Source: Pseudomonadota bacterium
GTDB taxonomy: Bacteria; Pseudomonadota; Gammaproteobacteria; UBA9214
Direction: 5' to 3'
Assembly: GCA_039714155.1 (NCBI GenBank)
Contig: JBDLJX010000002.1
Location: forward strand, 1,286 to 65,285
Length of the DNA: 64,000 bases
Shown here: piece by piece, positions 1 through 64,000 of the stretch
Layout: every line of letters begins with the position of its first letter
Position numbering within the stretch: the first letter of the stretch is position 1
Program-made: the position numbers and the translations under genes
Notes under the pieces: model-generated
The model's database searches: none
What the model was told of the DNA's origin: nothing
Seen by the model: the letters and a program-made list of their open reading frames with translations, nothing else

Positions 1-1
1 T

Positions 2-406
2 TTTAACAGCTTTGTTGTCGAGAGTTTGCTGGCAGGCGCCATCGATACGCTCAAGCGTCACGGTGCCGATGAACGGGACCTGGAAATTATCCGGGTGCCG
101 GGCGCCTACGAGATGCCGATTGCGGCACAGCGACTGGCAGCCAGCAAGCGTTATGATGCCATCATTGCGCTGGGGGCCGTAATCCGTGGCGGCACCCCGC
201 ATTTTGAATATATTGCCGGCGAATGTACCAAAGGCCTGTCATCAGTGTCGCTGAAATACGATATTCCGATTGCCTTCGGTGTGCTCACCGTGGATACCAC
301 TGAGCAGGCCATAGAACGGGCCGGCACCAAGGCGGGCAACAAGGGGGGTGAAGCCGCCATGTCGGCCATTGAAATGATCAACCTGCTGCAGGGTCTGGAT
401 AGCTGA
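2..406 (+). CDS. ribH: 6,7-dimethyl-8-ribityllumazine synthase, 5'-truncated by the window edge
   Basis: The frame is open from nt 2. The translation [21 protein letters not shown]...[11 protein letters not shown]...[11 protein letters not shown] matches the RibH C-terminal two thirds. It is followed by nusB, as in most gammaproteobacteria. Confidence 0.9.
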
Positions 407-418
407 GGCTGCGCGATA

Positions 419-874
419 ATGTTTGTTTCTGCACATGCGCGGGCAAGGGCGCGGCGTTACGCCATGCAGGCCCTCTACCAGTGGGACCTCTCCGGCGTCG
501 AGCTGGCCGAGATCCAGCGCCAGTTTGCCGAGGCGGAAGACTTTAGCCGCGCCGACAAGGACTATTTTGTTGAACTGCTGAAGACGATACCCGCGCAACG
601 CGAGTCTATCGACCGGCATCTCGGTGAATTCCTTGACCGGCCCATGCAGCAGGTCGATCCGGTCGAGCGCGCCATCCTGCGAATCGCGACCTACGAGTTG
701 CTGAATCGTGACGATGTTCCGTACCGTGTAGTTATCAACGAGGCCATCACCCTGACGAAGAAATTTGGCGCCGAACAGAGCCATGCCTTTGTGAATGGTG
801 TACTCGACAAGCTGGCGCACAAGCTGCGGGCTGACGAATGTACCGGCAAGCCCCGGCAGGCCAACGGTCTCTGA
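419..874 (+). CDS. nusB: transcription antitermination factor NusB
   Basis: 151 aa with ARRxAxQALYQW and ILRIATYELL motifs typical of NusB. Conserved ribH-nusB-thiL order. Confidence 0.9.
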   Translation: MFVSAHARARARRYAMQALYQWDLSGVELAEIQRQFAEAEDFSRADKDYFVELLKTIPAQRESIDRHLGEFLDRPMQQVDPVERAILRIATYELLNRDDVPYRVVINEAITLTKKFGAEQSHAFVNGVLDKLAHKLRADECTGKPRQANGL

Positions 875-904
875 TCATCCTGCACCTGGTTCCGGTCATA
901 TCAC

Positions 905-1882
905 ATGGCCCTGTCTGAATTCGAACTTATCCAGCGCTACTTTGATTATCAGCCCGCTGCGGGCAGTCGTGATGATGTTGTGCTGGGCATTGGTGATGAT
1001 GCAGCGATTCTTGCGGTGCCTGATGATCGCGACCTGGTGGTCTGCATGGATACCCTGGTCACCGGTGTGCATTTTCCTGAATCCGTTACAGCCGATGCCA
1101 TTGGCCACAAGGCCCTGGCCGTCAACCTCAGTGATCTTGCGGCAATGGGTGCGGAACCGGCATGGTTTACCCTGTCGTTGACATTGCCGGATGCAGACAG
1201 TCAGTGGCTGGAATTATTTGCGCAAGGCCTGTTTGCACTGGCTGACCGCTACCACGTGCAACTCGTCGGTGGCGATGTCACGCGCGGTCCGTTGAATATC
1301 ACCGTGCAGGCGCACGGACTGGTACCAAAAGGACGGGCGCTCAAACGCAGCGGCGCTGCTGTCGGTGATCGTATCTATGTCACGGGCACACTCGGTGATG
1401 CCGGGTTGGCGCTACAGCAGGGTTCGACAGCATCGGCAGGATTACGCCAGCGACTGGATTATCCGGAACCACGCATCGACGCCGGTCTTGCGTTGCGTGG
1501 CCTGGTATCGGCGTGCATAGATATTTCCGATGGCCTGCTGGCCGACCTCGGTCATTTGCTGGCGGCGGATGGCCTGGGAGCCATATTGCAGGTCGACGAT
1601 CTGCCGCGTTCGCAGGACTTCCTTGCGACCATGGAGACACTCGGCGATTCCGGGAATCTGTCTTACAATGTTCCGCTAAGTGCCGGTGATGATTATGAAT
1701 TGTGTTTCACCGTGCCGCCCGGACAGGGTGCGGAACTGGAGTCGGCCCTGGCTGCTTTGCCGGGGAGTTGTACTGCCATTGGCGTCATCGAGCAAGGCGG
1801 TGGACTACGCTGCCAACGACAGGATGGCTCGATCTGGCAACCCGCGGCAAACGGTTACCAGCACTTCAGGGCTAAAATATGA
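905..1882 (+). CDS. thiL: thiamine-monophosphate kinase
   Basis: 325 aa starting FELIQRYF, with GDDAA and the AIR-synthase-like fold signature. Its ATGA start/stop overlaps pgpA. Confidence 0.9.
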   Translation: MALSEFELIQRYFDYQPAAGSRDDVVLGIGDDAAILAVPDDRDLVVCMDTLVTGVHFPESVTADAIGHKALAVNLSDLAAMGAEPAWFTLSLTLPDADSQWLELFAQGLFALADRYHVQLVGGDVTRGPLNITVQAHGLVPKGRALKRSGAAVGDRIYVTGTLGDAGLALQQGSTASAGLRQRLDYPEPRIDAGLALRGLVSACIDISDGLLADLGHLLAADGLGAILQVDDLPRSQDFLATMETLGDSGNLSYNVPLSAGDDYELCFTVPPGQGAELESALAALPGSCTAIGVIEQGGGLRCQRQDGSIWQPAANGYQHFRAKI

Positions 1883-2370
1883 CTGAGCGCGTCGCGGCAC
1901 GTCATTTACTGAACCCGTCCTGCTTCGTTGCGCTTGGCTTCGGCAGTGGGCTGGTACCGGTTGCGCCGGGTACCGCCGGCACGCTGGCTGCGATTCCGGT
2001 TTACCTGCTGCTGCAGGATCTCAACTTGAACGCCTACCTGGTTATTGTGGTTGCCATGTTCCTGGGCGGCATCCTGGTGTGCCATTACACCGCGGATCGA
2101 CTGGGTGTGCATGACCATCCTGCCATTGTCTGGGACGAGATCGTCGGTTACCTGGTCACCATGGTGGCGGCGCCAGCGGGATGGCAATGGATTGTTGCCG
2201 GTTTTGTATTGTTCCGATTGTGGGTAACAGGCGATTTCACGGCGGCGGCAGTTCGTATTTATCGGTATCGTTATAGTAGTGGGCGCCTGTGTCCAGCCAC
2301 TCGGCGATCAGTCGCAGTTCTGCCGGCGTCAGCATGCCCTTGTGGAAGGACAGGTCCTTGTTGGTCGTGA
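1879..2370 (+). CDS. pgpA: phosphatidylglycerophosphatase A; true 3' end uncertain, C-terminal ~45 aa non-homologous
   Basis: The N-terminal 115 aa match PgpA (GFGSGLVPVAPGTAGTLAAIP, GVHDHPAIVWDEIVGY, WQWIVAGFVLFRL). After FRL the conserved FDIxKPWPI...GGxGIMxDD tail is absent, and the frame runs 130 nt into the convergent 963-aa gene. Confidence 0.7.
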   Translation: MTERVAARHLLNPSCFVALGFGSGLVPVAPGTAGTLAAIPVYLLLQDLNLNAYLVIVVAMFLGGILVCHYTADRLGVHDHPAIVWDEIVGYLVTMVAAPAGWQWIVAGFVLFRLWVTGDFTAAAVRIYRYRYSSGRLCPATRRSVAVLPASACPCGRTGPCWS

Positions 2371-5128
2371 CTACCGCCTCGACTTCATAGATATCGTCGT
2401 CGGTATCGTCATCAAACAACCGGAAAAAGCGGGCACTCGGAATCGCCCCGCGGGCACTCATCAGGCGCCGGGTAATGCAAATGCCGTCCAGCGGTTCAAC
2501 CGAGAGGTCGCCTTCGATGCCATTCGGACAATCCGTAGCGGGATCTGATACCTGAATCCATTCACCATTCTCGTTCATCACGTAGTAATCGGTTTCAAAC
2601 AGCTGCACATAGGAGGTGACCTCCCCCGGGTTCCACGGATCAGGATCGCCACTCAACTCGAATTTGCCGTCACCGCCCTTGGGGCAGCTGTTCTGGGGGG
2701 TATTGTCGGCTTTGTCATGGCAACTGGTGCAGGACATGCCCCCCGCCTGCGGGCGGCAGGCATCCCAGATCGGCTGGATATGCTCCAGGTAGTTGATGGT
2801 GACCCTGCAGTTGCTGGTCCAGCTGTCCAGGCATAGCGGATCGTTTACCGGTGCGGGGGTCGTCAGATCGCCGTGGCTGTACACGAAAGGCTGGGCCAGT
2901 GTGCCGATGAAGGGATTGGTCCAGTAGTCTTCATAGACCACGTCGCCCGTGCCATTGGGTATGGTACCGAGCATGAATGCAAGGGCTTCCGCCATGGTAT
3001 CCCCGGCTGCGATGGCAATGATCTCTGGATTCGCATTCGGGAATGGCCCGGCTCCCGGCGCGCCCGGGTTGGCCGCGGCGGTCTCGATGTCCGTTCGTGC
3101 ATGCGGGATATCGTTGCCCGGGTCGTGGCAGCCGTGGCATTCACGCAGTTCACCTTCCTCCAGCAGCAGGGTGTGGGGATGGTCTGTCAGATAATTGTAG
3201 TTGTAGCCAGGCTCGGCGATCAGGTCCACGCGCTTGCCGTACTTGTTGACCACCTCGAAGGTGAAGTGGATATCATGCGGCACCTGGGCCAGGGCAGACC
3301 CGTCCGGCTCGACTGTGCCGTAAGACAGGATGTCATGCAGCTCCCGGTTACCGGAACCCAGGATCGGACGCAATCCCATCTGCGGCCCGCTGCCATCGGT
3401 GGGGTTGAGCACCGGGCTGTCCAGTATGGCCTGTTCCAGTTCACTGGGCATAAAGCGTCTGGTGAAGACGCGAATAAAACGTTCCGAACGATCGTCCGGC
3501 ACGGTGAGATAGGGATCACGCAGGGTCGTGATACCGCCATCCGGCTCGGCCATGTCCTGGCTGTCCAAATCGTAGACACTGAGAATATGGAAGGCACCAA
3601 AGCCCTCGTCCAGCAGGAAGTTTGCCTTCGGACTCTGATAGACACGCGCATTCTCGTTGTATTTGCCGATCACGATATCGGTATACAGGGCATGGCTGTG
3701 CCCCTTGACCACCGGAAGCCGGGTGTTTTCGTGCGGGTCGATCGTCCAGATCCCGTATTGTGGCGCACGCAAAGCGTCCGTGGTGGAAAAGCCCTCACAC
3801 ACGGCGCTGATCTCTCCTGACTGGGTGAGACACTGTGCCCAGCTCGCCAGCAGGCGACCGCTGCCATCACGATAGGGGAATACGGCGCTGTACCATCCGC
3901 TGGGCGAAACCTGGTCGGGATAGAAATTGACCAGGCCCGGTGTCATCGATTGTTCCGCCTCCCCGCTGACGGAATCATCGATGGGCTTGCCGACGGCATA
4001 GAAATTCTGGCTGTTGATCTTGACCACATCGCCGCCGTAAACCGGGTTGTAGATATGCCGCATAATGGTGATCAGGTTACCGTCGCGCATGGGGATCGGA
4101 TCCATATAGTGGATGAAGGATGCGTCGGTAACCTCTTCATTGATACTGCCGAAGTAGCGATGCAGGTTTCCGCCACTGGGTGCAATCCGGTACAGGCTAA
4201 GGATGTCCTGGATGAAAATACGGGTATCAGTCGTCTCGCCGGCAACCGAGCCGCCGCACTTGTCATCGGTGGTCCATGTCTTGGGATCATCCAGTCCGGG
4301 AGGAAATCCATTTCCGTTTCCGTGCCCGAAACCACCGCCGTGCGGATGGGTACTGAAATCCGGGTCATCGATGTTTTCTTCCGTACAGTCGGTCAGGACT
4401 TCGTACTCGCGACCCCAGCGAATAAACACGATCTGCCCGTCATTCATCGTGTTCGGCTCAATGTCATGATAGGCACCAAAGGTGATCTGAAACAGTTCGC
4501 TGCCATCCGGCTCCATGATATGCAGCAGCGAGGCCGGCTCGGCGAAATCGCCAATGTACTCCCGGCTGTCCGCCAGCCGGTAATCCCCGGTGGCGACCTG
4601 GCGGTCCGAAGAGAAGACGATGCGACCGTCATTCGTGTAGGCCGGGTTGGTGTCCTGACCTGTGTTGGCAAGTTCGTCATCCGCAAAAAACCTGCGAATC
4701 TCTCCGGTAGAAAAGTTGTACTCGTAGATATTCCAGTTGCTGTGGTGCGTATTGCCCTCCGGCCCGTGGGCAGCAAAGGCGATACGTTCGCCATCGGGCG
4801 AAACCGTGAGGTCCTTGACGTCATAGCTGCCACCGCCGAAATAGCCGGAGAGGATGTCCTTCTCATCAGAGGAAAGGGCAACCCTGTCACGCACAAACAA
4901 CCTGGCGCCAGGATTGAACTGATATGGCGAGCGTGGATCCAGAACCGGGCGGTCGTCCACAGAAGTCGTTTCCCCCATTTCCGGAAAGTCACGCACAATG
5001 TAGGCAAAGGGACTGTCCTGCAGTACGCCTTCCTCTCCGGTCAATCCTTCCTGCTGGCATGCGGCTACTGCGATAACCATCACTGTGACAAAAAAATGCA
5101 CTGTACATATTTTGAGTAGAGCATTCAT
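2237..5128 (-). CDS. 963-aa lipoprotein with PD40/TolB-like beta-propeller repeats and two c-type haem-binding motifs (CXXCH); function unknown
   Basis: AGGAGG sits 5 nt before the ATG. The signal peptide has a lipobox (MVIAVAAC). PD40-like blades are present (DLTVSPDGERIAFAA, NPAYTNDGRIVFSSDR, IMEPDGSELFQITFG, NTMNDGQIVFIRW). Two CXXCH motifs are present (RECHGCHDP and MSCTSCHDK). The C-terminus (IQPIWDACR...CTSCH...ELRLIAEWLDTGAHY) resembles Planctomycete-type cytochrome c domains. Confidence 0.6.
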   Translation of the reverse strand: MNALLKICTVHFFVTVMVIAVAACQQEGLTGEEGVLQDSPFAYIVRDFPEMGETTSVDDRPVLDPRSPYQFNPGARLFVRDRVALSSDEKDILSGYFGGGSYDVKDLTVSPDGERIAFAAHGPEGNTHHSNWNIYEYNFSTGEIRRFFADDELANTGQDTNPAYTNDGRIVFSSDRQVATGDYRLADSREYIGDFAEPASLLHIMEPDGSELFQITFGAYHDIEPNTMNDGQIVFIRWGREYEVLTDCTEENIDDPDFSTHPHGGGFGHGNGNGFPPGLDDPKTWTTDDKCGGSVAGETTDTRIFIQDILSLYRIAPSGGNLHRYFGSINEEVTDASFIHYMDPIPMRDGNLITIMRHIYNPVYGGDVVKINSQNFYAVGKPIDDSVSGEAEQSMTPGLVNFYPDQVSPSGWYSAVFPYRDGSGRLLASWAQCLTQSGEISAVCEGFSTTDALRAPQYGIWTIDPHENTRLPVVKGHSHALYTDIVIGKYNENARVYQSPKANFLLDEGFGAFHILSVYDLDSQDMAEPDGGITTLRDPYLTVPDDRSERFIRVFTRRFMPSELEQAILDSPVLNPTDGSGPQMGLRPILGSGNRELHDILSYGTVEPDGSALAQVPHDIHFTFEVVNKYGKRVDLIAEPGYNYNYLTDHPHTLLLEEGELRECHGCHDPGNDIPHARTDIETAAANPGAPGAGPFPNANPEIIAIAAGDTMAEALAFMLGTIPNGTGDVVYEDYWTNPFIGTLAQPFVYSHGDLTTPAPVNDPLCLDSWTSNCRVTINYLEHIQPIWDACRPQAGGMSCTSCHDKADNTPQNSCPKGGDGKFELSGDPDPWNPGEVTSYVQLFETDYYVMNENGEWIQVSDPATDCPNGIEGDLSVEPLDGICITRRLMSARGAIPSARFFRLFDDDTDDDIYEVEAVVTTNKDLSFHKGMLTPAELRLIAEWLDTGAHYYNDTDKYELPPP

Positions 5129-5236
5129 TTCATGCCTCCTGCTTCCTGGACTGGCCTGCCTTTACCTTTCATCGTCATGCTGTCTCAACTGATCAACCCC
5201 GGGTTTGCCGGTATTCCGCTATGCGGCTTGGCGAGA

Positions 5237-6211
5237 TCAGCCGGGGAGAAAGTCAAATTTGTAGTTGACCGGTGTCGCCAGGACATCATCGGGTCCGAAG
5301 TCGATCACACGGATTCGTGTCAGCAGCTTTTGCTCCAGCTTGATGCTCTCGAGCTCACTACTGATGAGTTCGATACTGGAAATCGCGCCATTGGGCTCGA
5401 TCACGATATGAAAGACATATTTGCCCCTGACTTCCGGATCCTTGCGCAACGCGCGGTTGTAGATGGCGTAAATCGCTCCCTTGTGCTGCTCGAAAACACG
5501 ACGTATGGACTCCATGTCCCTTCCACCGGCTACCGACGAATGATGTTTACCGCCACCGCTACCGCGCGCACCGCCCGAGCCGTCGCCGGTACCACCACCG
5601 CCGGTTCCGTCGCCGGCACCGAGTGGACTCGCCACCGAAACACCGCTGCGACCGGCCAGTTGCGTACTGCTGCCATGGCTGCTAATGGCGGAGGAGTTGA
5701 TTCCTCCGCTGGTCTTGACCGCCGTTTCGCGCCCAAGCACCGAGCGCCTGATCTTTGCTGCTGCACCGGTAGTAACGTTGGTGTTCCTGGCCTGAAGCTT
5801 GGCGACATCCAGCGAACTTCGCAGCGATTGCAGCTGATTGGAAAATGCCGCCACACCCATAGATGCGACTTTCTTCCTGGCCGGTGCTTTCTTTATCTGC
5901 TTCGCCGGGGGAGCCTCTTTTTTTACAGCTTTACTGGGCTCCACAGGCTTCTCGATTTCTACCGGCTCCGGTTTCGGCGCCGGGGGCGGTGCAGGCAACT
6001 TCTGCTGCAAAATAATCTTTGCCAGTGCTGGCGGCACGATTTCGGCCTGCTCCCGCTCAATTTCCGGTAACGGGAGCCAGGGGAAGACGATGGCCAGCAA
6101 CATAAACAGAAGAAGCAGGCGCTTGAGTATTTTCCTGAAGCGCACGTCTTCCTTGCGTGTGGCCTCCCAGGGAAGAACAAAATCGTTCAATAGCATTGCT
6201 GTCGTAGTCAT
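5237..6211 (-). CDS. tonB: TonB-family energy transducer
   Basis: N-terminal TM helix, Pro/Lys-rich spacer (PAPPPAPKPEPVEIEKPVEP) and a C-terminal TonB_C-like domain (GKYVFHIVIEPNGAISSIELI). It lies directly downstream of exbB-exbD-exbD. Confidence 0.8.
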   Translation of the reverse strand: MTTTAMLLNDFVLPWEATRKEDVRFRKILKRLLLLFMLLAIVFPWLPLPEIEREQAEIVPPALAKIILQQKLPAPPPAPKPEPVEIEKPVEPSKAVKKEAPPAKQIKKAPARKKVASMGVAAFSNQLQSLRSSLDVAKLQARNTNVTTGAAAKIRRSVLGRETAVKTSGGINSSAISSHGSSTQLAGRSGVSVASPLGAGDGTGGGGTGDGSGGARGSGGGKHHSSVAGGRDMESIRRVFEQHKGAIYAIYNRALRKDPEVRGKYVFHIVIEPNGAISSIELISSELESIKLEQKLLTRIRVIDFGPDDVLATPVNYKFDFLPG

Positions 6212-6223
6212 CCGGTATAACTC

Positions 6224-6727
6224 CTATGCGCCGGCGTTGGCCACCTGGGTCACCGCCATGGACAAATCCCGGTAGTTCGATTTTGCGCAGGTCACCATGA
6301 CACGCTTGAGTATTTCATACGGGATCGTATGGTCACCCAGGATGGTGATTGCCCTGCCACTCGCCTTTTCTTCCGCGGTCAACTGTGCGCGTTTCGAGGC
6401 CAGGTAGTTGAGCTCTTTCGCAAGCCCCGGGATTACACCGTCACTTTTTATTACCTCATCCATGGTTGCGACCGGCCGGCCGTCAACGATGATGTCGGAT
6501 TCGGTCACCATGACGGTGATGGTCGACTCGGGTTTTTGCTCGGCGACGGAATCAGGGAGCTTGATGTGCTTGCTCACTTTCAGTATCTCGTTATCACCGG
6601 AGTTGATGAGCAGAAAGAACACGAGAATCGTGAATATATCCATGAGCGAAACCAGATTGAGTTTCGCAGGCCTGAGAAAGCGCCTGTGATTCTGCTGCAT
6701 GCGTTCTGCAATACTGGACCTGTTCAT
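6224..6727 (-). CDS. exbD: ExbD/TolR-family biopolymer transport protein (second copy)
   Basis: 167 aa with a single TM (LMDIFTILVFFLLI) and a periplasmic ExbD domain. It overlaps the upstream exbD by 4 nt. Confidence 0.85.
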   Translation of the reverse strand: MNRSSIAERMQQNHRRFLRPAKLNLVSLMDIFTILVFFLLINSGDNEILKVSKHIKLPDSVAEQKPESTITVMVTESDIIVDGRPVATMDEVIKSDGVIPGLAKELNYLASKRAQLTAEEKASGRAITILGDHTIPYEILKRVMVTCAKSNYRDLSMAVTQVANAGA

Positions 6728-7233
6728 GAGTCGCCTCTCTTGGGTGGAGCATCACCCAGCGAAATTTCCGGAAACAGTTCAACTTCGACGGCACTGGTGG
6801 CAACAACCGTCCTGAACCCCCGCACGGTATCCATGGTGGACACCAGCGATTGATAGCTGACATCTGCCTCGGAGAGCAAAAGAACGTCAGACTTGTCCTT
6901 GACTTCCTTCTTGATTTCCCGCAGCACCAGGGACAGCGTCTCGTAGTCCAGTTTCTCACTGTCTTCCATATCCCTGGGCTCGATGCTCTTTATCAACACC
7001 CCGCTCGGGAAATACACCTCCAGGCCTGACTTGCGCAGTACCACCTCCAGCTGCCGGTTTTTCTCGGCACTCTGTGTCACCGCACCTGTCAGGTTCGGAA
7101 GATTGAGCCGTAGTATCGTGATCTGACTGAATACCATGCTCATCAACAGCACCGGGACCAGTACGATCATGAGATTCATAAAAGGCGTGATATTAAGATC
7201 CGCCTCCTCAAGTTCTCGTCGCTTTATGAACAT
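6724..7233 (-). CDS. exbD: ExbD/TolR-family biopolymer transport protein (first copy)
   Basis: 169 aa. NITPFMNLMIVLVPVLLM is the typical ExbD N-terminal TM. It lies 14 nt downstream of exbB. Confidence 0.85.
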   Translation of the reverse strand: MFIKRRELEEADLNITPFMNLMIVLVPVLLMSMVFSQITILRLNLPNLTGAVTQSAEKNRQLEVVLRKSGLEVYFPSGVLIKSIEPRDMEDSEKLDYETLSLVLREIKKEVKDKSDVLLLSEADVSYQSLVSTMDTVRGFRTVVATSAVEVELFPEISLGDAPPKRGDS

Positions 7234-7247
7234 AGTGTTACCACCTG

Positions 7248-7919
7248 TCAGATCTGTCCGTCAGCCGTCCGTACGGCAAAGGATTTGGGATGCCCCTTTA
7301 GAATCGCGTTCATGAACTTCACACCGGCCATTTCAATGCTGTCCACGATTTCGACCGTCTTGTTCTGCAGGACCGAGTGAAACAGAAGCAGCGGTATTGC
7401 AGCCATCAGGCCGAATGCCGTAGTGTTCATCGCTACAGAAATGGACTCGGACAAAAGCGTGGCCTTGTCGGCGGGATCGGCATGCGCCACAGCAGTGAAG
7501 GCAGCGATCAGGCCGATAATGGTGCCGAGCAGGCCGAGCAGTGTGGCGATGTTGGCCAGGATTGACAGGTAATTTGTACGTTTTGACAATCGCGGGACTG
7601 TTTCCAGAATACCCTCCTGCATGGCGGACTGGATATCATCCCTGCGCGGAGACGTCTGCATGGTCTCGACTGCAGCCAGAACAATGCGCGCGATCGCTGA
7701 CTTGCTGTTGTGAGAGTATTGCTGCGCCGTGTCGTATTTCCTGCCACTCAGCATCGGCAACAGTTCGGAGTAGGCCTTCTGGTTGGCGTACAGGGATTTT
7801 CTCAGAAAGTACCAGCGTTCGATTGCAATCGCGACCCCGATGGCCAGCACCAGCGCAATCGGGTACATAAAGGTACCGCCTGACTGAAAAAATGACGTTA
7901 TCGATGTGTAGGTATCCAT
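7248..7919 (-). CDS. exbB: MotA/TolQ/ExbB proton-channel protein
   Basis: 223 aa with three TM helices and a conserved TolQ/ExbB C-terminal region (LLGLLGTIIGLIAAF...NTTAFGLMAAIPLLLFH). Confidence 0.85.
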   Translation of the reverse strand: MDTYTSITSFFQSGGTFMYPIALVLAIGVAIAIERWYFLRKSLYANQKAYSELLPMLSGRKYDTAQQYSHNSKSAIARIVLAAVETMQTSPRRDDIQSAMQEGILETVPRLSKRTNYLSILANIATLLGLLGTIIGLIAAFTAVAHADPADKATLLSESISVAMNTTAFGLMAAIPLLLFHSVLQNKTVEIVDSIEMAGVKFMNAILKGHPKSFAVRTADGQI

Positions 7920-7995
7920 GATGTTCTCCCGGTCATTAACTAACTTGAAACAGATTCAATGTGGTACAGATACAAGCGCTTAGTTTCCTGTCATG

Positions 7996-8277
7996 TCATT
8001 CCCCCCCGGCAGGTCCTTCCAGAGAGAGTTCGTCGTAAAACTGAATACTTCTGGCCAGCACATCCCGGTCTACCGGGTCCAGCACATTCCCTGATATCGA
8101 TTTGATTGGCCGATACAGCTTGGATGGCCCTTCCGGCGGTTTCCATGGCGTGATGTAACTGACCGACGGCTGCTCCTTGTCACCGACGAAGGTGCTTTCC
8201 AGGTCGATTCGCTCCTGGGACCCTGCGCACAGGGGCGCAAGGAGGCAGAGTGTGGCTGTAATCGTTCGTACTGACAT
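7996..8277 (-). CDS. small secreted hypothetical protein (93 aa)
   Basis: Signal peptide (TATLCLLAPLCAGS). It sits between the TPR lipoprotein and exbB on the same strand. No recognisable domain. Confidence 0.4.
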   Translation of the reverse strand: MSVRTITATLCLLAPLCAGSQERIDLESTFVGDKEQPSVSYITPWKPPEGPSKLYRPIKSISGNVLDPVDRDVLARSIQFYDELSLEGPAGGE

Positions 8278-8349
8278 GACATGAATTCCCCAGTGATGAT
8301 TAAGCGGTATCGTAGATGCAGTTGATCATGAAATCGGCCCGCGCCGGTC

Positions 8350-9186
8350 CTAGTCCGCACCCTTGGTTGCGGCCACCGTGACGGCATCGTCGGATTCTGC
8401 CGCTGTTGTCTTGGCAGCCTTCGCCGGCGGAACATCAATAAAACTGCCATCAATGCCGGTTCTGTGTTTCACCTCGACCAGCCACTTGTGGACTTTCTCG
8501 TCTTTCTCTCCGGTAAGAAAGTAATAGGCCTCGTAATGCTTTTGCGCCGCCTCGGCCTTGTTCAGATACAGGTCATATAGAACTGCAAGATTCAGATGCG
8601 CCTCAGGGAAATCCCTCCAGACTCGCAATGCATCGAGATAGGTATGCTGGGCGTCGGAAAAATATCCCTGTCTGCGCTGCACCAGACCAAGCGCGATATA
8701 GGCATTGACGTTGTTCCTGTTTACACTGATCGCCTTTTTATAGCGCTCAATGGCAACCGTATATTTTTCCTGTTTTTCGGCTATTGCGCCCAGTTTTACC
8801 CAGGGACCGGCAAGCGAGGGATATTTTTCAGTCAGCATCCTGAATTTTGCGCTCGCTCCTTTAAGGTCTCCTGCCTGGAGCCGGTCGCTGGCTACAACGA
8901 ATATTGACTTTGCCTCACCCGGTACGGACGCATCTCCGGTGGTATACGGGTTCGGTATTGGCACGTAGGGAACTTTCTCGCCAGCAGGGTTGTAGACCTG
9001 TCGGGGCAGGGGGGCCTCAGCAGGCGAGACGATTGGAGCCTGGCGACTGGTAACGGCATCCGCTCCATCGGCCGGGCCTTTTGCCTGCGGTTTAACCGGC
9101 ACGACAGAACTGCATCCCGAAACCAGAACGGAGACCAGCATGCTTGCTGCCAGCGTGGGACGGAACTTACTTGATACCGTAGCCAT
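8350..9186 (-). CDS. TPR-repeat lipoprotein (278 aa)
   Basis: Lipobox LVSGC. C-terminal TPR repeats (YKKAISVNRNNVNAYIALGLV..., HTYLDALRVWRDFPEAHLNLAVLY). Confidence 0.7.
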   Translation of the reverse strand: MATVSSKFRPTLAASMLVSVLVSGCSSVVPVKPQAKGPADGADAVTSRQAPIVSPAEAPLPRQVYNPAGEKVPYVPIPNPYTTGDASVPGEAKSIFVVASDRLQAGDLKGASAKFRMLTEKYPSLAGPWVKLGAIAEKQEKYTVAIERYKKAISVNRNNVNAYIALGLVQRRQGYFSDAQHTYLDALRVWRDFPEAHLNLAVLYDLYLNKAEAAQKHYEAYYFLTGEKDEKVHKWLVEVKHRTGIDGSFIDVPPAKAAKTTAAESDDAVTVAATKGAD

Positions 9187-12013
9187 AACTCACCTGCATT
9201 TCCTGTTTGTCAAAACGGGCGGGTGACAGCTTCGCCATGGCGGCAAAACTCTTGTCTACCCAGTGATTGAAATTCCCGTCCCATGACTGCCTGATATTGT
9301 TCTCGTGTATTTCAATGGCCAGTTCCTCAAACGGAATGGCCTGTTCTTCCAGCAGCAGCTCATATTGCTGCAGTTCGGTTGTCGACAATCCTTTCGGGCG
9401 CGGCGAATCCATCAATTCCCTGGCAAAACTGGCGTACAGCTCGCCTATGCTGTAGGAGGCTCTGGCCGAGAATTCAAAAATTCCGTAACCGGCAGATTCT
9501 TCATAACGCTGCATTGCGTTTTTGAGTTTCTCGCTTTTCCTGGGCATCCACTTCTCGAGTGGCATACGCAATTTCACACGCTTAAACTCCCATCTCCAGT
9601 AGTCACCGTATTCAGCATTTGCCCAGGCAGCCAGCCACCGGGAACGATCGGTGCTGCGGCTGCCGGCCTTGCTGTCGCCATCGATAACCCGGCGTAACCA
9701 GTACAGATGCCGGGTCATGTCCTCGGTCTTCTTGTAGAGATGCGCCAGGTGGTAGCGTGCTTCCATCCGATTATCAAACGGTTCCTCGTAGGCATGTGCC
9801 CAGCGTTTGAAGTGATCAATGGCAATGGAGTACTCACCCGCCTTTTCGTACAACCCTGCGGCGATAAACAGGGCATCCCGCCTGGCGTTCTCGTCAGCAT
9901 CGTTGCGATAGATTGTCATGTATTCCCCTGCAGCCATCTTCCACTGCTCGTCCTGTTCGTAGGCATAGGCGATCTTCTGTGCAACAGTCTTGCCGAGTTC
10001 GTGATCGGGAAATTTGCTGCGCAACTCAAGCAGTTCCACCAGCGCCGGTTTCCATTGCTCCAGGGTCATCATGTGCGTTGCTGCATCGTATTGTGCCGCC
10101 ACGCGGGCACTTGACATGGGTGCGATGGTTTTGATTCGCAGAAAATGCTCGATAGCCTGATTCAGATCGTTGGCCTGCAATGCGGCATCACCCTGCTTGT
10201 AGGCGGTTGTAGCCACGCGCTCCAGGACGACCTCGTATTCCTTGTCCCCCCTGGGAATATATTTCAGTTGATTCTGGTATCCGGATTCGGCCTCCGCGTA
10301 ATTACCAAGCTCATACTGACTGTGGGCAATGACGCCATAGGCTGTCTTGTGCAATTTGCTGTCAATATCGCCGGTCCGGGATATCACACTGGTCGCCACC
10401 TCCAGTGCTTTCTCGTAGCGTTTCAGGGCAAACAGCTCTTCAGAGGCCTTGGCCAGAACCGCACCGGAACGCTTATCGCCCCTGTAGGTATTTACAAATT
10501 TCAGCTGGCTGTCCACAGTACGCGCGCGCCACTCGCTGAGTTGCGGTGAATCCTCTCCATGTGCCTTCTGCAGATCCTCTGCGTGCTTGTGGAAAGCGAT
10601 AATTGCGGCATAGCCGGCATCCGCGCCGTACTTGCCTTGCCCGTGGTGGTATGCGGTTTTCTCGTAACCCTCGATCGCAGCCACATAGTCACCGCCGTCG
10701 AACAGGGCTTCTGCCCGCATATAGGTCATCTCCTGGACTTGTGGATCCTCAGGGAAGGTTTCCATGAATTGCCGGTAGTATTCTGCGGCCTTGAGGAAGG
10801 AATCCCTCTCCTTCAGGGCGAGGGTGGCAAGCTTGTCACTATCCGCATCGGAGTCTGGGAGTTGCTTTTTCAGTTTTTGCCCGGTGCCGTGGTAATGACG
10901 CGCCAGCTCGTCAATATACGTCTTCAGATTGGGGATGACCTTCGCCTTTACATCACCTCCCTTGGTTTTCCAGAACTCGCTATGAATGCCGTAGTTCTGC
11001 ACGTAACGCTCTTTCTCCGGCAGGACCTGAGAGGAGAATTCTCCATCGATGTAAGCCCGGATCATCTCCGAGTGCATCTCGGGAGCCCGATCCGAGGTGG
11101 GATTCTGCAGTACAAAGGCACGATAGGAACCGGCCGAGTCCTCGTAACGCTCCTTTTCCAGGAAGTGTTTGCCCAGCCCCGAATACAGCAGCCAGGTGTA
11201 TTTCTTGCTTTGTGGGCGGTCTGCATAGAAATTGTTGATCTTTTCAGAGCCGCCCCCATAGGCAAGGCTCAGACTCATAATGCGCAGGGTGTCGTCGACA
11301 AGTGACCTTTCAACCTTGTCGAGTCGTTCGATCTTGCCGTCCCCGGGAACCAGCCGGTCGAGGACCTCGGAAAACGATGCCAGTCCACCATCGTAGTCTC
11401 CCAGCTTGTAGCGCGACCAGCCGAGCAGGTAATAGGAATTGTTGAGAAAGGCCGACTCCACACCCAGTGTGATTACAGATTGATAGGCAACCACGGCCTT
11501 TTCATATTGCCCGTCGCCGAAATGAATATCGCCCTTGCGGAAATACGCTTCACCAAGATGTGGCGATACCGGATATTGCTCGATAAAGGTATCCAGCGTT
11601 GACAGCGCCAGTATATCCTTGCCGTCGAGGTCATATGCCTTCGCAAGCTGATACAGGGATTCCGCATTGTCCGGATCACCGGGATACTTGCTGATCACCT
11701 CGTTGTAGGACTTGATCGCGGGTGCAAAATAACCGCCTTCCGGCGGATTGACATCAATCAATTGCCTGTAGTCGCCCTCCAGCATGTAGACACCGGCGAT
11801 ACGCCGTTCGATCTGCTCCCTGAGCTCCCTGTCTTCCACTATTTCCAGCAGCGACCGGTAGTCGTCCCTGACGTCCTTGTGACTGACCCTGGGCAGCGGC
11901 ACATCGTCAAGCGGTGCATCATCGGTGTTCAGTTTACCGATGGTCGTATTCTTCGATACAAGACCACACCCGGTGAGGAGCAGCATCGGGACTATCAGCG
12001 CTTTACGCAGCAT
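9167..12013 (-). CDS. large TPR-repeat lipoprotein (~948 aa from MLRKALIV start)
   Basis: Lipobox LLLTGCG. About 20 TPR-like repeats are spread over the whole length (recurrent AxxxY/AxxxF-LG spacing). The ORF is open to 12097; the start was chosen at the Met preceding the signal peptide. Confidence 0.7.
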   Translation of the reverse strand: MLRKALIVPMLLLTGCGLVSKNTTIGKLNTDDAPLDDVPLPRVSHKDVRDDYRSLLEIVEDRELREQIERRIAGVYMLEGDYRQLIDVNPPEGGYFAPAIKSYNEVISKYPGDPDNAESLYQLAKAYDLDGKDILALSTLDTFIEQYPVSPHLGEAYFRKGDIHFGDGQYEKAVVAYQSVITLGVESAFLNNSYYLLGWSRYKLGDYDGGLASFSEVLDRLVPGDGKIERLDKVERSLVDDTLRIMSLSLAYGGGSEKINNFYADRPQSKKYTWLLYSGLGKHFLEKERYEDSAGSYRAFVLQNPTSDRAPEMHSEMIRAYIDGEFSSQVLPEKERYVQNYGIHSEFWKTKGGDVKAKVIPNLKTYIDELARHYHGTGQKLKKQLPDSDADSDKLATLALKERDSFLKAAEYYRQFMETFPEDPQVQEMTYMRAEALFDGGDYVAAIEGYEKTAYHHGQGKYGADAGYAAIIAFHKHAEDLQKAHGEDSPQLSEWRARTVDSQLKFVNTYRGDKRSGAVLAKASEELFALKRYEKALEVATSVISRTGDIDSKLHKTAYGVIAHSQYELGNYAEAESGYQNQLKYIPRGDKEYEVVLERVATTAYKQGDAALQANDLNQAIEHFLRIKTIAPMSSARVAAQYDAATHMMTLEQWKPALVELLELRSKFPDHELGKTVAQKIAYAYEQDEQWKMAAGEYMTIYRNDADENARRDALFIAAGLYEKAGEYSIAIDHFKRWAHAYEEPFDNRMEARYHLAHLYKKTEDMTRHLYWLRRVIDGDSKAGSRSTDRSRWLAAWANAEYGDYWRWEFKRVKLRMPLEKWMPRKSEKLKNAMQRYEESAGYGIFEFSARASYSIGELYASFARELMDSPRPKGLSTTELQQYELLLEEQAIPFEELAIEIHENNIRQSWDGNFNHWVDKSFAAMAKLSPARFDKQEMQVSYGYGIK

Positions 12014-13811
12014 CGCCGTCTCCTTGTGTGGCGTGCTGCTGCTCATCTGACGGTGCGTCCGGGAGTCTGGCATCCGGCTCATCGTCCTGCCCGTCATCGG
12101 CAGGAGCTTCGAGGTCAGCCAGTGATTTATCCAGAATGCGCACTTTCGCCAGGTGTGACTGAACCCGGTAATACTTCAGCCGCTCCTCATGGATACCAAG
12201 TTCCGTATTGACCAGTTCGAGCATCACGCTCTCGACCTTGTCGATGAGCTGGTTGGTCTTCTCAAGCTCTTTTTCAAGGACATCCATATTGCTGTCTACG
12301 AGCGAGGCGTAGTGTTCGGTATTCAGCGACAAGCCGGGGGGCGTCTCAAGCTGCTCCGTCATCAATCCGGCACTGTTGATTTCGAACTGGATGTCATTTA
12401 GCAGCCACTGCACCCGTTCCCGGTCTTCGGGATTCAGTGCGGCCGTCAGTTGTGTCAGTGTGGAATAGTCACTCTGGAAGTCAGCCAGTTGTTCAGAACC
12501 GGTATTGATCTGCTGCGTCCGGTCCCTGCTGCCCAGTGATTTCGAGCGTGCAGTAAGGATGACGTCAAAGTCATCCTGCTTCCGTTTCCAGTTGTTCAGG
12601 TTATTGCGGATTGCATACAGATCACGCAAGTCCTTCAGTACAGACTGAAAGCTGTGGTCCGACATCAGTTCCAGCAGAAACGGGGAAAGTGAATTGATCG
12701 ATACGGACGGCGCTGTACCGAACCAGTCGCTTTCGCCAAGCATCTCATCGAGATTGTGGACGAATAACTCAAGCATATCTGCATCCTTGAGCGCTTCCTT
12801 TGCGCTACCCAGTTGCTCGAGTGCGCTTCCGTAGCGGTTATAGGCACTGATGAAGCCCTCGGCAGCACGGCCCGTCAGGCCAAGCTTTTCATATACGTGT
12901 GGTACCAGCAGCACTGCTTCCTGGACTTCCGGGACTGCCATCGATCGCTGCTGGAGAACTCCGAGCGGGGCAAGCGCCACTCGGTAAGAACCACTGTTGA
13001 CAGATGACCATCCGGACCCCAGCAGCGCACGGTTCGAGAAAACACCGGCCGTGCTGACCTGATTAATATGGTCATAGGCATTGTCATTGTCCTGCCTGTC
13101 TGCGTACAGGTAGGCAATCGCCATATGCGAACGATCCGCCAGCCGGTCCAGCTCACTGGTACCATCAGCATATGAGGCAGCCTTCTCCAGATTGCTGACT
13201 GCGCGCGTGTAGTCTTTCTGTTTGCCGAGCGCCACGCCCAGATTGAAAAAAAGAAAGGGCGCATAGGGACTTTTTTTACTGAAACTACCCGATATCTTCC
13301 AGGCTTCATCAAAATAGCCGAGCTTTATGTTGATCAACGCGGCCAGATACAGGTATTCCTGGTCGATCTCGCGTGGCATGGTTCCGCGAACATTAGACAG
13401 CGTCGCGGCTGCATGCTCGTTATCCCCCCTGAGGTAAAGCATCTTGGCCAGGAAAAACCAAGCCCGGTTCTGTACTTCCTCAGCGGTATTTGCGACGATC
13501 AAACTGTCGAAAATATCCTGCGCCTGCTCGTCAAGGCCATAGGACAGGCTGACACCGCCCTTGAGTAACTCCGGATAATCACCGTGATTCTGGATACCGC
13601 CTCGCTCATACGCGTACTCGTACTCAACGAGGGTTTCAAAATACTTTTGCTGATAGAATTCAAAAAGGATTGCACCGTATTTCAGGTCTTTTACCTCGTG
13701 CCCGATGGCAACCTGGCTACACTCCAGCAGGAATACTGCCGCCAGTAAAGGCGCGGCAACCATCCGGGTGCAACCAGCATAATTACCAGGTAAAAGTGTT
13801 TTCATGTTCAT
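12003..13811 (-). CDS. secreted TPR / coiled-coil protein with acidic C-terminal tail (602 aa)
   Basis: N-terminal signal-like hydrophobic segment and TPR-like repeats in the first ~330 aa. A coiled-coil region follows (LKDLRDLYAIRNNLNNWKRKQDD...) and then a D/E-rich tail. Contiguous with flanking genes. Confidence 0.55.
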   Translation of the reverse strand: MNMKTLLPGNYAGCTRMVAAPLLAAVFLLECSQVAIGHEVKDLKYGAILFEFYQQKYFETLVEYEYAYERGGIQNHGDYPELLKGGVSLSYGLDEQAQDIFDSLIVANTAEEVQNRAWFFLAKMLYLRGDNEHAAATLSNVRGTMPREIDQEYLYLAALINIKLGYFDEAWKISGSFSKKSPYAPFLFFNLGVALGKQKDYTRAVSNLEKAASYADGTSELDRLADRSHMAIAYLYADRQDNDNAYDHINQVSTAGVFSNRALLGSGWSSVNSGSYRVALAPLGVLQQRSMAVPEVQEAVLLVPHVYEKLGLTGRAAEGFISAYNRYGSALEQLGSAKEALKDADMLELFVHNLDEMLGESDWFGTAPSVSINSLSPFLLELMSDHSFQSVLKDLRDLYAIRNNLNNWKRKQDDFDVILTARSKSLGSRDRTQQINTGSEQLADFQSDYSTLTQLTAALNPEDRERVQWLLNDIQFEINSAGLMTEQLETPPGLSLNTEHYASLVDSNMDVLEKELEKTNQLIDKVESVMLELVNTELGIHEERLKYYRVQSHLAKVRILDKSLADLEAPADDGQDDEPDARLPDAPSDEQQHATQGDGDAA

Positions 13812-14447
13812 CTACCACTGCTTGACAGAGTATTCCGGCTGCAGCTTCATCGATGAATCGGAAATATTCAGTTCTACATACTTGGGGCCACTCTCCTTGT
13901 TGATATTCAGTGTGGTGCCGCGTTTATATTCCCTGCCGCTGGGACCCATGCCCGTAAAAAATGCGGACAAGGTGTGTTCGCCTACGCTCAAATTGGCCAT
14001 ATGCAGCTTGTGAATGCCGCCTTTGGACAGTGCCACCAGCTCCTTGCCGGAATAGATATGGCTGGCAACAACCTTTCCGTCAAGCTTGAGCTTGACTGAT
14101 TCCAGCGTAAAAAACTTGCCCACGTCCAGCGACAGGAACACGTTGACCTGGGTGTTGGCAGGAAACAGCAGATCTTCTTCCAGCACGCGCAGGTTCTTGT
14201 TCAATGCGATGACAGACAGCTTCAGTTCCTGAATATCCTTTGACAGGACATTCACGGATTCCTGCGCCTTCACCCTGCCCTGCGTGGCCTCAAGTGTGCG
14301 TTCCCCGTCTGTTGCCGTACCATCGTCCGAAACGACTGCACCGGAAACATCAGCCTCATCGACATCGGCATAAGGACTGGCCGGCATCGTGGACAATGCA
14401 ACAGCCAGGACAGCAAGAACGTTTCGCCGTATTGAATCGAGTTTCAT
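13812..14447 (-). CDS. secreted hypothetical protein (211 aa); first gene of the array
   Basis: Signal peptide (VLAVLAVALSTMPASPYA), a short coiled-coil, then a beta-rich C-terminus. Its stop abuts the start of the 602-aa gene (0 nt gap). Confidence 0.5.
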   Translation of the reverse strand: MKLDSIRRNVLAVLAVALSTMPASPYADVDEADVSGAVVSDDGTATDGERTLEATQGRVKAQESVNVLSKDIQELKLSVIALNKNLRVLEEDLLFPANTQVNVFLSLDVGKFFTLESVKLKLDGKVVASHIYSGKELVALSKGGIHKLHMANLSVGEHTLSAFFTGMGPSGREYKRGTTLNINKESGPKYVELNISDSSMKLQPEYSVKQW

Positions 14448-14449
14448 AA

Positions 14450-14828
14450 AACGCCTCTAACAGATAGTCCGTTTATCATCGCCTGATTACAACAAAACCT
14501 GACATGGAATATGCTTTTCAACAACATGTTCATTTCAATTGTGCGATCAAGCTCACAAATTGAACTGACTTGGTGAATACTGTACCTGCATCACAGTGCA
14601 CTACGTTGGAAGGCAATTAGTATTACATTGCATATCGTTTTCGAAGTGCACGTATACCCTCGGGTCTTTGACTGGAATAAATACTCAAGATAAGTTGTTC
14701 GTTACCGTAATAAAGAGAGAATCCTAAAGCATTAAGACTTGACCGGCGCAAGCGGGATGGCATATGGCAGCGATTGCCTTACCGCGCTCTGCAATTCAAA
14801 TTAACGTGAATAATGTGACAGCTTTAAC
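14450..14828. promoter_or_regulatory. AT-rich divergent intergenic region between the TPR/Ton array (-) and the OM beta-barrel pair (+)
   Basis: A 380-bp stretch of markedly lower GC than the flanks, placed between two divergently transcribed gene sets. No specific operator identified. Confidence 0.4.
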
Positions 14829-15629
14829 ATGATACGACTTTGGATAAGGTGCAATTTGCATGATGTGAGACACATTCTATGTGCATTGCTGTTGCTGGGC
14901 TGCCTGCCATCACAGGCCTTATGTTTTGACCTGTTCAATAATGACAGCCCGGATGTGAATGATTCCGTTTTTCTGGAAGTCACAGAACCATATATTGACA
15001 TGCACACCGGACCGGGCCGTGGTTACCCTGTATTCAACGTAGTCGAACAGGGCGAAACAATCGAGATACTCAAGCGGAAAACCAACTGGTACAAGGTAAG
15101 AAGCGCAGATGAAAAGACCGGTTGGACCAAAGCCTCACAGCTGGCACACACACTCAAGCCCACCGGAGTACCGGTAGACTTGCCGGAAATCACTCATGGT
15201 GATTACCTGAAGTCCAGCTGGCGCGTTGGCTTTGGCGCAGGACAGGTGGAGGGCTCGAACACCTTCAGCATCTCCGCTGGATACCGACCCTTAAGCTGGG
15301 CAGGTGCGGAACTCGAGTGGGGGAAGATTTTCGACAATTCGGTGACCAGCGACTTTTACGGCGCCAACCTCCTTGTGGAGCCTGTGCCGGACTGGATCGT
15401 CACACCATTCTTCACAGCCGGTGCAGGAATGTTTTCGTTTGATAGTCGGCACAAGGTTCTGGTCGATGACACAGGAACCTCCAGATATTTCAGTTTTGGT
15501 GCAGGAGCCAATTACTACATTGGACGCAACATTGTAATGCGGGGTGAATACCGCTGGTATTCGGTATCAACAGACGACGACAGTGTGGGGTTAAATTCAT
15601 GGAGAATCGGTTTAAGCACGTTCTTTTAG
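14829..15629 (+). CDS. outer-membrane beta-barrel protein with N-terminal bacterial SH3 (SH3b) domain
   Basis: Signal peptide, then an SH3_3-like segment (YIDMHTGPGRGYPVFNVVEQGETIEILKRKTNWYKVRSADEKTGWTKASQL). The C-terminal ~170 aa have alternating hydrophobic beta-strands ending ...RIGLSTFF (terminal Phe). Confidence 0.65.
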   Translation: MIRLWIRCNLHDVRHILCALLLLGCLPSQALCFDLFNNDSPDVNDSVFLEVTEPYIDMHTGPGRGYPVFNVVEQGETIEILKRKTNWYKVRSADEKTGWTKASQLAHTLKPTGVPVDLPEITHGDYLKSSWRVGFGAGQVEGSNTFSISAGYRPLSWAGAELEWGKIFDNSVTSDFYGANLLVEPVPDWIVTPFFTAGAGMFSFDSRHKVLVDDTGTSRYFSFGAGANYYIGRNIVMRGEYRWYSVSTDDDSVGLNSWRIGLSTFF

Positions 15630-16318
15630 GGCACAGAGATCGTCCCTGTTTTGCAGCAACTGTTGGCAAGTCACTTGTCATACTATCCCTGTGCTGGACA
15701 GGCCTGACGGTATTCGGGTCTGGTGCAATAGCAGCTGAGGCTGGTGATAAAACCGGAGCTGTTCAGGTTATTACTCCCGAAGTGAAACCCCGCGAGGTGA
15801 CTGAAGCCGATATCGATGACGAATCCTTCGAAATCGGTGTATTTGTCGGAATCATCAATATTGACAATTTCAGCAGCGAGCCATTGTACGGTATCAATGC
15901 GTCGTATTACGCTACCGAAGACTTCTTTCTACAGCTGAATTACGCTGTTTCCAGCGCTGATCTCACATCATTTGAAGAACTGAGCGGTGAAAATGTCCGG
16001 CTGTTGACTGATTCGGAACGCGACTATACGTATTACAACGCCCTGGTTGGCTACAATATCTTTCCAGGCGAGGTGTTCATGACGTCAAAGTTGACCTTCA
16101 ACTCGGCTCTCTATCTGGTGGGTGGCGTGGGTAACACCGATTTCGGTGGTGAAGACAATTTCACCATTACACTGGGAACAGGCTACCGTATTGTCCTGCG
16201 TGACTGGCTGACCTGGCATATCGACTTTCGCGATCATATTTTCAAGTCAGACATCATAAAAGAGGACCAGACCACCCATAATATGGAATTATCTACCGGT
16301 CTGTCGTTGTTTTTCTAG
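15599..16318 (+). CDS. outer-membrane beta-barrel protein (paralogous partner; start uncertain)
   Basis: Signal-like segment LVILSLCWTGLTVFGSGAIAA. Amphipathic beta-strands end ...LSTGLSLFF. It overlaps the upstream barrel gene by ~30 nt; the true start may be an internal or non-ATG codon. Confidence 0.6.
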   Translation: MENRFKHVLLGHRDRPCFAATVGKSLVILSLCWTGLTVFGSGAIAAEAGDKTGAVQVITPEVKPREVTEADIDDESFEIGVFVGIINIDNFSSEPLYGINASYYATEDFFLQLNYAVSSADLTSFEELSGENVRLLTDSERDYTYYNALVGYNIFPGEVFMTSKLTFNSALYLVGGVGNTDFGGEDNFTITLGTGYRIVLRDWLTWHIDFRDHIFKSDIIKEDQTTHNMELSTGLSLFF

Positions 16319-16496
16319 AGGCCAGCCGTTAAAAATCATTCCAAGCGCCAACACCGTGTTGCGGCGTGTAATCCGTAGACCATTTACTGTGTGCAAACTG
16401 CGCTCTTTACCCGGTCCGAGACTGACCATGATTAGCGACCGGCTGTCTACAGACGGGTTTTAATCAATCAAAAGACTATTCCGGCTGGTTTTTTAC

Positions 16497-17156
16497 ATGC
16501 ACATAAAAGAAATTGTGATTTCACCGATCCCTTCTGATCCTGTGGAAGAGCAGCCACGTAACGGCCGGGTATACGGCATTGCTTTAAAGCAACATAACCG
16601 AATCCGGTTATGCAAATGTGCGTTTGAACTCTTTAATCAGCACTTCCTGTCAATCATAATCGATGAAGCATTCCATAGAACCCGGGAATATGAATTGCAT
16701 ATCGGCATACTCGACCCGGAGCCCGTTCGCTCACTGAGAGTCAACTGGGGTCATCTGGCAGCATTTTTCGTTCTTGCTGTGACTGCAGGACTGGCGGGAT
16801 CCACCAATCTTCTCCCGGATTCCGGCATTTGGCCCTCATTGCTGGGGGCGTGTGCAGGATTGTTTTTGATTCTGTGCGTTTACCGTTCCCATGACCACCT
16901 TGTGTTCTACAGCCGGAATGGTCGCATACCCCTGGTAATCTTGTTCAACCGAAACCCGGACCGGGAGACGTTCAGCAGGTTCATTACCGTATTTACCGAA
17001 CACATACGGGAGGCCAGCGCCAATCTCAACCTCGTCAGTGGAAGCGAAAGGTTAAACACTGAACTCAGGGAACATCGGCGCCTTATGGAAGAAGATATCA
17101 TTTCAAGGAAAAGATACGATATTGCAAAATCGCGTATCCTTGACCTGCACCGATGA
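16497..17156 (+). CDS. hypothetical membrane protein (219 aa, 2 predicted TM helices)
   Basis: Lower-GC ORF with two central hydrophobic helices (LAAFFVLAVTAGLAGS; SLLGACAGLFLILCVY). No recognisable family. Confidence 0.4.
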   Translation: MHIKEIVISPIPSDPVEEQPRNGRVYGIALKQHNRIRLCKCAFELFNQHFLSIIIDEAFHRTREYELHIGILDPEPVRSLRVNWGHLAAFFVLAVTAGLAGSTNLLPDSGIWPSLLGACAGLFLILCVYRSHDHLVFYSRNGRIPLVILFNRNPDRETFSRFITVFTEHIREASANLNLVSGSERLNTELREHRRLMEEDIISRKRYDIAKSRILDLHR

Positions 17157-17538
17157 ATCCGCGTACTCCTTTATGCTGGTAAATCAAGAAGGGGATTATT
17201 CGGTCGCCTTTACCTGTGACGCTAATATTGATGACAATGTTAAGGATGCTGATACTGACCCAACTGATGGGACGGTGGAATTGTTGGTGAAACAATGGCC
17301 ACTATCACGGCAGGTATGACAACCATGCATGATTTCCAAATACCAACTCCATAGCTACTGATAAATCATTATCTACTCAGCGGCGGCATTTGTTAACCCA
17401 ATAGGCGCCGTTTTGTTATCGAGAATGGCAACTATCGGTCGAAATCGAGAGATCAACCGAAATTTAGGCGGTTGGGAACAAATTTCTGAAAACGCCTGGT
17501 AGTCGACGGACAAATTACCTCATAGATACGGTTCACTG

Positions 17539-18141
17539 GTGTCCACCATGATGGATATGTTCCCGATCTGGACAGAGAGTCTCGCAACAGGTGCCCAGCT
17601 TTGGGTGGCCGGGCTGTTGATCCTGGTATTACTGCTGATTCTAATGTACCTGTTACGCAATCCCCTGCGCTATTGGCGGGAGGGACGCAGAATCACTCAG
17701 GGGGTAAAACGGCTCGGCGCCCGGATGCTGCGCAATGTAAATTTTCCGGACGGCATGGGCGGTGAAATTAGCATCGATTTTCTGATGCTGTCCACCGATG
17801 CAATACTGGTGATTGGCGTCAGACGCTATGACGGGATGATATTCGGAGGTGCGCAGACTGATGAATGGACCCAGACCATTAACAGCCGCAGCTACAAATT
17901 CCCCAATCCAGATAACTACCTTTTACAGCAAGTCAGCGCCGTCAAAAGTATTGTCCCTGAGACTCCAGTCAAGGGTATGCATCTATTCACCGATAATGCT
18001 TTATTTCCCTGGGACAAGCCGTCCAATGTGCTGCAAGTTAAGGATCTGCGCAGTAGCAGAACCCGTCGTCCCAAGCTGAAAAACATACCCGCGGAACTAC
18101 GTGCGGCGTGGACACAAATCACGCGATCCTTGAACCAATAA
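17539..18141 (+). CDS. NERD (nuclease-related) domain protein, N-terminally membrane-anchored
   Basis: N-terminal TM (LWVAGLLILVLLLILMYLL), then a NERD-like core (GVKRLGARMLRNVNFPDGMGGEISIDFLMLSTDAILVIGVRRYDGMIFGG...DEWTQ). Confidence 0.6.
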   Translation: MSTMMDMFPIWTESLATGAQLWVAGLLILVLLLILMYLLRNPLRYWREGRRITQGVKRLGARMLRNVNFPDGMGGEISIDFLMLSTDAILVIGVRRYDGMIFGGAQTDEWTQTINSRSYKFPNPDNYLLQQVSAVKSIVPETPVKGMHLFTDNALFPWDKPSNVLQVKDLRSSRTRRPKLKNIPAELRAAWTQITRSLNQ

Positions 18142-18220
18142 CCAATAACAAGGGGAAGAATTACTGTAGGCGTCGTGGCACTGGTCCGGGAGTATCGCCG
18201 GAAACAGTAATTACCTTTGT

Positions 18221-18296
18221 TGTCACCTGCCTTTCAAAACAGGTGACATTAATTACAAATAAATAATAACGAGGCTCCTTCGGGAGCCATTTTCGT
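18221..18296. terminator. pair of stem-loops between convergent NERD (+) and GATase (-) genes; the second is a bidirectional rho-independent terminator
   Basis: First stem TGTCACCT(18221-18228)/AGGTGACA(18241-18248). Second stem GGCTCC-TTCG-GGAGCC (18273-18288) has a UUCG tetraloop. It is followed by ATTTTCG on the + strand and preceded by an A/T run that gives a T-tract on the - strand. Confidence 0.55.
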
Positions 18297-18386
18297 GTGG
18301 ACGTAAAGGTCGTGTTTTGGCCGGTTCCGGTCCATTAATGGCATTGTTTTTCTTTGCGCCCTGGCGTCTTTGCGCGGTATCTGTTT

Positions 18387-19094
18387 TTAACTATCCAGCA
18401 GTGGCCGCAGCCAGCGCAAATACAGTGCATCTGCTACCTGTTGCAGTTCTGGTACACGGACATTCAGTCCTGATATCATCTCGGCCGCACTTTGCACACT
18501 TGCCGACGGCTGCCTGAGTTCATCTTCATATAATGCCGCCCACTCGCTGACCATCGCTGCGGTCATTTCCACATGGCATTGCACGGCGAGGATGTTGCCC
18601 ACGGCAAATCCCTGGTGGGGACACCAGTCATTTTCGAGGATGACCTCGGCACCATCAGGAATGGAAAAGGTTTCGCCGTGCCAGTGAAACAGGGTTGCTT
18701 CATCCGCTACGTCTGCCAGCCATTCTGTTGCCGTGGCAGTCCGGGACTTGCGAACCGGGTGCCAGCCGATTTCCTTCACCGGGTTGGCGCTGATTTCGCC
18801 GCCAAGTGCCTTGCTGATGAGTTGTCCACCAAGGCAGTGCCCGAGTACGGGTAACCGGCGTTCGGCACCTTCACGAATCAGGTCAAGTTCCTGTGCGATC
18901 CACGGCAGTGGGTCGTTAACGCTCATCGGGCCACCCATGAGGACCAGTCCGGAACAGTCCTGCGTATCCGTGGGTAGTGCCTCGTCCCGGTCGATGGCAA
19001 TCAGGCGGACAGGGATATCGTATCGTGCCAGTACCTCGGCAAGATAGCCCGGGCCTTCGCATTCGATGTGGCGAAATATATACAGAGGTTTCAT
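18387..19094 (-). CDS. class I glutamine amidotransferase-like protein
   Basis: 235 aa. LVLMGGPMSVND and the nucleophile elbow GHCLGGQ, with a downstream His, indicate a GATase1 fold. Confidence 0.75.
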   Translation of the reverse strand: MKPLYIFRHIECEGPGYLAEVLARYDIPVRLIAIDRDEALPTDTQDCSGLVLMGGPMSVNDPLPWIAQELDLIREGAERRLPVLGHCLGGQLISKALGGEISANPVKEIGWHPVRKSRTATATEWLADVADEATLFHWHGETFSIPDGAEVILENDWCPHQGFAVGNILAVQCHVEMTAAMVSEWAALYEDELRQPSASVQSAAEMISGLNVRVPELQQVADALYLRWLRPLLDS

Positions 19095-19135
19095 AATGGG
19101 CTGCAGTCCTTATCAGAGCGCTATACCTTCAGTCG

Positions 19136-19789
19136 ATGCCATTATCCAGAATTATCGCCATGGTCACAGTGCTATGCCTGCTTATGGCCGGTATTACTTT
19201 GGCAGCACCGGATGTCAGGGTGGTTGGCCTGTTCAAGGGCCGTGCCGTGGTCACAATCGATGGCAAGCAACGCATCCTGCGGGTCGGTCAGACCAGTCCG
19301 GAAGGTGTGAAGCTGGTGTCCGCGGACAGTGATTCTGCCGTACTCGCCGTGGACGGCCGGGAAATCAGGGCAACGCTGGACGGGCGTGTCAGTGCGCGCA
19401 AGAAGTCACCGGTTAAAACCGAGGTCCAGATCCGTCGCAACAACACGGGCATGTATACCACGGTGGGCAGTATTAATGGCCTGCCTGTCAGTTTCCTGGT
19501 CGATACCGGCGCCACCCAGATTGCCATGAATGCAGCGCACGCGCGCAGGCTCGGTGTCGATCACCGGGTTGTCGGTGAGCCAACAGCGGTAACAACTGCA
19601 TCCAGGGTTGAGCGTGCCTGGCTGGTCAATCTCGACACGGTCAAGGTCGGCGAGATCGAGTTGCGCAATGTGGCTGCCGTGGTGCTGGAGGGTCGCCAAC
19701 CCGATACCATCCTGCTGGGGATGTCCTATCTTGGCAGGCTGGAAATCAGGAATGAAGGCCAGCTGCTGACGCTACGGAAGAAATACTGA
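19136..19789 (+). CDS. retropepsin-like (clan AA) aspartic protease, secreted/membrane anchored
   Basis: N-terminal hydrophobic anchor. Aspartic protease motif VDTGATQIAMN, with the C-terminus typical of the TIGR02281 family. The start may be the internal Met at 19160. Confidence 0.7.
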   Translation: MPLSRIIAMVTVLCLLMAGITLAAPDVRVVGLFKGRAVVTIDGKQRILRVGQTSPEGVKLVSADSDSAVLAVDGREIRATLDGRVSARKKSPVKTEVQIRRNNTGMYTTVGSINGLPVSFLVDTGATQIAMNAAHARRLGVDHRVVGEPTAVTTASRVERAWLVNLDTVKVGEIELRNVAAVVLEGRQPDTILLGMSYLGRLEIRNEGQLLTLRKKY

Positions 19790-19823
19790 ATGGGCTAGCC
19801 CGGGAACGGACAGGCACCTCGGC

Positions 19824-20642
19824 TCAGTCGTCCTGTTTTACGTGCTCGATCATGGCATAGGCCGAGTGATTGTGAATGGATTCGAAATTTTCCGATTCCA
19901 CAACGTAGGCGGCAATACGGTCGTCTTCATTCAGGCGTGTTGCAATATCACGTACCATGTCTTCTACAAATTTCGGATTGTCGTAGGCCTTTTCGGTGAC
20001 ATACTTTTCGTCAGGCCGTTTCAGCAGGCCATAGAGTTCACAGGAGGCCTGCTCCTCGATCAGGTCAATCAGGTCCTCGATCCAGACAAAACCGCGCGTC
20101 TCTGCGCTGACCGTGACATGGGAGCGCTGGTTGTGTGCGCCGTAATCGGAAATTTTCTTCGAGCACGGACATAGCGAGGTTACCGGCACCACCACCTTGA
20201 TGTTCATCTTCGGTTTGCCGTCGATAATCTCGCCGATCAGGCCCACCTCGTAGTCCATCAGACTTTCCACACCGGAAATCGGTGCAGCCTTGTTGATGAA
20301 GTAATGAAAGCCCATCTCGATATGACCGGAGTCTGCCTCGAGGCGTTTGGTCATCTCGTGCAGCATTTCCTTGAAGGAGTCGACCGTGATTTCACGCTCG
20401 TGCAGATTGAGAATCTCTACAAAGCGTGACATGTGCGTGCCCTTGAAGTTGTGCGGCAGGTTCACGTACATGTTGAAGGTGGCTATGGTGTGCTGTTCGC
20501 CTTCGGAGCGGTCCTTGACACGGACGGGGTGGCGAATGTCCTTGATGCCAACCTTGTCGATCGGGATCTGGCGGGTGTCCGCGCTGCTTTGTATATCAGC
20601 GATGGCGTCGTTTGCGGTATTGGCCAGTTCGGTGGATTTCAT
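19824..20642 (-). CDS. folE2: GTP cyclohydrolase I type 2 (FolE2/MptA family)
   Basis: 272 aa. Conserved [10 protein letters not shown] and HNQRSHVT motifs of the DUF198/FolE2 family. Confidence 0.85.
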
Positions 20643-20898
20643 TGGCTGTAGTCCGGATTGGTGTGGTGTAACGGATGGTTGGAGCGCATCTGTCAGGTGT
20701 CAATATTTTTACACCGCATCGAGTAGCGCGCAAGGTTACCGGTGAGTTACTGCCAGGGGAACATGCAATTGCAGGTATTCCCGTGAAAAGCACCGGTATT
20801 GTTGCCGGAATCAACTCGCGATATTCCTGAGCAAGTAACTCGGATATTACCCTGATTACCGGCCTGTTTCAATTGGGAAAGTTCAGGGAAGGATAGAT

Positions 20899-21807
20899 TT
20901 ATCTATCTCTTTCAATGATATACAGGGAGATGTGGCGCAGGGGATCGGCCGTCTCGGCAAATATACTGAGGCTCTCCATGGCATCCTCGTGCAACTCGGT
21001 GGCCCGCTGCCGGGAGGCATTCATGCCGATCAGCGCCGGGTAGGTGGATTTCTCCTGCAACTGGTCGGCACCGCTGCGTTTGCCCAGTGTATCGGTCTCG
21101 CCTTCGACATCGAGGATGTCATCACGAATCTGGAAGGCCAGTCCGATGCACTTGGCGTAGTGGTCCAGGCGATCCAGCGTCGATGGCTCCAGGTCTTCTA
21201 CGGTAAGTGCACCGAGCACCACACTGGCACGAATCAGTGCACCGGTCTTGTGGATATGCATGTCTTCCAGTTCGGCAATTTCCAGCTGCCGGCCAGCTGC
21301 CTCCAGATCGATGGTCTGGCCACCAGCCATGCCACGCGAACCAGCCGCCAGTGCCAGGGTCTCGACCATGCGCTGGCGGGTCGGGTTGGCAGACAGGTGG
21401 TTGTCGTGAGCCAGCACGTAAAATGCCAGAGATTGCAGGGCATCCCCTGCCAGGATTGCGTTGGCCTCGCCGAAGGCCTTGTGACAGCTGGGCTTGCCGC
21501 GGCGCAGGTCATCATCGTCCATGGACGGCAGGTCGTCGTGAATCAGTGAATAGGTGTGCATCAGTTCGATGGCGCAGGCCGGGCCATCCAGGACCTTCCA
21601 TGCAGTGCCAACGGCCTGACCGCTGGCATACACCAGGGTTGGCCGGATGCGTTTGCCGCCATCGAACACGGCATAACGCATGGCGTCATGCAGGCTGGCG
21701 GGATGCGTGCCGGCAGGTGGCAGCCAGTGGTACAAGGCAGATTCCAGGCGTGCCTGGCAGTCTGCCATGAAGGATCGCAGGGCAGGGTCAGCTGGTTTCA
21801 CTGTCAA
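20899..21807 (-). CDS. ispA: (2E,6E)-farnesyl diphosphate synthase
   Basis: FARM (LIHDDLPSMDDDDLRRG) and SARM (FQIRDDILD) motifs. It overlaps xseB as in the canonical xseB-ispA arrangement. Confidence 0.9.
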   Translation of the reverse strand: MTVKPADPALRSFMADCQARLESALYHWLPPAGTHPASLHDAMRYAVFDGGKRIRPTLVYASGQAVGTAWKVLDGPACAIELMHTYSLIHDDLPSMDDDDLRRGKPSCHKAFGEANAILAGDALQSLAFYVLAHDNHLSANPTRQRMVETLALAAGSRGMAGGQTIDLEAAGRQLEIAELEDMHIHKTGALIRASVVLGALTVEDLEPSTLDRLDHYAKCIGLAFQIRDDILDVEGETDTLGKRSGADQLQEKSTYPALIGMNASRQRATELHEDAMESLSIFAETADPLRHISLYIIERDR

Positions 21808-22030
21808 AGGGTACGATGTCTTCCTGGCCGTTTTTCTTCAGCAGCATCTCAACTTTCTGTTCAGCGTCCTTGAGCGCCTGCTGGCAACTGCGGGTCAGCT
21901 GGATACCGCGTTCAAAATGCTGCAGGGATTCCTCCAGACTCAGATCGCCCTGTTCCATTTTCTCAACCAGGGCCTCAAGTTCCTTGAGGGATGCTTCAAA
22001 CGGGGGAGTTTTATCAGTTTTTTTCGCCAT
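21788..22030 (-). CDS. xseB: exodeoxyribonuclease VII small subunit
   Basis: 80 aa. FEASLKELEALVEKMEQGDLSLEESLQHFERGIQL matches the XseB consensus. Confidence 0.85.
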   Translation of the reverse strand: MAKKTDKTPPFEASLKELEALVEKMEQGDLSLEESLQHFERGIQLTRSCQQALKDAEQKVEMLLKKNGQEDIVPFDSETS

Positions 22031-22120
22031 GGCTTGAATCTTTGCTGTAATCCGCTTACGTTACCCCAGCGTAGCGCCAAGGGCAATTTGATCGCTACCG
22101 GAAAGACTGAATAACAGGGC

Positions 22121-22150
22121 TTGACAGTGCCGGTACTGAAGTCTAATGTT
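22121..22150 (+). promoter_or_regulatory. candidate sigma70 promoter for the rubrerythrin gene
   Basis: TTGACA at 22121-22126, then TCTAAT/CTAATG 15-16 nt downstream. Imperfect dyad TTATTAGACacgGTCTAAgTTATTA and direct repeats TTGATATA x2 lie between it and the ATG. Confidence 0.35.
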
Positions 22151-22236
22151 CCTTATTAGACACGGTCTAAGTTATTAGGGGCTGGGGTCCGGATTGATAT
22201 ACAAGTTGATATATATGACACCATGAGGATTGAATT

Positions 22237-22656
22237 ATGGATTTAAAAGGTAGTTCCACAGAGCAAAACCTGAAAGATGCATTTTCCGGTGAGTCCCAGG
22301 CAAATCGCCGTTACCTGTATTTTGCATCCAAGGCTGATGTTGAAGGCTATAACGATGTCGCCGCGGTATTTCGCTCAACCGCAGAAGGCGAAACCGGCCA
22401 CGCCCATGGACACCTTGAATACCTCGAGGAGGTTGGCGACCCGGCGACCGGCCTGCCAATCGGTGGCACCGGCGACAACCTGAAGGCCGCCATTGCCGGT
22501 GAAACCCACGAATACACCGATATGTATCCGGGCATGGCGAAGTCTGCCCGTGACGAGGGTTTTGACGAAATCGCCGACTGGTTTGAAACGCTGGCGAAGG
22601 CCGAGCGGTCGCATGCCAACCGGTTTCAGAAAGCACTGGACGCACTGGATGACTGA
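22237..22656 (+). CDS. rubrerythrin-family ferritin-like diiron protein (no rubredoxin domain)
   Basis: 139 aa. Two ExxH diiron motifs ([14 protein letters not shown]; ETHEYTDMY...[10 protein letters not shown]) are typical of the short rubrerythrin/erythrin family. Confidence 0.85.
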
Positions 22657-22680
22657 GCCATCGTCTTTCGGTCATGATCG

Positions 22681-22701
22681 GGGGCCGGCCTTGCCGGCCC
22701 C
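22681..22701 (+). promoter_or_regulatory. GC-rich hairpin between the rubrerythrin stop and the Fe-S gene start (possible attenuator / processing site)
   Basis: GGGGCCGGC-ctt-GCCGGCCCC is a perfect 9-bp stem. No U-tract follows. Confidence 0.3.
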
Positions 22702-22736
22702 TTCCTGCTCAGGGGTTAGCCGGTAGGGAATTCACC

Positions 22737-24083
22737 ATGGCATCTATAACTGAAGGTAGTCGCGAAGGCAGTCTGGAAGCGCCGACCCGGTATCCGATTG
22801 ACTGGACCAGTGAGTGTTTCTACGACGAAGAGGATTTATATAAGGAACTCGAGCGGGTCTATGGCATTTGTCATGGTTGCCGCCGTTGCTTCAACCTTTG
22901 TAATGCCTTTCCGACACTATTCGATGCCATTGACGAGTCTGGCACCATGGAGCTCGATGGTGTTGCGCGTGAGGTCTACTGGGATGTTGTCGATCATTGT
23001 TACCTGTGTGACATGTGCTACATGACCAAGTGCCCGTATGTACCGCCGCACGAATGGAACGTCGATTTCCCGCACCTGATGCTGCGTTCCAAGGCAGTGA
23101 AGTTCAAACAGGGCAAGACCCGTCCACGCGACAAGCTGCTGACCTCGACCGACACCGTTGGCAAGCTGGCCGGCATCCCGATCATTACCCGGGCCGTCAA
23201 TGCCACCAACAAGTCTGCCACCGGACGCAAGCTGGTGGAGAAGCTGCTCTCGGTTGACCCGGATGCGGTGCTGCCGGAATACCATTCAAAAACCTTGCGC
23301 AAGCGCGTGGGCAAATTGAAGAGCCGGGATACCGGTGGCGTGGCGGCCGGTCCGACACAGGGCAGGGTGGCGCTGTTTGCGACCTGTTACTGCAACTACA
23401 ATGAGCCGCGTATCGGCAAGGACCTGGTTGCCGTGTATGAGCACAACAATATCCCGGTCACCATTGCACCGAAGGAACAGTGCTGCGGTATGCCGAAACT
23501 CGAACTGGGTGACCTGGAAGCCGTGCGCAAGGCGAAAGCAGTGAATATCCCGGCGCTGGTGAAACTGATTGATGCCGGCTGGGACATCGTTGCGCCGGTG
23601 CCGTCCTGTGTGCTGATGTTCAAGCAGGAACTGCCATTGATGTTCCCGGATGATGCGGATGTCATCAAGGTGCGGGATGCAATCTACGATCCGTTTGAGT
23701 ACCTGATGCTGCGCCACAAGTACGACAAGCTGAATACCGATTTCAGGACGCCTCTTGGCAAGATTTCCTATCATGTTGCCTGTCACCTGCGGGTGCAGAA
23801 TATCGGCATGAAGACGCGTGACCTGCTGCAGCTGGTGCCGGATACCCAAGTGGAAGCGATCGAGCGCTGTTCCGGTCATGATGGTACCTACGCGGTCAAG
23901 AGCGAGTGCCACGATATTTCCATGAAGATCTGCCGGCCGGTGGCCAACCGGATAGCCAGGGCCGAGGCCGATCATTACAGCAGTGATTGCCCGATGGCCG
24001 GACACCAGATCGAAAACTGCCTGAAGAATGGCAGCAAGCCGGAACATCCACTGTCGCTGCTGCGCATGGCGTACGGGATTTAG
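22737..24083 (+). CDS. (Fe-S)-binding protein with two 4Fe-4S ferredoxin motifs and two CCG domains (HdrD/GlpC/LutA-like)
   Basis: CHGCRRCFNLCNAFP and CYLCDMCYMTKCPYVPP cluster motifs, then Cys-rich CCG-type regions (CYCNYNEP...CCGMP; PSCVLMF...). The start was chosen at MASITEG, which has an RBS. The ORF is open from 22674. Confidence 0.75.
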   Translation: MASITEGSREGSLEAPTRYPIDWTSECFYDEEDLYKELERVYGICHGCRRCFNLCNAFPTLFDAIDESGTMELDGVAREVYWDVVDHCYLCDMCYMTKCPYVPPHEWNVDFPHLMLRSKAVKFKQGKTRPRDKLLTSTDTVGKLAGIPIITRAVNATNKSATGRKLVEKLLSVDPDAVLPEYHSKTLRKRVGKLKSRDTGGVAAGPTQGRVALFATCYCNYNEPRIGKDLVAVYEHNNIPVTIAPKEQCCGMPKLELGDLEAVRKAKAVNIPALVKLIDAGWDIVAPVPSCVLMFKQELPLMFPDDADVIKVRDAIYDPFEYLMLRHKYDKLNTDFRTPLGKISYHVACHLRVQNIGMKTRDLLQLVPDTQVEAIERCSGHDGTYAVKSECHDISMKICRPVANRIARAEADHYSSDCPMAGHQIENCLKNGSKPEHPLSLLRMAYGI

Positions 24084-24097
24084 GTGTTTACCAAAGT

Positions 24098-24226
24098 GTA
24101 CATAAGTTAGCCGGCATAACCTTACGGGACACGCTGCAAATACATCCTTGTACGCTCAATGGCCGCGTCCATGCGGCCAATGGTCCCGAAAGCTTATGCC
24201 GGCTAACTTATATACTTATTAAGTAT
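24098..24226. repeat. long imperfect inverted repeat (large stem-loop) plus a 15-bp palindrome in the Fe-S / DUF3501 intergenic region
   Basis: Arms ATAAGTTAGCCGGCATAA (24102-24119) and TTATGCCGGCTAACTTAT (24194-24211) are perfectly complementary and extend to ~22 bp with one mismatch. Inner stems are CGGGAC/GTCCCG and GGCCGC-gtccat-GCGGCC. Downstream palindrome ATACTTAtTAAGTAT (24211-24226). Confidence 0.5.
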
Positions 24227-24259
24227 CACTGCAGAGGCACAGGCAAGAAGGTATTGACG

Positions 24260-24844
24260 ATGGAAAAACTTACCCGCAATGATCTCTACAGCCTCGAGCA
24301 ATATGCCGGGGCGCGCCAGGATTTCCGTGCCAGCGTTATGGCGCACAAGAAAAACCGCAAAATACATATCGGCCCGTCGGCGACGGTGTACTTTGAAGAT
24401 CGTCAGACAGTCCAGTACCAGGTACAGGAAATGCTGCGCATCGAACGCATCTTCGAAGCTGCGGGTATCGAGGAAGAGCTGGCGGCTTACAATCCACTGA
24501 TCCCGGATGGCAGCAACTGGAAGGCCACCTTCATGATTGAGGAGCCGGACGTGGAGAAACGTCGCGAACTGCTTGCCGGGATGACTGGCATCGAAGACCG
24601 GGTCTGGGCCAGGGTTGATGGTCAAGAGCCGGTCTATGCTATCGCTGATGAAGACCTGGAACGTGCTACGGAAGAGAAGACCTCGTCAGTACATTTTCTG
24701 CGGTTTGAACTGACAGCAGACATGGTTGAGGCGCTAAAGGGCGGTGCATCACTGTCAACGGGTATCGATCACAATCACTATAACTACCAGGTCGAGCCGG
24801 TGGCTGAAAATATCCGCATGGCACTGGTGGCCGATCTCGCCTGA
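24260..24844 (+). CDS. DUF3501-family protein
   Basis: 194 aa from MEKLTRNDLYSLEQYAGARQDFR... with NPLIPDGSNWKATFMIE and VHFLRFEL. The size, motifs and adjacency to a CCG Fe-S protein fit DUF3501. The ORF is open from 23987, but the upstream part overlaps the hairpin element. Confidence 0.65.
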   Translation: MEKLTRNDLYSLEQYAGARQDFRASVMAHKKNRKIHIGPSATVYFEDRQTVQYQVQEMLRIERIFEAAGIEEELAAYNPLIPDGSNWKATFMIEEPDVEKRRELLAGMTGIEDRVWARVDGQEPVYAIADEDLERATEEKTSSVHFLRFELTADMVEALKGGASLSTGIDHNHYNYQVEPVAENIRMALVADLA

Positions 24845-24925
24845 CAGGATGCGGCGTCGTATCAAAATCACGGACTTGCAGCAATACTCGAAATACGGGC
24901 GGCGTGGCGCTAAACTGCGCTCCCC

Positions 24926-25483
24926 ATGAGCACGTATCTGCCTGCAAGGTCACTACGCCGGGTTCTTGTATTGTTGCTGGTCGCAGCGCTGCAGCCGGCA
25001 AATGCAGTACAGGAAGATGAGGAGGCCGGCTGGACGCCGGAGCACATGCCGCCCGCATCGCCGTGGCGCGAACAGTCATTCGAATTACCACCGTACCCGG
25101 AAGACGGCCGCCTGATCGAGATCTCGGTCCAGACCGGGAATTTCCCTTTCCGCGTGTTTGTCGATCCTGAGTCGCTAACGATAGCCGGGGATGGCGTGGT
25201 GCGCCTTGCCACGGTTATCCGTTCCACAGCCGGTGCGGAAAATATCTCGTTTGAAGGTATCCGCTGCAAGACACGTGAGTTCCGGCGCTATGCCTACGGC
25301 GCCAGGGACAGCTGGCAGGTACTGGAGGGTACCAATTGGCAACAAATAAAGTCAGGCGGGATGGGGCATTATCGCTTCGTACTGTATCGTGATTATGTGT
25401 GTGATCCGGAAATTTCGGGATTGAAGGTAAATGAAATGATCCAGCGGATGCGTTACTCACGGGGGGCGGTACTGGATGAATGA
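24926..25483 (+). CDS. CNP1-like family secreted protein
   Basis: Signal peptide, then FELPPYPEDGRLIEI...VRLATVIRSTAGAENISFEGIRCKTREFRRYAYGARDSW, reminiscent of CNP1-like lipoproteins. Confidence 0.5.
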   Translation: MSTYLPARSLRRVLVLLLVAALQPANAVQEDEEAGWTPEHMPPASPWREQSFELPPYPEDGRLIEISVQTGNFPFRVFVDPESLTIAGDGVVRLATVIRSTAGAENISFEGIRCKTREFRRYAYGARDSWQVLEGTNWQQIKSGGMGHYRFVLYRDYVCDPEISGLKVNEMIQRMRYSRGAVLDE

Positions 25484-25516
25484 CAGTCCCGATTTCCAGA
25501 CAGGTATTGCTACGAC

Positions 25517-27403
25517 ATGAGTGCGGTCTACGACGCGGCGGCGATCGAGATACTCAGTGGCCTGGAGCCGGTGCGCAAGCGCCCCGGCATGTACACCGAT
25601 ACCAGCCGCCCCAACCACCTGGCGCAGGAAGTCATCGACAACAGCGTTGACGAGGCCATTGCCGGTCATGCCTCGCGCATCGACGTTACCCTCTATAAGG
25701 ATGGTTCGCTGGAAGTGCGCGATAACGGTCGTGGCATGCCGGTAGATCTTCACCCGGCTGAAGGAATTCCGGGCGTCGAGGTCATCCTGACGCGTTTGCA
25801 TGCCGGTGGTAAATTTTCAGCAAAGAACTATGCCTTCGCCGGTGGTCTGCACGGTGTCGGTGTTTCGGTCGTCAATGCACTGTCAAAACACCTCGAGGTG
25901 TGGGTGCGTCGTGGTGGCAAGGAATACAATATGGCCTTTTCTTCCGGTGACACGGTGTCAGCGCTGGAGGAGACCGGCAAGATCGGCAAGCAGAATACCG
26001 GCACCACCCTGCGGTTCTGGCCGGACCCGAAATATTTTGACTCGGCGAAATTCTCCCTGCCGCGTTTGCAGCATGTGCTGCGCGCCAAGGCGGTGCTGTG
26101 TCCGGGGTTGCACGTCCGCCTGAAGGTCGAGGCCACTGGCGAGAAGTCCGAGTGGTATTACGAAGACGGTTTGACGGATTACCTCACGGGCGCTATTGGT
26201 GAGGCCGTGCGCCTGCCGGCAGAAGCATTTGTCGGCGACATGGAAGGCAATGCCGAGGCCGCTGCCTGGGCGCTGGTGTGGTTGCCGGAGGGCGGTGAAC
26301 CGGTCGGCGAGAGTTACGTCAACCTGATTCCCACCACGCAGGGCGGGACCCATGTGAATGGCCTGCGTATGGGGCTGACCGAGGCAATTCGCGAGTTCTG
26401 CGAATTGCGTAACCTGTTGCCGCGCGGTGTGAAGCTGGCACCCGAGGATATCTGGGAACAGTGCAGTTATATCCTCTCCGTGAAATTGCAGGACCCGCAG
26501 TTCAGTGGCCAGACCAAGGAACGCTTGTCATCGCGCGAGTGTGCGGCATTTGTCTCGGGCGTGGTCAAGGACGCCTTTGGCTTGTGGTTGAACCACCACA
26601 TTGACACCGGTGAGAAGATCGCCTGGCTGGCTATCGGAAATGCCCAGAAACGCCAGCGTGCCGGCAAGAAAGTGGTGCGCAAAAAGCTCACCAGTGGGCC
26701 GGCATTGCCCGGCAAGCTGGCCGATTGCGCTTCCAGTGATACCGAACGTACCGAGTTGTTCCTGGTCGAGGGTGATTCCGCCGGCGGTTCTGCCAAACAG
26801 GCACGCAACCGCGAGTTCCAGGCCATCATGCCGCTGCGTGGCAAGATTCTGAATACCTGGGAAGTCGATCCGGCCGAGGTGCTGGCTTCACAGGAAGTCC
26901 ATGATATTTCCGTTGCCATCGGTGTCGATCCCGGTGTCAACAACCTCAATAACCTGCGTTACAGCAAGATCTGCATCCTTGCCGATGCCGACTCCGATGG
27001 TGCGCACATCGCGACCCTGCTATGCGCCTTGTTCCTGCGTCATTTCCATTCACTGGTCGGGACCGGGCATGTGTATGTCGCCATGCCGCCGCTGTACCGC
27101 ATCGATGTCGGCAAGGAAGTATTCTATGCCCTTGACGATGCAGAGAAGCAGGGCGTGCTAGACCGGATTGCTGCCGAAAAGCTGAAGGGCAAGGTGATCG
27201 TGCAACGTTTCAAGGGGCTGGGTGAAATGAACCCGTTGCAGTTACGCGAAACAACGATCGCCCCCGAGACCCGCCGGCTGGTGCAGCTGACCCTGGATAC
27301 GAAGGATGATACGCACAAGATCATGGACATGTTGCTGGCCCGCAAGCGTTCATCGGATCGACGGTCATGGCTGGAAAAGATGGGCGACATGGCAGTGACA
27401 TAA
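25517..27403 (+). CDS. parE: DNA topoisomerase IV subunit B
   Basis: 628 aa with GHKL ATPase, TOPRIM (LFLVEGDSAGGSAKQARNREFQAIMPLRGKILN) and C-terminal motifs. Adjacent to parC. Confidence 0.95.
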   Translation: MSAVYDAAAIEILSGLEPVRKRPGMYTDTSRPNHLAQEVIDNSVDEAIAGHASRIDVTLYKDGSLEVRDNGRGMPVDLHPAEGIPGVEVILTRLHAGGKFSAKNYAFAGGLHGVGVSVVNALSKHLEVWVRRGGKEYNMAFSSGDTVSALEETGKIGKQNTGTTLRFWPDPKYFDSAKFSLPRLQHVLRAKAVLCPGLHVRLKVEATGEKSEWYYEDGLTDYLTGAIGEAVRLPAEAFVGDMEGNAEAAAWALVWLPEGGEPVGESYVNLIPTTQGGTHVNGLRMGLTEAIREFCELRNLLPRGVKLAPEDIWEQCSYILSVKLQDPQFSGQTKERLSSRECAAFVSGVVKDAFGLWLNHHIDTGEKIAWLAIGNAQKRQRAGKKVVRKKLTSGPALPGKLADCASSDTERTELFLVEGDSAGGSAKQARNREFQAIMPLRGKILNTWEVDPAEVLASQEVHDISVAIGVDPGVNNLNNLRYSKICILADADSDGAHIATLLCALFLRHFHSLVGTGHVYVAMPPLYRIDVGKEVFYALDDAEKQGVLDRIAAEKLKGKVIVQRFKGLGEMNPLQLRETTIAPETRRLVQLTLDTKDDTHKIMDMLLARKRSSDRRSWLEKMGDMAVT

Positions 27404-27505
27404 AACAGTAGCCCGGATGGAGTGTAACGAAATACGGGCTAATCATGTGTTTATTCCCCGGATTACGCTGCGTTCCAACCGGGCTACAAAGTCAGGCTAT
27501 TCCTT

Positions 27506-29758
27506 ATGGAAACACTCGAACTCGATTACGAAGGCATTGAACAGCTGCCGCTGAAGACCTTCACCGAGAAGGCTTACCTGGAATATTCCATGTACGTCAT
27601 TCTCGACCGCGCCTTGCCGCATATCAGCGACGGCCTCAAGCCGGTGCAGCGACGCATTGTCTATGCCATGTCCGAGCTGGGCCTGACCGCAGTGGCCAAG
27701 TACAAGAAGTCGGCGCGTACCGTCGGTGATGTACTCGGCAAGTTCCATCCGCATGGTGATTCCGCCTGTTACGAGGCCATGGTGCACCTGGCGCAGTCCT
27801 TTACCTCCCGCTATCCGCTGGTCGATGGTCAGGGCAACTGGGGATCACCGGATGATCCCAGGTCATTCGCGGCCATGCGCTACACGGAAGCGCGCCTCGC
27901 GCCGTTTGCCGAAGTGCTGCTGAACGAACTGGGGCAGGGGACCGTGGACTGGATGCCGAACTTCGATGGCACACTGGATGAACCACAGTTGCTGCCGGCG
28001 CGCCTGCCGTCGGTACTGCTGAACGGTGCTACCGGTATTGCTGTCGGCATGGCGACGGATATCCCGCCACACAATCTGCGCGAGGTGGCAAAGGCCACCG
28101 TGCTGCTGCTGGACAAGCCAAAGAGCACCGTGGCCGATCTCTGCCAGCATATCCAGGGCCCGGATTTTCCGACCGGTGCCGAAATTATTACGCCACGGGC
28201 TGATCTGCTTGAGGCCTATTCCAAAGGCACTGGCAGCGTGCGGCTGCGGGCCTGCTATGAAGTTGAAAACGGCGACGTTGTCATTACCGCATTGCCGCAC
28301 CAGGCATCCGGCGGCAAGGTGCTGGAGCAAATCGCCGCGCAGATGAATGCGAAGAAACTGCCTATGGTCGAGGACCTGCGTGATGAGTCCGATCATGAGA
28401 ATCCGACCCGGTTGGTGATCGTGCCACGCTCAAACCGCATCGACAGGGATGCGCTGATGGCGCATTTGTTTGCGACGACAGACCTCGAGAAGTCCGTACG
28501 CTTCAATCTCAACATGATTGGTTTGAATGGCAAGCCGCAGGTCAAGGATCTGCGCATGGTACTGAAGGAATGGCTGGAGTTCCGCACGAGCACCGTTACG
28601 CGGCGTCTGCAGTACCGGCTTGACAAGGTCAATCGTCGTCTGCACCTGCTTGACGGCCTGTTGATTGCTTTTCTCAACCTCGATGAGGTGATCAGGATTA
28701 TCCGTACCGAGGACAAACCGAAGCCGGCACTCATCAAGCGATTCAAGCTGTCGGAAGACCAGGCGGACTACATCCTCGATACCCGCTTGCGGCAACTGGC
28801 GCGGCTGGAGGAAATGAAAATCAGGCAGGAGCAGGAGGAGCTTGCCGATGAGCGCGATGCGCTCAGGAAGATACTGGGCTCAAAGACGCGTCTGAAGACC
28901 CTGATCAGGAAAGAGATCATCGCCGATGCGGAAAAGTACGGTGATGAGCGGCGGTCGCAGCTGGTCAAATCGGCGCCGGTGGCGCAGGCGCTGGACGAGG
29001 CGGCACTGGTGCCGAGTGAACCGGTGACCATTGTACTGTCGAAAAATGGCTGGGTGCGAGTTGCCAAGGGCCACGAGATCGATCCGCGCGATATGAACTA
29101 CAAGTCCGGCGATGAATTCGCATCCTGTGCGCGTGGTCGCAGCAACCAGTTGGCCGTGTTCCTGGATTCCAATGGCCGCGCCTACGCACTGCCGGCGCAT
29201 TCGCTGCCATCGGCGCGCGGGCAGGGCGAACCCCTGAGTGGCCGCCTGAAGCCGGCCGACGGTGCGCGTTTTGTCGGTGTCATGGCCGGTGATGCCGGGC
29301 AGTTGTACCTGCTGGCCAGTGATTCCGGTTACGGTTTCGTGGCCAGACTGGGTGATCTTGTTACCCGCAACAAGGCGGGCAAGGCGGCATTGTCGGTGCC
29401 GAAGGGTTGTGGCGTACTGGCGCCGGTTCCGGTACGCAGTCTCGACGATGACTGGATTGTTGCGATTACCACCGAAGGCTACATGCTGGTTATCCCCCTG
29501 GCCGACCTGCCACAGATGGTGCGCGGCAAGGGCAACAAGATCATCAACGTGCCGTCAGCGAAACTGAAAGCACGTGAGGAATACGTTGCCATTATGGAAC
29601 TCGTCCAGGATGGCGAGAAACTTACCGTCTACGCCGGCAAGAAGCACAAGACCATGAAGGCCGACGAGGTGGACGAACACGCCGGTGAGCGTGGCCGACG
29701 TGGTCGTAAACTGCCGCGCGGATACCAGAAGGTCGACAGGGTGGAGGTGGAAATATAA
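27506..29758 (+). CDS. parC: DNA topoisomerase IV subunit A
   Basis: 750 aa. Active-site region [19 protein letters not shown], with the catalytic Tyr in [10 protein letters not shown]. Confidence 0.95.
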
Positions 29759-29784
29759 GGGGATTAACCCGGATTTCACTTCGG

Positions 29785-29833
29785 CACCCCTCAACCAAAT
29801 AGAGACCTGGGTGTCTTTAGGGGTGGCTTTTAT
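29785..29833 (+). terminator. possible parC terminator hairpin
   Basis: CACCCCT (29785-29791) pairs with AGGGGTG (29819-29825) and is followed by GCTTTTAT. The loop is long (27 nt), so the call is weak. Confidence 0.3.
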
Positions 29834-29898
29834 GATGAAAGTTGAACGGCAAGTAGATCCCTTGCAGACATTCCCGGAATATTATGTAGAATGTCCAC

Positions 29899-30210
29899 AT
29901 GTTCAAAAGTCTTTTTATGATATGGCTCATTATTAGCACTCTCGGATACGGGTCGGTGTGGGCGTTTGACGGCCATCTCAACGAGATAGAAAAGCACCAG
30001 AGTGTCACTGGCGATGTGAGTAAAGTGCCGGATGATGATGAGGATCACATATCCTGCGACCATTGCTGTCATGCCTCGGCCCATTTAATGGCGTTGTGGT
30101 TATCTCAACCGGGTATCGCCTACCCGGATGCAGGCACTGGCTATACACCTTATCGACATACCCTTTCCTTTCTTCCGACTGCTCCGCCGGAGCGTCCCCC
30201 TCAAGGCTGA
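29899..30210 (+). CDS. small secreted Cys/His-rich protein (putative periplasmic metal-binding, CzcI/DUF2946-like position)
   Basis: Signal peptide, then DDDEDHISCDHCCHASAHLMAL. It lies immediately upstream of an HME-RND czcCBA-like operon. Confidence 0.4.
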   Translation: MFKSLFMIWLIISTLGYGSVWAFDGHLNEIEKHQSVTGDVSKVPDDDEDHISCDHCCHASAHLMALWLSQPGIAYPDAGTGYTPYRHTLSFLPTAPPERPPQG

Positions 30211-30304
30211 ATCCTGATTCTATCCGCCGGCATGAGTGCCGGCAGGCCGGTGTGTCCGTTCGTCGGGCTGTGCCGTTGTCCCTTGTTGAAACAGGATTCA
30301 ACCA

Positions 30305-31549
30305 ATGTTCAAGCAATGTTTATTGCCAGTGGCCGCAGCCGCCTGCCTGGTGGTGGCGCCCATTGCAACGGCTTATTCACCAACCGTAGCCGATCCAGCG
30401 TTGTCAGGCTGGATCAACGAAGTACTTTTGCAAAATCTGCAGCTACAGGCCGCGCAGGCGGCAGTCGAGGCCGCCGGTGGGCGTCTTCGCGCAGCCGACC
30501 AACCCCTGTTCAATCCCGAACTGGAATTCGAGTACGAGAACAGCGATGTCGACAGGACCGTTGGCGGCATCAATCAGACCATCGATTGGTCTGACAAGCG
30601 TGGCGCGCGCACAGCGGTTGCTGATTCCGGGCAGGTGGCTGCAAGCGCCGAACTGCGATCAAAACGTCAGGGTCTGGCCACTGATCTTTTGCGGGCCCTG
30701 GCGAATTGGCACACGGCCGATGCTGTCGTCCGCGTGAGTGAGAAACAAACCACGTTAATGACGCGTTTTGCCCGCATTACGGAACAGCGCCGGAAGGCGG
30801 GTGATCTCGGCCAGGTGGAACTTGACCTGGCACACCTGGCCGCTGCTGATGCCGCATTCCAGCAGGCAAATGCCAGCGAGAACCTGATCCGGGCACGTCA
30901 GGCAGTGACCGCGCTGACAGGTACTGCTGGCCCGGGCTGGCCACAGTTTACCCGGTTGCTTCCAGACATTGATCCACAACAGGTGGATGTGGATCGCCTG
31001 CTGGATGATCTGCCTTCACTGCATGCTGCACTGGCGCGGGTTGCAGCCGGGCGTGCATCAGTCCAACTGGGTATCCGTGAAAAACGTCCGGACCCGACCA
31101 TCGGTTTCCGTGTCGGCAAAGAGGATTCCGAGACGCTCACCGGGGTCACCGTTTCCGTACCGCTGTTCGTACGCAACACCTTCAGTGCGGAAGTCGATAT
31201 GGCCAATGCTGACCTGATTCAGGCAGAACGTGAGGCGGCCAATTTACGACAACAGGCGCACGCCGATCTCATCGCAGCGGCGCATGTCTACCGGAATGCA
31301 AACCTTGCCTGGAAAACCTGGGAAGCATCCGGTGCTCCCCGTCTCAGCCAGCGCACTGATCTGCTCGGCCGTTTATGGCAGGCCGGTGAACTCAATACCA
31401 CGGATTATCTGGTGCAACTGAAACAGGCGCTCGATACCGAAGTTGGCGCAACCGAGCAACGTGGCCGGATGTGGCGGGCGTGGGCGGACTGGCTGGCTGC
31501 TTCCGGTCAGGCCGACCAGTGGCTGAACCTCACAGGAGACACACAATGA
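30305..31549 (+). CDS. TolC-family outer-membrane efflux protein of an HME-RND system (CzcC/CusC-like)
   Basis: 414 aa with a signal peptide and two OEP repeats rich in LxxA and coiled-coil segments. Its ATGA overlaps the membrane-fusion gene. Confidence 0.8.
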   Translation: MFKQCLLPVAAAACLVVAPIATAYSPTVADPALSGWINEVLLQNLQLQAAQAAVEAAGGRLRAADQPLFNPELEFEYENSDVDRTVGGINQTIDWSDKRGARTAVADSGQVAASAELRSKRQGLATDLLRALANWHTADAVVRVSEKQTTLMTRFARITEQRRKAGDLGQVELDLAHLAAADAAFQQANASENLIRARQAVTALTGTAGPGWPQFTRLLPDIDPQQVDVDRLLDDLPSLHAALARVAAGRASVQLGIREKRPDPTIGFRVGKEDSETLTGVTVSVPLFVRNTFSAEVDMANADLIQAEREAANLRQQAHADLIAAAHVYRNANLAWKTWEASGAPRLSQRTDLLGRLWQAGELNTTDYLVQLKQALDTEVGATEQRGRMWRAWADWLAASGQADQWLNLTGDTQ

Positions 31550-32691
31550 ACAGAATTGGTATCTGGTTTTTCGCGAGCCTGCTCGGCGTTGCTCTACCTC
31601 TGTCGCTGCAAGCGTCGGAAGACAAATACACAGATCATGACGCTCATGAATCTGAACAGAGTGAAGCACATGAAGAGGGTGGTGTCCACCTGATGCCCGA
31701 ACAACAGGCAATGGCGGGGGTGGTGGTCGAGACCCTGCAGCCGCGTGACATCGTGAACGAACTCCGCGCACCGGGAGAAATTCAACTAAACGCCTATGCC
31801 ACGACCAGGGTGGCGCCGAGAATAGCAGCCCAGGTGCTCGAAAGGCAGGCACGGCTGGGCGACAGTATTGAGAAAGGACATACATTGGTCATGCTCTCCA
31901 GTGTCGAGATGGCACAGGCCCAGGGTGATTTACAGGTCGCAGAGCGTGAATGGCGGCGGGTCAGCAAACTCGGTCGGGATGTCGTCTCCGAGCAGCGTTA
32001 TACCGAGGCCCGCATCAAACGCGAGCAGGCACGCGCACGGGTGCGTGCCTATGGAATGACGGAGGATGAAATCAAACAACTCGTGGCAAGCGGCAAGACG
32101 GAGCTCGCCGATGGGCGGTTCCAGTTGCTTGCGCCGCAGGATGGCACAGTGATTCGTGATGATTTCATCGTCGGAGAGCTGGTCGAGCCAGGGCGTGTGC
32201 TGTTTGAGATCAGTGATGAATCCGTGCTCTGGGTCGAGGCACGGCTGACCCCCGATGAGGCCGCACAGATACAGGTGAATGCGCGGGCGACCATGGTGAT
32301 TGGCGATCGTCAGGTGGAGGGCCGGGTTACCCAGGTGCATCATGCGCTGGATGAAAATACACGGACGCTGGGTGTGCGTATCGAGGTTCCGAATCCGGAT
32401 GACCGGCTGCACCCCGGATTGTTTGTTGAGGTCCGCATAGAGGGCAGGTCCTCCGAACGGGCGCTTGCCGTGCCAAACGACGCAGTATTGCGCAGCCCGG
32501 ATGGTGACTGGCAGGTTTTTGTCGAACAAAAACCTGGTGAGTTTGAGCCACGCGAGGTCGATGTGATCCGTACAACGGCCGGGTTTACCGTGATCGGGGG
32601 TATAGAGCCAGGCGCACGGGTTGTTACAAAGGGTGCATTCTTTTTGCAATCGGAGCTCGCCAAGTCGGGCTTTGACATACATAACCACTGA
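31546..32691 (+). CDS. RND efflux membrane-fusion (periplasmic adaptor) protein, CzcB/CusB family
   Basis: His/Glu-rich N-terminus (HDAHESEQSEAHEEGGVH), then biotinyl-lipoyl, coiled-coil hairpin and beta-barrel segments typical of HlyD-family adaptors. Confidence 0.8.
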   Translation: MNRIGIWFFASLLGVALPLSLQASEDKYTDHDAHESEQSEAHEEGGVHLMPEQQAMAGVVVETLQPRDIVNELRAPGEIQLNAYATTRVAPRIAAQVLERQARLGDSIEKGHTLVMLSSVEMAQAQGDLQVAEREWRRVSKLGRDVVSEQRYTEARIKREQARARVRAYGMTEDEIKQLVASGKTELADGRFQLLAPQDGTVIRDDFIVGELVEPGRVLFEISDESVLWVEARLTPDEAAQIQVNARATMVIGDRQVEGRVTQVHHALDENTRTLGVRIEVPNPDDRLHPGLFVEVRIEGRSSERALAVPNDAVLRSPDGDWQVFVEQKPGEFEPREVDVIRTTAGFTVIGGIEPGARVVTKGAFFLQSELAKSGFDIHNH

Positions 32692-32700
32692 GGCCGCGCC

Positions 32701-35700
32701 ATGTTGAACAAGCTAATCGATCTGGGCGTTCAGAACCGTCTCATGGTGGTGCTTGTGCTGCTCGCGACCATGGTCACCGGTATTCTTATTCTGCCCAAAC
32801 TTAATCTGGATGCCTTCCCAGACGTAACCAACGTGCAGGTCCAGATCAACACCGAGGCGCGTGGGTTGGCTGCAGAGGAAGTAGAGCAGCTGATTACCTT
32901 TCCTGTTGAGGCCGTCATGTACGCGCTGCCGGACGTGGAGGAGGTGCGTTCCATATCAAAAACCGGTCTGTCAGTCATAACGGTAGCCTTCAAGGAAGGT
33001 ACGGACATCTATTTTTCCCGCCAGCTGGTATTTGAACGTTTGCAGGCGGCACGGGAGCAGATACCCGAGGGCATAGGGACACCGGAGATGGGGCCGAATA
33101 CCTCAGGTCTGGGTCAGGTCTACCAGTACATTCTGCGTGCCGATGATCCCGAACAATATAACGCAATGGCGCTGCGCAGTCTCAATGACTGGGTGGTCAA
33201 GCTGTTATTGATGCCAGTCGGGGGTATCACCGATGTACTGTCATTCGGTGGTGAGGTGCGGCAGTACCAGGTGCAGCTGGACCCGCAGCGTTTGCTTGCC
33301 TACGGCCTTGGGATTGATGAAGTCACAGAGGCCGTTGAGGCGAACAATCGCAACGCAGGTGGCTGGTATCTGGATCGAGGCGCGGAGCAGTTGGTTATTC
33401 GAGGTGTGGGTTGGTTGCGCAGTGGCGAAGACGGGTTGCGTGATCTCGGCAACATACCCTTAAAGGACGTTGATGGTGTCCCGGTCCGGATACGGGATGT
33501 CGCAAGCATAGAGTTCGGGCCGGAGATCCGGCAGGGCGCGGTTACCATGACGAGCCGGGGTGCAGACGGTAAGCCGGAGCCGCTCGGTGAAGTCGTTGCC
33601 GGCATTGTTCTCAAGCGCATGGGGGCCAACACCAAGGCTGCGATCGATGGCATCAGGGAACGCTTGCCTGCCATCCAGATGGCCCTGCCTGAAGGCGTGA
33701 CTCTGGAACCGGTTTATGACCAGTCGGATCTGGTGAGCCAGGCCGTCAACACGGTCAGCAAGGCGTTGCTGGAGGCCTTTGTATTGATCATCATCGTGTT
33801 GATGCTGTTCCTCGTGAATCTGCGCGCCAGCTTTCTGGTGCTGATCTCGGTGCCGATCTCGATCGGACTGGCATTGATGGCCATGGCCCAGTGGGGCGTA
33901 TCGGCCAATCTGATGTCGCTCGGGGGGCTGGCGATCGCTATCGGCATGATGGTCGATGGTTCGGTGGTGATGATGGAGCACATCTTCAGTCATCTTGTCC
34001 GGCCGGATGAGGATCACCACGATGCAGCGAGTGTGCAGCGTGCCTCCGGGGAAGAAGATCCCTACGATGCGGTACACGATGGCCACGGTATTGCGCTGCG
34101 TATTCAGGAAGCGGCGCGTGAGGTTGGTCGGCCAGTATTCTTTGCGGTGATCATCATCATTATCGTATTTGCACCGTTGTTTAGTCTGGAAGGCGTGGAA
34201 GGCAAGCTGTTCCAGCCCATGGCCGTCTCGATTGTCCTGGCCATGGTGGCATCTCTATTCGTCGCGCTGATTGTAGTGCCTGCACTGACGACCTACTTAT
34301 TCAGGCGTGGGGTAAAACATAAAGAGAGTTTTATCATGCGTCCGCTATCACAAGCCTACCGGGTGGCCTTGAACGCCGCATTGGCCCGGCGGAGACGGGT
34401 GGTTTTCGGTGCAATAGCGCTGTTTGCGGGATCGCTGGCGCTGGTGCCGTTCCTGGGAACCGAGTTCGTACCGGAACTGGAAGAGGGCACGCTGAATATA
34501 CGCGTCACGCTGGCGCCATCCTCCAGTCTCGATACATCATTGCGGGTAGCCGAAAAACTGGAGGCCCGGCTGATGACCTTTCCGGAAGTGTTGTATGTTT
34601 CCAGTCGTGTGGGCCGCGCCGAGATCGGCGGTGACCCCGAGCCGGTCTCGAATGTGGAAATCTTTGTCGGTCTGAAACCGGTATCAGAGTGGGTCAGTGC
34701 CTCCAATCGCAAGGCCTTGCAGGTGTTAATGGAGGAGGAAATGTCGGTGCACCCGGGACTGCTGTTTTCGTTTTCGCAGCCCATCGCCACGCGTGTCGAT
34801 GAGCTACTGTCCGGTGTGAAGGCACAGCTGGCTATCAAGCTTTTCGGCCCCGATCTTGATGGCCTGGCAACCACCGGCAAAGCGATTGAGGCGCTGGTTC
34901 GCAAGGTGGATGGCACCCGTGGCGTGGAAATGGAGCAAATTGCAGGTGAAGCGCAGCTGGTACTGCGCCCGGACCGGGATGCGCTGGCGCGCTATGGTGT
35001 TCCCGTCGCACAGGTGATGGATCTGGTGTCTGATGCGATCGGCGGTCGTGAGGCCGGGCAGGTCATCAGGGGTAACGAGCGTTATGACATCTACGTGCGT
35101 CTGGATGAATCCTGGCGTGACAGCATCGAAGCGATCCGCAGCCTGATATTGCAGGCGCCCAATGGTTCCTGGTTGCGGCTCGGTGATGTCGCACAGGTGG
35201 CCATCGAATCGGGGCCACCACAGATCCGCCGGGATGACGTGCAACGCCGGGTGGTCATTCAGGCCAACGTCGACGGGCGTGATATGGGTGGATTGGTGAG
35301 TGAGCTGCGTGAGCGCATAAATAGCGAGATCGATCTGCCACCGGGATACAGCGTCGTGTTTGGCGGGCAGTTTGAAAACCAGCAGCGCGCGCAGGCCAGG
35401 TTGATGATTGTGGTGCCGCTGTCCCTCGGGCTGATCTTTTTGTTGTTGTATTTTGCCTTCGACTCGGTTGGGCAGGCGTTACTGATTATGATCAACGTAC
35501 CGCTGGCGCTGATTGGCGGTATCGCGGCATTATTTTTCTCGGGACAGTATTTGTCCGTGCCGGGGTCCATTGGATTCATTGCCCTGTTCGGGGTGGCCGT
35601 ATTGAACGGTGTCGTCATGGTGAGTGCGATTAACCAGCGTCTGGGCGGGGGGCTATCACCGGAAGAGGCGGTCTTTGCAGGTGCATTCTCCCGCTTGAGG

Positions 35701-35892
35701 CCGGTACTCATGACAGCCAGTGTAGCGGCATTGGGTTTGATACCCATGTTGTTGTCCAGTGGCGTGGGTTCGGAAGTGCAGCGCCCGTTGGCGACGGTCG
35801 TCGTCGGCGGGCTGTTTTCGTCAACCTTGCTGACGTTGTTCGTATTACCCTCGCTATACAGAGTGTTTTCCGGGGGCGGGATCAAGAACTGA
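32701..35892 (+). CDS. heavy-metal efflux RND permease (CzcA/CusA family)
   Basis: 1063 aa with 12 TM helices and two large periplasmic loops. Conserved N-terminus MLNKLIDLGVQNRLMVVLVLL... Confidence 0.9.
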   Translation: MLNKLIDLGVQNRLMVVLVLLATMVTGILILPKLNLDAFPDVTNVQVQINTEARGLAAEEVEQLITFPVEAVMYALPDVEEVRSISKTGLSVITVAFKEGTDIYFSRQLVFERLQAAREQIPEGIGTPEMGPNTSGLGQVYQYILRADDPEQYNAMALRSLNDWVVKLLLMPVGGITDVLSFGGEVRQYQVQLDPQRLLAYGLGIDEVTEAVEANNRNAGGWYLDRGAEQLVIRGVGWLRSGEDGLRDLGNIPLKDVDGVPVRIRDVASIEFGPEIRQGAVTMTSRGADGKPEPLGEVVAGIVLKRMGANTKAAIDGIRERLPAIQMALPEGVTLEPVYDQSDLVSQAVNTVSKALLEAFVLIIIVLMLFLVNLRASFLVLISVPISIGLALMAMAQWGVSANLMSLGGLAIAIGMMVDGSVVMMEHIFSHLVRPDEDHHDAASVQRASGEEDPYDAVHDGHGIALRIQEAAREVGRPVFFAVIIIIIVFAPLFSLEGVEGKLFQPMAVSIVLAMVASLFVALIVVPALTTYLFRRGVKHKESFIMRPLSQAYRVALNAALARRRRVVFGAIALFAGSLALVPFLGTEFVPELEEGTLNIRVTLAPSSSLDTSLRVAEKLEARLMTFPEVLYVSSRVGRAEIGGDPEPVSNVEIFVGLKPVSEWVSASNRKALQVLMEEEMSVHPGLLFSFSQPIATRVDELLSGVKAQLAIKLFGPDLDGLATTGKAIEALVRKVDGTRGVEMEQIAGEAQLVLRPDRDALARYGVPVAQVMDLVSDAIGGREAGQVIRGNERYDIYVRLDESWRDSIEAIRSLILQAPNGSWLRLGDVAQVAIESGPPQIRRDDVQRRVVIQANVDGRDMGGLVSELRERINSEIDLPPGYSVVFGGQFENQQRAQARLMIVVPLSLGLIFLLLYFAFDSVGQALLIMINVPLALIGGIAALFFSGQYLSVPGSIGFIALFGVAVLNGVVMVSAINQRLGGGLSPEEAVFAGAFSRLRPVLMTASVAALGLIPMLLSSGVGSEVQRPLATVVVGGLFSSTLLTLFVLPSLYRVFSGGGIKN

Positions 35893-36031
35893 CGGGAAAT
35901 GCCCGGCTGCAGGAGTCACTGACAACCACACCAGAATTTATCAGGTATCTCAAGGCAGAAGCCGGCTTGCCGCAGGGTTGCCGGGGCGACATACTGAAGC
36001 TGCAGCTATACTGTGAAAGTGGGGTGCCGTC

Positions 36032-36646
36032 ATGACCAGCGAATCGAATCTCGAACATACAATCGTCGATGCTGCCCTGTCGCTTGCAGAAGATAAAGAC
36101 TGGGAATCAGTCAGGCTATACCAGGTCGCTGAAAAGCTGGACATATCGCTGGACGAGATACGGCTGTACTTTCGCGAAAAGGAAGACATTATTGATGCGT
36201 GGTTTGATCGTGCCGACCAGGCAATGCTGCGAACCTGCGGGACAGAAAGTTTCGAGCACAGCAGCAGCCCTGAAAAACTGCACCGGTTATTAATGAGCTG
36301 GTTGACTGCGCTGCAACAACACCGGCGTGTTACGCGACAGATGATTCTCGGTAAACTGGAACCTGGTCATATCCACTATCAGGTTCAGGGCCTGCTCCGT
36401 GTAAGTCGTACCGTGCAATGGCTGCGAGAGGCTGCAGGCTTGTCATCGACTTTGCCATGGCGTGCGATTGAAGAAACTGCACTGACAGCATTGTATCTCG
36501 TAACGTTTGCAAAGTGGATGTGTGACGACACCGAAGATAACCGGTCAACAAGCCGTTTCTTGCAAAACAGGCTCAACTCGGCCTGTTGGCTGTGCACGTA
36601 CAGTGACCACCGTGATGAATCAGGGGCGGATATTCAGTCCGCTTAG
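36032..36646 (+). CDS. TetR/AcrR-family transcriptional regulator
   Basis: N-terminal HTH (WESVRLYQVAEKLDISLDEIRLYFREKEDI) with an all-helical C-terminal ligand domain. Confidence 0.6.
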   Translation: MTSESNLEHTIVDAALSLAEDKDWESVRLYQVAEKLDISLDEIRLYFREKEDIIDAWFDRADQAMLRTCGTESFEHSSSPEKLHRLLMSWLTALQQHRRVTRQMILGKLEPGHIHYQVQGLLRVSRTVQWLREAAGLSSTLPWRAIEETALTALYLVTFAKWMCDDTEDNRSTSRFLQNRLNSACWLCTYSDHRDESGADIQSA

Positions 36647-36657
36647 AATCTTCTTGC

Positions 36658-37710
36658 ATGGATACCTTGACGCACGCCCTCAGTGGCGCACTGGTCGCTC
36701 GCGCAACATGGAACAAAAACACTTCCAGGCTGAGCTTGCGTCAGCGCACGCTGGTTGGGTTCCTGGCTACAGCATTCCCTGATATCGACTATATTATCCG
36801 GCTGTTCAGCAGCGATTTTATTTTCTACCTGAATCATCATCGCGGCATCACACACTCGCTTGTTATGCTGCCGCTTTGGGCGCTGGTACTCGCATTTCTG
36901 TTCTCGAAATTACTTCGCCCAAAAACCGACTGGCGAATGCTATACCCTGTCTGTTGTATCGGTATCGGTCTGCACATCGGTGGTGACGTGATAACCAGCT
37001 ATGGCACCATGATCTTTGCGCCATTCAGTGACTGGCGCGCCTCGCTCGATACAACTTTTATTATCGATCCGGTCTTTACCGGGATCATTGTTGCCAGCCT
37101 GCTGCTCTCTTTCCTGCTCACTCGGAAACAAGGCGTAGCTGCTATCGGCAGTATCGTGCTGGTGGCTTATGTCGGGTTGCAGGCATGGGCGCATAACGAG
37201 GCGGTTAAACTGGGCGAGCGGGCCGCTGGCGATTACCTGTGGCAGGAAGCGACGGTCAGTGCACTGCCGCAGCCCTTGTCGCCCTTTAACTGGAAAATAG
37301 TGGTTGAACACGAGGAGCATTATCATATTGGCATGGTCAGGCTGTTCGGTGAAGCAACAAAGGCCGATAACAGTGGCAGTTTCCTGTCTGTAACTGGTTC
37401 AGCCTACTACCAGCCGGAAAATATCCAATGGGAAAGGCTGTATCGATATGGTGAAAACCGGCACCTCGCGGAAGATATCTGGTTGGCCTGGATGCACGAT
37501 ACACTGGACGGTTACCGCCGATTTGCCCGCTTTCCGAGGTTGATCGAAAATCGAAAATACGCGAAAGACTGCTACTGGTTCAGCGACCTCCGCTTTGAAT
37601 TACCACACCGTGACAGCAGCCCGTTATTTACCGTTGGTCTTTGCGAGAAAGTCTTGGGAAAATTGCACCGGCCAGCCCGCACTTTTCACTACGGGCCAGG
37701 ACTTGATTAG
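36658..37710 (+). CDS. membrane-bound metal-dependent hydrolase (YdjM/DUF457 family)
   Basis: The start MDTLTHALSGALVA and the His motifs (NHHRGITHSL; GLHIGGD) on a polytopic membrane core are typical of this family. Confidence 0.6.
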   Translation: MDTLTHALSGALVARATWNKNTSRLSLRQRTLVGFLATAFPDIDYIIRLFSSDFIFYLNHHRGITHSLVMLPLWALVLAFLFSKLLRPKTDWRMLYPVCCIGIGLHIGGDVITSYGTMIFAPFSDWRASLDTTFIIDPVFTGIIVASLLLSFLLTRKQGVAAIGSIVLVAYVGLQAWAHNEAVKLGERAAGDYLWQEATVSALPQPLSPFNWKIVVEHEEHYHIGMVRLFGEATKADNSGSFLSVTGSAYYQPENIQWERLYRYGENRHLAEDIWLAWMHDTLDGYRRFARFPRLIENRKYAKDCYWFSDLRFELPHRDSSPLFTVGLCEKVLGKLHRPARTFHYGPGLD

Positions 37711-38030
37711 AAGTCTCCGCTGGTGTCCTTGACCTGTACCCGGCCGTTGTCGGTACGTACCGGGAAGGTGCTAATGTCTTCGTAGGCCGGCGGTGCGGTG
37801 ACCTTGCCGGTCCGGATATCGAAGCGTGCACCGTGTCGCGGGCACTCGATCTCGTGACCTTCAACGGTGCCGTCTGCCAGTGTGCCACCATCATGGGTAC
37901 AGACATCTGCAAGTGCGTAGAAATTACCTTCGATGTTGAACACTGCGACTTCAGCCCCGCCGACATCGACCAGTTTTACACCGCCTTCCTCGATCTCGTC
38001 GATTAATGCGACATCAATCCATTCAGACAT
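37707..38030 (-). CDS. Rieske [2Fe-2S] ferredoxin-like protein, last gene of the suf operon
   Basis: CTHDGGTLADG ... CPRHGARFDIRTGK Rieske motifs. 107 aa, 3 nt downstream of sufT. Confidence 0.75.
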   Translation of the reverse strand: MSEWIDVALIDEIEEGGVKLVDVGGAEVAVFNIEGNFYALADVCTHDGGTLADGTVEGHEIECPRHGARFDIRTGKVTAPPAYEDISTFPVRTDNGRVQVKDTSGDF

Positions 38031-38033
38031 TCG

Positions 38034-38378
38034 TCAGGCCTCGTCGAACATGCCAAGCAGCAGCCGTGCCTCTTCAGACAACCGCTCACGGCTCCAGGGC
38101 GGTTCCCATACCAGTTCGACCGTGGCGATATTGACCCCGGGCACTTCGCGCACGGCACATTCAACCGTTCCGGGAAAGGTCTGGGCAACCGGGCAGCCGG
38201 GTGCCGTCAGTGTCATGCGGATATGCACTGCCCCTGATTCTGCATCGACATCCAGCCCGTATATGAGGCCAAGGTCATATATATTGACCGGTAATTCGGG
38301 ATCATAAATTTCCTGCAGGGCCTGGATGACCTGCGCCTCCAGGATGTTGTGCATGAGGCTGTTATTGGCGCTGCTCAT
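38034..38378 (-). CDS. sufT: SUF system Fe-S assembly protein SufT (DUF59/MIP18 family)
   Basis: 114 aa. LQEIYDPELPVNIYDLGLIYG...LTAPGCPVAQ is the DUF59 signature. Confidence 0.8.
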   Translation of the reverse strand: MSSANNSLMHNILEAQVIQALQEIYDPELPVNIYDLGLIYGLDVDAESGAVHIRMTLTAPGCPVAQTFPGTVECAVREVPGVNIATVELVWEPPWSRERLSEEARLLLGMFDEA

Positions 38379-38851
38379 TATTTTAGCTCCGTGCAGACAG
38401 TTTGATCATTCCCCTCAAGTGCCGCGCGCAGGGTATGCCAGGGCAGGGTGGCGCATTTGATACGCATCGGGTATTCGCGCACACCGGTCAGCACCTGCAG
38501 CTTGCCGACATCACCGGCCTGGCCTTCATCGGTCAACAGGTTGTGCATATCCTGGAACAGGGCCCGGGCCTCGGCGACCGTCTTGCCCTTGATACACTCG
38601 GTCATCATCGATGCCGAGGCAGTGGAAATGGCGCAGCCGGAACCCTCGAAACCGACATCCTCGACAATATTGTTTGTCACTTTCAGGTGGATAGTAAACT
38701 CGTCATTACAGATTGGATTAAAACCGTGTGCGTGACAGTTGGCACCTGCCGGCATCTTGAGGAAGTTGCGCGGGTTGCGGTTATGGTCAAGGATCATTTC
38801 CTCATAGAGCTGTCGCTGGTATGACATCGTTCCGGCCCCGTGGGTGCTCAC
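38378..38851 (-). CDS. sufU: SufU/NifU-like Fe-S cluster assembly sulfur-transfer protein
   Basis: LYEEMILDHNRNPRNF, NPICNDEF, EGSGCAISTASASMMTECIKGKTV and RIKCATLPW match the SufU/IscU-N family. The start may be the internal Met at 38827. Confidence 0.8.
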   Translation of the reverse strand: MSTHGAGTMSYQRQLYEEMILDHNRNPRNFLKMPAGANCHAHGFNPICNDEFTIHLKVTNNIVEDVGFEGSGCAISTASASMMTECIKGKTVAEARALFQDMHNLLTDEGQAGDVGKLQVLTGVREYPMRIKCATLPWHTLRAALEGNDQTVCTELK

Positions 38852-40195
38852 TCAATGCACCGCCTGTTCCTGCTGCAATCTCAATGCCCCGGTATCCATC
38901 AGCCGTGCCGCGAGTTCCTGCTCCAGCAGCTGGCGGACAGGTTGCAACCGGATGCGTTCCAGTATGTCGGCTGCAAAGGCGTACACCAGCATGCTGCGTG
39001 CGGTTGCCTCATCTACGGCGCGGGTGCGGAGATAGTACAGTGCTTCGGCATCGAGTTGGCCGACGGTACAGCCGTGTGCGCACTTGACGTCATCGGCATA
39101 GATCTCGAGCTGCGGCTTGGCATCCACCTCGGCATCACCGGATAACAGCAGGTTGTGATTTGTTTGTTGTGCAGTGGTGTGTTGTGCGTCCTGGTGTACC
39201 ACCACACGGCCGTTGAACACAGCGCGGGAATGCCCGTCCAGCACGCCCTTGTACCACTCGTTGCTGGTAGCCTGCGGCTTGTTGTGGTCAATCCATGTAT
39301 GGTTGTCCACGTGCTGCCGCCCCCGGGTAAGGTACAGGCCGTTCAGCGTACATTCAGCACCGGTGTCATCAAGATCGACATGCAGGTCATTCCTGACCAG
39401 CCGGCCACCGAGGGTAATATTGTGAGATGTGAACCGGCTGTCACGGCCCTGTCTGACATAGATGCCCGCAAGGTGAAAGGCCGATGGGCCTTCCTGTTCG
39501 AGTTTGTAATGTTCAATGTCGGCACCCTCGCCGGTGATGATTTCCGTCACCGTACTGGTCAGGCAGGTGGCATCCTGCAGGGCGATATAGGATTCCACAA
39601 TACTGGCCCTGCTGTTCGCGCCGGCAATAACGACATTCCTCACTGTCGACAGCGTCTCCGGTATCCCGGTGGTAATGAACACAAGATGTATCGGTAACTC
39701 AAGGATGGCACCGGCTGACAGGTCGATAAAGGCGCCGTCGGTCATGAAGGCCGTATTGAAGGCGTTGAAGCCCGGTTGCTCCAGCCCGGCGTTTTGACCC
39801 AGCACGTTCTCCAGCACGTCCGGCGCATCATCCAGCACACTTGCCAGGCTGGTGATGGTGACGCCGTCCAGCAGGGTGTTGAATGGACACAGTTCAGGGG
39901 TGAAGTGACCATCGACGAACACCAGCCGGTGTGCGGGTTCATTGCCCGGCAGCCAGGGCTGCAATGCCGTGGCATCGAACCCCACGGCAGTGGCGGAGGG
40001 GGTGAAGTGATGCCGCGCCAGACTGCGCAAATCGGTGTATTTCCATTCCTCCAGGCGCGTCCCGGGGAAGCCCAGTGCCATAAAGGCATCGATGGCATCC
40101 GTGCGCAAGGCATTGATCCAGGGGACCGCTGCCCCCGGGAGGTGATGCTTCATTTCCGGGAATTCCCCGGCATAGACGGTGTGTGGCGCGTTCAT
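38852..40195 (-). CDS. sufD: Fe-S cluster assembly protein SufD
   Basis: SufBD beta-helix repeats. Start chosen at MNAPHTVYAG, whose ATG overlaps the sufC stop (ATGA). The ORF is open to 40228. Confidence 0.85.
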   Translation of the reverse strand: MNAPHTVYAGEFPEMKHHLPGAAVPWINALRTDAIDAFMALGFPGTRLEEWKYTDLRSLARHHFTPSATAVGFDATALQPWLPGNEPAHRLVFVDGHFTPELCPFNTLLDGVTITSLASVLDDAPDVLENVLGQNAGLEQPGFNAFNTAFMTDGAFIDLSAGAILELPIHLVFITTGIPETLSTVRNVVIAGANSRASIVESYIALQDATCLTSTVTEIITGEGADIEHYKLEQEGPSAFHLAGIYVRQGRDSRFTSHNITLGGRLVRNDLHVDLDDTGAECTLNGLYLTRGRQHVDNHTWIDHNKPQATSNEWYKGVLDGHSRAVFNGRVVVHQDAQHTTAQQTNHNLLLSGDAEVDAKPQLEIYADDVKCAHGCTVGQLDAEALYYLRTRAVDEATARSMLVYAFAADILERIRLQPVRQLLEQELAARLMDTGALRLQQEQAVH

Positions 40196-40953
40196 CAGGC
40201 CGCCCCCGCTGTTATCCCGTTCAGCCATTCGTAGCCGCGCTCTTCCAGTTCCAGCGCCAGTTCGGGGCCACCCGAGCGGACAATGCGGCCCGCACCAAGC
40301 ACATGCACGAAGTCAGGCGTGATGTAGTTCAGCAGGCGCTGGTAATGCGTGACGATAATGAAAGCGCGCGTGTCACTGCGCAGCTGGTTGACGCCATCGG
40401 CAACCGTCCTGAGTGCGTCGATGTCGAGTCCGGAATCCGTTTCGTCAAGGATGGCCAGTCGGGGTTCCAGTACCATCATCTGCAATATCTCGTTACGTTT
40501 TTTCTCACCCCCGGAAAAGCCTTCATTGACCGAGCGATAAATCAGGGACTCATCCATTCTCACCATCTCCACCTTTTCCCTTACCAGGGCAATGAAATCC
40601 ATGGCATCGAGTTCCTCCAGCCCCTGGTGCTTGCGGACGGCATTGAGCGCCGCCTTGAGGAAATAGATATTGCCGACACCGGGGATCTCGACGGGATACT
40701 GAAACGCGAGAAAGATGCCCGCCCGCGCCCGTTCTTCCGGCGGCATGGCCTGCAGGTCCCGGCCGTTATACAGCATCTCGCCCCGGGTAACCCGGTACTG
40801 GTCATGGCCGGCCAGTACGTGGGCAAAGGTGCTCTTGCCGGAACCGTTCGGCCCCATGATGGCGTGTACTTCGCCGGCCTTTACCGACAGATCGATACCA
40901 TTGAGAATCGGTGTGTCATCGACTGTTGCGTGCAGGTTTTTTATCGACAGCAT
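40195..40953 (-). CDS. sufC: Fe-S cluster assembly ATPase SufC
   Basis: MLSIKNLHATVDD..., Walker A GPNGSGKST, ABC signature FSGGEKKRNEILQ. The ORF is open to 41028, but the N-terminal extension is absent from SufC homologues. Confidence 0.9.
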   Translation of the reverse strand: MLSIKNLHATVDDTPILNGIDLSVKAGEVHAIMGPNGSGKSTFAHVLAGHDQYRVTRGEMLYNGRDLQAMPPEERARAGIFLAFQYPVEIPGVGNIYFLKAALNAVRKHQGLEELDAMDFIALVREKVEMVRMDESLIYRSVNEGFSGGEKKRNEILQMMVLEPRLAILDETDSGLDIDALRTVADGVNQLRSDTRAFIIVTHYQRLLNYITPDFVHVLGAGRIVRSGGPELALELEERGYEWLNGITAGAA

Positions 40954-40972
40954 TCCAGGCCTCCTGTGCAGA

Positions 40973-42436
40973 TCAACCGATGGCGCCTTCCAGGCTGATG
41001 CCCAGGAGCTTCTGTGCCTCAACGGCAAACTCCATCGGCAATTCGTTAAGCACCTGCTTGCAGAAACCGTTGACTATCAGGGTCACGGCATCTTCGGCGG
41101 ACAGTCCGCGTTGCCTGCAGTAGAACAGCTGGTCTTCCCCGATGCGGGAGGTGGTCGCCTCATGCTCGACCCGGGCAGTGTTGTTTTTTACCTCGATGTA
41201 GGGGAAGGTATGGGCGCCGCAACGATCGCCCATTAGCAGTGAATCACACTGGGTATAGTTGCGGGCACCGTCCGCGCTTTTCAGTACTTTTACCAGGCCG
41301 CGGTAGGCATTCTGGCCCTGCCGCGCCGAGATACCCTTGGAGATGATGCTGCTGCGGGTGTTCCTGCCGATGTGGATCATCTTGGTGCCGGTATCCGCCT
41401 GCTGGAAATTGTTGGTCATGGCAACCGAATAGAACTCACCAACCGAATTGTCGCCTTCCAGGATGACGCTGGGATATTTCCAGGTGATGGCCGAGCCGGT
41501 TTCCACCTGGGTCCAGGAGATCCTGGCATTTGCGCCGCTGCAGATACCGCGTTTGGTGACGAAGTTGTAGATACCACCCTGCCCCTGTTCATCACCCGGA
41601 TACCAGTTCTGCACGGTCGAGTACTTGATCCGGGCATCCTTGTGCGCGATCAGTTCCACCACCGCGGCATGCAGCTGGTTCTCGTCGCGCATGGGTGCCG
41701 TACAACCTTCCAGGTAACTGACATAACTGCCTTCATCGGCAATGATGAGGGTGCGCTCGAACTGACCGGTATTCAATGCATTGATGCGAAAATATGTCGA
41801 CAGTTCCATCGGGCAGTGCACGCCCTTCGGTACGTACACAAACGAACCGTCACTGAAGACCGCCGCGTTCAGACTGGCATAGAAGTTATCGGTATAGGGC
41901 ACGACACTGCCGAGGTATTGCCGCACCAGGTCGGGGTGATTGTGCACGGCCTCCGAGAAGGAACAGAAGATGATGCCGTGTTCCGCAAGTTTGTCCTTGA
42001 AGGTGGTTGCCACCGATACACTGTCAAATACCGCATCCACGGCCACACCGGCAAGTGCCTTTTGCTCTGCCAGCGGGATGCCGAGCTTCTCGTAGGTCTC
42101 GAGTAATTTGGGATCCACTTCATCGAGACTGGCAGGCCCGTCGCTGTGTGATTTTGGTGCGGAGTAATAGACGATGGACTGAAAATCGATTGCCGGGTAA
42201 TGCACACTGGACCATTGGGGTACGGTCATGGTCTGCCAGTGGCGGAAGGCCTTGAGCCGCCAGTCCAGCATGAAATCAGGTTCCTGCTTTTTACGGGAAA
42301 TTTGCCGAATAATCCCCTCGTCAAGGCCGGGCGCTACGCTATCGGCCTCTACGTCAGTGACGAAACCCGCCTGATAATCCGTTTTCAGCAGGGTATCGAT
42401 ATGTGGATTGACGGCCACCATCACAACCACCTGCAA
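40973..42436 (-). CDS. sufB: Fe-S cluster assembly scaffold SufB
   Basis: Near-collinear match to SufB along its length ([20 protein letters not shown]...[14 protein letters not shown]...). Confidence 0.9.
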
Positions 42437-42600
42437 TACTGTGCGAGGATATTAAGTTATTGATAAATAACATTAATACCAGCTACTACGCGAACAACTA
42501 CCAACTGTGTAGCATAAAGTAAATATATAATAACCCAGTAAAACAGTCAAGTATTTTTACTGATCCGGATTTCCCATCACTATCGAGAGGCTCGCGGGAA
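42437..42600 (-). promoter_or_regulatory. AT-rich suf promoter region with a near-palindromic candidate operator
   Basis: GC is far below the flanks. GTTATTGATAAATAAC (14/16 palindromic) overlaps a Fur-box-like TGATAAATAACATTA. Confidence 0.35.
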
Positions 42601-42610
42601 TGACGTCGTG

Positions 42611-43705
42611 TTATTTCTGCTTGCTTTTCAGCACTTCCAGCCGCGCCAGGACCTTGTTGGCGCGCTCCAGGCGTTCATTGATTTCGTTGTTGTCCGGGTC
42701 AATTTCCCTTGCCTTGTTCCAGGTCTTGATGGCGGCCGTGACATTGTCAGCCCGGTATTGCCGGTCACCGTTGGCGATCAGTTTGTCTACGCGTTCAGCA
42801 ATCACTGTATTCAGCCGGGTTGCGGTAGCCTTGACCCTTTTGGTCGAGCGCGTTGAGTTCGGGATCTTGTTGAACGTTACCCGTGCGGTTACCAGGTCAT
42901 CTTCGTCCAGTGCAGTTTCCGTCTTTTCGACCAGTTTCTGGGTTTTGTTGATATATTTCTTTTTCAGTGTGCGCTGTTGCTTGACCTTGATGACGCGTGC
43001 CTGCCTGGCCTCGATGGTACGTTCGCTCTTTCTTTCAGACTCAAGACGGGTGAGGGCGGCCGATATTTCACCGGTATTTTCCATGTCACTGGCAAGACGC
43101 AGGCATTCTTCTGCCGCGTCCAGTTCGTCCATGTCCAGCTTGTCATTACCGCATTCAAGCAGTTCACCATGCAACTGGCGGACTTCTGATTGATTACGGG
43201 AATTCTCCCAGCGTTCTGTGAAGGTCGGAGCGTCGAGGTTAAGCTGTTCGTTATAGAGCTTCTGCTCATCCAGCAGGAAGCGGGCGCGCGCCATGAGCTT
43301 CTGACGTTCATTTTCCTGCAGCCTTGCCGTACGCTTGCTATCGAGTTCGCCACGATAAAACTGTATACGGGTGTTCTCCGGGACCTTCTGCAAACCATCA
43401 TCCAGGATGCCGATTGCGCCAACGAGATTTTTATTGCCGGCTTCCGCCTGCGCTGCATCCAGTATGGTGTTCTCGTAGGCAGTAATGCGTTCCTGTAACT
43501 GCTGGCGTCTCTCGGGGGTATCAAGCTGCGGGTATGTGTCGAGCAATTCTCCGGCCCGGGCATATTCCTGCTGTCCCATCAGGGTTTGCAGATCCTCCGG
43601 CCTGTCCTGCCCGAACCTGACACTGTCAAGACTGGCACAGCCGGTCAGGGCTGAAAGTAACAGCAGCCTGGTCAGGAGCTTGTAATCAGGCATCTTCATA
43701 TTCAT
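42611..43705 (-). CDS. coiled-coil lipoprotein (364 aa), hypothetical
   Basis: Lipobox LSALTGCAS. Extensive coiled-coil/TPR-like helical repeats. It overlaps the adenylate cyclase gene by 20 nt, so it is probably co-transcribed. Confidence 0.5.
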   Translation of the reverse strand: MNMKMPDYKLLTRLLLLSALTGCASLDSVRFGQDRPEDLQTLMGQQEYARAGELLDTYPQLDTPERRQQLQERITAYENTILDAAQAEAGNKNLVGAIGILDDGLQKVPENTRIQFYRGELDSKRTARLQENERQKLMARARFLLDEQKLYNEQLNLDAPTFTERWENSRNQSEVRQLHGELLECGNDKLDMDELDAAEECLRLASDMENTGEISAALTRLESERKSERTIEARQARVIKVKQQRTLKKKYINKTQKLVEKTETALDEDDLVTARVTFNKIPNSTRSTKRVKATATRLNTVIAERVDKLIANGDRQYRADNVTAAIKTWNKAREIDPDNNEINERLERANKVLARLEVLKSKQK

Positions 43706-45344
43706 CCTGCATGCTGACCGTGTTTAGCTGTTCATCAATGACGTTCTGCCAGTCTGCCGTCAGGCATTCGACCAGATAGGTACTGACCGGTTCCTTGATG
43801 CCGCGCAGGCGAATGGACTGGTACTCACCGGCAAGCACCCGTTCCTGCACATCGGGGAACATGTACAGGGTGCGCGAGATTACGATCTGCCCGCTGTTGG
43901 TAATACCGCAGAGCCGTGAGGCCATATTTACGACATCGCCAACCACCGTATATTCCATGCGTTCCTTCGATCCCATATTGCCAGCCAGCATGGTGCCTGA
44001 ATTGATACCAATCCTGAACTGGATCGGGGACAATCCCTGTTGCTCACGATCTGCGTTTTCCTGTTCAATCAGTTTCTGGATAAGCAGCGCACAGGCAATG
44101 GCATTGAAGCGGTGATTCTCATCCGGTTGCGGTGTACCAAATACCAGCATGGCACCGTCTCCCATGTACTTGTCCACGATACCGTTGTTGGCCTCGCAGG
44201 CCCGGGTAAGCAGCGAGAAATAACGGTTCAAAATACTGACCAGGTCTTCCGGCTTGATGTTTTCAGCAATCTGTGTGAAGCCGACAATGTCTGCGAAGAT
44301 AACGGTGGCCTCGACACGCTTGCCACCCAGTTCTACATCATCAAGGTTGGCGAGAATTTCGCGTGCGACACCCGGTGATACGTAGCGGGACAGGGCGTCC
44401 TTGACGCGCGATTTTTCCAGCAGGCCCTCGGCCATTTCGTCAAAGGCATCCATTAGCTGGCCGAGTTCGTCACTGCGGCGCTCCTTGAAACGGATGTTGT
44501 AATCACCCTTGGCGATGGCATGACTGGCATCGACCAGCAGGTCTATCGGGTCGGTGATGCGCTTGCCAATGATGAATGACATGGCGATACCGAGGAAAAT
44601 AATCAGCAGGGTGGCGCCCGCAATCGCTTGTTTGGCACTTCTCAACGAGGCTTCCATGCCGGCACGGTTGATGGTCACCATGGTATACCCGGCGGTGACG
44701 CCCTGGAAGATCACCGGTTCAATAAAGGAAATGACCTGCTTGCCGGTCGTGCTGGCCGTTCCCGGCCAGGTCCATAGCAGCGAACCTGGCACTTGTTCCA
44801 TCAGGCGGTTCAGGGCATTGACCTGGCTCTGGTGTTCACCATTGTGGTAGCCGCCGGCATGGGCGATGGTGTTGCCTTCCAGTGTGATGATAGCGGCGCC
44901 ACTGATGCTGCTGCTATTGGTAAAACCGGTGGTAATAACATCCAGTGCCAGCTGGTCCTCGGCCAGTAACGGTTCCTTGGCTGACTTGGCCATCAGGCGT
45001 GCCAGTGTTGTGCCCTGTTCCTGGATCTGGCTTTCGAATAGCCGGGTCTGCTGTTGCACGATGATAGAGCCGAGCAGGGTCATGCAGGTCACGACCAACA
45101 CAGTGATCAGCATGGATAACTTGTATACCAGAGGTATGCGCTGCGCCTGTTTATGCAAGCGGGTGAAGCGCTTGCCAGTGTTTGTCGTCAGGCCGGTGAC
45201 AACATTGTTCACGCGGTCGGTGCGCTGGTGCCATGCTGTCTGAAATGCAGTATCGGTCGCGTGGTAACTGGCAAGCAGCCGGTTACGGGTTGCAATACAT
45301 TGCTGTCCGACAGTCTGCACGATGTTGTTTGATGGATCGGTCAT
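43686..45344 (-). CDS. membrane sensor adenylate/guanylate cyclase (class III) with periplasmic sensor and HAMP domains
   Basis: Two TM helices flank a periplasmic domain, followed by HAMP (DLLVDASHAIAKGDYNIRF) and a CYC domain (VIFADIVGFTQIAE...YMGDGAMLVFG...). Confidence 0.75.
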   Translation of the reverse strand: MTDPSNNIVQTVGQQCIATRNRLLASYHATDTAFQTAWHQRTDRVNNVVTGLTTNTGKRFTRLHKQAQRIPLVYKLSMLITVLVVTCMTLLGSIIVQQQTRLFESQIQEQGTTLARLMAKSAKEPLLAEDQLALDVITTGFTNSSSISGAAIITLEGNTIAHAGGYHNGEHQSQVNALNRLMEQVPGSLLWTWPGTASTTGKQVISFIEPVIFQGVTAGYTMVTINRAGMEASLRSAKQAIAGATLLIIFLGIAMSFIIGKRITDPIDLLVDASHAIAKGDYNIRFKERRSDELGQLMDAFDEMAEGLLEKSRVKDALSRYVSPGVAREILANLDDVELGGKRVEATVIFADIVGFTQIAENIKPEDLVSILNRYFSLLTRACEANNGIVDKYMGDGAMLVFGTPQPDENHRFNAIACALLIQKLIEQENADREQQGLSPIQFRIGINSGTMLAGNMGSKERMEYTVVGDVVNMASRLCGITNSGQIVISRTLYMFPDVQERVLAGEYQSIRLRGIKEPVSTYLVECLTADWQNVIDEQLNTVSMQDEYEDA

Positions 45345-45451
45345 GCCGCCCTCCGGCAGGCCTGTCCCGGATGCAATTCCTGCGTCGCGGCACGACGGGT
45401 GCGTGTGTACAATAACGCTTCTTTCTGATGCACCAGTCGCAGGACGCTGTT

Positions 45452-46666
45452 ATGACCCTGATTCGACCCTTTGCCGGCTTGCGCCCGGTTGCCGGACGTG
45501 CCGCCGAGGTGGTGGCGCCGCCGTATGACGTGCTGAACAGTGCCGAGGCGCGTACGCGTGCAGCGGGCCGGCCGTGGAGCTTTCTGCATATCTCCAGGGC
45601 CGAAATCGACCTGCCCGAGGGCACCGATCCGCATGACCCGGCGGTCTATGCGATGGCCGCGAGCAACCTCAAGCGCATGCTCGAAGAGGGTGTGCTGCAG
45701 CGCGACGCTGGTGTCTGTTACTACGTTTACCGTCTGGTGATGGGCGAGCATAGCCAGACCGGACTGGTTGCCGTGGCCTCCGTAGCGGACTATGACAGCA
45801 ACCGGATCCGCAAACATGAATTTACCCGGCCCGATAAGGAAAATGACCGTGTCAGCCAGATTGAGGCCCTGAATGCGCAGACCGGTCCGGTACTGCTGGC
45901 CTACAAGTCCCGTGACGATATTGACGCCTTGCTTGAGGCGGTGACCCGCGATGAACCGGAGGTCGATCTGGTTGCCGATGATGGTATTGGTCACAGTTTC
46001 TGGGTGGTCGGTGGCAGCGAACAGATTGAGCGGATTACCCGGGCGTTTGATGCCATGGATAACCTGTATATCGCCGATGGTCACCATCGTTCCGCGGCGG
46101 CCTCGCGGGTCGCCGCGCAGCACAGCGGTGATGGCTCCGGCTGGTTCCTGAGCGTGATCTTCCCCCATAACCAGATGCAGATTCTTGATTACAACCGTGT
46201 AGTTCGTGACCTGAACGGCCTGTCGCCGGAACAGTTGCTTGCCGGACTGGTTGAAAATTTCACGGTCACGCCGGTTGACAGTGCCCGTCACCCTGCCGGT
46301 CCTGGCGAGTTCGGCATGTACCTGGCCGGGCAGTGGTACCGGTTGCAGATACATCCGGACCGGATTCCGGCTGACCCGGTGGCGAAGCTCGATGTCAGCC
46401 TGCTGGCAGATAACCTGCTTGAACCACTGCTTGGTATCAGCGATCCGCGGCGTGACAGCAGAATTGATTTCGTTGGAGGAATCCGCGGACTTGGCGAATT
46501 GCAGCGGCGGGTGGACAGTGGCGAAATGCAGGTGGCGTTTTCCCTGTTCCCTACCAGTATGGAAGACCTGATGGCCGTCGCCGATGCCGCTGAAGTCATG
46601 CCACCGAAATCCACCTGGTTTGAACCCAAGCTGGCGGATGGACTGGTTTCTCACATGCTCGATTGA
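45452..46666 (+). CDS. DUF1015-family protein
   Basis: MTLIRPFAGLRPVAGRAAEVVAPPYDVLNSAEAR at the N-terminus and a length of ~405 aa fit DUF1015. The ORF is open from 45428. Confidence 0.6.
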   Translation: MTLIRPFAGLRPVAGRAAEVVAPPYDVLNSAEARTRAAGRPWSFLHISRAEIDLPEGTDPHDPAVYAMAASNLKRMLEEGVLQRDAGVCYYVYRLVMGEHSQTGLVAVASVADYDSNRIRKHEFTRPDKENDRVSQIEALNAQTGPVLLAYKSRDDIDALLEAVTRDEPEVDLVADDGIGHSFWVVGGSEQIERITRAFDAMDNLYIADGHHRSAAASRVAAQHSGDGSGWFLSVIFPHNQMQILDYNRVVRDLNGLSPEQLLAGLVENFTVTPVDSARHPAGPGEFGMYLAGQWYRLQIHPDRIPADPVAKLDVSLLADNLLEPLLGISDPRRDSRIDFVGGIRGLGELQRRVDSGEMQVAFSLFPTSMEDLMAVADAAEVMPPKSTWFEPKLADGLVSHMLD

Positions 46667-46805
46667 CATTGACCGGTTGCCGCCTGTTTCAGGTATCATC
46701 TGCGTATCGGTTTGCCGGCAACTGGTTCTCATTTGTCCCTGTACGCCATGTGCTGGCATGATTTCCCCGGGGGCCGTTGTTATGCAGAATGCCTGCAGGA
46801 CCGGG

Positions 46806-48884
46806 TTACGCAAGTTCTTCCTCAAAGTTGTAACCAAGCTCCTTGCTTGGTTCCTGTACAAAGTTACCCTGGATAAAGTCGATCTCGTACTGCCATAGCA
46901 GTGCCAGGTCGCTGGGGCTGTCGACATGCTCGGCGATGGACTGCCGGCCGGTTTTGCGTACCAGCGCTACGATTTCCTGTACTTTCTCCTGGTGCTCCTT
47001 CTTCTCGGCAAGGTTGCTGATCAGGGAGCCGTCAATTTTCACCATGTCGACCATGAGGTGCTTGATCAGCTGTAACTGGCCGTGGCGGCCAAAGTGTTCG
47101 ACACAGACCCGGCAGCCGATTTTCTTCATGGATTCGATAAACAGCATGGTACTCTTCAGGTCACTGACTGCCACTGATTCGGGAAATTCGAAAACAATAT
47201 GCTCGCTTTTCAGTCCGTGATCTTTCAGGGTATTGAAGACCCAGAACGAGAATTCCTTCTTTGCCAGCGAGTTGCCTGAGGTCTTGATAAAGAATGTTGC
47301 ATTCTCATCCCGCGCATGCAGTTCTGCGAGTTCCCTGACCGCGGTTTTGAACACCCAGCGATCGATTTCGTCGATCATGCCGTTTTTCTCGGCAATGGCG
47401 ATAAACTGGCCTGGCAGGATGACCTGGTCCTGTTCATCGACAATACGTAACAGCGCCTCGTAGCAAACCTCCGTGTTGTCGCCCAGGCTGACAACCGGCT
47501 GGTAGACGAGATAGAAACGTTCATCATCAATGGTCTTGCGGATGACCTGGTCCCATTCAGGTTCATGCCCGATATCCATCTGTTCATCAACGGCGATACT
47601 GTGAACATGGATCCGGTTACCGCCGGAAGAGCGTGCTACTTCACAGGCAAGGTCGGCACGTGACAGGACATTTTCGGCACTTTTTGAATGCTCGTTGACG
47701 ACACAGATGCCGATGCTGGCTGTCATGGTGACTGCGTGGCCGTCAATTTCGGTCATTTCATCATGAATTGCCTGCCTTAACTGCTCTGCAAGTTCATGCG
47801 TTGTTTCCTCGTCACTGTCGCGGTGCAATACCGTAAAGGCGCAGTCACCAAACCGGGCAATAGACGCATTCTCACCACACAGATTTTCTATCAATTTCGC
47901 GGTGTGCCTGACGAGGGTGTCGCCACCGGACATGCCAACGCCTTCGCAGGTCTTCTTGAAGTTGTCGATGAGGATATAGGTGACGGCGTGTGCCTGGTCC
48001 TTTTCGAAGCCCTTGCTGATGGCATGATTCACCGTGCGGATAAAGTCCTGGCGGTTTGCCAGCCCGGTCAGGATGTCCTGGCGACTGAGTATGTCGAGTT
48101 TCTTTTCCAGTTCCGCACTTTCCGCAGCCCGGATGATTACCTGTATACAGTTCTCGCCATCGATACTGGAATGTGAAAATTCCATTGCCGCATTGAAGCT
48201 GTTGCCATCAGGCCCCATGCCCCTGATTTCCAGTTGGTCCGTGTCGCTGTCGCCATTGGTATAGTTGCGCAGGAATTTCTTGAAGGTCATGTGGTTGCCC
48301 GGTTCAATCATGTTGAGCACGGGCATTCCCCCGATTTCATCCACATTGCCGAGGCCAAATATGCTGAGGTAGCTGTGGTTGGCGTGGATATGCATGCCTT
48401 CGTGTATGTAGGCAATGGCATCACGGGAACTTTCCATCAGGTTGTAGCTGCGTGACTCCGCTTCCTGTAATGCAGTTTCAAGTAATTCCACCTTGTGGCG
48501 CAGATCCACGGTTTCCTTGCATCCGGCAAATGCGAGTTGCAGGCCTTGTGGTGGTTCGTAGGGCGCGCATGCCATCGCACCAGCCTGTCGTGCCGAAATG
48601 ATGGTTTTTGCATCAGCATCGTGGGTGATGGCGATAACAGGTGCAGTGCAGGACTGCTGATTCAGCAGTTTTATGACGGCGGCAGGGTCGGGTAGTGAGT
48701 CGGATTCACCGCATAGCACCAGGTCGGGTGAGGCCATTTCCAGGCGTTCGGTCAGGCTATTCAGGTCTTCAGCGAGGTCGTACTGGATCAGGAAACCGGC
48801 GTTGCGCAGTGTCGTCGCATGTATGTCCGCCTCGCTGGCAGAATTTTCCACGATAACGAGCTTGAGTTTCTCCCTGTGTTTCAC
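46806..48884 (-). CDS. REC-like / PAS / degenerate GGDEF / EAL c-di-GMP phosphodiesterase
   Basis: N-terminal receiver-like domain. The GGDEF domain has the signature degenerated to RFGDCAF. The EAL domain is intact (CYEALLRIV...DEIDRWV...). Confidence 0.75.
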   Translation of the reverse strand: MKHREKLKLVIVENSASEADIHATTLRNAGFLIQYDLAEDLNSLTERLEMASPDLVLCGESDSLPDPAAVIKLLNQQSCTAPVIAITHDADAKTIISARQAGAMACAPYEPPQGLQLAFAGCKETVDLRHKVELLETALQEAESRSYNLMESSRDAIAYIHEGMHIHANHSYLSIFGLGNVDEIGGMPVLNMIEPGNHMTFKKFLRNYTNGDSDTDQLEIRGMGPDGNSFNAAMEFSHSSIDGENCIQVIIRAAESAELEKKLDILSRQDILTGLANRQDFIRTVNHAISKGFEKDQAHAVTYILIDNFKKTCEGVGMSGGDTLVRHTAKLIENLCGENASIARFGDCAFTVLHRDSDEETTHELAEQLRQAIHDEMTEIDGHAVTMTASIGICVVNEHSKSAENVLSRADLACEVARSSGGNRIHVHSIAVDEQMDIGHEPEWDQVIRKTIDDERFYLVYQPVVSLGDNTEVCYEALLRIVDEQDQVILPGQFIAIAEKNGMIDEIDRWVFKTAVRELAELHARDENATFFIKTSGNSLAKKEFSFWVFNTLKDHGLKSEHIVFEFPESVAVSDLKSTMLFIESMKKIGCRVCVEHFGRHGQLQLIKHLMVDMVKIDGSLISNLAEKKEHQEKVQEIVALVRKTGRQSIAEHVDSPSDLALLWQYEIDFIQGNFVQEPSKELGYNFEEELA

Positions 48885-49108
48885 TGCATGACCTCACATG
48901 AATATTTTCAGCAGACTGCTGGCACGGCGGCTGTGCCTGACAGCCTCGCGCCGACCCCGACTAACTGTTTTTCGGCATTTTGGACAGTTTCTTGAATGCC
49001 GGGCAGGCTCCGGAAGGTGCTTTGAAGCGGCAGGGTGTTTCCCCGTCCGGAGTTTCCTGATAGCATGCAAGTTCCTGAAATGCTGAATATTTAGAGCAAA
49101 CACAAACC

Positions 49109-49373
49109 AGTACTCCTTCAAGATGATATTGCCATGTTCAGAGCTACCCAGATACTACAAGACAAGGCGCAGCCCGCAGGGAATGGCGCGCCCTTTACAA
49201 GGGCTGCAACGCAGTATTGTAGTATCTGGGTAGCTCCCTTCGGGCGAGCCGGGAAGCGCTCGTCCGCGGTGTTGCGCCTCTTGGAAAGGGCGGGCCATTC
49301 CCTGCGAGGCGCGCCTAGCGGTCAAACGCTTCCCGGCTCGCTGAACATGGCAATATCATCTTGAAGGAGTACT
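49109..49373. repeat. 265-bp element of nested perfect inverted repeats (MITE-like or structured ncRNA)
   Basis: 33-bp perfect terminal inverted repeats AGTACTCCTTCAAGATGATATTGCCATGTTCAG (49109-49141 / 49341-49373). Inner perfect 19-bp IR at 49142-49160 / 49217-49235. Perfect 14-bp IR CGAGCCGGGAAGCG at 49245-49258 / 49327-49340. Further complementarity: CAGGGAATGG / CCATTCCCTG and two GGCGCGCC palindromes. Confidence 0.6.
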
Positions 49374-49427
49374 AACTGCCAGGTCCGGGTTGATTGGCCG
49401 GCTGTCTACCGGAACGGAGTTTTAGGA

Positions 49428-49949
49428 ATGCATGCAATTACTGTCAGACCCGAATCATCTGGTGACGCCCGTGCTATCGATGTCGTTCATATCAGCGCCT
49501 TTGGCGGCGAGGCGGAGGCGCTCCTGGTCAGTGCCTTGCGGGAGGCATCAAGTTATAACCGGGAATTGTCACTGGTGGCGGAACTGAACGGCCGTATTGT
49601 CGGCCACGTGCTGTTGACGCGCGTACCCCTGCGCAAACATGGCGAGGAAAAGAATGTACTGGCGCTCGGCCCGATGTCGGTGGTGCCGTCACAAAGTCAC
49701 CGTGGCATTGGTTCCGAACTGATCCAGGCCTGCGTCAATCTGGCAAGAGAAAAGGGCTATGGCGCGATCGTGGTGCTGGGGCACCCGGAATATTACCAGC
49801 GCTTTGGTTTTCGACCGGCAAAGGAATTACAGGTCACCTGCAACCTGCCGGCGCCCGAGGATGCGCTGACTGCAATAGAGATCGTAGAGGGGAATCTGGC
49901 GGGTGGTGGGCATGTCGAGTACCCGGAACCGTTTATTGCACTCTACTGA
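49428..49949 (+). CDS. GNAT-family N-acetyltransferase
   Basis: 173 aa. The acetyl-CoA binding motif HRGIGSELIQACVNLAREKGYGAIVV fits the GNAT fold. Confidence 0.8.
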   Translation: MHAITVRPESSGDARAIDVVHISAFGGEAEALLVSALREASSYNRELSLVAELNGRIVGHVLLTRVPLRKHGEEKNVLALGPMSVVPSQSHRGIGSELIQACVNLAREKGYGAIVVLGHPEYYQRFGFRPAKELQVTCNLPAPEDALTAIEIVEGNLAGGGHVEYPEPFIALY

Positions 49950-50004
49950 ACCGGCATCCTGCTGTTTTCTGTGCGACAGCGCAGCGCCACCGGCGGTGTG
50001 CGGG

Positions 50005-51672
50005 CTAATTAATACCGGCAGCCGTAAACCGAAACTGCGCAAAACTGCCGGTATCTTCCAGTTGCTGCGTCAGCCTGATTTTCTGTGTGTTGTGCTCCTC
50101 GGTAAGTGATGACAGGCATCCGCTGCGGAACGGCAGTGACGGTAACAGCAACGTCTCTGGTTGATCGATAGCAGCAAGTGCAGGCAGCAGTATGCCGTGC
50201 TTCTGTTCTTCCATGCCGGCCGGTTCTTTGCAGATGCTGGCCTGGACTGGTCTGGCGCCGGGTGGCAGCATTTGCATGCCAAGCATCAGGCCTGCCTCCG
50301 GTGTGAACTTCATCCAGCGAACAACACCCAGATGCCAGTTGGTGTTGCTGTCAGTTTCATTGATTGCGACCAGCTCGCCGACATGGGCATGGGAAGTCTC
50401 TGCGCTGTCCCACAGCAGGCAGTAACCACCGGCACTGATGTCCTGCATCTTCCATGACTCAATATGCAAACCATTGCCGCTCCGGTCAGCAGGAGTATAG
50501 GCGCCACGGAATGGATTGTTGCTTGCATTCTGGTTTAATCGTGTTTCTGTGTTGATTCTGGTTGGCTGTTCAAATGTCGGGTCACGCAGGTACTCGCCAT
50601 CCTGTACAGTCTCATCCGCAGTGTCGTTGATCCCGGGCAGAGTTGCATCCGGACCGGCGATGGCAAGGTGTATCGAGTCGAGGCCGACGACAATTCGCAC
50701 GCTTGCCTCATTACCGCGACGGGTGAACTGGCGTCTTGGCATGACACCCCAGGCCAGCATCAGCCGTTGCAGGACCTTTTCATCCGGCAGGGTTGACAGA
50801 CTTGCGGTTGATTCCCGGGTCTTTTCAATGGTTGTCCGGGCCGGCTCTGCCAGGCCACGGGTATTGATAATCAACCAGCTGGAATCCAGTTTGTCGCGGT
50901 GACCGGCGTTCAGGTAATGCGGTGGTTCATCGGCCTCGAGATGGACGGTGAAGTAACCACTGGCATCGGCATCGGTCGCCATAGCCAGGTCGCAATAATA
51001 CGCCCAGTCACCGAGCAATGCATAAACCTTGCTGATTTCACTCTGCCGCATGCGGTACGGGCAGGCGAGTGACAGCAACAGGATCCGCTTGTAGGTGTCG
51101 GCGATGGTTTCGACGCCATGAACAGGCGCTGGTTTGCCCTTGGCGGTGCCGTCGGCAAGCTTGTGCCGGTTGGCCAGTGCATAAAGACTGTTCAGGTCAC
51201 GCCAGGTGCCGGCCGGGCAGGGTATGTAGATAAGGTAACTAGCCAGCAATGCCTCGCCAAGGTAGCGCATGGCCTGGTGGATGGCATTGCCGAGCTGGCT
51301 GCTGCCCTTGTTCTTTTTTTCAAGTTCAGCGGCGACAATTTTGTAGCCGGTTGCCATTGCCATGCATAACGAGGTGGCCAGATTGGCCTGTTCAAGGGGC
51401 TTGCCGCCGAGCGGGAAGCGCTTGCCGAGAAACTGTTTCTTCAGGGCATCGGTTACACAGTGCACCGGGCCGGCAAACTGTTCCAGTGCTTCGTAGCGAT
51501 CATAAACAGGTGCGCGGGTACTGTTGATGGAGTCGAGTGCTTGCTGTAACAGGGACACCGTCAATGCGGCGTTCACGAGCGGCAGGTCTGCCGCCCACTG
51601 CTCGACAGCTTGCGGATTGGTATTGAAGCTGCCCTTGCCGGGTTTGTTCAGTAAAGGTATGTGCAGATCCAT
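50005..51672 (-). CDS. hypothetical 555-aa protein with a C-terminal PilZ-like signature (possible c-di-GMP receptor)
   Basis: No signal peptide. An RxxxR element (RRQFTRR) and a C-terminal DISAGG (D-x-S-x-G-G) resemble PilZ motifs. The spacing is atypical, so this is a weak assignment. Confidence 0.3.
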   Translation of the reverse strand: MDLHIPLLNKPGKGSFNTNPQAVEQWAADLPLVNAALTVSLLQQALDSINSTRAPVYDRYEALEQFAGPVHCVTDALKKQFLGKRFPLGGKPLEQANLATSLCMAMATGYKIVAAELEKKNKGSSQLGNAIHQAMRYLGEALLASYLIYIPCPAGTWRDLNSLYALANRHKLADGTAKGKPAPVHGVETIADTYKRILLLSLACPYRMRQSEISKVYALLGDWAYYCDLAMATDADASGYFTVHLEADEPPHYLNAGHRDKLDSSWLIINTRGLAEPARTTIEKTRESTASLSTLPDEKVLQRLMLAWGVMPRRQFTRRGNEASVRIVVGLDSIHLAIAGPDATLPGINDTADETVQDGEYLRDPTFEQPTRINTETRLNQNASNNPFRGAYTPADRSGNGLHIESWKMQDISAGGYCLLWDSAETSHAHVGELVAINETDSNTNWHLGVVRWMKFTPEAGLMLGMQMLPPGARPVQASICKEPAGMEEQKHGILLPALAAIDQPETLLLPSLPFRSGCLSSLTEEHNTQKIRLTQQLEDTGSFAQFRFTAAGIN

Positions 51673-51765
51673 TTAAGTTATTGATTCCCTGATATATTGA
51701 AGGTGTCTTACTGTCAACCGACTCATCTTATCACGTCAGCAACAGCTTACAGCCGGGTGACGTAT

Positions 51766-52773
51766 TCAACCCGGCCAAAGTGGTTGCTTGCCGGGATGAC
51801 CAGGCAGCTCCCGCACCAGTCTCGGTACCAGATAGCCCGGCAGCCGTGCATGGATATTATCCAGCAGTGTGCGGGCGCTGCTATCGCTTACCTCGAAATG
51901 GGCGGCGCCCTGTACCCGGTCGAGTTGGTGCAGGTAGTAGGGCAGTACCCCGGCCGCCAGCAGTTTCTCGCTCAATTGTACCAGGGTGTTGGCATGGTCA
52001 TTGATGCCGCGCAGCAGCACGGACTGGTTCAGCAACATCACACCGGTCTGCTGCAGGGCCTGCATTGCAGCAACGACTGACGCATCGATTTCATTCGGGT
52101 GATTGCAGTGAATTACCATTACCACCTGTTGTGGCAAGTGTGACAGCCAGTCGAGCAGTTGCGCGTCAACGCGTGCCGGCAACACGACCGGCAGGCGGGT
52201 ATGGATGCGCAGGGTATGCAGGTGGTCTGTTGCCGCAATCTCGACAGCGAGCCGGGACAGGCGCACATCCGGCAATGACAGCGGGTCACCGCCACTCAGG
52301 ATAAGCTCGCCGATGTCCGGGTGTGATCGCAGGTAGTCGATGGCCGTGTCCCATTGTGAGCCCAGCGGGTTGGCGTCGCTGTAGGGGAAGTGGCGTCGAA
52401 AGCAGTAGCGACAGTGCACGGCACAGGCGCCGGTCAGCGTCAGCAGGGCCCGGCCGTTGTATTTGTGCAGTACCCCGGGCGCCGGCATGGCGTGTTGCTC
52501 GGCCAGCGGGTCATGGCTATAACCCGGCTGGTCCCCGTTCTCCGCGGCTGCCGGCAAGACCTGTCGCAGCAGGGGATCATTGATGTTGCCGGGTTGCATG
52601 CGATCAACAAAGGCCTGCGGCACACGCAGCGGGAACTGGCTGGCGGCAACAGGCAGGGGTGGTTGCGGGGTAATTTCAAGCCGCTTCAGCAGCGCGTCTA
52701 CGGACGTGATGGCCCGGGCCAGCGCCGTTTGCCAGTCCGGTGTGTGTCCTGTTGTCTCCAATCGCGGTATCAT
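51766..52773 (-). CDS. epmB: EF-P beta-lysylation protein EpmB (lysine 2,3-aminomutase-like radical SAM)
   Basis: CAVHCRYCFRR radical-SAM motif. Divergent from efp-epmA. Confidence 0.85.
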   Translation of the reverse strand: MIPRLETTGHTPDWQTALARAITSVDALLKRLEITPQPPLPVAASQFPLRVPQAFVDRMQPGNINDPLLRQVLPAAAENGDQPGYSHDPLAEQHAMPAPGVLHKYNGRALLTLTGACAVHCRYCFRRHFPYSDANPLGSQWDTAIDYLRSHPDIGELILSGGDPLSLPDVRLSRLAVEIAATDHLHTLRIHTRLPVVLPARVDAQLLDWLSHLPQQVVMVIHCNHPNEIDASVVAAMQALQQTGVMLLNQSVLLRGINDHANTLVQLSEKLLAAGVLPYYLHQLDRVQGAAHFEVSDSSARTLLDNIHARLPGYLVPRLVRELPGHPGKQPLWPG

Positions 52774-52826
52774 AGCCGGCGTTTTTTCACCTCTACCAGT
52801 TGCGGCAGATTATACAAAGGGCAGTT

Positions 52827-53396
52827 ATGGCATCGTACAGCACCAATGAATTCAAGGGCGGCCTGAAGATCATGATTGACGGCGACCCCTGTTCCATTAT
52901 TGAAAACGAGTTCGTCAAGCCTGGCAAGGGGCAGGCGTTCAACCGCGTCAAGATCCGTAACCTGAAAACCGGGCGCGTGATCGAACGTACCTTCAAGTCC
53001 GGTGAATCCGTCGAAGGCGCAGACGTCATGGATACCGATATGCAATATCTGTATGCCGATGGTGAGTTCTGGCACTTCATGGACCCGAATTCCTTTGAGC
53101 AGCATGCCGCCGATGCAACCGCGGTCGGTGATGCGAAGAAATGGCTGAAAGAACAGGACATGTGCGAAGTCACGCTGTGGAATGGCACGCCACTGGTGAT
53201 CACACCACCGAATTTTGTGATGCTGGCGGTCACCGAGACCGACCCGGGTGTCCGCGGTGATACTTCCGGCGGGGGCGGCAAGCCGGCGACCCTGGAAACC
53301 GGTGCGGTCGTGCGTGTGCCGCTGTTTATCGATATTGGTGAAGTGCTGAAGATCGACACCCGTACCGGTGAGTACGTTGGCCGCGCCAGGGACTGA
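52827..53396 (+). CDS. efp: elongation factor P
   Basis: [46 protein letters not shown], including the conserved modified Lys in the KPGKG loop. The ORF is open from 52800. Confidence 0.9.
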
Positions 53397-53423
53397 TGCC
53401 GACAGGCTCTCAGGCAGGAACAT

Positions 53424-54413
53424 TTGCAGGCTGAAGCAGACTGGCAACCGACGGCATCACTTGATGCCCTGAAACTTCGCGCCACCGTGCTCGCACGCCT
53501 GCGCGGGTTTTTTGCCGCGCGTAATGTGCTTGAAGTGGACACGCCGGTGTTATCCGTTGCCGGCACACCCGATCCCGCACTGCACAGTTTTCAAACCCGC
53601 TGGCACGGCCCTGGCACATTAAACGGCACATCGTTCTACCTGCACACCTCGCCCGAGTTTCCCATGAAGCGCTTGCTGGCCGCAGGCGCCGGTTCCATCT
53701 ATCAGGTCTGCAAGGTATTCCGTGACGGTGAGTCCGGCCGACATCACAACCCTGAATTTACCCTGCTGGAGTGGTATCGCACCGGCTTTGATTATTTCGA
53801 TCTGATGGATGAGGTCGAGGTGCTGCTGCGGGAAGTGCTGGAGGGGCTCGTGCCGCTTGATTCGGTCGATCACTGGACCTATCGTGACCTGTTTGTCGAG
53901 ACCGCCGGCATCGATCCGTTCACGGTCACGGTCGCCGGACTCGGTTCACAGTTGCAGGCGCGCGGTATCAGTCCGCCGGCGGGACTGGCGGCGGATGATC
54001 ATGATGGCTGGCTGGATATGGTACTGACGCATGTGGTGGAACCCGCCATGCCAGCCGGTCTGGTGTTTGTCCGTGACTATCCGGCGAGCCAGGCGGCGCT
54101 GGCACGCTTGCGTCCGGGAACACCGCCGGTGGCGGCACGCTTTGAGGTCTACCTGAACGGTATTGAGCTGGCCAACGGTTTTCACGAGCTGACCGATGCC
54201 GATGAGCAGCGACAGAGGTTTGCGCAGGAGAATGATCGCCGTCAACAGCAGGGCGATGACGCCATCACAACTGATGAGCGCTTGCTGGCTGCCCTGGAAG
54301 CCGGTGTGCCGGACTGTGCCGGCGTGGCGCTCGGTATTGACCGGCTGTTGATGATTGCGGGCCAATACGGCTCGCTTGATGATGTCATAGCCTTTCCACT
54401 GGAGCGCGCCTGA
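53424..54413 (+). CDS. epmA: EF-P--(R)-beta-lysine ligase EpmA (GenX/PoxA)
   Basis: Class II aaRS-like core (FFAARNVLEVDTPVL...FRDGESGRHHNPEFTLLEWY...). 329 aa. Confidence 0.85.
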   Translation: MQAEADWQPTASLDALKLRATVLARLRGFFAARNVLEVDTPVLSVAGTPDPALHSFQTRWHGPGTLNGTSFYLHTSPEFPMKRLLAAGAGSIYQVCKVFRDGESGRHHNPEFTLLEWYRTGFDYFDLMDEVEVLLREVLEGLVPLDSVDHWTYRDLFVETAGIDPFTVTVAGLGSQLQARGISPPAGLAADDHDGWLDMVLTHVVEPAMPAGLVFVRDYPASQAALARLRPGTPPVAARFEVYLNGIELANGFHELTDADEQRQRFAQENDRRQQQGDDAITTDERLLAALEAGVPDCAGVALGIDRLLMIAGQYGSLDDVIAFPLERA

Positions 54414-54430
54414 GTCCAGGTGTTCTATCC

Positions 54431-55159
54431 ATGTTAACCGCCGTCCGTATCGTCTTGCTGAATACCAGTCATCCCGGCAACATCGGTGCAGCCGCACGCG
54501 CCATGAAAACCATGGGTCTGGAGGAACTCTGCCTGGTCAATCCAGGCCGGTTTCCTGCTGCCGAGGCGACGGCGCGCGCATCCGGTGCGGATGACCTGCT
54601 GGCACGGGCACGCATATTCGACAGCCTGGCTGATGCAATCAAGGACTGTTACCTGGTCGTCGGTGCCAGTGCACGTGCCCGTAGCATTCCGTGTCCCGTG
54701 CTTGATCCGCACGCATGTGCCAGACGGATTGCCGGACAGGGCCTTAACATGAAAGCCGCTGTCCTGTTTGGTAATGAACAGTCCGGCCTGAGCAATGCCG
54801 AGATGGATCATTGCCATTACCTGGTCAACATTGACGCCAACCCGGAATACAGTTCACTGAACCTGGCAGCAGCAGTGCAGATCATTGCCTACGAACTGCG
54901 CGTGGCGTTTGCTGCACATGATGACACTGTTGGTGCTGCGGTACCGGAGCACGTGCCAGTGGACAGTGGCGAGATGCAACGCTTCTACGAGCACCTTGAG
55001 CAAACACTGATCGAACTGGAGTTTCTCAATCCCGAAAATCCGCGCCAGTTAATGCGCCGCTTGAGGCGTTTGTATAATCGTGCCAGTCCGGACAGCAGCG
55101 AGATGAATATCCTGCGCGGCATCCTTGCGGCTGCACTGCAAAAACATGGTACTAATTAG
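54431..55159 (+). CDS. trmJ: tRNA (cytidine/uridine-2'-O)-methyltransferase TrmJ
   Basis: SpoU/TrmH methyltransferase N-terminus (VRIVLLNTSHPGNIGAAARAMKTMG) with the TrmJ C-terminal extension. Conserved trmJ-cysE-iscR order. Confidence 0.85.
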   Translation: MLTAVRIVLLNTSHPGNIGAAARAMKTMGLEELCLVNPGRFPAAEATARASGADDLLARARIFDSLADAIKDCYLVVGASARARSIPCPVLDPHACARRIAGQGLNMKAAVLFGNEQSGLSNAEMDHCHYLVNIDANPEYSSLNLAAAVQIIAYELRVAFAAHDDTVGAAVPEHVPVDSGEMQRFYEHLEQTLIELEFLNPENPRQLMRRLRRLYNRASPDSSEMNILRGILAAALQKHGTN

Positions 55160-55295
55160 ACTTGGCTATTCCCCGATGATCGTTATGGCAACTGTCATCG
55201 CCAGGATAAAACAGTTAGCATGGTTACAGGCAGGACATGAACTGTATTTGAATCCTTGATAGGAATACATTGTAAGTATCTGTAGTATATAGTCA

Positions 55296-56114
55296 ATGTT
55301 TGAGCGTATTCGCGAAGATGTCCATTCTGTTTTCGAGCGTGATCCGGCTGCCCGGAATACCCTGGAGGTCCTGACAACCTACCCCGGGATCCACGCCATT
55401 CTGTTTCATCGCCTGAATCACTGGTTGTGGACCCATGAACTGAGATGGCTGGCGCGGGTGCTCTCCAACGTGCCGCGCTTGTACACGGGTATCGAGATCC
55501 ATCCCGGCGCACATATTGGCCGCCGCTTTTTTATCGATCACGGCATGGGTGTAGTCATCGGCGAGACTACCGAGATCGGTGATGACTGCACGCTGTATCA
55601 CGGTGTCACGCTTGGTGGTACCAGCTGGGACAAGGGCAAACGTCACCCGACACTCGGCAATGACGTGGTCATCGGTGCCGGTGCCAAGGTGCTCGGTCCG
55701 ATTACCATTGGCAGTGGTGTACGCATCGGCTCCAATGCCGTGGTACTCAAGAGTGTTAATGACAACAATACTGTTGTGGGGGTGCCGGGTCGTGTTGTCG
55801 GCAAGGAGGCACTCATGCCCGACTCAAAACGACAGGCTATTGCCCGCAAGATGGGCTTCGATGCCTACGGCGAAACCCGGGACATGCCTGACCCGGTCGC
55901 GAATGCCGTTAACGGTATCCTCGATCATATCCATGCCATGGACCAGCGGCTGGAAGAGATGTGCAAGGGGCTGAAGGATCTGGGTGCCGAGGTCGGGGAT
56001 ATGCAGTTACCAGACCTGGGGTCCTGCGAACTCAATCATGTTGAGGGCAAGGAGATCCATGTGGCTGGGGAGCAGGAAGAAGCAGTCAAGGAAGACGGTT
56101 CCTCCGGTTCCTGA
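55296..56114 (+). CDS. cysE: serine O-acetyltransferase
   Basis: SATase N-terminal domain plus hexapeptide repeats ([27 protein letters not shown]...), with a C-terminal extension. Confidence 0.85.
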
Positions 56115-56153
56115 TGCAGTGACCGCAATAGTGAACAGGACGGGTACAGAGCA

Positions 56154-56642
56154 GTGAAACTGACAAGCAAGGGGCGTTATGCCGTAACTGCGATGCTGGA
56201 TCTCGCTTTCCACTCACAGGCGGGTCCGGTCACCTTGTCGCAGATATCGCGGCGGCAGGATATCTCCCTCTCCTATCTGGAACAGTTATTCACCCGGCTG
56301 CGCAAGAGTGAACTGGTTCGGAGTACCCGTGGCCCGGGTGGTGGCTATTCACTCAACCGCTCACCGGAGCAGATTCCGGTTGCCGGGATTATATCCGCAG
56401 TTGATGAGGTGGTCGCTACCACACGCTGCAGTGGATCCAATGACTGCCAGGATGGCCAGCGGTGTCTGACCCACGAACTCTGGGACGAGTTGTCTCGTCA
56501 GATATATGGTTTTCTGAACGAAATTACACTCAAGGACCTGATGGATGACGAGAACATCAAGAGTGTCGCCGAGCGTCAGGACAACCGCATGCACGACCAT
56601 GTCGATGTTGCCATTAACCTGCCTGATCCGGAAAAGCCATAA
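56154..56642 (+). CDS. iscR: Rrf2-family Fe-S cluster regulator IscR
   Basis: [18 protein letters not shown], with the three-Cys cluster-ligating segment [19 protein letters not shown]. Confidence 0.85.
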
Positions 56643-56751
56643 AACTGCCTGAACTGCGAGACCGGTCACACAATAAGGTGGCCTGAATCACGGAAGTTTC
56701 CACCGACTGCCGCTAACATAGTCATCAACATGCAATACGCAGGAGATGATT

Positions 56752-56907
56752 ATGTACAAGTGGATAGTGGCAGTTATCGCAATCGTTGTAATCGGTGACC
56801 CGGGTTTCTCCTGGCTGGCAACAGTTGGTGAAATGAAAGATGTCGTTATTGCAGCCATGTTCGCGCTTGTCGCAGTACCGTGGGTAGTATCACAATTCGA
56901 TAACTGA
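56752..56907 (+). CDS. small hydrophobic protein (51 aa), hypothetical
   Basis: AGGAG sits 6 nt before the ATG. MYKWIVAVIAIVVIGDPGFSWLATVGEMKDVVIAAMFALVAVPWVVSQFDN. It occupies the position where iscS would normally follow iscR. Confidence 0.35.
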   Translation: MYKWIVAVIAIVVIGDPGFSWLATVGEMKDVVIAAMFALVAVPWVVSQFDN

Positions 56908-57159
56908 CCTCCCTGTGTGACGGCTCCGACACCGTCTGGTGAGCTACCCGCATCCCGGCCCCTGGCAGCAATGCCCGGGGCCTTTTTTATGGTGCGCCAG
57001 GCATGGCGCGCATTCCCCTGGGAGATCTGTCCCCCTGCCACTGCCACCACTGTCGTGAGGCGGCGGGATGGGCAGACAGAAGTCAGCAGAAGCCATAGTA
57101 GGTGCCTGACCCGTCACTGAAGGGCGGAACCCGCAAGACGGATTCGTCTGCTGGATAAC

Positions 57160-58521
57160 TCAGGTATCAGTTGATTTGAATTCTGCCGGTTTCAGGTGGT
57201 GCTTTTTCAGAAGTTTGTAGAATTCGGTGCGATTGCGTTTTGCAATACTCGCTGCCTGGGTGACATTGCCATTCGTGATCTGCATCAGTCGGGTCAGGTA
57301 GTCCCTCTCAAACTGATTGCGTGCTTCAACGAACGCAGGTATTTCGGCGCTTTCATTGCGCAATGCACGTTGCACCAGGCTGGCCGGGATCAATGGGGTG
57401 GTTGATAGTGCTACAGACTGCTCCACCACATTATGGAGTTGCCTGATATTGCCAGGCCAGCTGGCGGCAAGCATTGCCTCCATGGATTCAGGGGAGAATC
57501 CGGTTACGCCTTTTCTCCCGGCATCAGGAAAGTTACGCAGGAAATGGTGCGCCAGCAGGGGGATATCCTCGCGTCGTTCGGCCAATGACGGTAGCTCGAG
57601 AGTTACCACATTCAGGCGGTAATACAGATCTTCCCTGAAACGGCTCTCCTGGCAGGCCAGCTCGAGGTCCTGATGGGTGGCAGAGATGATACGAACATCG
57701 ATCGGTACGGACTGGGTCGAACCTACCGGCCGTATGACTCGCTCCTGTATTGCACGCAGCAGTTTTACCTGAAAGCCGAGCGGCATATCGCCAATCTCAT
57801 CCAGAAACAGGGTGCCTCCTTCCGCGGCGCGGAACATGCCGGAATGGTCACGGGTTGCCCCGGTAAAGGCCCCCTTGATGTGGCCGAATAACTCGGATTC
57901 GAGCAGGGATTCGGGTATGGCGCTGCAGTTCAGGGCAATGAATGCTCCTGTCGCCCGCAGGCTGGCGTTATGGACGGCACAGGCAAGCAGTTCCTTGCCG
58001 GTCCCGCTCTGACCATGAATGAGTACACTGGTGTTACTGTCAGCGACCAGACGGGCCTGGGTCAGGATATTTTCCATTAACGGGCTGCGGGTGATGATCT
58101 CGCTGCGCCATTTTTCCGGACCACGTTCAGATTCCTTGTCTGTTGAATCGCCTGTGATCTTCAGGGCACGTGACACGTGCTCCAGCAGATTCTTGCTGTC
58201 AAACGGCTTGGTTAAATAGCTGAATACTCCCCTGCTGGTAGCCTCTACTGCCTCTGGAATACTGCCATGGGCGGTGAGAATCATCACCGGTAGTGATGGA
58301 TTGCGGCTATTCACCTCATTGAAGAGCGACATACCATCCATACCCCCCATCTGCAGATCTGTGATGATGAGATGAGGCAGAAACAATGGTAGTTGTGCCA
58401 GGGCCTGCTCACCACTCCCAACAGTGGCCACCTCATACCCGGCGGCAGACAGGCGCATTGACAATAACCGTAGCAGGCTGGGGTCATCATCAACAAGCAA
58501 TAACCGGTGCTTGTCGGTCAT
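57160..58521 (-). CDS. glrR: sigma-54-dependent response regulator (GlrR/QseF-like, NtrC family)
   Basis: REC domain ([14 protein letters not shown]...), AAA+ sigma-54 interaction domain ([24 protein letters not shown]) and a C-terminal Fis-type HTH. It is downstream of an HK-lipoprotein pair, as in glrK-qseG-glrR. Confidence 0.7.
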
Positions 58522-58527
58522 GATGGC

Positions 58528-59037
58528 TTATTCATCGATTGATTTATCACGCTGCTGAATTGTTTGCTCAATGCTGGTCAGATCCAGCAGTTGCTGCTCC
58601 AGTTCTTCAATACGTTTTTTATCTTGCCGGGTCCGGCCCGAGAGTGTGTCGATTTCCTGGCTTGCCTTTATATGCTGCTGCAGAATGGTGACCAGCTCCC
58701 GGTCGCCTGGTTCGATCGTGGCAGTATCAATATTCACCATGATTTGTCGGGCCCGTTTTATATTCCGAACCGGTTTGTCACTGTAGGCTAGCAGTAACGC
58801 AATCTTTATACGGTTGCTGGTATTCGGGTTATACCGGAATTCATCCTCCCAGGAAGTTAGTACATCCTGTAATTCTGCCGGTGGCAAGCCGCGGGTAGAG
58901 TGGAGTTGGCCCAGCCAGTAATCTGCACCACTACGGGTGCTGACAGGCGCCCATGCGTTGCCGGTGTGGGGGCTCATATTACTGCATCCCAGCAGCGTCA
59001 GGACGGTTAAGACAAGTACTGTTCTATACGGCATCAT
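58528..59037 (-). CDS. qseG: QseG-like outer-membrane lipoprotein, between the kinase and regulator genes
   Basis: Lipobox LTLLGCSN and a C-terminal coiled-coil (RIEELEQQLLDLTSIEQTIQQ). The position between the HK and sigma-54 RR is diagnostic of QseEGF-type operons. The ORF is open to 59088. Confidence 0.5.
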   Translation of the reverse strand: MMPYRTVLVLTVLTLLGCSNMSPHTGNAWAPVSTRSGADYWLGQLHSTRGLPPAELQDVLTSWEDEFRYNPNTSNRIKIALLLAYSDKPVRNIKRARQIMVNIDTATIEPGDRELVTILQQHIKASQEIDTLSGRTRQDKKRIEELEQQLLDLTSIEQTIQQRDKSIDE

Positions 59038-60475
59038 TGATAGATTCTTGCGCCACTGGCAATACGACCCTGAAGCGGGTCCCTGCATTTGTAGATTCTA
59101 CCACGGAGATGGCGCCTCCATGGGCCTCGGCATATTCACGGGCAATCGATAACCCCAGTCCACTGCCTCGCACATGTCCCTTTACTGCGGGTTTGCCCTG
59201 ATAGAAGGCCTCAAAGATTTGCTCTTGCTCATTTTCAGGTATTTCCGGACCGGCGTTCGCTACTTCAATAATCGCCTGTTGATCTCGCTGGTGGAGCAGA
59301 ATCCACAATGGACCCTTGTCCGGTGAATATTTAATGGCATTGGAAAGCAGATTGTCTATCAGGGTGTGCAGCTTGTGCCGGTCACCACTGACGACAACAG
59401 ATTGCAGGGTTTTGGACAGGTTTAACTGGCGTGAGAAAATGGTTACCTTGTGGTTTGCGAGGACTTCCTCGATCAGTCTCCTGAGATTAAGCTGGCTCAG
59501 GGAAAGTCTGGTGGTTCGGGATCTTACCGTGCTGAAATCAAGCAGATCCTCAATCAGTTTCTGCAACTGGAGGCTGTTGTCATGGAGGATGGAAATGATC
59601 TCGCGTTGTTGGCTGTTCAGGTTGCCGGCAACCTGCTCATTCATTAATTCCGCACCTTCCCGTATCGCCGTGAGCGGGGTTTTGAGTTCATGTGATATGT
59701 GGTGGAGGAACTTGGTCTTTTCCTGTTCCAGTTCCTGTAGCCGGTATTGCAGCCAGTTGAGGCGTTCGCCCAGTTGTTGCAAGTCGCGCGGCCCGTCTAT
59801 TTTCGCAGCTTTGCCAAACTTGCCGTCACCGAGTCTGCGGATGGCGCGGTCGATCTGGTTTATAGGGCGGGTGATAGAGAGTGTTGCTACCAGGGCAAGA
59901 ATAATGACAATCGGGACCAGTGCTATGGACTGTATTACCAGTGTTTGCTGTACAGTATTGGCTTTCTGCTGTATCTGCTCCAGTTCACGATTGATCAGGT
60001 CGCGGTTGTCGGCCAGTATCTGTTTTGCGATACGCGAGAGTTCAGTGAACTTGTCCACCGTGACCGCAATTTCAGGCGAGTCGTGGGGTGGGCCACTAAT
60101 CGCTGCATGGATCTCATTCTCCGTAAAAAACAGCTCTTCAAGCAGGATGCGCTGCTGTTTCTCAAGTCTGAGTTTTTCAAGGTGTTCTGCAATATCAACA
60201 AATTTGGCATGGTTCCCGTCATAGACATCAAACAAGGCCTTATCGCCAAGCACCTGGTACTGGCGGACATTGCGTTCCATGGCGGTTATCGTTTCCACCA
60301 GTGTCTGACTGCCATGAGTAACAAGCACGCTCTGATAGAGCGCTGACTGGCTCTGACGTACCAGGCGGTCGACAGAAAAGGTCGCGATGACCAGGGCAAC
60401 AATGAGTGGCAGGGCCACCAGGGAGAAACCGACCAGGATCAGGCGTGAGATGGATTTTGGGCGGAAAAACTTCAC
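59024..60475 (-). CDS. glrK: sensor histidine kinase (GlrK/QseE-like)
   Basis: Two TM helices flank a periplasmic domain, followed by HAMP, a DHp with H-box (HISHELKTPLTAIREGAEL) and an HATPase_c (GSGLGLSIAREY). Confidence 0.7.
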   Translation of the reverse strand: MKFFRPKSISRLILVGFSLVALPLIVALVIATFSVDRLVRQSQSALYQSVLVTHGSQTLVETITAMERNVRQYQVLGDKALFDVYDGNHAKFVDIAEHLEKLRLEKQQRILLEELFFTENEIHAAISGPPHDSPEIAVTVDKFTELSRIAKQILADNRDLINRELEQIQQKANTVQQTLVIQSIALVPIVIILALVATLSITRPINQIDRAIRRLGDGKFGKAAKIDGPRDLQQLGERLNWLQYRLQELEQEKTKFLHHISHELKTPLTAIREGAELMNEQVAGNLNSQQREIISILHDNSLQLQKLIEDLLDFSTVRSRTTRLSLSQLNLRRLIEEVLANHKVTIFSRQLNLSKTLQSVVVSGDRHKLHTLIDNLLSNAIKYSPDKGPLWILLHQRDQQAIIEVANAGPEIPENEQEQIFEAFYQGKPAVKGHVRGSGLGLSIAREYAEAHGGAISVVESTNAGTRFRVVLPVAQESINDAV

Positions 60476-60707
60476 TCAGTTACTTGTGCCTGACTGTAAT
60501 TAATGGCTGTACCTCCCGTGATCTTGTATAAACCCGGGAGCTCTGGTTGCATGCCCTGCTAATGTCTCCTGACCCACTCGTAAAGATGGCTGTCATGCCT
60601 TTATCGTTTATAGGATACTGTTGTGTAATCGATTATATCAGCGCTTTCTTCTCGCCGTTCCCGGATATTCACGAGAAAGTGGGTACCTTCAGGATGCCCG
60701 CAGCATA

Positions 60708-61226
60708 TTACTCGATTTTTATGTAGGCATACCCCTGGTGCTGCAGTTCGGCAATGCGGACCACGCCGGACGGGACCAGGCTGACATTCTCATAGATCTT
60801 GTCATCGGGCAGGCTGATCTGCGTACGCGTGATATCGCACAGTTCCAGTTTGACACCACGTGTTTTTGCCTGGCTGAGCAACCGTCCCTTGAGGTTCTCG
60901 CGACGTTCCCTGAGCTCGGCATCCACGGCAAACGGTGTGTTCTCCAGTGTGCTGTCAGTCAGGAAACGGATGCCGTGTGCAACGAACACGATGCGGACGT
61001 CTGCATCGACCAGTTCGTTTTCGTAGTAGTTCATCATGTTGTTGATGCTGGTGAGCATTGCGCTGAACCGCCTGGGGTCGGCAAAGTCGGCGTGATAGAC
61101 CACCTTGACGACATCATCGGCAAGAACACTCCGGGGTGTCAGTGCCAGGCTGCCTGTAACAACAAGACAAACCATTAAAGTGCACACTGCGAGGCCTGCA
61201 GCGTGCAGTCGGGATAGTAAGGTCAT
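60708..61226 (-). CDS. DsrE/DsrF-like family protein, secreted
   Basis: Signal peptide, then VVKVVYHADFADP...VRIVFVAHGIRF...VKLELCDITR, which matches the DsrE/DsrF/DrsH fold pattern. Confidence 0.55.
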   Translation of the reverse strand: MTLLSRLHAAGLAVCTLMVCLVVTGSLALTPRSVLADDVVKVVYHADFADPRRFSAMLTSINNMMNYYENELVDADVRIVFVAHGIRFLTDSTLENTPFAVDAELRERRENLKGRLLSQAKTRGVKLELCDITRTQISLPDDKIYENVSLVPSGVVRIAELQHQGYAYIKIE

Positions 61227-61384
61227 GGTTGATATCTCCTGTCCGGGTGAATGTACCTACCAGTATAGTAACTGATGCTGACAGGTTATGAATTCAGGAA
61301 TTGCTGTTCCGGAAACTGAACGGCTGGGCTGAAGGCCAGGGATCAGGGTTTAACCCGCACTTCTCACCGCGGGGCGAGGGCTCG

Positions 61385-61990
61385 TCATTGTGGTGAGAAA
61401 TGCAGGTTAATCCACACCAGCAAGCGGTTGTTGACCGGCATTTCGTGGTCCTGTTTCAGTTGCATGCCATTATCCGCGGCAAGGCTGTCGAGATCCTCGA
61501 AATTGCGGATGCCGCTGTGCGGGTCGCGATCTTTCAGCCAGCCATCAAAACGGGCATTGCTGTCGCTGGTGTAGCGGCCGCGGTAGTTGAAGGGGCCATA
61601 GAGACAAAAGACCCCGGTATCGGCAAGCACACTGCCGATCCCGGCAAACATGGCTTCTACCTCCGGCCAGGACATGATGTGGGTGGTGTTGGCGCTGAAG
61701 ACGCCGTCGTAGCGGCTGGCAGGCCAGGTGCCTTTGCTGACATCGAGTGGCAGAGGAGTCAGCAGGTTTGCCAGACCGGCTTCCTCACGCCAGGCGTTGA
61801 TGCTGGGGTGGTTGGTGACTACGTCACTGGTTTGCCACTCAAGATGCGGCAGGTGCTGTGCAAAGTAAACTGAATGCTGGCCGGTGCCGCTGCCGATCTC
61901 GAGTACCTGATGGCAACCGGCAAACTCCTCCCGGAGTATTGTGAGGATTGGGTCGCGGTTTTCGTCGCAGGCGGCGGAATACTGTTTCAT
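61385..61990 (-). CDS. DUF938-family class I SAM-dependent methyltransferase
   Basis: MKQYSAACDENRDPILTILRE...VLEIGSGTGQH (motif I). Confidence 0.6.
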   Translation of the reverse strand: MKQYSAACDENRDPILTILREEFAGCHQVLEIGSGTGQHSVYFAQHLPHLEWQTSDVVTNHPSINAWREEAGLANLLTPLPLDVSKGTWPASRYDGVFSANTTHIMSWPEVEAMFAGIGSVLADTGVFCLYGPFNYRGRYTSDSNARFDGWLKDRDPHSGIRNFEDLDSLAADNGMQLKQDHEMPVNNRLLVWINLHFSPQ

Positions 61991-62002
61991 GCACTGATCA
62001 GT

Positions 62003-62029
62003 CCCTGCTATCCGTCGTGGATAGCAGGG
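62003..62029 (-). other. perfect 11-bp stem-loop between hsp20 and the DUF938 gene
   Basis: CCCTGCTATCC-gtcgt-GGATAGCAGGG. No U-tract on either strand, so it may be an RNA processing/stability element or a partial terminator. Confidence 0.4.
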
Positions 62030-62056
62030 TCCTGTAACAGGTTCGGCAACCGTGTC

Positions 62057-62488
62057 TCAGTTAACCGAAATTTTCTTCGGTTGCGGCTTTTTCTGCTTCG
62101 GAATGACAACTTCCAGGACGCCGTCATTGACAGTGGCACTGATGTTCCCGGCATTGACCGTTTCCGGCACCGTGAACTGACGGACAAATGTGCCATGCAT
62201 GCGCTCGCGGCGACGGTAGCCTTCTGCCTCTTCCGTCCGGTTCGTGGTGCGCTCACCCTTGATCGTCAGCACACCGTCATCCAGCGTGATATCAACAGCT
62301 TCGCGCGCAACGCCGGGGATATCGGCGGTCAGGACAAAGCGTTCGTCTTCCTCGCAAATATCGACAGCCGGTGCCCAGTCGCGTTCAACAGCGGCCTTGC
62401 GTGCACTGCGGTTACCTGCAAACAGTCGATTGACTTCATTATTGAACTGGTCAACCAGTCCATACGGTTCATAGCGTGTTAACAACAT
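62057..62488 (-). CDS. Hsp20/alpha-crystallin-family small heat-shock protein (IbpA-like)
   Basis: 143 aa. The alpha-crystallin domain (WAPAVDICEEDERFVLTADIPGV...DGVLTIKGER...ISATVNDGVLEVVIPK) is present. Confidence 0.85.
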   Translation of the reverse strand: MLLTRYEPYGLVDQFNNEVNRLFAGNRSARKAAVERDWAPAVDICEEDERFVLTADIPGVAREAVDITLDDGVLTIKGERTTNRTEEAEGYRRRERMHGTFVRQFTVPETVNAGNISATVNDGVLEVVIPKQKKPQPKKISVN

Positions 62489-62531
62489 GTTACTGCCTCC
62501 AGATTGGTTGGTCAGAATTGACTTACTTCCT

Positions 62532-62560
62532 AGATAGGGGCAGACGTCGGGATTTCAAGG
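62532..62560 (-). promoter_or_regulatory. candidate sigma-32 heat-shock promoter for hsp20
   Basis: The minus strand reads CTTGAAA (62554-62560) - 12 nt - CCCCTATCT (62532-62540), against the sigma-32 consensus CTTGAAA-N13-14-CCCCATNT. It lies ~45 nt upstream of the hsp20 ATG. Confidence 0.45.
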
Positions 62561-62747
62561 GGGGGTAGGTGTTTCAAGTGCGGGTTAACTCTCAGCCACA
62601 CTTATTTGTCCCGGAGTGGTAGTCAGAGGTTCAAATCTCCTGGTTACGGCTTTACATACAGGCATGAAATCTTTGCTGTCAGGGGGGCGCAGCAGGCCAA
62701 ACAGGCGTCTACTAGTCAATAAATAAGAATAAGTTACGCCATGTTAG

Positions 62748-63935
62748 TTAAAGTCTGTCTTTGAGTATGGCAATGAGCTCGGCATCAGACAGCACGATCG
62801 GGTTGGTCTTCATGCTGCTGCCACGGCTGTTGCTGACGATGCGGTCAAAGTCCGGTTTACCGATGCCATAGGCCGCCAGGCGCTTGATTTGAAGCTGTTC
62901 AGTCCAGTCTTCAAGCAGGCCAATCAACGCGGCGTGTGCAGCGTGCTGTTTGGAGAAGGTTTGCCGGCAGAGGATCTCGGCGACATCGGTGTATTTTTCC
63001 AGTGCATGGTTGTCAGGCTCACGTGCCTGCATGGCCTCGATATTGATACGGGAACAGGTCGCGACCAGTGTGCCGCATACCATGCCGTGCGGGACCGGGA
63101 AGAAGGCACCGAGCGGCGAGGCCAGTCCGTGGACCGAGCCCAGTCCGGTTTGTGCCAGGGTAATACCGGAGAGCAGGGCTGCGTAGGACATGGCGGCACG
63201 CGCTGCCGCCGAAGCTGCAGCATCATCATGCAATGGCAACAGTGCATCACGTGCAGCACGGATACCATCGATTGCCAGGGCATCGGTCAAGCGGTTGGCC
63301 CTGAGTGAAACGTAGGATTCGAGTAATTGTGTCAGTGCATCCATGCCATTGGCGGCGATCTGTTCGCGCGGGCAGGTGATCAACAGTTCGGGGTCGACCA
63401 CGGCATATGCAGGAACCAGTTGTTCATCACGGAAGGACTTCTTGAAACCGTCATCACCGATGACACTCAACACTGCGTTTCTGGTGGCTTCGCTGCCGGT
63501 GCCGGCCGTTGTCGGTGCAGCAATAAACGGTACGGCCGGACCCCGGTAGGGCTTCTCCGGACCGACACCCTCGAGGTAGTCCATCACCGGATCACCGACA
63601 CGCAGTAACCCGGCGATGGCCTTGGCGGCATCCAGCACACTGCCGCCGCCTATGGCGATAACTACATCGATATTGTCACCGGCATAGCCGGTGACAGCAG
63701 CGTCTACTATCTGTGGCGAGGGTTCGGTATGAATGGTGGTGTGCAGCCAGTCGAGGCCGGCCTGCTCCAGGCCTGCAAGCAGGGGATCCCAGTATGGTGA
63801 GGCCGGAAAGGAATGGGCACCGGTGACCAGCAGTGCGCGCTTGCCGTACCGGGCCGCGAGTGCCGGTATCCTTTCGATGGCGCCAGCCCCGAATTCGATG
63901 CGCGGAAAGCGGCTGATGGCGAAGCTCTGGATCAT
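62748..63935 (-). CDS. iron-containing (group III) alcohol dehydrogenase family protein
   Basis: 395 aa. GGGSVLDAAKA and the Fe-ADH His cluster region match the Fe-ADH superfamily. Confidence 0.8.
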   Translation of the reverse strand: MIQSFAISRFPRIEFGAGAIERIPALAARYGKRALLVTGAHSFPASPYWDPLLAGLEQAGLDWLHTTIHTEPSPQIVDAAVTGYAGDNIDVVIAIGGGSVLDAAKAIAGLLRVGDPVMDYLEGVGPEKPYRGPAVPFIAAPTTAGTGSEATRNAVLSVIGDDGFKKSFRDEQLVPAYAVVDPELLITCPREQIAANGMDALTQLLESYVSLRANRLTDALAIDGIRAARDALLPLHDDAAASAAARAAMSYAALLSGITLAQTGLGSVHGLASPLGAFFPVPHGMVCGTLVATCSRINIEAMQAREPDNHALEKYTDVAEILCRQTFSKQHAAHAALIGLLEDWTEQLQIKRLAAYGIGKPDFDRIVSNSRGSSMKTNPIVLSDAELIAILKDRL

Positions 63936-64000
63936 GAGTTCGGGAACAGGCCGTTATACGGGATTCCCTGGCGTGGCTCGGCCATCCAGTCGGCTACGGT

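Follow-up and report, generated by a model that had tools for sequence, protein, structure and literature searches.

The stretch of DNA analysed here (64,000 nucleotides, hereafter the window) carries a 265-bp block of inverted repeats in the spacer that separates a GGDEF-EAL gene from a divergently transcribed GNAT acetyltransferase gene. The initial annotation, which was made from the sequence alone, left it open whether this block is a miniature inverted-repeat transposable element (MITE) or a structured non-coding RNA. This raises the question of what the element is, how it came to lie in this spacer and what its fold could be good for. In this study we conclude that the element is, with high probability, a non-autonomous DNA transposon (a MITE) that was moved in trans, most likely by a transposase of the IS630 type.

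Structure and coding capacity of the element in the window

The terminal arms (49109-49141 and 49341-49373) are 33 nt long and 100% complementary, as the initial annotation had stated; when up to 3 mismatches were allowed, the arm sequence was found at these two sites only in the window and gave 0 matches in 100 shuffles. One base at the outer end of each 33-bp arm is part of the target duplication, so that the element proper spans the 263 bp of 49110-49372, with terminal inverted repeats (TIRs) of 32 bp (Table 1). The second pair of arms (stem B:B') is 23 nt long and 96% complementary with a perfect run of 20, and the third pair (stem D:D') is 24 nt long and 88% complementary with a perfect run of 15; both inner repeats had been reported, and their perfect runs are present, but over their full length neither pair is perfect. 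The three repeats had also been described as perfectly nested, which they are not: the 20-bp and the 15-bp pairs form two adjacent hairpins that lie side by side inside the terminal repeat and give the element a Y shape.

Further complementary tracts and two palindromes, also mentioned in the initial annotation, were located as well. The loops of the two hairpins (boxes C and C', Table 1) are complementary to each other over 46 nt (83%), a pairing that crosses both stems; CAGGGAATGG lies at 49177, CCATTCCCTG at 49295, and the palindrome GGCGCGCC occurs twice, at 49185 and 49308. Folding had been expected, into several domains as RNA or into a cruciform as DNA, and in comparison with shuffled sequences the predicted folds were very stable for both (RNA, -174.5 kcal/mol, z = -14.5; DNA, -104.7 kcal/mol, z = -16.2). 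When the TIRs are paired, nearly all bases of the element are paired on either strand. The G+C content of the element is 58%.

The two ORFs that overlap the element had been explained as mirror artefacts of the palindromes. Both are non-coding, neither being a conserved gene, but only the 76-aa ORF (49134-49364), the sole ORF inside the element, is a true product of the palindrome; the 75-aa ORF (48894-49121, minus strand) has only its start in the left TIR and extends into the spacer. The 76-aa ORF had only 18 heterogeneous look-alikes and no Pfam domain, and these look-alikes are miscalled ORFs in other copies of the element. We also considered in-frame insertion within genes, given that many 267-bp copies have a stop-free frame, and rejected it because long open frames on both sides were present in L073 only (related loci are designated by L numbers). 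A promoter and terminator scan of the region returned one weak promoter-like site, which did not exceed shuffled sequences, and no terminator.

Table 1. Features of the element and its surroundings (positions in the window)
Feature	Position	Strand	Remarks
GGDEF-EAL gene	46806-48884	-	Start codon 224 bp left of the element; Pfam GGDEF and EAL on syntenic orthologues
Conserved intergenic motif TTTCCTGATAGCATGCAAGTTCCTGAAA	49053-49080		Host sequence; kept in 5/5 element-free syntenic loci
Left target-duplication copy	49108-49109		Reads CA, a decayed TA; junction CCAG, not CTAG
Left 32-bp TIR GTACTCCTTCAAGATGATATTGCCATGTTCAG	49110-49141	+	Perfect complement of 49341-49372; same TIR in >100 loci
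Left outward AAGGAG	49113-49118	-	Shine-Dalgarno-like; used by no gene in the window copy
Hairpin module 1	49141-49236	+	Covariance model R1 match 87.7 bits, E = 1e-16
Module 1 stem B:B'	49141-49163 / 49214-49236		Second arm pair
Module 1 loop box C	49165-49210		Own 7-bp and 5-bp inner stems
Central mini-hairpin CCCTTCGGG	49236-49244		Joins the two modules
Hairpin module 2	49244-49341	-	Module 1 type, opposite orientation; R1 90.5 bits on the minus strand vs 20.8 on the plus strand
Module 2 stem D:D'	49244-49267 / 49318-49341		Third arm pair
Module 2 loop box C'	49271-49316
Right 32-bp TIR	49341-49372	-	Perfect complement of the left TIR
Right outward AAGGAG	49364-49369	+	Used by no gene in the window copy
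Right target-duplication copy	49373-49374		TA; junction CTAA
GNAT acetyltransferase gene	49428-49949	+	Start codon 55 bp right of the element

The spacer with and without the element

The GNAT protein had a 100% match annotated as 'MAG: N-acetyltransferase [Pseudomonadota bacterium]' and many orthologues with 79-87% identity. In five syntenic loci the spacer between the GGDEF-EAL and GNAT genes was 215-298 bp long and had no trace of the element, compared with 543 bp in the window, and the gene order in the three longest of these loci was GGDEF-EAL, GNAT, FimW, radical-SAM-like and EF-P. The conserved motif of the spacer lies to the left of the insertion, which puts it 265 bp further from the GNAT gene. 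The exact empty site cannot be reconstructed at the window locus, since the spacer is too diverged in the relatives, and among the fetched loci no exact pair of filled and empty sites was recovered. The window copy is an insertion that is not shared with relatives, with one base of the duplication mutated. A direct repeat around the element (D1, 49029-49070 and 49396-49437) was examined as a long insertion duplication and discarded: its left copy is the conserved host motif and its right copy is the start region of the GNAT gene.

A dispersed family of copies

Other copies and their target-site duplications were pointed out by the initial annotation as the way to identify the element, and both were found. 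When each collection was scanned with one exact 20-mer from the TIR, 17 stretches were recovered in species-representative genomes, nearly all of them metagenome-assembled genomes (MAGs) of uncultured Gammaproteobacteria, together with 90 further loci in metagenome contigs, most of which come from one set of sediment samples, judging from the record-name series Ga03161xx. Overall, more than 100 related loci were obtained from Gammaproteobacteria MAGs and sediment metagenomes, and most unique complete copies had a duplicated TA at their ends. One of these loci, L004, is a fold-back assembly chimera.

Copies bounded by TIRs on both sides numbered 54, of which 41 were unique. Forty of the 54 were 265-268 bp long, two were 288 bp and one was 313 bp; nine deletion derivatives measured 132-162 bp, and two of 57-60 bp contained little beyond the two TIRs, both TIRs being kept in all of these. 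Many solo TIRs and copies cut off at contig ends were also present, and the subfamilies of the element differ in length by 1-3 nt.

Some genomes had several copies, which were found on five contigs of the MAG ChS5.bin.15, in three stretches on two contigs of MFD03804.bin.2.7 and as two copies in GCA_028823865.1. L115 and L116, from one MAG, are near-identical copies at different sites. The window itself has one copy, whose nearest relative (L017, 95%) lies at an unrelated site in the opposite orientation. The element occurs in both orientations, and its position is not conserved.

Outside these sources the searches were negative: blastn of the element gave no match in 5,426 E. coli genomes or in plasmids and phages, viral contigs had no match to the F1 TIR, the F2 TIR or the loop-box pattern, and the TIR sequence had no match in a full-text search of papers. 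We could not find the family described, and these copies apparently represent a previously undescribed family of MITEs from uncultured marine-sediment Gammaproteobacteria.

Hairpin modules and covariation

The alignment of 29 unique full copies (A1) yielded a Y-shaped consensus with 30 bp of pairing between the TIRs and, enclosed by them, two hairpins of about 100 nt. The 94 consensus pairs were paired in 97.5% of the cells, and in 40 of the 94 there were changes on both sides; none of 500 shuffles reached any of the measures, and slid controls paired at 36-43%. Changes on both sides were seen in 18 of the 22 stem pairs of hairpin 1 and in 10 of the 15 of hairpin 2. The outer stems have been almost wholly replaced between subfamilies with their complementarity kept, and these compensatory changes agree with the strong structural selection that had been suggested from the window sequence.

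The two hairpins are one type of module, normally convergent. It is about 97 nt long and consists of the stem, CAAGGCGC, a 7-bp inner stem, GCAGGGAATGGC…CCTTTNCAAG, the partner of the inner stem, GCAAC and the partner of the outer stem. The central mini-hairpin has a constant CCC/GGG stem and a 3-nt loop that differs or is flipped between subfamilies (TTC, TCC, GAA, GCA, AAA). The covariance model of the module (R1) scored 88-90 bits on the correct strand compared with about 21 bits on the other, and in the window and 116 loci (about 790 kb searched) it located the module only inside such elements. When G·T and A·C mismatches were compared, hairpin 1 favoured one strand and hairpin 2 the other, so that no RNA strand can be named.

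The distribution of mutations within the main subfamily depended on how many copies shared them. Singleton mutations were spread evenly over TIRs, stems and loops, and 13 of 17 were pair-breaking, whereas variants shared by several copies were compensated in 40 of 90 cells. In L026/L098 and in L020 an identical terminal change is present in both TIRs. It is thus in lineages that continue to spread that the fold is maintained, while copies decay once inserted, which suggests that the fold serves the propagation of the element.

TIR types and the shared interior

The same interior is combined with at least six TIR types. Besides the TIR of the window copy we found GTGTGGTGTAACG… (L034, L092), GTACTCTATCCAGG… (L114), GTACCCTTTCCAG… (L115, L116), GTACTCCGTCAAGG… (L117; GCACTCCG… in L118 and L119) and GTGGTCCAACCAGG… (L113). 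All of these other TIRs are 32 nt long, with GT at the start and CAG at the end, and are sited at (C)TA(G). The similarities of TIR and interior disagree: in comparison with the window copy, L007 is 97% identical in the TIR and 65% in the interior, whereas the respective values are 62% and 83% for L114 and 41% and 78% for L034. TIRs and interiors have had discordant histories. Single hairpins have also been flipped, both modules being forward in L092 and reverse in L119, and in L012, L013 and L016 first-family copies were inserted at the TA beside second-family ends.

Such observations could be taken to mean that the element is primarily a functional structured RNA or DNA module, either a regulatory RNA or a protein-binding site, which rides on mobile TIRs or was captured by them and is kept for the benefit of the host or of the element. 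The association of one interior with so many TIR types would be expected from this, as would the strong covariation and the finding that conservation is higher in the loop box and the fold than in the TIRs (window copy compared with L034 and L114). Yet no module was present outside TIR-bounded elements in the DNA searched, there are miniature derivatives with TIRs only, and copies decay after insertion. In addition, the flipped modules of L092 and L119 turn the loop into its complement within any one transcript, the G·T pairs favour no strand, and neither a promoter nor a terminator was detected. The Rfam check that the initial annotation had recommended yielded nothing above hairpin noise: the Rfam 15 scan of 48800-49700 at E <= 10 returned only generic matches to miRNA-precursor hairpins, with 17-31 bits compared with gathering thresholds of 70-124. 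We consider a functional module as the primary identity of the element unlikely. Of the two identities initially proposed, the MITE is supported by dispersed copies with target duplications and by the absence of the element from syntenic loci, and the stand-alone RNA gene is not supported, there being no Rfam match, no conserved position, copies in both orientations and no strand favoured by G·T pairs.

Ends, target site and transposase

Among 100 unique ends the flanks read, towards the element, a purine, C (85%), T (86%) and A (86%), followed by G (95%), T (91%) and A (97%). The structure of the ends is C-TA-[GTACTCC…GGAGTAC]-TA-G, and 24 of 39 unique complete copies are flanked by TA at both ends, L028/L029 by TT. 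The duplication is imperfect in about one third of the copies, including that in the window, and the commonest non-canonical junctions are CCAG and CTGG. A 2-bp duplication of TA with a preference for CTAG fits these data, and a 4-bp duplication of CTAG fits them less well. For comparison, IS630 prefers TA within 5'-CTAG-3', and ISY100 duplicates TA, occasionally AA or TT (PMC2170065).

The 4-bp duplication would make the element a MITE derived from the IS5 family, similar to MITEPsy1, with CTAG (YTAR) duplicated and an element proper of TACTCC…GGAGTA. Some IS5 subgroups give duplications of 2-4 bp. The consensus CTAG…CTAG suits duplications of 4 bp and 2 bp equally well, and MITEPsy1 is known to duplicate CTAG or YTAA (PMC3189936). 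What separates the two models is the behaviour of single bases: in five independent loci (L001, L005, L041, L053 and L068) the outer bases differ (G or T on the left, C on the right) with TA intact, and the G beside TA is 95% conserved, like the element, compared with 85-86% for C, T and A. Moreover, GT at the start and AC at the end are common to all six TIR types, which vary in other respects, and the termini are unlike the ends of the IS5 type (GGAAGG…/GAG…) (PMC3189936). Thus an IS5 origin has only a slim chance of being correct.

The initial annotation had also proposed looking for transposase genes with matching TIRs. Neither a transposase nor an IS-sized element with matching ends was detected in about 790 kb of fetched DNA, in the window and 119 loci, or among the ORFs beside solo TIRs. 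When the window and all loci were searched for inverted repeats of 15 bp or more at a distance of 700-3000 bp, only an unrelated IS of 1185 bp in L002 was found. As no matching transposase or autonomous element was found, the assignment to IS630 draws on the target site and the duplication only, and an IS630-type enzyme is the putative partner. In L002 a short match to the TIR has a terminator-like hairpin next to it and no gene.

Mobility as single-stranded DNA through hairpins, of the kind seen in IS200/IS605, REP/RAYT or integron attC systems, would turn the TIRs into the outermost stem of one folded strand. The covariation of all stems, which includes the variable inner part of the TIR, the same terminal mutation in both TIRs (L026/L098; L020) and the flipping of hairpins are in line with it. 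However, these systems make neither 32-bp TIRs nor a target duplication, the element duplicates TA within a palindromic target, its 57-60 bp derivatives keep only the TIRs, and no HUH or integrase gene was seen near the loci, so that we regard single-strand mobility as very improbable. A unique chance palindrome or an assembly artefact, to which the chimera in L004 could have pointed, is refuted by the occurrence of the element in over 100 independent contigs of many samples, where its flanks are ordinary and differ from one another, and by a chance expectation of zero for the TIR.

Junctions with neighbouring genes

With G as its first and C as its last base, the element restores CTAG at both junctions, and because CTAG is rebuilt, the TAG of the target survives if it is the stop codon of the upstream gene. 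In addition, each TIR has an outward-facing AAGGAG at its end. At 31 of 91 unique ends an ORF of at least 100 codons that runs toward the element terminates in the junction TAG, compared with 76 of 554 control CTAG directions (p = 2e-8), and a start codon 5-15 nt past GGAG opened a long ORF at 20 of 106 ends, compared with 36 of 573 controls (p = 1e-4; 14/106 and 16/573, respectively, when only ATG was counted). Part of both enrichments is survivorship, as some of the control CTAG sites lie inside genes and an insertion there would have been lost.

In L116 a ferredoxin-like (Fer4) gene, called by the source, ends on the first G of the element. The N-termini encoded after the GGAG of the element included MCGIVG, MPEYEIRQMQ, MKFIDEA, MKFSIYRFNP and MGFKCGIVG, which we take to be those of purF/glmS-like, rimI, obg, sdhB and ychF genes. 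The AAGGAG could thus act as a ribosome-binding site for downstream genes, judging from its spacing to these start codons. In the window copy neither the stop codon nor the AAGGAG feature is in use; on the right, the GNAT start codon is 55 nt away and preceded by a GGAG of its own.

Proposed mechanism and reasons for the fold

We propose that an IS630/Tc1-mariner-type transposase acting in trans would bind the 32-bp TIRs, cut the element out and insert it at TA, preferably inside RCTAGY, with TA being duplicated on insertion. The outward AAGGAG could then serve the next gene as a ribosome-binding site. Since the stop codon survives and an AAGGAG faces outward, the element would be able to sit in tight gene junctions in either orientation. 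The compact fold would make read-through transcripts harmless, as they would contain no long unstructured untranslated RNA and cause little polarity.

Tolerance of read-through transcription in gene junctions is the reason for the fold that we prefer. Alternatively, fold-back single strands could act in amplification of the element. The loop box may be conserved as a protein-binding site, which is another candidate reason. Furthermore, template-switch correction of quasi-palindromes could add to the complementarity of the arms without selection; the higher conservation of the loop box compared with the stems would need another explanation.

A further reading takes the module of about 97 nt as a selected functional cassette whose fold is preserved in every lineage that spreads. 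Together with the stop-restoring termini and the outward ribosome-binding sites it would then make up a 'polarity-proof' insertion, or else the fold would be the substrate of fold-back copy-out. If the cassette existed, the element would be an insert built for operon junctions in either orientation, with its untranslated part hidden in structure and translation re-started downstream. We offer this only tentatively, as something possible rather than probable. The interpretation as a MITE moved in trans, which we regard as highly probable, is the one compared with known elements below.

Comparison with known elements

Bacterial MITEs, as reviewed by Delihas, have TIRs, a terminal TA and its duplication, and give transcripts with stable stem-loops (PMC2229807). 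The example linked to IS630 is RUP, the repeat unit of pneumococcus, which, like the present element, is non-coding and intergenic, has TIRs and a TA duplication and forms a stable stem-loop, and which is thought to be moved in trans by IS630-Spn1 (PMC2229807). At the same time, RUP is 107 bp long and A+T-rich, with short TIRs and an identified partner IS, whereas the present element has 263 bp, 58% G+C, 32-bp TIRs, two internal hairpin modules and no partner found. The Correia/NEMIS elements of Neisseria are also bounded by TIRs and a terminal TA, have size variants caused by an internal segment and give transcripts with a long hairpin, and they carry internal protein-binding (IHF) and expression signals (PMC2229807). 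They are 107-155 bp long with a single stem-loop and have no sequence relation to the element, which differs in its Y shape, its two equivalent modules, its preference for CTAG and an outward signal that is a putative ribosome-binding site and not a promoter.

ERIC/IRU (RU-1) elements of enterobacteria resemble the present one in being intergenic, imperfectly palindromic and flanked by a TA duplication; they are transcribed together with their neighbours and affect the mRNA through the RNA fold (PMC2229807). However, ERIC has 127 bp, TIRs of 7 bp and an orientation-dependent effect, whereas the present element is pseudo-symmetric and had no match in the 5,426 E. coli genomes. Insertion at TA, the 2-bp duplication, the preference for CTAG (IS630) and the occasional AA or TT (ISY100) are shared with IS630/ISY100 (PMC2170065), but these are 1-1.2 kb long and encode a transposase, and the element encodes nothing. 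MITEPsy1, an IS5-derived element of Pseudomonas syringae, is likewise small, bounded by TIRs and inserted at CTAG (PMC3189936), and differs in its 4-bp duplication, its length of 100 bp and its IS5-type ends. The family is set apart from all of these by its size of 263 bp, its G+C content of 58%, its long perfect TIRs, a two-module interior that is kept across TIR types, and the arrangement of its junctions.

Significance

The present finding adds one more MITE family, from poorly known Gammaproteobacteria of sediments. It has a value for annotation, as copies of the element break MAG assemblies, yield spurious small ORFs and have produced at least one fold-back chimera. Moreover, the family provides unusually clean data on the requirements for the spread of a MITE: stems whose sequence drifts while their pairing is kept, loop boxes with higher conservation than the TIRs, discordant histories of TIR and interior, and termini that keep the stop codon of one neighbour and offer the next gene a putative ribosome-binding site. 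If these features are functional, they could be borrowed as a design for neutral insertions, and they would show how a transposon lowers the cost to its host in compact bacterial genomes.

CTAG depletion and the decay of the duplications

The tetranucleotide CTAG, within which the TA duplication of the MITE lies, was the rarest of the whole window, with 9 sites where base composition would predict 242, and with a count that was 0.23 of a second-order expectation. At the same time, CCAG (1.69) and CTGG (1.52) were among the most over-represented tetranucleotides, and these two were also the most frequent non-canonical MITE junctions, CCAG being the left junction of the window copy. The deficit of CTAG together with the excess of CCAG and CTGG looks like the outcome of a CTAG-to-CCAG/CTGG conversion pressure of the very-short-patch-repair type, which would also explain the decayed MITE duplications.

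Features of the element, its variants and its surroundings
Sequence	Position	Feature
Window	8350, 16315, 19795, 27158, 49315, 51239, 58788, 62530, 62712	CTAG sites
Window	49033-49080	spacer motif
Window	49313-49317	extra-segment point
L001	6335-6360	extra segment
L078, L006		extra segment
L117	about 1705-1735	extra segment
L119		extra segment
L089		extra segment
L113	3007-3317	copy with fifth TIR type
L007	1398-1664	267-bp copy
L004	1-300	fold-back contig start
L002	5374-6558	unrelated insertion sequence
L001	6126-6413	orthologous-site insertion
L005	4210-4475	orthologous-site insertion
L078		orthologous-site insertion
L034, L051, L059		orthologous-site insertions
L022	482	solo TIR
L085	349	solo TIR
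L102	1090	solo TIR

Structural variants and neighbouring sequences

Copies coming from different subfamilies carried extra segments, 23, about 30 or 46 nt long, all at one internal point of the MITE, where in module 2 the loop box gives way to the 3' stem. In the window an internal CTAG is found at this point, and the point may be a secondary hot spot for insertion. The copy in locus L113 combined a fifth TIR type with a 46-nt internal insertion, and occupied a spacer with the repressor gene lexA on one side and a cassette of sulA-like, imuB (IMS) and dnaE2-type polymerase genes on the other.

In most of the copies that, together with the duplication, measured 267 bp (89 codons), one frame ran through the entire element without stops. 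In-frame intragenic insertion as a general feature was ruled out, as long open frames were present on both sides only in L073. The 1185-bp insertion sequence in L002, with a perfect 17-bp TIR (GGAACCTCTGATTAATT) and the flanking direct repeat CTAC, is unrelated and was rejected as the partner of the MITE. The first 71 nt of contig L004 were the reverse complement of the sequence following the element and the remainder was the L015 locus; the palindromic repeat has caused this contig to be assembled as a fold-back chimera. Many other MITE copies were found at contig ends.

The GGDEF-EAL/GNAT spacer contains the motif GGGT(A/G)TTT(T/C)C…TTTCCTG(A/T/C)TAGCATGCAAGT..(C/A)TGAAA, which was kept in all relatives (MITE-free syntenic loci, L108, L109, L111 and L112 among them) and is probably a regulatory site common to them. 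In the window, the MITE places 265 bp between this motif and the GNAT gene.

Age and inheritance of the insertions

One solo TIR was retained at orthologous sites (in L022, L085 and L102) in diverged lineages, where an ABC-type ATPase ORF takes its start codon and its first residues from the TIR (ATGATATTGCTG…, translated as MILLATSALHI…). Some insertions of the MITE at orthologous sites were common to genomes with visibly diverged flanks, one of them separating the TAG stop of a 457-aa ORF from the ATG with which an MCGIVG amidotransferase begins; other copies were nearly identical, yet were located at different sites. The sharing of orthologous sites despite the divergence of the flanks indicates that parts of the MITE family are old and vertically inherited.
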